From contig OZ252021.1 in the NCBI GenBank assembly GCA_965247685.1, positions 690,001 through 722,000 of the forward strand: a DNA stretch of 32,000 nucleotides, given 5' to 3'. This document shows, piece by piece, positions 1 through 32,000 of this stretch (positions are counted from its first letter, which is position 1; the number at the start of each line of letters is the position of its first letter). The DNA comes from Bdellovibrionales bacterium. Its GTDB lineage: Bacteria > Bdellovibrionota > Bdellovibrionia > Bdellovibrionales > UBA1609. The position numbers were made by a program, and so were the translations under genes. Below the pieces are notes generated by a model, which worked only from the letters and a program-made list of their open reading frames with translations, was not told the origin of the DNA and ran no database searches.

Positions 1-1
1 A

Positions 2-1033
2 GATTATCGAGTTTGTCCAGGAGCTAAGAAGGACTGCGACAAAGAAACACTAAAACCGACCCAAGCTCAGTATGAATTTGTTTATTTTGGCAATCAAAAA
101 CTAAAACCTGAGCAATCAAAATTCTACAATATAGGAATCGGTTTAGAGCCTGTTAAAAATGTATTCTTAGGATTGGATTACTTTGTGAATCAAGTGGATA
201 AACGGATTTTGGAGCCTCAGATAAGTGAAATCACGGATTTAGCGCGTTACCATCCTGAAGCTTTTAAAGACGAATTTGAAGCAGAGTACTCTACCGAAAT
301 TATAGATGATAGCGACGGAAGCTCTCTAAGAGCTATTAAATCTAAGATTTATAATTTTGGCTCAGTTAGAAATCGAGGTTTAGAAGCGAGTTTGAATATG
401 CAGTTTCCAGTTTTTACCTCTAGTAGTTTTTTCTTAGGAACTCAAGCGACCTACTACATTGAAAGTTTAGTGAAGCGTCCTTACTTGGAAGAAGAGTTTG
501 TATCCCAACTTGGAAATTGGGGGGTTCCTCCTTACGTGCTTCAATCTAGTTTGGGGATGAAATATAAAAATGGAGTTCAATGGTTTTTATCTGGTAAGTT
601 GACAGGTCAATTTAATCAAAAAGCTTCAGACAAAGAAGCTCCGGATGATTTTTTAAGAAGATCTGTAAAAATGGCTGTAAAGACGGTTCAAAAGCAATTC
701 TCGAAAAACAAAAAAGAAGTTAAAAAAGCTTTGAAGTCTGAAGTTTGTGTGGCTTATAATGATGCGTCTGAAGGTGCTATTTGCCAAGTGGCTCATCATT
801 TGAATTTAGACTTTAGCTTATTCTTGCCTTTGTCTGCTGTGGATGGGGATCCTAATACAAATTTACTTTTCAAAATTGAAAATGTTCTTAACACTGCACT
901 TCCAGAGCATCGTATAGGTGGGAATCAGCAGGAGAATATCAATGGAATCCGTGCTAATGGGTTTGTACCTGTAGGAATGTATAACGGTGTGAATGGTCGA
1001 GCTTTTACAATTCAAGTGAATCATAAGTTTTAA
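2..1033 (+). CDS. TonB-dependent outer-membrane receptor, C-terminal part (5' end upstream of window)
   Basis: The frame is open from nt 2, so the TTG at 173 in the ORF track is internal. The protein ends with the typical C-terminal aromatic residue (...FTIQVNHKF*). It lies directly upstream of an ExbB/ExbD/TonB operon. Confidence 0.7.
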   Translation, partial: DYRVCPGAKKDCDKETLKPTQAQYEFVYFGNQKLKPEQSKFYNIGIGLEPVKNVFLGLDYFVNQVDKRILEPQISEITDLARYHPEAFKDEFEAEYSTEIIDDSDGSSLRAIKSKIYNFGSVRNRGLEASLNMQFPVFTSSSFFLGTQATYYIESLVKRPYLEEEFVSQLGNWGVPPYVLQSSLGMKYKNGVQWFLSGKLTGQFNQKASDKEAPDDFLRRSVKMAVKTVQKQFSKNKKEVKKALKSEVCVAYNDASEGAICQVAHHLNLDFSLFLPLSAVDGDPNTNLLFKIENVLNTALPEHRIGGNQQENINGIRANGFVPVGMYNGVNGRAFTIQVNHKF

Positions 1034-1074
1034 GTGAGAGGAATCATTTTTAATTTTGAAGTTTATCTAAAGAA

Positions 1075-1884
1075 GTGATGTATAAAGTATTTTTATTGGT
1101 TTTAATATGGGGTGGTTTTTATTCCAACGCAAAAGAAACTACCCATTCTGTGGTTCAGGAGCAGGTTACAAATGATCAACTAGCTGCTCAGTCTCAAGAA
1201 ATAATTTCAAAAATTGCTAAAGAGAGTTTAGATCTTGCTAATGAATATCGCTCCGCTTTAGAAGACATTAATAATGTCCGCATTTATAATGAACAATTAA
1301 GAATCCGTATTGAATCTCAAAAAAAAGAAAAAGTATCTCTTCGTAAACAGATTCATGATGTTGAGAACATGGATACGGAAATTGTTCCATTGATGTTGGA
1401 GATGTTAGATGCCTTAGAAAAATTTGTTCAATTAGATATTCCATTTGAAAAGATAGACCGAGAAAAAACTCTAAAAGATTTACAGGCTATGATGGATCGG
1501 GCAGACGTAACTAATGCTGAAAAGTATCGAAGAATTTTAGAAGCTTATCAGATTGAAAGTGAGTACGGTAGAACCATTGGAGCTTATCGTGCTTTACAAA
1601 ATATAGAAGGAAAAGATCTAACAGTGGATTTCTTACGTCTTGGACGTTTAAGTCTTATTTACCAAACTTTGGATAAGAATAAGAGTGCTTATTGGTCTCA
1701 AGCTCAAAAATCTTGGGTAAAGATTCCTTCCAAATATAATCGAGCTATTTCTTTAGGTATTAAAGTGGCTCGCAATCAAACAGCACCTAACTTTGTGACA
1801 GCTTGGGTTTCTGCGCCTACTGAAAGCACAGTTCGACTGGAGTCTATGAAAGTGGAAACAGAAAGAGAAGGTGAGGGAGAATGA
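1075..1884 (+). CDS. DUF3450-like periplasmic coiled-coil protein (TtpB-like accessory protein of TonB2-type systems)
   Basis: N-terminal signal peptide, a long coiled-coil and a C-terminal block (EAYQIESEYGRTIGAY...VDFLRLGRLSLIYQTLD) that resembles my recollection of the DUF3450 family. Its stop overlaps the next start (ATGA at 1881-1884). Confidence 0.55.
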   Translation: MMYKVFLLVLIWGGFYSNAKETTHSVVQEQVTNDQLAAQSQEIISKIAKESLDLANEYRSALEDINNVRIYNEQLRIRIESQKKEKVSLRKQIHDVENMDTEIVPLMLEMLDALEKFVQLDIPFEKIDREKTLKDLQAMMDRADVTNAEKYRRILEAYQIESEYGRTIGAYRALQNIEGKDLTVDFLRLGRLSLIYQTLDKNKSAYWSQAQKSWVKIPSKYNRAISLGIKVARNQTAPNFVTAWVSAPTESTVRLESMKVETEREGEGE

Positions 1885-3242
1885 TTAAGAGTATTACATT
1901 ACTTTTTCTAGGAGTTGCTTTTTTTGCTACAGCTCAAACTACTCCAGTGCGATCTTTAGAAGATCTAATGAAACTTGTTCAACAAGAAAGTTTAGAACAG
2001 AATCAAGAGTTTAAAGAAAGGCAAAGACGCTTTCTTAATGAAAAAAATGATCAGCAATTATTACTTCAAACTGCCAAAGCAGAACTCGCAGAATTAAGAA
2101 AAGTTCAAAAAAGATTATTGGATCAGTATAATGCTCATGAAAAAGAACTTGCTACACTTCAAAAAGAGCTCAATATTATTATTGGTTCCATGGGAGAGCT
2201 CTTTGGTGCTGTGAAACAAGTGGCAGGGGATTTTTCTGGAAAAATTTCTTCTTCCATCGTGTCTGCTGAGATTCCTAATCGAACACCTTTTCTCATTCAA
2301 ATTGCAAATCAAAAAGAGATGCCTGATATTCACACTCTTCGCCGATTGTGGGCAGAGCTTGTTATGGAGATGACAGAGCTTGGTCAAGTAAGAAAATTTA
2401 AAGGCACTGTGGTTTTAAATGATGGCTCTAGAGAAGAAAGACAAATTGTTCGTGTGGGTGGATTTAATTTAGTGAGCGATGGGGAGTACCTTTCCTACCA
2501 AAACGACACACAACAAATTACGGAACTCACTAAGCAACCTCCACGTCATCTACGTAGTCATATTTCTACACTCGAATCTGCAGATAAGGGGGAGAGGACT
2601 TTTGCTTTAGATCCTTCAAGGGGCACTCTACTTTCTGTTCTTCTTAAAGTTCCTTCCTTAGGAGAACGTATAGAACAAGGGGGACTTGTGGGGTACTTTA
2701 TTATTCTCCTGTTCTTTGTGGGGCTTGGTATAGGCGGTTATCGATTTATTGTCATTCGAAAAGAAGGGATTAAAATTAAAGAGCAATTAAAAACAGATCA
2801 AATCGACGAGTCGAACCCTATCGGACAACTTAGAAAAACCTTTGAACAGTATCAAACTCAAGATGTTGAAGCTTTAGAGCTGAAGTTGGATGAAGTGGTG
2901 GTGAAATCTTTACCAACTTTTGAAAAAGGAATTGGCCTGATTCGTATTTTCGCAGCCGTAGCACCTCTTTGTGGATTACTAGGGACAGTGCTGGGTATGA
3001 TTAATACCTTTCAAGCAATCACTTTATTTGGAACAGGAGATCCGAAGCTTATGGCGGGTGGTATTTCAGAAGCTTTGATTACAACGACTTTAGGGTTGTG
3101 TTGTGCGATTCCTTTATTATTTTTACACACATTTATTTCTTCAAGAGCTCAAGATATTATTCAAATTCTTGAGGAACAGATGGCGGGTCTTATTGTAAAG
3201 AAAGTGCAAAATAAAACAGCACCATTAGACTCTCGTGTATAA
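1881..3242 (+). CDS. Long MotA/TolQ/ExbB-family proton channel protein (TtpC-like)
   Basis: 453 aa with a signal peptide and a large periplasmic N-domain. The C-terminal domain carries the MotA/ExbB motif LCGLLGTVLGMINTF...GDPKLMAGGISEALITT. Confidence 0.75.
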   Translation: MIKSITLLFLGVAFFATAQTTPVRSLEDLMKLVQQESLEQNQEFKERQRRFLNEKNDQQLLLQTAKAELAELRKVQKRLLDQYNAHEKELATLQKELNIIIGSMGELFGAVKQVAGDFSGKISSSIVSAEIPNRTPFLIQIANQKEMPDIHTLRRLWAELVMEMTELGQVRKFKGTVVLNDGSREERQIVRVGGFNLVSDGEYLSYQNDTQQITELTKQPPRHLRSHISTLESADKGERTFALDPSRGTLLSVLLKVPSLGERIEQGGLVGYFIILLFFVGLGIGGYRFIVIRKEGIKIKEQLKTDQIDESNPIGQLRKTFEQYQTQDVEALELKLDEVVVKSLPTFEKGIGLIRIFAAVAPLCGLLGTVLGMINTFQAITLFGTGDPKLMAGGISEALITTTLGLCCAIPLLFLHTFISSRAQDIIQILEEQMAGLIVKKVQNKTAPLDSRV

Positions 3243-3260
3243 AGAGAGAAAGGAGAAATT

Positions 3261-3782
3261 TTGAGTTATCTGATCGAGTTGATTCAAGATTTTTTTTACC
3301 AAGGTGGATGGGTCTTACTTGTTATTTTTTTTGCTGTTTTGTTGATGCTCTATTTTATTTTAGAGAGATTTTTTTATTTTAAAGTAGAATTTTCAAAAGA
3401 CCTTGAGTCTTCTTTGAAAGAGTGGAAAAATTATCCTCATAAAAAATCTCGACTGGGGAATAAAGTTTTATCTTTGGAAATATCAGAACTTCATGCTTTG
3501 TTGGATAAAAATTTGAATTATATTAAAACTTTAATAGGAGTATGCCCTTTAATGGGTCTTTTAGGAACAGTGACGGGAATGATTTCTGTTTTTGAAATCA
3601 TGGCTGTAGTCGGTACAGGAAACGCTCGGCTGATGGCAGGCGGTATTTCAATGGCGACTATTCCCACTATGGCAGGAATGCTGAGCGCTCTCGTAGGTCT
3701 TTATTTTAGCAACCAATTAGAGTATTTATCGAAGATGAAAAAACAAAAAACAAAAGAGATGTTTGTTGGAGTTAGAAATTGA
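3261..3782 (+). CDS. exbB: ExbB/TolQ-family proton channel subunit
   Basis: 173 aa with three hydrophobic helices and the motif PLMGLLGTVTGMISVF...NARLMAGGISMA. TTG start. Confidence 0.8.
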   Translation: MSYLIELIQDFFYQGGWVLLVIFFAVLLMLYFILERFFYFKVEFSKDLESSLKEWKNYPHKKSRLGNKVLSLEISELHALLDKNLNYIKTLIGVCPLMGLLGTVTGMISVFEIMAVVGTGNARLMAGGISMATIPTMAGMLSALVGLYFSNQLEYLSKMKKQKTKEMFVGVRN

Positions 3783-4186
3783 GAAGAAGAAGAAACTTTA
3801 GAAAAGAGGCTGAATCCAACATAGATATTACACCTATGCTGGATATTGTATTTATCATGTTGATTTTCTTCATTGTGACTACTTCCTTTGTGAAAGAATC
3901 TGGAATTAATATCTACAGACCGTCAGCAAAAACAGCGGAGAAAAAAACACGAGCTTCTATTATGATAGCAATTAATCCGAAAGGGGAGGTTTGGATCGAC
4001 CGTCGCCGTGTCGATATTCAAGCAGTTAGAGCAAATGTGGAAAAGCTTAAAGCAGAAAGTCCCGAAGGTTCTGTGGTGATTCAGTCGGATAAAAATGCAA
4101 CGACAGGTATTTTGGTGCAGGTCATGGATCAAGTGCGGCTGGCGGGAGTGAAGAAGATATCTGTAGCCACACAAGAATCTCAGTAA
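3779..4186 (+). CDS. exbD: ExbD/TolR-family protein
   Basis: 135 aa with an N-terminal ExbD signature (DITPMLDIVFIMLIFFIVTT) and a single TM helix. Its start overlaps the exbB stop. Confidence 0.85.
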   Translation: MRRRRNFRKEAESNIDITPMLDIVFIMLIFFIVTTSFVKESGINIYRPSAKTAEKKTRASIMIAINPKGEVWIDRRRVDIQAVRANVEKLKAESPEGSVVIQSDKNATTGILVQVMDQVRLAGVKKISVATQESQ

Positions 4187-4198
4187 GAGGGAGAACCC

Positions 4199-4798
4199 TT
4201 GTTTAAAAAAATATTTATTCTTTTATGTGCATCTGTTGTTTGCTCTTTGGCTATTTTTTCTTTTATGGCTTATTTGATTTCTAATAACCATGACTTGAGT
4301 TTGTTAAAAGATTCTAATGAAGTGATCGATTTTTCTATGAATAAGACTCGTTCTCGAATATTTGAAAAAAAACGAGAGTTGCCAGAAGAGAAAAAGAAAA
4401 CGCCTCCACCACCTCCTCAAAAAATTCAACCTATTGTTGCACCTATTCGCTCCTTGGTGGGAGATATGGGATCTTTAGATTTGGTTGGAGATTTTGCAGA
4501 TGGAGTGGGGGGAAGTTACTCAGATATTATGCCTATCGTGCGTATTAATCCTGTTTATCCTCCGGATGCAGCTATGACGGGAACAGAGGGTTGGGTGCGC
4601 GTAAGGTTCACCATTATTCAATCGGGGAGTGTTCGAAATGTACGAGTGTTAAAATCTTTTCCGGTTAATGTTTTTGATCGCTCCGCAGTGCAAGCTGTGT
4701 CTCGTTGGAAGTATCGCCCTCAAATGGAAAATGGAGAACCTGTTTCTGTCACACATACTACTCAATTAGATTTTGTTCTTGAAAAAGAAAACAGTTAA
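4199..4798 (+). CDS. tonB: TonB energy transducer
   Basis: N-terminal TM helix, Pro-rich spacer (KKKTPPPPPQKIQPIVAP) and a TonB C-terminal domain (YPPDAAMTGTEGWVRVRF...FDRSAVQAVSRWKYRP). Confidence 0.8.
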   Translation: MFKKIFILLCASVVCSLAIFSFMAYLISNNHDLSLLKDSNEVIDFSMNKTRSRIFEKKRELPEEKKKTPPPPPQKIQPIVAPIRSLVGDMGSLDLVGDFADGVGGSYSDIMPIVRINPVYPPDAAMTGTEGWVRVRFTIIQSGSVRNVRVLKSFPVNVFDRSAVQAVSRWKYRPQMENGEPVSVTHTTQLDFVLEKENS

Positions 4799-4881
4799 TA
4801 AAGTTCTTGATTTGTTTTTTCTAATTCTTTTATTTGAAAAAACGAGAATCGACATTTATATTCCTTTAAACAAGGTGTCTT

Positions 4882-5289
4882 ATGAGTTTTTTAAATCAGG
4901 CCAATGGTGTCATTTCTATAAAAGATATTTCTGTAATGGTTCACCTTGGTGTGAGCGTAGAAGAAAGAAAAAAACAACAAGAAATTTTATGGACGGTTCG
5001 GTATACTCTATCCTCACTTCCTTCTTTCTGGCTTTATCTTCAAAATAAAATAACTCAACAAAACTTAAAGTCCTATGTGTGCTATGAGGCATTGACTCTT
5101 AAAATTATTGAATACTCTCAACAACAAGAATTTTTTCTGATAGAAGAGCTCACTTTATTTTGTTATGAAAAACTAAAAAAAGATTTTCCTCAAATGAAAA
5201 AGCTTTATCTGAAACTTAAAAAAATTTCTCCTCCTTTAGTTCATGTGCGAGGGGGAGTTCAATTTGAATACGGTGATAAAATAAAATGA
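4882..5289 (+). CDS. folB: Dihydroneopterin aldolase-like protein
   Basis: FolB-like pattern (ISIKDISVMVHLGVSVEERKKQQEI...; ...FFLIEELTLFCYEKL...LKLKKISPP). Translationally coupled to folK-folP through an ATGA overlap at 5286-5289. Confidence 0.6.
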   Translation: MSFLNQANGVISIKDISVMVHLGVSVEERKKQQEILWTVRYTLSSLPSFWLYLQNKITQQNLKSYVCYEALTLKIIEYSQQQEFFLIEELTLFCYEKLKKDFPQMKKLYLKLKKISPPLVHVRGGVQFEYGDKIK

Positions 5290-6557
5290 ATCAAAAAGTA
5301 TATTTAGGTTTAGGCTCTAATATTGACAACCGCTTATCTTATTTAAAACAAGCTATCGAACTTCTTTCTCAAAAAATAAAGATTATAAAAACATCTTCGA
5401 TATACGAAACTCCAGCTAAAGTTTCTGATCCTTGTCCTGAAGATTGGAATCATCCTTTTTTAAATATGGTTTTAGAGGTCGAATGTTTCATGGATCTGGA
5501 GTCATTACTTATTTTTATTCGAGGCATTGAAGAAAAACTTGATCGCCCCCCTAGCCATATAAAGTGGTCTCCTCGTACCATAGATATTGATATTTTAGCT
5601 TCAGACTCTGCTGTTGTGAATTCCAAGAATTTAAAAGTTCCTCACCCTTTACTTGAGAATAGAGACTTTGTTTTATCTCCTTTTCGGGATATTCGACCTT
5701 CGTTTGTCATTAAGAATAATCAAAGTGTTTTGAAGCTATCTCGAAAATTAAAGACGAAAAGTCCGAGTTGGATGGATATTATTAATATTACTCCGGATTC
5801 TTTTTCTGATGGAGGAAAATGGAGTGATGAAAAAGTGATTAAAGAACGGATGATGAAGAATAAAAATCATTTTATTCAATGGGTGGATGTGGGAGGTTAT
5901 TCGACTCGACCTCAAGCAGAAGATCTTTCTCTCGAAGAGGAGTGGCGTAGAATTCAACCTGTATTTAAAATTTTTAATCAATATTCCCTAAACTTTACGA
6001 AATTAAGTGTAGATACTTTTAGAGCTGAGATAGCTCAGAAAGCCCTTAAAGAGGGTGTATCCATGATTAATGATGTGAGCGGTTTAAAAGATTCTAACAT
6101 GATTTCTATTTTGAAAAATTCAGATTGTGATTATGTTCTTATGCACAGCCTGACAGTCCCTGCAGATAAAAAAATCACTTTGCCTTTAGAAAAAAATCCT
6201 GTGGAAGAAATTCAAAATTGGTTAGAAAAAAAACTTAATCATCTGGAGAAAAATAAAATTAATCTCGATCGTATTATTTTTGATCCAGGAATTGGTTTCG
6301 GAAAAACCAGTGAACAGTCTTTACACATTCTTCAAAATATTGAAGAGTTTATGAAATACCCTTTGCGGTTGCTTGTAGGGCATTCTCGGAAATCTTTTAT
6401 GTCTTTATTCTCTCAACATCCTCCTGCAAATCGAGATGCGGAAAGCGTTGGATTCTCTATTCAACTCGCTCAAAAAGGAGTGGATATTCTTCGAGTTCAT
6501 AATGCTGTAAAGCACTCTAGATCTTGGCTTGCTTTTCGACACTCAAATGCTCCCTAA
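5286..6557 (+). CDS. folKP: Bifunctional HPPK / dihydropteroate synthase fusion (FolK-FolP)
   Basis: The N-terminal half has HPPK motifs (VYLGLGSNIDNRLSYL; WSPRTIDIDIL). The C-terminal half has DHPS motifs (IINITPDSFSDGG; DVGGYSTRP; SVDTF...MINDVSG; FDPGIGFGKT; GHSRKSF). Confidence 0.85.
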   Translation: MNQKVYLGLGSNIDNRLSYLKQAIELLSQKIKIIKTSSIYETPAKVSDPCPEDWNHPFLNMVLEVECFMDLESLLIFIRGIEEKLDRPPSHIKWSPRTIDIDILASDSAVVNSKNLKVPHPLLENRDFVLSPFRDIRPSFVIKNNQSVLKLSRKLKTKSPSWMDIINITPDSFSDGGKWSDEKVIKERMMKNKNHFIQWVDVGGYSTRPQAEDLSLEEEWRRIQPVFKIFNQYSLNFTKLSVDTFRAEIAQKALKEGVSMINDVSGLKDSNMISILKNSDCDYVLMHSLTVPADKKITLPLEKNPVEEIQNWLEKKLNHLEKNKINLDRIIFDPGIGFGKTSEQSLHILQNIEEFMKYPLRLLVGHSRKSFMSLFSQHPPANRDAESVGFSIQLAQKGVDILRVHNAVKHSRSWLAFRHSNAP

Positions 6558-6776
6558 CTTATCAAATCTTTCTGTAAGTGCTTCTTAAGTAAAACTTTTA
6601 TAGAGATATTTTTAAGCAATGGCTTCTGGAGGTCTAAGTGCTCCTTCCAAGCTTTGCAACCCTCAAAAATCTCTCACTTCCTCCCCGTAATCCGGCGAAT
6701 AAAGACTTTCATAATCATTGGAAATTATATACTCTAATGAATTGAAAATCCTGTTAATTCTAAAAATGGATACATC

Positions 6777-7505
6777 ATGAAGTCTACACTTAAAGTTGTT
6801 CCTATTTCCACAGCTTTATATTCTTCAGAAAAAGATTTAGAATCTTTTATTATAGAATCTTTAAAAGATTATCCTGTAAAAGAAAAATCTGTTTTAGCTG
6901 TTACATCAAAGATTTTCAGCCTTGCTGAAAATCGGCAGGTCTTTGAGTCTGATAAGGAAAAGCTCGTGCATCAAGAAGCAGACTATTATCTTGCTCAAAG
7001 TCACTATGGTCATCATTTAACCATAAAAGAAGGTGTTATTTTGTCTTCCGCAGGTATTGATCAATCTAATTCTCCAACTGGAGATTATTTACTACTTCCA
7101 AAAAATCCCTACTTATCTTTAAAAAATTTATGGCAGAATTTAAAAATAGAGTGGAAACTAAAAACACTAGGGCTGTTAATGACAGACTCTCATACCACTC
7201 CTTTAAGAAGGGGGGTCACGGGAGTGGCATTAGCTCACTGGGGATTTGAAGCAGTAACAGATTGTCGAGGGGATTTGGATCTTTATGATCGAGAACTTCA
7301 AGTCACAACTGTTAACAATAATGATGCTCTATCGACTATGGCTGTTTGGATGATGGGTGAAGGAAAAGAAAAGTGTCCTCTTGTGATGATTGAAAATGCC
7401 AACTTGAAATGGACGAATGAATCTTCTTCTGAGGAAATTCGCATTCCCTTAGAAGAAGACTTATATAGAGTCTTGTTAGAATCTAGGATAAAGAATAGAA
7501 AGTAA
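6777..7505 (+). CDS. CofE-family (F420-0:gamma-glutamyl ligase-like) protein, probable folate-pathway glutamate ligase (FolC2-like)
   Basis: CofE-family motifs: LAVTSKIFSLAENRQV, SAGIDQSNSP..LLLPKNP, LLMTDSHTTPLRRGVTGVALAHWGF. It sits next to folB and folKP. Confidence 0.65.
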   Translation: MKSTLKVVPISTALYSSEKDLESFIIESLKDYPVKEKSVLAVTSKIFSLAENRQVFESDKEKLVHQEADYYLAQSHYGHHLTIKEGVILSSAGIDQSNSPTGDYLLLPKNPYLSLKNLWQNLKIEWKLKTLGLLMTDSHTTPLRRGVTGVALAHWGFEAVTDCRGDLDLYDRELQVTTVNNNDALSTMAVWMMGEGKEKCPLVMIENANLKWTNESSSEEIRIPLEEDLYRVLLESRIKNRK

Positions 7506-9101
7506 ATGCTTATGAGATGGATTTGTATTTTTTTATTTTTGTTGGTTACTTCAAAGGTGATCTCTAAAAACACTAATAACCTACCTGTGAGAAAAATCAT
7601 AGATTCTATGACAGATGAGGAAAAAATAGCACAATTGATTACTGTTCGCACCTATGCTCCTGAACCTGTTGAAAATATTTTTAATGTTTTTGTTCCTGGG
7701 GGTTTTATCTACCACAGAAAATATCCAAGCACTAAAGAGGGGTATCTTTCTCGGATAAAAAGCATTGATTTTTTTACTCAATCGTCACTAAAGAAGTACT
7801 CTTTATTGCCATTGCAAATGGTGGATCAAGAAGGTTGTTCAGTGAATCGCTTTCCCAAAAAAACCTATTCTAAAAAACCCTTTCATCTGGCGGGTGCTCC
7901 AAAACTTGGAGCTGTTCAAGATTATTTTCTTGTTCAAAAGTTTGGAGAAGACTTAGGCCGTTATCTTTTTCTTTTTGGATATAATATGAATTTAGCTCCT
8001 GTGGTGGATATCTATAACTCTTCCAAAAAAGAAGAGTACATTGCTCAAAGAAGTATTAGCTCCGATTCCAATGTTGTTCAGAATGTGAGTCGAGCTTTTA
8101 CATTAGGTCTTCAAAAGCAAAAAGTGATTGCCACTTTCAAGCATTTTCCTGGATATTCCGGAGCGACTAAAAATTCTCACAATGAGATTGTTCGTATTTC
8201 CATTCCAAGAAAAGAAATCATAAAGAAGCATCTGGTACTTTATTCTTTTCAAGATGAACTTTCATCCCCTCAAGCTATTATGAGTAATATTGCCATTTAC
8301 GATCACCTTGATCGTTCGTCGACTGCTACTCTTTCAAAAAAAATTATTCAGAATTTATTAAGAGAAAAATTAAAATATGATGGAATCGTTATATCTGACG
8401 ATATTGGCATGAAGGGGTATAAAGAAAAAAGCTTAGTTCAGAGATCTATAAAAGCTATTTTAGCAGGGCATGATGTGATTTTACTTTCTGCTCATTTTAA
8501 TAATAAAAAAATTATACAAATTCATAAAAATTTGACTCATGAATTTCGAAAGAATAAATTGTTTAAGCAAAGAGTTTTAGAGAGCTTAGAAAGAGTGTTG
8601 AGGATTAAGAAAAATCTCACTTATGATTCTCGATCTTTTAAAAAAAGGCTTCAGTCTGTACTCAAGCAGGAGGAGAGGCTTTATTCGACTAACAATAAAC
8701 TAACTCAAAAAATTATGAAAGATTATTTCGACAAAAATCCTCAGTTAAATGGTTTCTTTTCAAAGAAAATTATTGTTTTTTCTGGTCAAAATGATGTGTA
8801 TAAATTAGTTCGTGATTCTGAAGCTTTTGACAAAATAATAAAATCGTCTCTTTCGAGAAAGGAGAGGAGTTTATTTTCTTTGCTTAAAGAGCCGAAGACC
8901 TTTGGAGTGTGTGTGGATCGAGGGGTTGCTTACTGTCAAAATTATGCAACAGATTCGCAGAAAAAAAAATTAGTAGTAGTGGATTCAAAATGTCGACCTG
9001 ATTCTCGCTTTGTAAAGGAGAAATATAAGGCTGTTATTCCTACTTATGGTCAATCGATGTTAGCTTTAAAGATGATTCTTGAAAAATTGTCCCATAAATA
9101 A
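7506..9101 (+). CDS. Secreted glycoside hydrolase family 3 protein (NagZ/beta-N-acetylhexosaminidase-like) with an uncharacterised C-terminal extension
   Basis: Signal peptide, then GH3 N-domain motifs KHFPGYSGATKNSH and GIVISDDIGMKG. The last ~170 aa are Lys-rich with no motif I recognise. Confidence 0.65.
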   Translation: MLMRWICIFLFLLVTSKVISKNTNNLPVRKIIDSMTDEEKIAQLITVRTYAPEPVENIFNVFVPGGFIYHRKYPSTKEGYLSRIKSIDFFTQSSLKKYSLLPLQMVDQEGCSVNRFPKKTYSKKPFHLAGAPKLGAVQDYFLVQKFGEDLGRYLFLFGYNMNLAPVVDIYNSSKKEEYIAQRSISSDSNVVQNVSRAFTLGLQKQKVIATFKHFPGYSGATKNSHNEIVRISIPRKEIIKKHLVLYSFQDELSSPQAIMSNIAIYDHLDRSSTATLSKKIIQNLLREKLKYDGIVISDDIGMKGYKEKSLVQRSIKAILAGHDVILLSAHFNNKKIIQIHKNLTHEFRKNKLFKQRVLESLERVLRIKKNLTYDSRSFKKRLQSVLKQEERLYSTNNKLTQKIMKDYFDKNPQLNGFFSKKIIVFSGQNDVYKLVRDSEAFDKIIKSSLSRKERSLFSLLKEPKTFGVCVDRGVAYCQNYATDSQKKKLVVVDSKCRPDSRFVKEKYKAVIPTYGQSMLALKMILEKLSHK

Positions 9102-9124
9102 TATAAACTTGTAAATGAGTAAAC

Positions 9125-9197
9125 GCTGGGGTAGCTCAATTGGTAGAGCAGCTGATTTGTAATCAGCAGGTTGGGGGTTCAAGTCCCTTCCTCAGCT
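9125..9197 (+). tRNA. tRNA-Thr (anticodon UGU)
   Basis: Hand-folded cloverleaf: acceptor GCTGGGG/CCTCAGC, D arm GCTC-AATTGGTA-GAGC, anticodon arm GCTGA-TTTGTAA-TCAGC, T arm GGGGG-TTCAAGT-CCCTT. No encoded CCA. Confidence 0.88.
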
Positions 9198-9204
9198 TTT
9201 TTTT

Positions 9205-9290
9205 GGAGAGATGCCTGAGCGGTTAAAAGGGGCGGGCTGTAAACCCGTTGGCTTATGCCTACGTAGGTTCGAATCCTACTCTCTCCACCA
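9205..9290 (+). tRNA. tRNA-Tyr (anticodon GUA), long variable arm, CCA encoded
   Basis: Acceptor GGAGAGA/TCTCTCC, anticodon loop CTGTAAA, long variable arm (TGGCTTATGCCTACG), T loop GGTTCGAATCC, 3' ACCA. Confidence 0.88.
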
Positions 9291-9341
9291 TTTTATTTTT
9301 GGAATTGACTGTTATGAAGATCTTTGTTATCACCTAGGCCA

Positions 9342-9722
9342 ATGAGATTGGTATATGCTTTTTTATTATCTTCATCCTTGGTGTTGAGCGGTTGTATTAC
9401 TCCTCTTACAAAGCAGCAAAGGTGTGCTCTTGAGGGAGAGTATTACACTGGTTCAACTGCTACAAATGTTCAAACAATTATTCTATCTAATGATGAGTAT
9501 GGTACATCAGTGATTAATCATAATCAACCAGTGAGACAACTTAATTGTAAAAGACCTACAACAGATGCTGAAAAAAAGGAAGTGACTGAGCTTATGCAAC
9601 AAATGCAAGAGCTTAGGAAGAAGGCCAGGAAGAAGAGCAAAAGGATTATCCAACAAGGAGGAATCCCTGTTCTTATTGCTACGATTTTAGGAGTGATTGC
9701 TTATATTGGTTGGAGCGAATAA
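9342..9722 (+). CDS. Small hypothetical lipoprotein with a C-terminal hydrophobic helix
   Basis: From the ATG at 9342 the protein reads MRLVYAFLLSSSLVLSGC, a signal peptide plus L-S-G-C lipobox. It has a Lys-rich segment and then IPVLIATILGVIAYIGW near the C-terminus. I recognise no homology. Confidence 0.45.
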   Translation: MRLVYAFLLSSSLVLSGCITPLTKQQRCALEGEYYTGSTATNVQTIILSNDEYGTSVINHNQPVRQLNCKRPTTDAEKKEVTELMQQMQELRKKARKKSKRIIQQGGIPVLIATILGVIAYIGWSE

Positions 9723-9806
9723 TATAGACAAAAAATGAAAACAAAATGTAATAAGAGTTTACCCATCAAATACCACTTCTAAATATATAGCAACTTTTCT
9801 TTAGAC

Positions 9807-10057
9807 TTAACTGCTATTATTAATCATAAAACTTTTCCAATAATGAAGCTCTGGAGCTGCGATTTTAGTATCGATCCATGTTCCACCTTTTGCTTTTTGC
9901 AAAAGAAGTTTTTAAAATCTGGTTTAAGTTACGAGCTTGGACTCCTGTAGGGTATCGTTAACGACAATAAGGTTTACCTGCGTTTCATGAATCATTTCCT
10001 GAAGTGCAATAATCTTACCTGTACCGAAGTACATCTTCCGACTTTGTTTTTTTCTTT
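9807..10057 (-). pseudogene. hflX remnant: N-terminal fragment (codons ~43-95) fused to the last ~30 codons, GTPase domain deleted, frameshifted
   Basis: 9908-10057 matches 12583-12735 of the intact hflX. In the 135-nt core I count 7 substitutions plus a 1-nt deletion. 9807-9899 translates to QKAKGGTWIDTKIAAPELHYWKSFMINNSS*, against QKEKGGTRLNTKLAHSQLQYWKSFIIESSS* in the intact gene. Confidence 0.7.
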
Positions 10058-11477
10058 AATCAAAATGGGGTTTAAAATCTTTTATGTTTTTACAAATTTC
10101 AATAGCTACTTGCTCCCCTTTGTAATGAAAACCCCCACCGTGAAGCCGAAGTATTTGATCAATATTCTTTCTCGGTGCATTAAATTGTTTTTCTATTAAA
10201 TATTTATAGTGCTCTTCTTTTGTTTCTCTTATAAAAGAACAAGCTACTCTTAAAAGTAAAGTACTATTATTGCGATTTATTGGATGATTTTCATCAAGTA
10301 TAAAATCAAATTTTTTGTCTTTTATAAATTCAATAAAATCAGGAACAGTAAATTCCTCATTTATTATCTTTTTAAAGGTATTTTTATCTTTTAAAAAAAG
10401 ACATATAAAAAAGGAATAAGCATCAAAATATACCAATGTAGAAGTTTTTTGTGAATGACCTAAAATCATTTCAAAAAATCTGATGAATATTTCCACTTCC
10501 CTTAAGGTTAATTTAAACATTTTACACAAGAAGTACACATGCTTAAATTTATGTTCCTCAGCTGCTTCTTTTACAATTTCTACCTTTGACTTTGTTATTA
10601 AATTATCAATGAATTGTTGGGCTTCTTTATAAGGATCCGGTAAATCTTTTTCCAATGTAAAAAATTTCCTATAATAACCGTCAAAATTTAATTCTTGACC
10701 ATAAAGACATTTGACCGTAGCTTCCATTTGCTCTCTGTTCACAGCCACAAGAAATAGGGTGTTCTTAATATCAAAAAAATGTTTCATATCTTCTAAAAAA
10801 TGAACTGCATAATCTGGACGTGAGCGATCTAGCTCATCCACAATAATTAAAAGTTTCTTTCTAGAAATTTCTGTGTATTTTGAAATGATTTCTTTAATAC
10901 TTTTAATAACCTTTTTTCTATGTTCAAAATTCTTTAAAATATCTTCACCTAATTTTCCATTTTTAGAAGATTGAACTATTTCTTTTAAATCAAATCCCGC
11001 TTTATTTCGAATCACTTGATTACCAATCTCACCGATGGCTTTTGTTATTCTAGAGATGAGATTTTTTATTTCGGTATCTTGTGACTGTTCAACTTTTATA
11101 AAACTTACAAGTTCGGAAAGTATAGTAATAACAGGTTCTTTATAAAAATCAGATTTCCATGCATTAATGAACAAAACACTATAGTCTTCTTTCTTCTCTG
11201 TTTTAATAAAATGCTCAAACATTTTTAAAAATGTTGTTTTTCCATTTCCAAATAAAGCGTTCAAGCTCATTGTAAAGCCTTCAACCTTATTTATATCATG
11301 AATGAAAGAAGATGCTCCGTCTTCCATTGTTTTGAGTAAATTTTCAGCAAATGGTTTTAATTGTAATTTATCAAAAGTAGCAAATGTGATTTGATCTTTT
11401 GAATTATTCTCCGATTGTTTATTTTGTTTTATTCTTTTCTCTGTAATCCAAAATATCAATTTTTTAAAAAAACACAT
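10056..11477 (-). CDS. KAP-family P-loop NTPase (solitary, no obvious TM insert)
   Basis: Walker A in KAP context (SLNALFGNGKTTFLKMF), then FINAWKSDFYKEPVITIL. Walker B / KAP signature LLIIVDELDRSRPDYAVHFLEDMKHFF. AAGGA Shine-Dalgarno 9 nt upstream of the ATG. Confidence 0.8.
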   Translation of the reverse strand: MCFFKKLIFWITEKRIKQNKQSENNSKDQITFATFDKLQLKPFAENLLKTMEDGASSFIHDINKVEGFTMSLNALFGNGKTTFLKMFEHFIKTEKKEDYSVLFINAWKSDFYKEPVITILSELVSFIKVEQSQDTEIKNLISRITKAIGEIGNQVIRNKAGFDLKEIVQSSKNGKLGEDILKNFEHRKKVIKSIKEIISKYTEISRKKLLIIVDELDRSRPDYAVHFLEDMKHFFDIKNTLFLVAVNREQMEATVKCLYGQELNFDGYYRKFFTLEKDLPDPYKEAQQFIDNLITKSKVEIVKEAAEEHKFKHVYFLCKMFKLTLREVEIFIRFFEMILGHSQKTSTLVYFDAYSFFICLFLKDKNTFKKIINEEFTVPDFIEFIKDKKFDFILDENHPINRNNSTLLLRVACSFIRETKEEHYKYLIEKQFNAPRKNIDQILRLHGGGFHYKGEQVAIEICKNIKDFKPHFD

Positions 11478-11617
11478 TATTTATATCCTTAATGAAAGGA
11501 GACTCTCCTTTTTCTATTATATAAGAGTTACTTATTTAAATAAAGTGTTTTTCATAAAGACTTCACTCCGTTCGTTGGAAAAAATAATCATGAAAATAAT
11601 ATGAGGGCAATTTTTGT

Positions 11618-12856
11618 CTAAGAGCTACTCTCAATAATGAAGCTTTTCCAATACTGGAGCTGGGAGTGAGCTAGTTTTGTGTTTAGCCGTGTGCCACCTT
11701 TTTCTTTTTGCATCTGATGAATTTTAGCCTGTTGACTCAAGAGATCAATTTTATGCTCTTCGTTTGTTGGAAAAAATAATTTAATTTTTTGATCAAGACT
11801 CCAGTAAGCTTTTCTCATTTCTTTAAAAAGATCTCCTACTCCCCTTCCTGTAAGAGCAGATATTTGAACTGAAAAATTTGTCTTTGGAATGTTATATCTT
11901 CGAGAAGGAAGACAGTCTATTTTATTATAAACATGGATAATAGGCTTATCCTGCCATCCAAAATCGTTAATGATTTCATAGGTCGTTTTAATTTGTTCGT
12001 GCATATTAGGATTGGAAATATCAATCACATGAAGAAGAACATCAGCAAAAGAAGACTCCTCTAGTGTCCCTTTAAAAGCATCAATAAGGTGGTGGGGTAA
12101 ATCTTGAATGAAACCCACAGTATCTGTTAGAACAGAAGAATCGAGATGAGGAATAAAGATTTTTCTGGTGGTCGGATCTAAAGTCATGAACAATTGATTA
12201 TGAGTAGCTATTTGTTCTCGAGTGAGCCGATTAAAAAGGGTGCTTTTACCAGAATTTGTATAGCCAATTAAAGCAAAACTACATACTTGGTTTCTATCTC
12301 TTAACTTTCGTTGCTGAAGTCTATTTTGCTTTAAAGATATTATTTTTTTTCTCAAAACTTTAATTCTTTTTTGAATTTGTCTACGATCTGTTTCTATTGC
12401 TTTTTCTCCAGGACCTCGTGTTCCAATTCCTCCTCCTTGTCTGGAGAGCGAGCCGAGCCACGCTCCTTTAACTCTTGAAAGATCATCTAGCTTTTGAGCG
12501 AGTTCTATTTGCAATTTCCCAGCATAACTTCTTGCCCTCTGGGCAAAGATTTTGAGGATCAATTGATTTCTTTCCAATAAGGAAATGTTTAAAATTTGAC
12601 TTAGGTTACGAGCTTGGACTCCTGTTAGGGTATCGTTAACGACAATAAGGTTTGCCTGCGTTTCGTGAATCATCTCCTGAAGTTCAATAATCTTACCTGT
12701 ACCGAAGTACGTCTTCCGATTTTGTTTTTTTCTTTGTTGGTTGATGGTTCCTGCAACTTGGATGTTGGCTGAGCGAGCGAGTTCATGAAGCTCTTCTAGA
12801 GCTATTTTATCTTTGGTATTATCAATGCTAAGTATGGCTTTTAGTTGTTGTTTTAT
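11618..12856 (-). CDS. hflX: GTPase HflX (ribosome-associated); 5' end uncertain, no canonical start codon for the conserved N-terminus
   Basis: G1 GYTNSGKST, G3 DTVGF, G4 NKID, and the HflX N-domain (AGKLQIELAQ..., RGPGEKAIETDRR). The frame stays open and HflX-like (KAILSIDN...YFGTGKIIELQE) for 62 codons upstream of the ORF-track ATG at 12673. That stretch contains no ATG, GTG or TTG. Confidence 0.85.
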   Translation of the reverse strand: MKQQLKAILSIDNTKDKIALEELHELARSANIQVAGTINQQRKKQNRKTYFGTGKIIELQEMIHETQANLIVVNDTLTGVQARNLSQILNISLLERNQLILKIFAQRARSYAGKLQIELAQKLDDLSRVKGAWLGSLSRQGGGIGTRGPGEKAIETDRRQIQKRIKVLRKKIISLKQNRLQQRKLRDRNQVCSFALIGYTNSGKSTLFNRLTREQIATHNQLFMTLDPTTRKIFIPHLDSSVLTDTVGFIQDLPHHLIDAFKGTLEESSFADVLLHVIDISNPNMHEQIKTTYEIINDFGWQDKPIIHVYNKIDCLPSRRYNIPKTNFSVQISALTGRGVGDLFKEMRKAYWSLDQKIKLFFPTNEEHKIDLLSQQAKIHQMQKEKGGTRLNTKLAHSQLQYWKSFIIESSS

Positions 12857-13053
12857 ACTTTAATCCTATTCAAATATTCCTTTTTGTAAATAATATCTAT
12901 TTTATAAAGTAGCATAAAAGAGCTTCATAATCCACTGTACTTTTATCCGTAAAAATAATAAGCAAACGAATAAAGCCTTGTTTTAAACAGCTTTATTTAT
13001 TGATTTCAGATTTGATTGTTGATATATCCTATCTACTAGTCAAGGAGTTATAT

Positions 13054-13521
13054 ATGGGTATAAATATTGGATTGTCTGATTCTGCTCGAAAACAAATTTC
13101 TCAAGAACTGAACAAAATTTTAAATGAATATTACGAGCTAGCTTTAACCACTCAGTTTTACCACTGGTACATTAAAGGACCTCAGTTTTGCACACTTCAT
13201 GAACTTTTTGGTAAACACTACGAGGATTTTTCTAAAACAATAGATACGATTGCTGAAAGAATTCGAGCGTTAGATGAAGCTATTGCCATCGACTTTACAT
13301 TGTTACAAAAGTTCAACTCTTCACAAAAAGATTTTTCAAAACTTAAAGATGTGGATATGTTGAAAAACTTAATTCAGTCTCATGAGGCTGCGACACAAGA
13401 TCTAAGAAAAATTGCATCCATTGTAGAAGGTAATGGAGATTTTGTAACAGCTGACTTTTTGGTTGGTCGCATGGAAGCACATGAAGAAGCACTATGGGTT
13501 TTAAGAAGTTTTCTTAGTTGA
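13054..13521 (+). CDS. dps: Dps-family DNA-binding ferritin-like protein
   Basis: Dps motif FYHWYIKGPQFCTLHELFGKHYEDF...IAERIRAL. The ATG at 13054 has an AAGGAG Shine-Dalgarno 6 nt upstream, so the TTG at 13000 in the ORF track is probably not used. Confidence 0.85.
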   Translation: MGINIGLSDSARKQISQELNKILNEYYELALTTQFYHWYIKGPQFCTLHELFGKHYEDFSKTIDTIAERIRALDEAIAIDFTLLQKFNSSQKDFSKLKDVDMLKNLIQSHEAATQDLRKIASIVEGNGDFVTADFLVGRMEAHEEALWVLRSFLS

Positions 13522-13537
13522 GAAGACGATGGTTCAT

Positions 13538-13613
13538 GCGGAAGTAGCTCAATTGGTAGAGTATCAGCCTTCCAAGCTGAGGGTTGCGGGTTCGAGGCCC
13601 GTCTTCCGCTCCA
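13538..13613 (+). tRNA. tRNA-Gly (anticodon UCC), CCA encoded
   Basis: Acceptor GCGGAAG/CTTCCGC, anticodon arm TCAGC-CTTCCAA-GCTGA, T arm GCGGG-TTCGAGG-CCCGT, 3' TCCA. Confidence 0.9.
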
Positions 13614-13729
13614 CTCATTTTGTAGTGAAGAATATTTAAAAAACAACCTCTTTCCTGTTTTGATTGATGAAATTTGTGAACCAAAAAGCTGTTTTGAAAA
13701 TAATCTTCATGAAAGAAAAAGAACTACTT

Positions 13730-14233
13730 TTATTCTTGAGTTGAATTGAGAAATTCTTTCAAATCTTTTGTGTTTGTTGGATTGGTTCTAACTTCGTTTA
13801 AGGATTTTATATTAGTCAATTCATCTCTCTCTACATTAGAAGAATGGGTTATACCACGGGCTTCTGAAAGGGGATCTAATTTTTCATCTAATTGAGAAAA
13901 TTTTAATTCTATTTTTTCATCTACTCGAACAAACTGTCGTTCCGCAAAAGTAAATAGCCCTAATAGAGCAACAACAACAACCCCGCTTGGAATCCATCCT
14001 GTTTTTTCAGATTTTGATATTCTAGAATGAAATTGCTCAGAAAGTGTTTTTTCAGATTCTGATATTTTATCTCTCAGAGAAGAAATTTGATTAGAAAGTG
14101 TTTTTTCAGATTTTGATATTCGAGAATGAAATTGCTCAAAAAGTGTTTCTTTAGTTTCTTGTTGTTGTTTTGCGATTTCTAAGTTTACTTTTGGCTTAAT
14201 ATCAGATTCATAATTTAATTTTTTCTCGCCCAT
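13730..14233 (-). CDS. Hypothetical single-pass membrane protein with tandem coiled-coil repeats
   Basis: 167-aa ORF with the in-frame repeat EQFHSRISKSEKT / LSNQISSLRDKISESEKT / LSEQFHSRISKSEKT, followed by one TM helix (GVVVVALLGLFTF). I recognise no family. Confidence 0.45.
   Translation of the reverse strand: MGEKKLNYESDIKPKVNLEIAKQQQETKETLFEQFHSRISKSEKTLSNQISSLRDKISESEKTLSEQFHSRISKSEKTGWIPSGVVVVALLGLFTFAERQFVRVDEKIELKFSQLDEKLDPLSEARGITHSSNVERDELTNIKSLNEVRTNPTNTKDLKEFLNSTQE
14001..14144. repeat. Three tandem units (45, 54 and 45 nt) inside the 13730-14233 ORF
   Basis: 14001-14045 and 14100-14144 match at 43/45 nt. The central 54-nt unit (14046-14099) shares the ends gttttttcagatt...gaaagt. 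Confidence 0.8.
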
Positions 14234-14535
14234 TTGATCTTCCTGTTTACAATGACTTCAATAATTGTATCTTATTTTAGCTTCTTGCCTTCAAAAAAAA
14301 ATAAAATCGTCTCATAATAAAACAGAATATTGAATTTTATTTACTTGTTCTTTTTAATCCAACATACATTTAAAAAAAAGGAGGGATAAAACAAGAAGTG
14401 CACTCATTCATACCTTTACTGATAACCTTTATTATCTTATAGCTATGGTTATAACGACCACGAAGTAAAGGATTACAGTAAGATGTTTAAAACTAAATAT
14501 TGACATAACTTCTTTTTTAATTGAAAGAGATCACT

Positions 14536-15195
14536 ATGCAGGCTTGTCGTTTATATACTTATGATCATTGCCCTTATTGTGTGAAAGCACGAATGATTTT
14601 TGGTTTGAAAAATCAAAACTTTAAACATGTTGTCCTACTTAATGATGATGAGAAAACTCCAATTTCTATGATCGGGGTGAAAATGGTTCCTATTCTTCAA
14701 AAAGAAAATGGAGAGTTTATGGGCGAGAGTTTAGATATTATTCGATACATTGATGAAAAGACTGCTCCTCAAAAAATGGTGTGGAAAGAAGATGAGTTTT
14801 TAATGAATCAACTAAAGGAAGCAAGCTTCGATTGTTATTCTTTAGCAATGCCTCGCTGGGTTCAATCCAAAATGGAGGAGTTTAAAACTCCATCGGCTCG
14901 TCAGTACTTTCAAAATAAAAAAGAAAATATGATAGGATCTTTTTCTGAAGCTTTAGAAAAAACAGAAAATTTTAAGAAAAATATTTCACCAGTTTTAAGA
15001 ACTCTCGATCAAAAACTTTCAGGGCGTGAGTGGTATCTTGGGGATGAAGTGAGTGTGAATGACTTTCATCTTTTTCCTTTTGTAAGAAGCCTCACTATCG
15101 TGAAAGGATTTTCTTTGCCTCAGAATCTGGAAAAATATGCAAAAAATGTTTCTCAAAAAACCGGTATTCCTCTTAGTAAAGAGATCGCTCTTTAG
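14536..15195 (+). CDS. grxB: Glutaredoxin 2 (GST-fold glutaredoxin)
   Basis: Near-collinear with E. coli Grx2: LYTYDHCPYCVKARMIFGLKN...LLNDDEKTPISMIGVKMVPILQKE. CPYC active site. I prefer the ATG at 14536 over the TTG at 14521. Confidence 0.85.
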   Translation: MQACRLYTYDHCPYCVKARMIFGLKNQNFKHVVLLNDDEKTPISMIGVKMVPILQKENGEFMGESLDIIRYIDEKTAPQKMVWKEDEFLMNQLKEASFDCYSLAMPRWVQSKMEEFKTPSARQYFQNKKENMIGSFSEALEKTENFKKNISPVLRTLDQKLSGREWYLGDEVSVNDFHLFPFVRSLTIVKGFSLPQNLEKYAKNVSQKTGIPLSKEIAL

Positions 15196-15257
15196 TTTAT
15201 TAGTTGATTGTGCAATTTTGAGAAAAATGGAATAAAATGCTTTTACAGAATCAAAAT

Positions 15258-15288
15258 CCCTAAAAAGGTGGTCTTTTCAGGGTTTTTT
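15258..15288 (+). terminator. Rho-independent terminator candidate downstream of grxB
   Basis: CCCTAAAAAG-GTGGT-CTTTTCAGGG stem (one bulge) followed by TTTTTT. Confidence 0.5.
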
Positions 15289-15318
15289 AGGCTATAAGGG
15301 ATTCTTTATACCCCAAAA

Positions 15319-15390
15319 GCCCGTATAGCTCAGGGGTAGAGCGTACCCTTGGTAAGGGTGAGGTCGTGAGTTCGAGTCTCACTATGGGCT
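15319..15390 (+). tRNA. tRNA-Thr (anticodon GGU)
   Basis: Acceptor GCCCGTA/TATGGGC, anticodon arm TACCC-TTGGTAA-GGGTG, T arm GTGAG-TTCGAGT-CTCAC. No encoded CCA. Confidence 0.9.
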
Positions 15391-15620
15391 CAGGAAGGTT
15401 GATAAGTGATGTAAATATTTGTTTTTACACACTTTATTACTAAAATAGATGAAGATGTGAAGGTTCATTTAAAGTGTCATGCGGTTTTTTTCGAGTGCTA
15501 TTTGTGTTTTAATTTATTGAATGTCAAACTTTTTTTGTTGATAAAATAGCCATCTCGGATTATGAAGGAACTTCACTAGTGTTTAATATTGTTAAGGAAT
15601 GTTTTTTAGGCTAATCATTT

Positions 15621-15644
15621 CTATAGGTTTGCTATAGTTTTTTT
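15621..15644 (+). terminator. Weak AT-rich hairpin plus T-run between tRNA-Thr and tuf
   Basis: CTATAG-GTTTG-CTATAG followed by TTTTTTT. The stem is only 6 bp. Confidence 0.25.
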
Positions 15645-15671
15645 GACTCTATTCAAACTTTAAGTTTTATT
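15643..15671 (+). promoter_or_regulatory. Candidate sigma70-type promoter for tuf
   Basis: TTGACT, a 17-nt spacer, then TTTATT. It lies ~30 nt upstream of the AAGGAGG Shine-Dalgarno of tuf. The -10 element is poor. Confidence 0.25.
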
Positions 15672-15699
15672 TAAAAGCCCCTATAAGGAGGAGACTGTA

Positions 15700-16884
15700 A
15701 TGGCAAAAAAAGTTTTTCAGAGAAATAAAGAGCATGTGAATATCGGTACAATCGGGCACGTCGATCACGGGAAGACTACTCTCACAGCAGCTATTACATC
15801 TGTTTTGGCTAAAAAAGGCGGAGCAGAAGCTATGAAGTACGATGATATCGACAAAGCTCCTGAAGAAAAAGCAAGAGGAATCACGATTTCAACGGCTCAT
15901 GTGGAATATGAAACAGAAAAACGTCATTACGCTCATGTGGACTGTCCAGGGCATGCAGACTATGTCAAAAATATGATTACAGGTGCAGCACAAATGGATG
16001 GAGCGATCCTTGTAGTTTCTGCAACAGACGGTGCGATGCCACAAACTCGAGAGCATATTTTGCTTGCTCGACAAGTGGGTGTTCCTGCGATCGTTGTTTA
16101 TCTTAACAAATGTGATCAAGAAAGAGATTCAGAAATGCTGGATCTTGTGGAAATGGAACTTAAAGAATTACTTTCTAAATATGATTTTCCTGGAGAGAAA
16201 ATTCCCATCATCAGAGGTTCAGCTTTAAAAGCTTTAGAAGGGGACGCGAAATTTGAAGAATCTATTGTAGAACTGATGAAGGCTGTAGACAAGAGTATTC
16301 CTTCTCCTAAAAGAGACAAAGAAAAACCATACCTCATGCCTATCGAAGATGTCTTCTCTATTTCTGGTCGAGGTACAGTGGTCACAGGAAGAATCGAAAG
16401 AGGAGTGATCAAAATCGGTCAAGAAGTGGAAATTGTAGGTATTCGTGACACTTCAAAAACTGTTGTGACTGGAATTGAAATGTTTAGAAAACAACTGGAT
16501 CAAGGGGAAGCTGGGGATAATGCCGGTTGCCTTCTTCGAGGTGTAGATAAAACGGATGTGGAAAGAGGCCAAGTCTTGGCGGCTCCAGGCTCCATTAATC
16601 CTCACAAGAAATTTAAGTGTCAGTGTTATGTATTAACTAAAGATGAAGGTGGAAGACATAAAGCTTTCCAAAATGGATATCGTCCACAATTTTATTTCCG
16701 AACTACAGATGTCACAGGTAGCATCGCTCTTCCTAAAGGAACTGAGCTTGTTATGCCTGGAGATAATGTGAATATGGAAGTCGAATTGATTTCACCTATT
16801 GCTATGGAAAAAGGCTTAAGGTTTGCTGTCCGTGAAGGAGGTCGTACGGTAGCTTCTGGTGTTGTTTCAGAAATTTTAGAATAA
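15700..16884 (+). CDS. tuf: Elongation factor Tu
   Basis: [22 protein letters not shown], and full-length collinearity with EF-Tu. Confidence 0.98.
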
Positions 16885-16965
16885 TTTATAAAAATTTTTT
16901 TAAGTTTTTGTGGAGAGGTTTTAAAATTTCATTATAGTTTTTTGGTAGATGGAGAAGAGTCACGT

Positions 16966-17042
16966 AGGGCAGTAGCTCCAATTGGTAGAGCAGTGGACTC
17001 CAAATCCATCGGTTGGGGGTTCGAATCCCTCCTGCCCTGCCA
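16966..17042 (+). tRNA. tRNA-Trp (anticodon CCA), CCA encoded
   Basis: Acceptor AGGGCAG/CTGCCCT, anticodon arm GTGGA-CTCCAAA-TCCAT, T loop GGTTCGAATCC. It occupies the classic position between tuf and secE. Confidence 0.9.
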
Positions 17043-17076
17043 AAACTATGAGTGTTGAGATTAAAGTTCAAGAGTA

Positions 17077-17108
17077 CAGAAAATCTGGATGTTTTTTCTG
17101 TTTTTTTT
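17077..17108 (+). terminator. Weak rho-independent terminator candidate after tRNA-Trp
   Basis: CAGAAAA...TTTTCTG 7-bp AT-rich stem followed by T8. Confidence 0.35.
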
Positions 17109-17253
17109 AAGATTTGTTTTTGCAAGGATGCTTTTTATAAAGGTGTAAGGGAAAGTATTTTTTTTTTAACAACAGTAATACCTGTTTTTTGAATCTCAAA
17201 TGGATTCAGTTACAAAAAGAGTGCTTTTTAAAGAAACCCTATAAAGGTATTTT

Positions 17254-17628
17254 ATGGATAAATATAATAAGATTATTCAGGTTATAAATGTTTTAACATC
17301 TATAACTGTGGGTTACTGCGTTCGTATTCTGTTTGAGTTTTTTGCTGTTATTTTTGGCGTCGTAGCTCAGGCTTATTCTATAGAATCTTTACGCCATGGT
17401 CTTTCCATAGGAGGGGGTGTGATTTGCTTTGCTATTTTACAATTTCATCCACGCATCCATGGTTGGCTTAAAGATGTTGTGGTGGAGATTGATAAGGTGG
17501 TTTGGCCTACAAGAAAAGATACATTGTCTATGACTGCTGTTGTGTGTGTGGTTTTAGTTTTGTCTGGTGTGGTTTTAGGTCTTTTTGATTTAGGTGCTGG
17601 AACTTTAGTTAGATATATATTGAATTAA
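17254..17628 (+). CDS. secE: Preprotein translocase subunit SecE (three-TM form)
   Basis: 124 aa with three hydrophobic helices and a C-terminal SecE core (VVWPTRKDTLSMTAVVCVVLVLSGVVLGLFD). Located upstream of nusG. Confidence 0.8.
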   Translation: MDKYNKIIQVINVLTSITVGYCVRILFEFFAVIFGVVAQAYSIESLRHGLSIGGGVICFAILQFHPRIHGWLKDVVVEIDKVVWPTRKDTLSMTAVVCVVLVLSGVVLGLFDLGAGTLVRYILN

Positions 17629-17679
17629 GTGAATGATTTTAATTTTTGTTGAGTTGGAAGAATTTTAAAGAGTGTTATT

Positions 17680-18228
17680 ATGAGCGAAGCATTGAACCAT
17701 AAGTGGTATATTGTGAAGACAAAAACAAATTGTGAGGTTCGAGCAAAAGACTCTATACAAAATTTAGTGAAGACTCATCAGTTAGATATTCATTTGGGGG
17801 ATATTTTAATCCCCGAAAAGGATGTTGTGGAGGTTGTAAAAGGTAAAAAAGTAACTCGAGTAAAGAAGCTTTATCCAGGTTATGTTTTTATTCAAATGCA
17901 TTTAACGGATAAGGTTTGGCACTTAATTAAAGGTGTTTCAAATGTTGTGAGTTTTGTAGGCGGAAAAAAAGGATTTCCTCCAGAAGTGCCTGTGGGTCAA
18001 ATAGAGGCGATACAAACTCAGGCACAAAAAGATTATAAAAGTCCAACAGAGCAAGCTTCTTTCTCTATTGGAGAAGTTGTGACAGTGATTGAAGGTCCGT
18101 TTAAAGGTTTCACTGGTATGGTGAAAGAGGTTAATGCGGAAAAAGCGCGTATTAAAATTGAAGTGAGTATATTTGGTGGTCCCACTCCAGTCGAGTTGGA
18201 TTTTGCGCAAGTACACTCTGAAAGTTAA
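17680..18228 (+). CDS. nusG: Transcription termination/antitermination factor NusG
   Basis: NGN domain (KWYIVKT...) and KOW motif (GEVVTVIEGPFKGFTGMVKEV). Confidence 0.95.
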   Translation: MSEALNHKWYIVKTKTNCEVRAKDSIQNLVKTHQLDIHLGDILIPEKDVVEVVKGKKVTRVKKLYPGYVFIQMHLTDKVWHLIKGVSNVVSFVGGKKGFPPEVPVGQIEAIQTQAQKDYKSPTEQASFSIGEVVTVIEGPFKGFTGMVKEVNAEKARIKIEVSIFGGPTPVELDFAQVHSES

Positions 18229-18243
18229 GGAAAGGTTTAAGTT

Positions 18244-18675
18244 ATGGCAGCAAAAAAGAAAACTATAGTATCACAAATTAAACTGCAAATTCCTGCAGGA
18301 AAGGCGAATCCAGCTCCACCTGTAGGCCCTGCTTTAGGTCAACATGGTGTAAACATTATGGATTTTTGCAAACAGTTTAATACGAAGACTGCAAAAATGG
18401 GAGATACTGTTGTTCCTGTTGTGATTGCTATTTATCAAGATCGTTCATTTTCTTTTGTTACAAAAACTCCTCCAGTATCTGTTTTGTTGAAGAAAGCATG
18501 TAATCTTCAAAGTGGATCTAAGATGCCTCAAAAAGATAAAGTAGGAGTATGTACAATGGATCAAGTGAAAAAGATTGCTGAAACAAAGTTGCCCGATTTG
18601 AATAGTTACAATTTAGAAGGTGCGATGGCTCAGGTGATTGGGACAGCTCGTAGCATGGGCTTAGAAGTGAAATAA
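18244..18675 (+). CDS. rplK: 50S ribosomal protein L11
   Basis: [35 protein letters not shown]. Confidence 0.97.
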
Positions 18676-18683
18676 AAAAAGAG

Positions 18684-19388
18684 ATGGTTATGAGAAAAAA
18701 AAGTAAAAAATATAGAGCTTTTAAATTTGAACAGGGAAAAATGTATCCTTTTCAAGAAGCTTTACAGCTTATTGTAGATAATAAAATAGCGAAGTTTGAT
18801 GAGTCTATTGACGTGGCCGTTTCTTTGGGAGTGGATACTCAGCAGTCGAATCAACAGGTGCGGGGGGTATGCTTTTTACCTCATGGTTTGGCAAAACCTG
18901 TTCGAGTGATTGTTTTCGCAAAAGGAGAGCAAGAACAAAAAGCGAAAGAGGCAAAAGCCGACGCAGTAGGAAGCGAGGACTTAGCTCAAAAAATAAAAGA
19001 AGGCTGGTTGGAGTTTGATCGAGTGATTGCTACTCCCGATCAAATGCCAGTGGTGTCTCGTGTAGCACAAATTTTAGGACCTAGAGGATTGATGCCTAAT
19101 CCAAAATTAGGAACAGTGATTCAAGATGTTTTTAAAGCTGTGGAAGCAGAAAAAAAAGGTAAAGCTTTTTTTAGAGCAAGCCAATCTGGAAAAATTGGTT
19201 TAATTCATAGTTCTATTGGTCGTCGATCTTTAGGAGTAGAAAAATTAAAAGAAAACTATCAGTCTCTTATAGGTGAACTTGTAAGACTGAAACCTTCATC
19301 TAGTAAAGGGCACTATTTGCGGCAAATTACTTTGTCGTCTACTATGGGGCCGGCACTTTATGTGGATGTGAATGAAAAATTAAACTAG
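18684..19388 (+). CDS. rplA: 50S ribosomal protein L1
   Basis: L1 family sequence (FDESIDVAVSLGVD...; GPRGLMPNPKLGTV). The start could instead be the ATG at 18690. Confidence 0.95.
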   Translation: MVMRKKSKKYRAFKFEQGKMYPFQEALQLIVDNKIAKFDESIDVAVSLGVDTQQSNQQVRGVCFLPHGLAKPVRVIVFAKGEQEQKAKEAKADAVGSEDLAQKIKEGWLEFDRVIATPDQMPVVSRVAQILGPRGLMPNPKLGTVIQDVFKAVEAEKKGKAFFRASQSGKIGLIHSSIGRRSLGVEKLKENYQSLIGELVRLKPSSSKGHYLRQITLSSTMGPALYVDVNEKLN

Positions 19389-19401
19389 TAAGGATAAGTA
19401 A

Positions 19402-19920
19402 ATGTTAACAAGAGAAAGAAAAGAACAACAAATAACTCAACTTGCAGATGATTTTAAAAACTCTGAAGGAGCTTTTATTGTTCACTTTAAAGGTTTAAAT
19501 GCGGATCAAGTGACAGAATTAAGAAGCAGCTTAAGATTTCAGCAAGCTCAGATGAGAGTTATTCGAAACACATTAGCAAAAAGAGTGTTTAAAGATCTTC
19601 AATTAACTGAAAAGTTGAAAGATTCTTTTGCAGGGGCTAATGCTTTTATTTTTGCTTACAAAGATGTTTCAAGGACTGCAAAAGTTTTATCTGGATTTGC
19701 AGAAGACACAACTTTGGAACTTAAAATGGGTATCGTTTCTGAACAAATTTTACTCGAAAAAGATATTCAACACTTAGCAACTCTACCTTCTTTAGATGAG
19801 TTGAGAGCTAAGTTTTTATCTTTACTCAATACACCAGCACAAAATTTTGTGCGTATATGTAATGAAGTTCCATCCTCTGCGATCAGAGTGATGAATGCTA
19901 AAAGTTCTAACAAGGTATAA
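19402..19920 (+). CDS. rplJ: 50S ribosomal protein L10
   Basis: Position between rplA and rplL, and an L10-like sequence (LRSSLRFQQAQMRVIRNTLAKR). Confidence 0.93.
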   Translation: MLTRERKEQQITQLADDFKNSEGAFIVHFKGLNADQVTELRSSLRFQQAQMRVIRNTLAKRVFKDLQLTEKLKDSFAGANAFIFAYKDVSRTAKVLSGFAEDTTLELKMGIVSEQILLEKDIQHLATLPSLDELRAKFLSLLNTPAQNFVRICNEVPSSAIRVMNAKSSNKV

Positions 19921-19943
19921 CAAATAAATAACAGGAGGAAAAA

Positions 19944-20321
19944 ATGGCAATAAATAAAGAACAAGTGGTGGAATATCTATCTCAATTACCAGTGATCGAG
20001 ATGGCTCAGTTGGTTAAAGATTTAGAAGAAGAATGGGGTGTGAGTGCAAGTGCTCCTGTGGCTGTTGCAGCTGCAGCGGGTGCAGCAAGCGCTGAGGCAG
20101 GCACAGAACAAACAGAATTTAATGTGACTCTAGCAAGTGCTGGAAGCAATAAAATTGCTGTGATTAAAGAGATTCGAGTTGTTACAAACTTGGGTCTTAA
20201 GGAAGCAAAAGAGCTTGTGGATGGAGCACCTAAATTAATTAAAGAAGGTTTAACTAAGGAGGACGCTCAAAAACTTAAAGAGAGTCTAGAAAAAGCTGGT
20301 GCAAAAGTAGAAGTTAAGTAA
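19944..20321 (+). CDS. rplL: 50S ribosomal protein L7/L12
   Basis: Ala-rich hinge and C-terminal domain ([27 protein letters not shown]). AGGAGG Shine-Dalgarno. Confidence 0.97.
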
Positions 20322-20337
20322 TTAAAGGAGACTTATT

Positions 20338-23300
20338 GTGAGTATTATAGCGTCTAATTTAAAATTAAGAAAATCTTTTGGAAAGATCAGAGGGGATTTT
20401 CAAATCCCTAATCTTATTGAACTTCAAAAGAGATCGTATGAAAAGTTTTTACAAAAAGATGTGGATCCAGAGAATAGAAAGCTCCAAGGTTTACAAGATG
20501 TTTTTAAATCTGTATTTCCTGTTTCAGATTATAAAAAGACTATTAGCTTAGAGTTTGTAAAGTACTCTTTACAACATCCTAAGTATGATGTGGATGAATG
20601 TCGTCAAAGAAAAATCACTTATGCTTCTCCTTTGAAAACAACACTTCGTTTAGTCGTTTTTGATACTAAAGAAGATAGTGAAGAACGTACTGTTCGAGAT
20701 GTGAAAGAACAGGAAGTTTATTTAGGTGAAGTTCCTCTCATGACGGACAATGGTTCGTTTATTATTAACGGAACAGAAAGAGTTATTGTTTCTCAATTAC
20801 ATCGATCTCCTGGTGTCTTCTTTGATCATGATGGAGGGAAAAATAATCTCAGTGGTAAATTAATCTACTCTGCAAGGGTGATTCCTTATAGAGGTTCTTG
20901 GCTGGACTTTGAGTTTGACAATAAAGATCTTATTTATGCTCGTATTGATCGTAGAAAAAAATTCCCAGTCACCATCCTATTGAAGGCTTTAGGCTATAGT
21001 GTCGAAGAGCTTTTGAGCGAGTTTTACAATATTAATCAAGTGACTGTAAATAATAAAGGGAAGTTTTTTATGGATCTCAATATTGATCGAATGCTTGGTC
21101 AAAGGGTTCTTGTAGATATTAAGAATGCAAAAGGTGAAGTTCTTGTGAAGTCGGGTCGTCGTGTGACTCGAGCGCTTACTCGCCAAATTCAAAAATCTAA
21201 TATTAAGAAAGTGGAACTGACTCCTGAGAATTTAAATGGTGCTGTCTTGGCGCAGCCTTTGGTGCATCCTCAAACTGGAGAAATTTTATTAGACACGAAT
21301 TCAGAAGTAAATGAAGAAGTTTTAAATAAAGCCCTGCGAGCTGGTGTTCGAACGTTTCGTCTGATTTTCTTTGATGGTCTCACTGTTGGACCTTATCTTT
21401 GCAACACTTTATTGATAGATAAAGTTTTTACTCAAGAAGAAGCTATTCAAGAAATTTATAAAAGAATGAAACCAGGAGAGCCTCCTTCACTCGATATAGC
21501 AGAACCTTATTTTAAAAATTTATTTTTCAACTCTGAGATGTATGATCTTGGAGAAGTTGGAAGATTAAAAATGAATCATCGTTTTAATATATCTTTTAGT
21601 GATATTCCTATTTCGAATCGAACTTTGAATAAAGAAGACTTTATACGTGTTGTTCGAACAATGGTGGATCTAAAAAATGGGAAAGGACAGGTGGATGACA
21701 TTGATCATCTTGGTAATCGAAGAGTGCGTTCTGTGGGAGAATTATTAGAAAATCAATATCGAATTGGTCTTGTTCGTATGGAAAGAGTGGTTCGAGATCG
21801 TATGAATTTGCAAGATAAAGAAACAGTGATGCCTCATGATCTGATCAATGCAAAATCTGTGAATTCTGTTGTAAAAGAATTTTTTGGATCCAGCCAGCTT
21901 TCACAATTTATGGATCAAACGAATCCATTAGCAGAAGTGACTCATAAAAGAAGACTCTCTGCCCTAGGACCTGGAGGTTTAACAAGAGATCGAGCAGGAT
22001 TTGAAGTTCGAGATGTTCATCCGACTCACTATGGAAGAATTTGTCCTATTGAAACTCCAGAAGGTCCGAATATTGGTTTGATTGCTTCACTCGCAACATT
22101 TGCTCAAGTGGATGAGCATGGTTTTATTGAAACTCCTTATTACTCCATTAAAAATAATAAAGTGACTAAGAGCATTCAGTATGTATCTGCTTTGGAAGAA
22201 GAAAAACACTGTATTGCACAGGTGAGCCCTAATTTTGACGAACTCACTCCGGATCAAAATGTAATGGTTCGAGAACATGGAGAATATAAAACAGTAAGAA
22301 AAGAAGAAGTCTCTATGATGGATGTTTCTTCTGGACAGCTTGTTTCTGTGGGTGCGTCTTTGATTCCATTTTTAGAGCATGATGATGCCAACCGTGCATT
22401 GATGGGTTCTAATATGCAACGGCAAGCTGTTCCTTTGATGACAGCTAAGGCTCCTTTAGTAGGAACAGGTGTGGAGTATTTAGTAGCAAGAGATTCAGGG
22501 ACATCTGTAGTAAGCAGAACAAATGGAGTTGTAGAAGTTATAGATGCTTCACAAATCGTCATTCGAAGAATGAATAAAGAAGGAAAACTAGGAACGTCTT
22601 TAGATATTTATAATTTGGTGAAATATCAAAGAACCAATCAAAACACATGTTTTAATCAAAGACCTATCGTGCGTAAAGGTGATCGAATTAATAAAGGAGA
22701 TATCATTGCAGACGGTCCTTCGACGCATCAAGGAGAGCTTGCTTTAGGTCAAAATATCGTTGTGGCATTTACTCCATTTGAAGGATATAACTTCGAGGAT
22801 TCTATTCTGATTTCTGAAAGACTGATTCGTGATGATGTTTATACTTCTATTCATATTGAAGAGTTTGAGTGCGTCGCACGAGATACTAAATTAGGAAAAG
22901 AAGAAATTACTCCTGATATTGCGAATGTGGGAGAAGAAGCTCTGAAAGATTTAGACTCTTCAGGTATTATTCAAGTGGGATCCAAAGTGAAACCTGGGGA
23001 TATTCTGGTTGGAAAAATTACACCTAAAGGTGAGAGTCAAGTTTCTCCTGAGAAGAAACTCCTTTTAGCTATTTTCGGAGAAAAAGCTGGAGAATTTAGA
23101 GATACTTCTCTTCGTGCACCTTCTGGAGTGACAGGAACAGTGATTGATACACAAGTATACAGCCGTGAGGGAATTGATAAAGATGAAAGACTTCAAAATA
23201 TCATCGAAGAAAAAAAGAAAAAACTGAAGAAAGATTTTGAACTGGAACAAAATGTTATTCGGAATAATGCTTTGGATAAAATTCAAGAACTCGTTATGGG

Positions 23301-24486
23301 ACAAAAAACAAAAGATGTCTTTTTAAATGATGATGCTTCTGAAGAACTTTTGAAAAAAGGACAAGTGATTACAATCGAAGATTTAGATAAAATTCCTTTT
23401 GAATTACTTGGTAATATTCCTTTGGCAGATGATTCCGTAAGTGATCAGTTATATCGTTTAACAGAAGCTGCAACTCATCAACTAGATGCTATTGAATTAA
23501 TCTACAAAGATAAACAAGAAAGTCTTCTTAAAGGCGATGATATGCCTCCAGGTGTGATTAAAGTGATTAAAGCCTATGTCGCTGTGAAAAGGACTTTACA
23601 AGTGGGGGATAAGTTTGCAGGCCGGCATGGGAATAAAGGTGTAGTTTCAAAAATTCTTCCTGCTGAAGATATGCCGTATTTGGCAGACGGAACTCCAGTG
23701 GATATGGTTTTGAATCCATTAGGTGTACCTTCTCGTATGAACATTGGACAAATTTTAGAAACTCATCTAGGTTGGGCGGCTTATGGATTAGGCACACAAC
23801 TTAGGAAATATCTTGATCAGTTTGATTTTGAAAATGCCAAAAAAGATGTGAAAAATATTTTTGATGATGATAAAGATCTTTTGAAAAAAATTAATCAATT
23901 AGATGAAAAAGAAGTAAAAGAAGTAGTTACTTTTTTAAGTGATGGTGTTCGTGTAGCTTCTCCTGTTTTTGATGGGGCTAAAGAAGATGAAGTGAGATCA
24001 CTTTTAGAGAAAGCAAACCTTCCTCTCACAGGTCAAACTGTTTTATTTCATGGAGGAACTGGTGAACCTTTCCGTATGCCAGTCACAGTTGGCGTGATGT
24101 ATATGTTGAAGCTTCATCATCTTGTGGAAGAAAAAATTCATGCTCGATCTACAGGTCCTTATTCTTTAGTGTCTCAACAACCTTTAGGTGGTAAGGCTCA
24201 GTTTGGTGGACAAAGATTAGGGGAAATGGAAGTTTGGGCTATCGAAGCTTATGGTGCAGCTTACTGCTTGCAGGAATTTCTCACTGTAAAATCAGATGAT
24301 GTTGCAGGACGTACGCGCATGTATGAAAGTATTATCAAGGGTGAAAATATTCTTGAGCCTGGAATTCCTGAAGCATTTAATGTTTTAGTTAAAGAATTGC
24401 AAAGCTTGGCTTTAGATGTTGATCTTGTAGAATCTGACTTGCTGACAGAGCAGCCTAAAATAACAAAAAATATTGTTAAACAATAA
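20338..24486 (+). CDS. rpoB: DNA-directed RNA polymerase beta subunit
   Basis: 1382 aa, GTG start. Rif-region [17 protein letters not shown], catalytic GRHGNKGV, and an E. coli-type SI2-like insertion. Confidence 0.99.
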
Positions 24487-24498
24487 AAGGTAGGGAAT

Positions 24499-27400
24499 AT
24501 GAGAGATTTGTTAAATTTTTTCGATAAGCCAAAAGATCCGTTAACATACAACCAAGTTCGTATTTCTTTAGCTTCTCCGGAGACTATTCGTAAGTGGAGT
24601 TATGGGGAGGTTCGTAAACCTGAAACCATTAACTATCGTACATTCAAGCCTGAAAAAGATGGTCTATTTTGTGCAAAAATTTTTGGTCCTATTAAAGATT
24701 ATGAGTGTCTATGCGGCAAATACAAAGGGATGAAATATCGAAGCGTTGTTTGTGAAAAATGCGGTGTGGAAGTTGTTAAGTCTAAGGTGCGAAGAAAAAA
24801 AATGGGGCATATTGAGCTGACAACTCCTGTGGCTCATATTTGGCTTTTAAAATCTTTACCTAGTCGAATTGCTATTTTAATGGATATGACTTTAAAGGAT
24901 GTGGAAAAAGTTCTTTATTGTGAATATTATATTGTTTTAGATCCTCAGGAGACTCCTTTAAAAAAAGGAGAACTTTTAACAGAAGAGGCATACTTACAAG
25001 CTCAAGAAACACATGGTCCTCATTTTAAAGTAGGAACAGGCGGGGAAGCTGTTCGAGATATACTTAAAAGTTTAGACCTTGATTATTTATCTCGTAAGTT
25101 GAGAAAAGAATTAAAAGAAAATGTTTCTGATAGTCAGCAGAAGAAAATTATTAAACAATTAAAAATTGTAGAAACATTTTTAAACTCTAAGAATAAGCCA
25201 GAATGGATGATGCTGGAAGCGTTGCCTGTGATTCCCCCAGATTTAAGACCTCTTGTTCCTTTAGAAGGAGGTCGTTTTGCAACTTCGGATCTTAATGATC
25301 TTTACCGTCGTGTGATTAACCGAAATAACCGCTTGAAAAAATTACAAGAGCTGAATGCTCCTGATGTGATTATTAGAAATGAAAAAAGAATGCTTCAAGA
25401 AGCAGTGGATGCTTTGCTGGATAATGGAAGAGGAGGAAAAGTTTTCACAAGTCCGAATAAAAGACCTCTTCGATCACTTAGTGATATGCTGAAGGGGAAG
25501 CAAGGCCGTTTCCGACAAAACCTTCTTGGTAAAAGGGTGGATTATTCTGGACGTTCTGTTATTGTTGTGGGTCCAAAATTAAGACTTCATCAATGCGGGC
25601 TTCCTAAGAAAATGGCTTTGGAATTATTTAAGCCTTTTATTTATCATAAACTTGAGCAAAAAGGTTTAGCGGTCACTATTAAGCAAGCAAAAAAACTTGT
25701 GGATCAAGAAAGTGTGGAGGTGTGGGATATTTTGTCTCAAGTGGTTGCAGAGCATCCTGTACTGCTGAACCGCGCTCCAACATTGCACCGACTGGGCATT
25801 CAGGCTTTTGAACCTGTTTTACATGAAGGAAAAGCAATACAACTTCACCCATTAGTTTGTGCGGCTTTCAACGCAGACTTTGACGGAGATCAAATGGCTG
25901 TTCATGTTCCTCTTTCTATGGAAGCACAGGTAGAGGCTCGTGTTCTTATTATGTCTACGAACAATATTCTAAGCCCTGCTAATGGTCGGCCTATTATTAA
26001 TCCGTCTAAAGATATTGTCTTAGGAATTTACTGGATGACTCGTGTTCGACCAGGAGCTAAGGGATCTGGACAAATTTTCTCTCAAGTGCAAGATGTGATC
26101 TATGCGTATGAAATGGGATATGTCGATTTACAAGCCACTATTAAATGTCGTGTACAAGGTAAAAGAGTTGAAACATCTGTGGGGCGAGTTTTATTAAGTG
26201 ATATTGTTCCTAAAGCAGTGCCTTTTGAACAATACAATAAAGTTATGGATCAAAAAGCATTAGGCGAGTTGATCGATAAGACTTTCCGTTCTGCGGGAGG
26301 AAAACCTACGGCTATTCTAGCGGATCGTCTTATGAATTATGGATTTAAGTTTTCAACTATTGGGGGGATTTCTATTTGTTTAGATGACTTAAGAATTCCT
26401 CAATCTAAAGGTAAGTTCTTAGGCAAGGCACAAACACAAGTTGATGAAATTCGTTCGCAATATGATGAAGGTCTTATTACAGAAAGTGAAAGATATAATA
26501 AGGTTGTAGATATTTGGGCTCAATGCGGAGATCAAATTGCAAAAGAGATGATGAAAAACTTAGAGAAAGAAAATTTTATCGTGGATGGCAAAAATGTGGA
26601 AGGAGACAGTTTTAATCCTATTTACATTATGGCTGATTCAGGAGCGAGAGGTTCTGCTGCACAGATTCGACAGCTTGCAGGTATGAGAGGATTGATGGCT
26701 AAACCTTCAGGAGAAATTATTGATACTCCTATCACTGCAAACTTTAGAGAAGGTTTAACTGTCCTTCAATACTTCATCTCTACTCACGGCGCTCGTAAAG
26801 GTTTAGCAGACACCGCTCTTAAAACAGCGAACTCTGGTTACCTCACTCGTCGATTAGTGGACGTGGTTCATGATATGGTTGTGTCTCAAAAAGATTGTGG
26901 AAGTGAGAGACACTTAACGGTCAGCTCAATTAGAGAAGGAGCGAATATCATTCAATCTGTTGGTGAGCGTATATTAGGTCGAACATCTTTTGAAGATATT
27001 TTAGATCCAACAACTTCCGAAGTGCTTTGTCAAAAAGATCAGGAAATTAATGAACAAATTGTAAAGAAAGTAGAACAAGCAGGCGTTGATTCCATTAAGA
27101 TTCGTTCGACTTTAACTTGTGATTCGCGTTGGGGTGTGTGTGTAAAATGTTATGGTCGAGACTTATCTCGCGGACAAACAGTCAATGTCGCAGAACCTGT
27201 GGGAGTGATTGCTGCTCAATCTATTGGAGAACCTGGAACTCAGTTGACCATGAGAACGTTCCACTTAGGAGGAACAGCATCTCGATCTGTTGAGCAATCT
27301 GTGCATACAGCTACAAAAGGTGGAAAGTTTAAGCTACAAAATACAAAAACTATTGTGAATAGAAATGGAAGACTTGTCGTGATGAACCGTCACGGAAAGA

Positions 27401-28767
27401 TCATTTTAGAAGATGATAAAGGTCGAGAAAAAGAGAAATTTAAACTTGGATACGGTGCTGTCTTGAATTTTAAAAAAGGTGATGAAGTTCAACCTGGTGA
27501 TACTGTGGCAGAGTGGGATCCTTATTCTAATACTATATTGGCAGACTCCTCAGGTGCTGTCCGCTTTAGAGACATTGAATCAGGTGTGACTGTGAGTGAA
27601 CAAGTAGATACTGTTACAGGATTTTCTACTAAAGTTATTATGGCGTCTAAAAATGTGGATCATAAACCTACGGTTTACATTGTAGATGAGGAAGGAAAAG
27701 AAAAAATCTTCCCAGATCGAAATCTTTCTGTTCAATACATTATACCTGTAGGGGCTCAACTGCTGGTTTCTGATGGTGATAAGATTAGTGCAGGGGATGT
27801 GATTGCTAAGATGCATAGGAAATCTGCTCAGACTCGTGACATCACGGGAGGGCTTCCTCGAGTGGCAGAGCTTTTTGAAGCTCGAGTTCCAAAAGAGGCT
27901 GCGATTATTTCTGAAATTGAAGGTTATGTCAGTTTTGGTCGTGACTTAAAAGGTAAACAGCGAGTGATCATCACTTCCAAAGAAGGTGTGCAAAAAGAAT
28001 ACTTGATTCCAAAAGGAAAACACATTGCAGTTCGTGAAGGTGAGTTTATTGAAGTGGGAGAAACTATTATGGATGGTCCAAGTGATCCTCATGATATCTT
28101 AAAAGTTTCAGGTGAGCTAGCTCTAGCTTCTTATCTTGTGAATGAGGTTCAGGAAGTTTATCGACTGCAGGGAGTAAGTTTAAATGATAAGCATATTGAA
28201 TTGATTGTTCGTCAAATGTTGAAACAAGTTGAAATCATAGAACAAGGAGACACTCGATTCTTAATGAGTGAGCATGTCGATAAACTTGATGTACTAGATG
28301 AAAATAAAAAAGTTGTGGAAAAGGGCGGTACTCCAGCCCAATACAAATCGCTTCTCTTAGGTATTACAAAAGTATCTTTAAATACAGAGAGTTGGATTTC
28401 AGCAGCTTCTTTCCAAGAGACAACTCGAGTGCTTACAACGGCTGCGACTCAATCCCGTGTGGATCACCTTAAGGGTTTGAAGGAAAATATTGTTATGGGA
28501 AGATTGATCCCTGCGGGTACAGGTGTTCCTTGTTATCGTGACTTAAAACCAAGCTTCCCTGAGAAAGAGGAGGAATCTGTCTTACTTCCTTCTTGGCAGA
28601 AAGAGGGTGAGAAGAAGACGGATGCTTCGATGAAACAGCAGTCGAAGAATGTGACAGCAGCCCAGCCAAATGTGACAACCCAGCCGAATGTGACCCAGCC
28701 GAATATGACAGCAGCCCAGCAGCCCGCTAAAGAGAAAGAGAGTAAGTTTTGGAACCCTCTAAAATGA
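24499..28767 (+). CDS. rpoC: DNA-directed RNA polymerase beta' subunit
   Basis: 1422 aa. Zn finger CLCGKYK...CEKCGVEV, catalytic [12 protein letters not shown], an SI3-type insertion in the trigger loop, and a repetitive C-terminal tail. Confidence 0.99.
28648..28725 (+). repeat. Degenerate 15-21-nt tandem repeats encoding the NVT(AA/T)QP tail of RpoC
   Basis: The DNA reads aatgtgacagcagcccagcc / aaatgtgacaacccagcc / gaatgtgacccagcc / gaatatgacagcagcccagc. The protein reads [26 protein letters not shown]. Confidence 0.8.
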
Positions 28768-28826
28768 AAATGATGGAAGCGTTTATTATTGACTATTTAG
28801 CCCTTAAAGGATATATCGCTTAGCCT

Positions 28827-29201
28827 ATGCCAACTTTGAATCAATTAGTTCGAAATAAACGGGTGGCTTCTCGCAATAGAACCAAGTCTCCTGCTTTAGC
28901 TCGATGTCCTCAAAAAAGGGGCGTGTGTATTCGTGTATTTACTTTGACACCTAAAAAACCAAACTCTGCTTTAAGAAAAGTTGCAAGAGTGCGCTTATCT
29001 AATGGTTATGAAGTGAATTCTTACATTCCAGGAATTGGACATAATTTGCAAGAGCATAGTGTGGTTTTAGTTCGTGGGGGTCGAGTGAAGGATCTTCCTG
29101 GAGTGAAGTACCATATTGTTCGAGGAACTTTAGATGGGCAAGGTGTTGAAAATCGTAGGCGAGGTCGATCTAAATATGGCAGTAAAAAGCCTAAGCAATA
29201 A
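28827..29201 (+). CDS. rpsL: 30S ribosomal protein S12
   Basis: [12 protein letters not shown]...[19 protein letters not shown]. Confidence 0.98.
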
Positions 29202-29218
29202 TTTTTAGTAGGTCTGTT

Positions 29219-29695
29219 ATGTCGAGAAGAAATAGAAAGATTGATAAAAGAGAACCTGTTGTTGATCCAAAATATGCAGATGTCACTTTGGGGCATTTCA
29301 CGAGTAAATTAATGTGGGATGGAAAAAAGGAACTCGCCCGAAGAATTATTTACAAAGCTTTTGATGAAATTGAAAAGAGGTCTTCTCAAGAAGATCCTTT
29401 ATCTGTGTTTAAGAAAGCACTTGAAAATTGTAGACCTTCTTTAGAGGTTCGTTCTCGAAGGGTAGGGGGTGCGACTTATCAGGTTCCTGTAGATGTGAGA
29501 CAAGCTCGTCGTACAACTTTAGCTATGCGTTGGCTGATACTTCATTCTCGATCTCGAAAAGAAAAGACTATGGCTTCTCGGTTAGCTGCGGAGTTGCTTG
29601 ATGCGTACAATAATAAAGGGTTATCCATTAAGAAGAAGGAAGATGTTCATCGTATGGCAGAAGCTAATCGTGCTTTTTCTCACTACAATTGGTAA
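29219..29695 (+). CDS. rpsG: 30S ribosomal protein S7
   Basis: S7 family sequence ([17 protein letters not shown]...[13 protein letters not shown]). Confidence 0.98.
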
Positions 29696-29813
29696 TAAGG
29701 TAGTGATGTTTGTTCTCAAAATAGAGAAAACAACAATCTCGAAATTTATATCTCCTGGAAATGTCGCTGGTATAGCGAGCAAGCAGCAGGATTAATAAAA
29801 AATATTACGGTTA

Positions 29814-29870
29814 TTTCTGATTTGACTGGGTTACACAATAGGAAAGTATGATGGCGGCAGGATTCGAACC
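29814..29870. repeat. Direct repeat copy 1: orphan copy of the tRNA-Arg 3' end (22 nt) plus 35 nt of its downstream flank
   Basis: 55/57 nt identical to 29988-30044. Beyond 29870 the sequence cannot complete a T-arm, so this is a tRNA fragment and not a gene. Confidence 0.85.
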
Positions 29871-29960
29871 GGAGACCAGCGCAGGCAAACGCCGGAGTTG
29901 GTCGAGTGATTCTGTAGTATCGAGTATGAATAATTCTTTAACTTTTTTAAAGTTTCCTAG

Positions 29961-29985
29961 AAAAAAGCTATGGGATAGCTTTTTT
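29961..29985. terminator. Bidirectional terminator-like hairpin between rpsG and tRNA-Arg
   Basis: AAAAA-AGCTAT-GGG-ATAGCT-TTTTT. It gives a stem plus U-run on either strand, but the stem is short (6 bp). Confidence 0.4.
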
Positions 29986-29987
29986 CG

Positions 29988-30044
29988 TTTCTGATCTGAC
30001 TGGGTTACATAATAGGAAAGTATGATGGCGGCAGGATTCGAACC
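29988..30044. repeat. Direct repeat copy 2 (overlaps the 3' end of the intact tRNA-Arg)
   Basis: See copy 1. The two mismatches are gatTtg/gatCtg and acaCaat/acaTaat. Confidence 0.85.
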
Positions 30045-30096
30045 TGCGACCTACAGCTTAGAAGGCTGTTGCTCTATCCAGCTGAGCTACGCCACC
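30023..30096 (-). tRNA. tRNA-Arg (anticodon UCU)
   Basis: Minus strand: acceptor GGTGGCG/CGCCATC, D arm GCTC-AGCTGGATA-GAGC, anticodon arm ACAGC-CTTCTAA-GCTGT, T arm GCAGG-TTCGAAT-CCTGC. Confidence 0.88.
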
Positions 30097-30098
30097 AT

Positions 30099-31403
30099 TT
30101 AGATATCTGTTTTGCCATAAAATTTTAAAATTACAAAGCCTATAGTACCTGCGAATAAAGATGCTAAAAATATCGAAATTTTAGAATAATTTGATAAAAT
30201 CATGTCGTAATCCAAACTCAAGCTACTAATAAATAAAGCCATAGTAAAACCGATTCCAGCTAGAAATCCAACGCCTAAGATATGCAAGGGACGCACATGA
30301 GAGGGCCAACGAGTCCATTTCATTCGAACTGCCATCCATGAGAATAAAAATACTCCTACAGGTTTTCCAATAAGTAAGCCTAAAAAAACCCCCATAAATA
30401 CGGAGCTTGAGAAAAATTGAGTGGTATTAAATTGGTCATCGAGCCTGACACCAGAATTGAAAAAAGCAAAAACAGGCATTATAAAGAAGATGACAAAATA
30501 GTGCAGTCGATCAATGAGAAACTGAGCAGGTGACTGTAGAGATCTAAGTAACCACTTTATTTTTTCTAATTGATAAGTTGTAGGCTTTTGTTCATCCATG
30601 AGTTGTTTTAGTTTTTCATTTATTTTAGCTTTTTTAGAAGCTGGAGGTTTTACCGGTGTGAGTAATCCTAGGATGACACCAGCAATAGTAGCATGAATAC
30701 CACTCTTTAAAATTGCAAACCATAGAACTACACCTAATATTATATACACGATGAAGCTTTGTACGCGTAGTTGCTTCACAATAAATATTAGAAACACTGT
30801 TAAACCAGCAAAAGTGATCCAAAATTCAGATATCTTAGCGGAGTAAAAAAAGGCAATAACTAAAATAGCACCTAGGTCATCAATAGTGGCTAAAGCCAGT
30901 AAGAAAATTTTTAATGTGAAAGGAATTTGTCTAGAAACAAAGGCCAGAATACCTAATGCAAAAGCAATATCTGTTGCCATAGGGATTCCCCAGCCTACAG
31001 CGCTTGGTGTATTCATATTAAAGAATAAGTAAATCAGAGCTGGAACAACCATACCTCCTAAGGCAGCTATCAAAGGTAAAAACACTTCCGTTCTTGAAGA
31101 AAGGGAGCCTATCGTCATCTCTTGTTTTAATTCTAACCCAATGAGAAAAAAGAAGATCACCATCAGACCATCATTAACCCAATGTTGGAGTGACATTGTG
31201 AGTATATGGCTACCTACACCAATGGATAAAGGATAGTGTATTAAAGAATAATACAATTCAGAAAGATTAGAGTTCGCAGCTATTAAGGCGAGTAGAGTTG
31301 TGAACAGTAAGACAATACCACTACTTGCTTGCAGCTTTAAAAATCGCTCAATAGGAGTTAAAATTTTTTTGACTAAAGTCGATTCGTCCATACTTTGTTC
31401 CAT
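30099..31403 (-). CDS. nhaA: Na+/H+ antiporter NhaA
   Basis: Polytopic membrane protein with NhaA signatures (FLKLQASSGIVLLFTTLLALIAANS; LALATIDDLGAILVIAFFY). Confidence 0.9.
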   Translation of the reverse strand: MEQSMDESTLVKKILTPIERFLKLQASSGIVLLFTTLLALIAANSNLSELYYSLIHYPLSIGVGSHILTMSLQHWVNDGLMVIFFFLIGLELKQEMTIGSLSSRTEVFLPLIAALGGMVVPALIYLFFNMNTPSAVGWGIPMATDIAFALGILAFVSRQIPFTLKIFLLALATIDDLGAILVIAFFYSAKISEFWITFAGLTVFLIFIVKQLRVQSFIVYIILGVVLWFAILKSGIHATIAGVILGLLTPVKPPASKKAKINEKLKQLMDEQKPTTYQLEKIKWLLRSLQSPAQFLIDRLHYFVIFFIMPVFAFFNSGVRLDDQFNTTQFFSSSVFMGVFLGLLIGKPVGVFLFSWMAVRMKWTRWPSHVRPLHILGVGFLAGIGFTMALFISSLSLDYDMILSNYSKISIFLASLFAGTIGFVILKFYGKTDI

Positions 31404-31482
31404 ACTAAGTAAAGATATTATTATAGAAAACGACGGGATTTGTCACCTAATATTCGAAGATACATTGATGTATTAATTTTAA

Positions 31483-31511
31483 TTGTCAAAATATGTAACT
31501 CTATTTAAAGT
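31483..31511 (+). promoter_or_regulatory. Candidate sigma70-type promoter for serA
   Basis: TTGTCA, a 17-nt spacer, then TAAAGT, about 28 nt upstream of the serA ATG. Confidence 0.3.
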
Positions 31512-31538
31512 AGTTATTATCTGTATAGAGGATCATAA

Positions 31539-32000
31539 TGAGTAAAAAAATTCTTTTAATTGAAGGTATTAACAAAGAGGCTGAAGTTTTTTTTAAAACG
31601 CAAGGCTTTTTTGTTGAGAAGCTAGAATCCGCAGCGATCGAAAAAGAAATTATTCAAAAAGGTGACATTTCTGCTTTAGGTATTCGATCTCGAACTCAGT
31701 TAATGGATAGCTTTTTTAAACAAACTCATTCCTTATTAACGGTGGGGGCTTTTTGTATTGGAGTGAACCAAATAGATTTGAAGTCTGCTGCTTCTCACGG
31801 AGTGGCAGTTTTTAATTCTCCTTATAGCAATACTCGTTCTGTGGCAGAGCTCACCATTGCTAATATTGTGAATCTGAGTCGAAAAATTACCTATCTAAGT
31901 CATCTTGCACATTCAGGACAGTGGAAAAAAACTTCTCAGCAGTCTTATGAGATTAGAGGTAAAACTTTGGGTATTGTAGGGTATGGTCACATAGGAAGTC
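31539..32000 (+). CDS. serA: D-3-phosphoglycerate dehydrogenase, N-terminal part (3' end beyond window)
   Basis: My own translation from the ATG at 31539 (GAGGA Shine-Dalgarno) is collinear with E. coli SerA: LGIRSRTQL, CIGVNQIDL, VFNSPYSNTRSVAEL, RGKTLGIVGYGHIGS. The frame is open to the window end and the ORF is absent from the ORF track. Confidence 0.85.

Follow-up and report, generated by a model that had tools for sequence, protein, structure and literature searches.

A PDC-S20-type KAP NTPase gene among hflX fragments in a Bdellovibrionales genome: a probable acquisition at the hflX/tRNA-Tyr junction

Described KAP defences and the KAP protein of the window

KAP NTPases with uncharacterised C-terminal regions have been reported to shield E. 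faecalis from phage (PMC13552941), and EF_KAP together with three metagenomic ORFs was described as a set of single-gene KAP defences that need an intact Walker B motif (PLoS Biol 2026, PMC13552941). EF_KAP was modelled with two transmembrane (TM) helices and has an extra C-terminal region of 322 aa, and the three metagenomic ORFs likewise carry diverse C-terminal regions (PMC13552941). PDC families were defined by their embedding in restriction-modification (RM) or defence loci (10.1101/2024.01.29.577857); for PDC-S20, a literature search returned no paper naming the family. With regard to the insertion itself, a described parallel is icd/icdC at prophage e14 (and phage 21) of E. coli K-12, where, as seems to apply here, the insert supplies a substitute 3' end and the target gene stays intact, the substitute and native ends differing in sequence (PMC13626634; Hill et al. 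1989 cited there).

The window analysed here, a stretch of 32,000 nucleotides from a Bdellovibrionales bacterium (contig OZ252021.1, positions 690,001 to 722,000), holds an intact ORF of 473 aa on the minus strand at 10056..11477, where an earlier note on this DNA had placed it and had read it as a KAP-family P-loop NTPase. This family membership was confirmed by PF07693 (98.8 bits at a cutoff of 20, E 4.5e-28; aa 42-337 aligned to profile positions 3-288 of 293), with Walker A GNGKT at aa 77-81 and Walker B DELDR at aa 214-218. Across 73 relatives there is no variation in FGNGKTT (aa 76-82) or LLIIVDELDR (aa 209-218), and 30 of 30 family-invariant residues are present in the protein, which is full length through the C-terminal motif. 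The PADLOC PDC-S20 model PDLC04959 matched at E 3.2e-64 and 216 bits (values given without PADLOC's own thresholds), aligning aa 31-431 to profile positions 15-414 of 464 and covering nearly the whole protein; three more PDC-S20 models also matched, and 18 of the 18 tested KAP relatives were positive for PDC-S20 as well. Judged by sequence comparisons, the ORF encodes a KAP P-loop NTPase of full length that belongs to the PDC-S20 candidate family and is not QatA.

The AF2 model of the protein (pLDDT 82) features a compact, all-helical C-terminal half and contains no TM-like helix, and no TM segment was found by hydropathy either (maximum 19-aa Kyte-Doolittle value 1.19). The gene is neighboured by hflX, by debris of hflX and, on the opposite strand, by an orphan ORF, with no partner ORF, and its description as solitary and free of a TM insert was thus upheld. 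TM helices are inserted in the P-loop domain of many, though not all, KAP members, as Aravind et al. reportedly described in 2004; family membership does not depend on such an insert. A Foldseek search of the model against the PDB, proposed earlier for the C-terminal half, gave RdrA as the top match (E 4e-4, TMq 0.41-0.49), and a PDB sequence-profile search with the protein gave no meaningful match. The AT-richness first estimated from a few sequence lines was also borne out, with a GC content of 27.2% (GC3 19.9%) for the KAP ORF against 36.3% for hflX and 35.8% for the window. A compact, soluble and partner-less protein of this kind would be a handy minimal representative for testing the anti-phage role of PDC-S20, and would also suit the question of how such an ATPase functions when no effector is fused to it.

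Known defence systems and the neighbourhoods of KAP relatives

With EF_KAP, the metagenomic ORFs and F-plasmid PifA the present protein shares the KAP P-loop core including Walker A and B. In contrast to EF_KAP, it has neither a TM helix nor a long C-terminal extension, and the PifA HMM matched the NTPase core only (E 5.5e-12, aa 56-259). RADAR RdrA, a ring-forming defence ATPase, is the best solved-structure match; however, identity amounts to 12-14%, RdrA measures ~800-850 aa and has the deaminase RdrB as its partner, whereas no RdrB-like adenosine deaminase gene was found among the ORFs here. The comparison with Qat drawn in the earlier note was reduced to a distant P-loop resemblance: QatA has a KAP-type P-loop and gave a partial HMM match over aa 144-258, but at 43.9 bits versus an NCBIfam cutoff of 600, and the insertion contains no QatB, QatC or QatD (TatD/QueC-like) ORFs. 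PDC-S20 agrees in the near-full-length HMM match, in being a single gene and in having relatives inside or beside RM systems; it differs in that the family is a bioinformatic candidate and the present copy lies outside a defence island, alone between housekeeping genes on a 1.28-Mb contig.

Relatives 40-55% identical to the KAP protein were located in RM or defence islands of Bdellovibrionales metagenome-assembled genomes (MAGs), one of them inside a type I RM operon, others beside a DUF1016/YhcG nuclease and type III RM genes, and further ones among AAA_15, GmrSD, HEPN and TIR genes or methylases with SduA_C; neighbour genes vary between loci. Together with the PDC-S20 match, these settings support the idea of a single-gene accessory or defence module, as a candidate. 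The nearest relative is only ~53% identical and no donor was found; plasmid and phage searches yielded only distant KAP relatives (23-36%).

A functional tie to HflX had been offered as the other option, and would make the KAP protein part of a co-transcribed module acting with HflX on ribosomes under stress or infection. The two genes are co-directional and 140 nt apart, no convincing minus-strand terminator-like site was found between them, and hflX was left intact by the insertion, all of which would fit such a partnership. Nevertheless, we regard it as very improbable, because hflX was near KAP relatives at 0 of 62 other loci (L001, L002 and L006-L059 searched; L062-L064 from gene tables), no hflX fragments were near them in the 59 loci searched, the three closest genomes possess hflX without KAP, and the KAP homolog in the genome of one close relative sits at a different locus. 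Promoter-like sites between 9200 and 13100 did not exceed the shuffled expectation, and an Rfam scan returned tRNAs only.

The working hflX gene and its debris

The hflX gene occupies 11618..12856 on the minus strand (412 codons plus stop) and is functional by its domains GTP-bdg_N, GTP-bdg_M and MMR_HSR1 and by TIGR03156 at 416 bits. Its earlier description as intact needs a correction at the start: no ATG, GTG or TTG occurs before codon 62, so that the start must be ATA 12856-12854, with an in-frame TAA one codon ahead of it, and this start is kept non-canonical in four genomes (ATA; ATC in one). Nucleotide identity to relatives is 76-78% and uniform except for the last 90 nt. There, tail D (last 30 codons plus stop, 11618..11712, minus strand) carries private substitutions at 7 of 29 residues (24%), compared with 0-1 in each of three relatives (0-3%) and 0-7% elsewhere in the working HflX, and its nucleotide identity to relatives is 62-65%, with relatives among themselves at 70-76%. 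By sliding identity and private substitutions, the hflX body (codons 87-383) differs from relatives as much as they differ from each other, and the four hflX genomes are about equidistant, so that a native and an imported body are indistinguishable by these measures; possibly, import extended from codon ~87 onward rather than covering the tail alone.

The clade-typical counterpart of tail D was found beyond the KAP gene, where D' (9807..9901, minus strand) comprises the last 30 hflX codons plus stop. D' is 71% identical to tail D (9808-9901 vs 11619-11712) and, as an independent confirmation, matches the 3' ends of hflX in three related genomes (L003-L005) at 81-87% identity (E 1e-16 to 2e-22), and its peptide retains GGTW.DTKI..PEL.YWKSFM, as relatives do. 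As far as the compared sequences go, the working hflX is a chimera with an odd allele in its last 30 codons and the clade-typical tail left in the debris, which would mean that the gene of a conserved ribosome-rescue GTPase can be rebuilt as a chimera during gene insertion.

Fused directly to D' is B' (9902..10057, minus strand), a copy of hflX codons ~43-95 that starts on the final base of the KAP stop and corresponds to copy B inside the working gene (12579..12735, minus strand). A repeat search divided their match into 110 nt of 95% and 47 nt of 85% identity, and BLASTN gave 91% identity for 157 nt (E 3e-58); in a pairwise alignment, the first 131 nt differ by 6 substitutions and by one 1-nt deletion, located near 9948, and the final 26 nt by 7 substitutions. 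The frameshifting deletion and the translations given earlier stand, and the ~290 codons then estimated as missing correspond to codons 96-383 (~288 codons, G domain included). The repeat is a mosaic of 95% followed by 73% identity (6/130 vs 7/26 differences, Fisher p = 0.0014), with boundaries near 12604 in B and near 9927 in B'; together with the contrast between the 71% tail and the 95% tract, this agrees with the unequal divergence of the flanks noted before. Within the high-identity tract it is the debris copy that carries the derived changes (E to A, A to V, frameshift), and the first 130 nt of B and B' have common derived states that are unique to this genome.

These common states would be expected from a local origin, in which hflX was duplicated in tandem in this genome, one copy decayed and KAP was inserted independently, with no foreign allele involved; patchwork duplications are, in addition, frequent in KAP-bearing islands of related MAGs. 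We judge this origin distinctly improbable, as the 71% tails and the 95% tract of 130 nt are significantly heterogeneous (p = 0.0014) and the decayed tail is nearer to relatives (81-87%) than the working tail (62-65%), the opposite of what the decay of a recent duplicate would produce. A chimeric join of two strains during assembly could likewise account for two hflX alleles on a MAG-type 1.28-Mb contig; however, strain mixing does not create debris that is internally deleted, frameshifted and fused base-for-base to the KAP stop, the repeats measure only ~157 nt and the flanking DNA is collinear with that of relatives, which renders an artefact barely credible.

A third hflX-derived segment lies in the spacer between hflX and KAP (11478..11617, minus strand), whose length of 140 nt had been given correctly and which forms a patchwork, with an LFFPTN scrap and a portion of a leader repeat that derives from KAP. 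The scrap (23 nt, hflX codons ~360-367) matches at 21/23 positions as previously counted, but at 11566..11588 against 11758-11780 on the minus strand instead of 11568-11590 against 11759-11782; its local score was equalled by 1 of 500 dinucleotide shuffles, and it is probably real, though the weakest of the three. All three segments were thus recovered, and all lie above chance. At 11474..11518 (minus strand), the repeat search revealed a 45-nt copy (80%) of KAP codons ~45-59 (11284-11328), which overlaps the KAP ribosome-binding region and start codon and whose score was reached by 0 of 500 shuffles (z ~8.6). A 190-nt tandem duplication, considered for the offset of 190-192 nt of the two small scraps, was rejected, as the DNA between them has no residual similarity.

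Probable insertion at the hflX/tRNA-Tyr junction

In the three closest genomes HflX is 79-82% identical and the order GH3-tRNA-hflX-ferritin is kept, yet each of them has one hflX, no KAP at the locus and no debris; a search for hflX debris in five relatives was negative too. For this reason we regard the KAP gene as an accessory insertion and not as a conserved core gene free of hflX duplication, the situation that the earlier note had set against its own reading. Conserved synteny resumes at tRNA-Thr(TGT) and tRNA-Tyr(GTA) (9125..9290, plus strand), with identity to L003-L005 of 90-92% from 9290-9294. Between debris and tRNA-Tyr lies the orphan ORF (9342..9722, plus strand; 126 aa with a lipoprotein-like signal and a C-terminal TM segment), whose sole match among 5.8 billion proteins is itself and which had no match in Pfam or PADLOC. 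It is missing from the syntenic gap of relatives, which spans only ~119-219 nt in L003 and L005, and its membership in the insertion is uncertain. KAP and this orphan are the only ORFs of the insert, and no integrase, transposase or other recombinase is encoded in or beside the cassette.

The explanation that we favour, and consider rather probable, is the horizontal acquisition of a PDC-S20-type KAP gene at the hflX/tRNA-Tyr junction, with the hflX scraps as recombination scars and the adjacency to hflX as incidental. According to this model, the gene would have entered between hflX and tRNA-Tyr of a small-genome Bdellovibrionota-like bacterium and shifted the native 3' end of hflX to beyond the cassette, where this end would have decayed into a pseudo-gene of codons 43-95 and 384-413 through one frameshift and a 288-codon deletion, so that the working hflX would now end in an imported divergent tail. 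hflX would have served as target or homology anchor, with no functional role in the adjacency. By analogy to KAP/STAND-type defence ATPases, the KAP protein might act as an oligomerising, ATP-driven sensor-switch and may block phage replication via its all-helical C-terminal half. More than one recombination event, as previously proposed, is plausible but not required, since one integration of a mosaic molecule and one deletion suffice.

Several observations weigh on this model. No donor was found, and the protein differs from EF_KAP in its TM helices and C-terminal extension. With no recombinase present, a site-specific mechanism would be conjectural, and the 95% tract of 130 nt between alleles of 71-74% needs an extra assumption, either a mosaic donor or later gene conversion. 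The scraps at 11566-11588 and 11474-11518, moreover, suggest additional events beyond the simple model. The polarity could also be reversed: hflX with its odd tail and KAP would be the long-standing residents, and debris plus orphan ORF an hflX-to-tRNA piece imported from a relative by homology-facilitated illegitimate recombination, anchored at tRNA-Tyr/Thr and joined at the KAP stop, with later gene conversion of 130 nt of B'. The restart of synteny and of 90-92% identity exactly at tRNA-Tyr, a good homology anchor, the clade-typical alleles of the debris, the orphan ORF placed between debris and tRNAs and missing in relatives, and the junction exactly at the KAP stop, as expected of an illegitimate join, all accord with such an import. 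We nonetheless hold it to be unlikely, because it would explain neither how KAP arrived nor why the hflX tail is aberrant and would demand more events, and no relative has an orphan-like ORF downstream of hflX or KAP at the locus.

Returning to the acquisition of KAP at the junction, the resemblance to icd/e14-type insertions extends to direct repeats of the target gene at both insert ends, a divergent substitute end and a displaced native end. In contrast to icd/e14, the insert here is a single 1.4-kb gene without integrase or other phage genes, the displaced piece is internally deleted and also includes hflX codons 43-95 from further upstream, and the crossover site is ambiguous (codon ~87 or ~384). 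Recombination between the 130-nt 95% repeats would delete KAP together with the hflX G domain, and loss of the cassette by that route would consequently destroy hflX; repeat-mediated loss without wrecking hflX would thus appear closed off. The locus would then represent a natural example of a single-gene candidate defence (PDC-S20) entering a streamlined genome, with base-resolved breakpoints and three KAP-less syntenic controls. It does not overturn current understanding and is a fairly ordinary defence-gene acquisition from a family (PDC-S20) already known as a candidate.

At the KAP locus L009, KAP and an IrrE-like gene are flanked by a repeat (159 nt, 96%) that stems from the 3' end of a TPR gene. 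A more general route, in which PDC-S20 cassettes of these Bdellovibrionota would move integrase-free by a host-gene handle of ~150-160 nt, carrying a replacement gene end and leaving a pseudo-end, seems quite unlikely to us; if true, the internal deletion of the displaced copy would lock the cassette in place, since recombination between the repeats would destroy the host gene. Two would-be instances of such a route were encountered, namely the window with its 157-nt hflX repeat and L009 with its 159-nt TPR-gene repeat.

The KAP gene and the hflX-derived segments

The KAP gene of this locus is a further member of the known candidate family PDC-S20, and the recombination that put it in place has left a scar that is unusually easy to read. 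On the minus strand, the working hflX gene (12856-11618) is followed by a 140-nt spacer and by an open reading frame of 473 codons (11477-10056) encoding the KAP P-loop NTPase. A 156-nt copy of hflX codons ~43-95 (10057-9902) begins at the last base of the KAP stop codon and runs without a gap into a duplicate of the final 30 hflX codons and the stop (9901-9807). This second hflX copy, referred to here as debris, is shifted out of frame by a 1-nt deletion near 9948. It is missing codons 96-383 and with them the G domain; these ~288 codons agree with the ~290 that the earlier note had estimated.

A repeat search of the window gave 95% identity for 9948-10057 versus 12626-12735, 85% for 9902-9948 versus 12579-12625, 71% for the tail copies (9808-9901 versus 11619-11712) and 91% for a 23-nt hflX scrap in the spacer (11566-11588 versus 11758-11780). 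BLASTN aligned the codon ~43-95 pair at 91% over 157 nt (E 3e-58). The debris tail found independent validation in three other genomes, whose hflX 3' ends it matches at 81-87% identity. Of all the pieces, the spacer scrap has the least support: when the spacer was dinucleotide-shuffled 500 times, its local score was attained once. Repeat search, BLASTN and shuffles together bore out the proposal that three hflX-derived segments flank or adjoin KAP, all of which are present.

The KAP protein as a defence candidate

KAP matched the Pfam KAP_NTPase profile (PF07693) with 98.8 bits (cutoff 20), which settles the family membership first proposed by inspection. A database search returned 140 relatives at E values up to 0.001; the best 120 of these were mostly 40-55% identical (~30% at the lower end) and all annotated as PF07693, and the few with names belonged mostly to Bdellovibrionales or Oligoflexia MAGs. 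In alignments against 17 and then 72 relatives, KAP extends at full length to the conserved C-terminal motif Q.A..IC..I...KS.F and has kept 30 of 30 invariant residues, those of Walker A (FGNGKTT) and Walker B (IVDELDR) among them. By these sequence features the gene is intact, and selection probably acts on it. An N-terminal extension of ~10-16 aa is not conserved among the relatives. With a GC content of 27.2% (GC3 19.9%) versus 36.3% for hflX and 35.8% for the window, KAP is indeed more AT-rich than its neighbours.

No hydrophobic segment of transmembrane strength was found in the KAP sequence, consistent with the earlier reading that a TM insert is missing. An AlphaFold2 model built on a 73-sequence alignment was confident (mean pLDDT 82, pTM 0.77); in it, the P-loop core is of alpha/beta type and the C-terminal half entirely helical. 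A PDB sequence search with KAP gave no match; by Foldseek, the top solved-structure match of the model was RdrA of the RADAR defence system (E 4e-4, TMq 0.41-0.49), followed by ORC/Cdc6-type AAA+ proteins.

Four PADLOC PDC-S20 models matched KAP (best E 3.2e-64, aa 31-431), and a PDC-S20 match was obtained for 18 of 18 KAP family members tested, while the PADLOC QatA and PifA models covered only the P-loop core of KAP. An assignment as QatA was excluded, the NCBIfam QatA equivalog scoring 43.9 bits versus a cutoff of 600. PDC stands for 145 'phage defence candidates' that were picked out by guilt-by-embedding, with BREX, DISARM and type I RM loci as hosts (10.1101/2024.01.29.577857), and the neighbourhoods of KAP relatives fit this origin: the relatives lie between hsdM and hsdS/hsdR (L001), ahead of a DUF1016/YhcG nuclease gene (L002), upstream of a type III methylase, YhcG and Res (L007), among AAA_15, GmrSD_N, HEPN, TIR and Peptidase_M78 genes (L062), among methylases, an SduA_C protein and ResIII (L063), next to an IS30-type transposase (L008), or ahead of an IrrE-like HTH-peptidase (L009). 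E. faecalis has been reported to gain phage protection from single KAP NTPases with uncharacterised C-terminal regions, an effect that requires Walker B (PMC13552941). However, the lead protein of that study, EF_KAP, was modelled with two TM helices and carries a 322-aa C-terminal region (PMC13552941); it is thus not a close analogue of the window KAP. Because of the PDC-S20 match, the neighbourhoods of the relatives and the E. faecalis experiments, we consider 'candidate single-gene defence module' the right class for KAP; this class has already been named, as the candidate family PDC-S20. The view of KAP as a solitary gene and defence candidate thus holds.

Origin of the cassette and of the probably chimeric hflX

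The three closest genomes (L003-L005; contigs of 1.16, 1.37 and 0.34 Mb) encode HflX proteins that are 79-82% identical across the whole length. Two of the three keep the window neighbourhood in window order, namely TonB/ExbBD, folB/folKP, F420-ligase-like, GH3, tRNA-Thr, tRNA-Tyr and hflX, then ferritin, tRNA-Gly, grx2, tuf, secE, nusG, rpl genes and rpoB. In the third (L004), the hflX/tRNA-Gly segment is inverted (L004 8900-11200 vs window 9100-13650). All three carry a single hflX, with neither KAP nor hflX debris at the locus; debris was also absent from two more distant relatives. A KAP homolog with 41% identity resides at another locus in the genome of a close relative. Across 59 loci (L001-L059), hflX or its fragments were found only in the reference loci L003-L005, and the gene tables of the KAP loci L062-L064 contained no hflX. 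Since the closest genomes keep the locus without KAP or debris, and KAP loci (L001, L002, L006-L059, L062-L064) are free of hflX, KAP is an accessory insertion specific to the window genome, and the functional tie to HflX that had been considered is unsupported.

The 157-nt repeat is a mosaic: in its first 131 nt the copies are separated by 6 substitutions plus the 1-nt deletion, in its last 26 nt by 7 substitutions, a significant heterogeneity (Fisher p = 0.0014). Within the high-identity tract, both copies have states unique to the window genome in common; E to A, A to V and the frameshift are derived and fall on the debris, the pattern to be expected if a duplicate decays. Past the breakpoint these roles are reversed. 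There, the debris is clade-typical (NLNQILKT; tail GGTW.DTKI..PEL.YWKSFM), and the working hflX ends in an odd tail allele (QKEKGGTRLNTKLAHSQLQYWKSFIIESSS) with 7 private substitutions in its last 29 residues (24%), where relatives have 0-1 (n=3); elsewhere in the working HflX, private substitutions amount to 0-7%. As the two tails are only 71% identical, their divergence predates by far the duplication event behind the 95% tract. A purely local duplication of hflX is therefore disfavoured: it accounts neither for a clade-typical debris tail beside a working tail with 24% private substitutions nor for a split older than the 95% tract.

In the simplest reading, the debris would be the remnant of the native hflX 3' part, and the working hflX a chimera that acquired its 3' end together with KAP. 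The acquired stretch would span at least the last 30 codons, possibly all from codon ~87, and the displaced native piece would later have lost codons 96-383. Codons 87-383 may be native or imported, the four genomes being equidistant there. The same architecture is known from icd and icdC flanking prophage e14 (PMC13626634), but no recombinase gene was detected in or near the cassette, which does not sit neatly with this simplest reading, and to account for the 95% tract amid alleles that diverge elsewhere, one has to assume a mosaic donor or a later gene conversion. We regard an integrase-free capture of the KAP (PDC-S20) cassette via a homology handle as quite improbable. The reverse polarity, in which the debris and the adjacent orphan ORF were imported from a relative with the tRNA genes as anchor, would make the odd tail native; we consider it unlikely. 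The two repeats (130 nt) are direct; recombination between them would delete KAP and hflX codons 87-413, with the frameshifted stub as the sole remainder. Should hflX be required, the cassette would now be locked in its position.

Further scars, possibly shuffled KAP loci and other features

A 45-nt, 80% copy of KAP codons ~45-59 overlaps the KAP leader and start codon (11474-11518 vs 11284-11328), with a score reached in 0 of 500 shuffles. This copy and the hflX scrap encoding LFFPTN (both within 11284-11780) coincide in the offset from their sources (190-192 nt); the DNA between the two small repeats showed no residual similarity. Locus L009 parallels the window in layout and nearly so in repeat length (159 vs 157 nt): a 96% direct repeat (7659-7817 and 11816-11974), made up of the 3'-terminal 27 codons of a TPR/zinc-ribbon gene plus its terminator, brackets the KAP homolog, the IrrE-like HTH-peptidase gene and the TPR/zinc-ribbon gene itself. 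In the L062 defence island, KAP 5' fragments recur in several copies at 83-97%, and the block with the KAP gene is flanked by a 557-nt repeat (1-444, 2611-2843, 3023-3568 vs 7672-8531, 9736-10270), and flanking repeats are also present around the KAP gene of L063. Such similar patchworks around KAP genes in related MAGs suggest that KAP cassettes may be shuffled by recombination through short stretches of neighbouring genes.

The inversion breakpoints in L004 fall at the hflX 3' flank/tRNA-Tyr junction and near tRNA-Gly, so the former junction is rearrangement-prone in a second genome too; no GH3 or ferritin genes were called at this L004 locus. The orphan ORF (9342-9722, plus strand), located between debris and tRNA-Tyr, encodes a 126-aa product that combines a lipoprotein-type signal (LSGC) with a TM helix at the C terminus. 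It matched only itself among 5.8 billion proteins and is absent from the equivalent gap of relatives.

[quoted passage not shown] An ATA (ATC in L004) is conserved at the expected start position, with putative start regions at 12854-12862 (minus strand) in the window, 9857-9865 in L003, ~9899 in L004 and ~9857 in L005, and gene callers shorten HflX to 351-378 aa. In this clade, hflX appears to use a non-canonical AUA/AUC start that is conserved. Finally, the stretch from ferritin/tRNA-Gly to grx2 is a second variable spot (window 13614-14520; L003 672-8989; L005 6357-9097), occupied by an AT-rich 167-aa coiled-coil ORF (GC3 15.6%) in the window, a SocA_Panacea gene in L005 and three large unannotated ORFs in L003.
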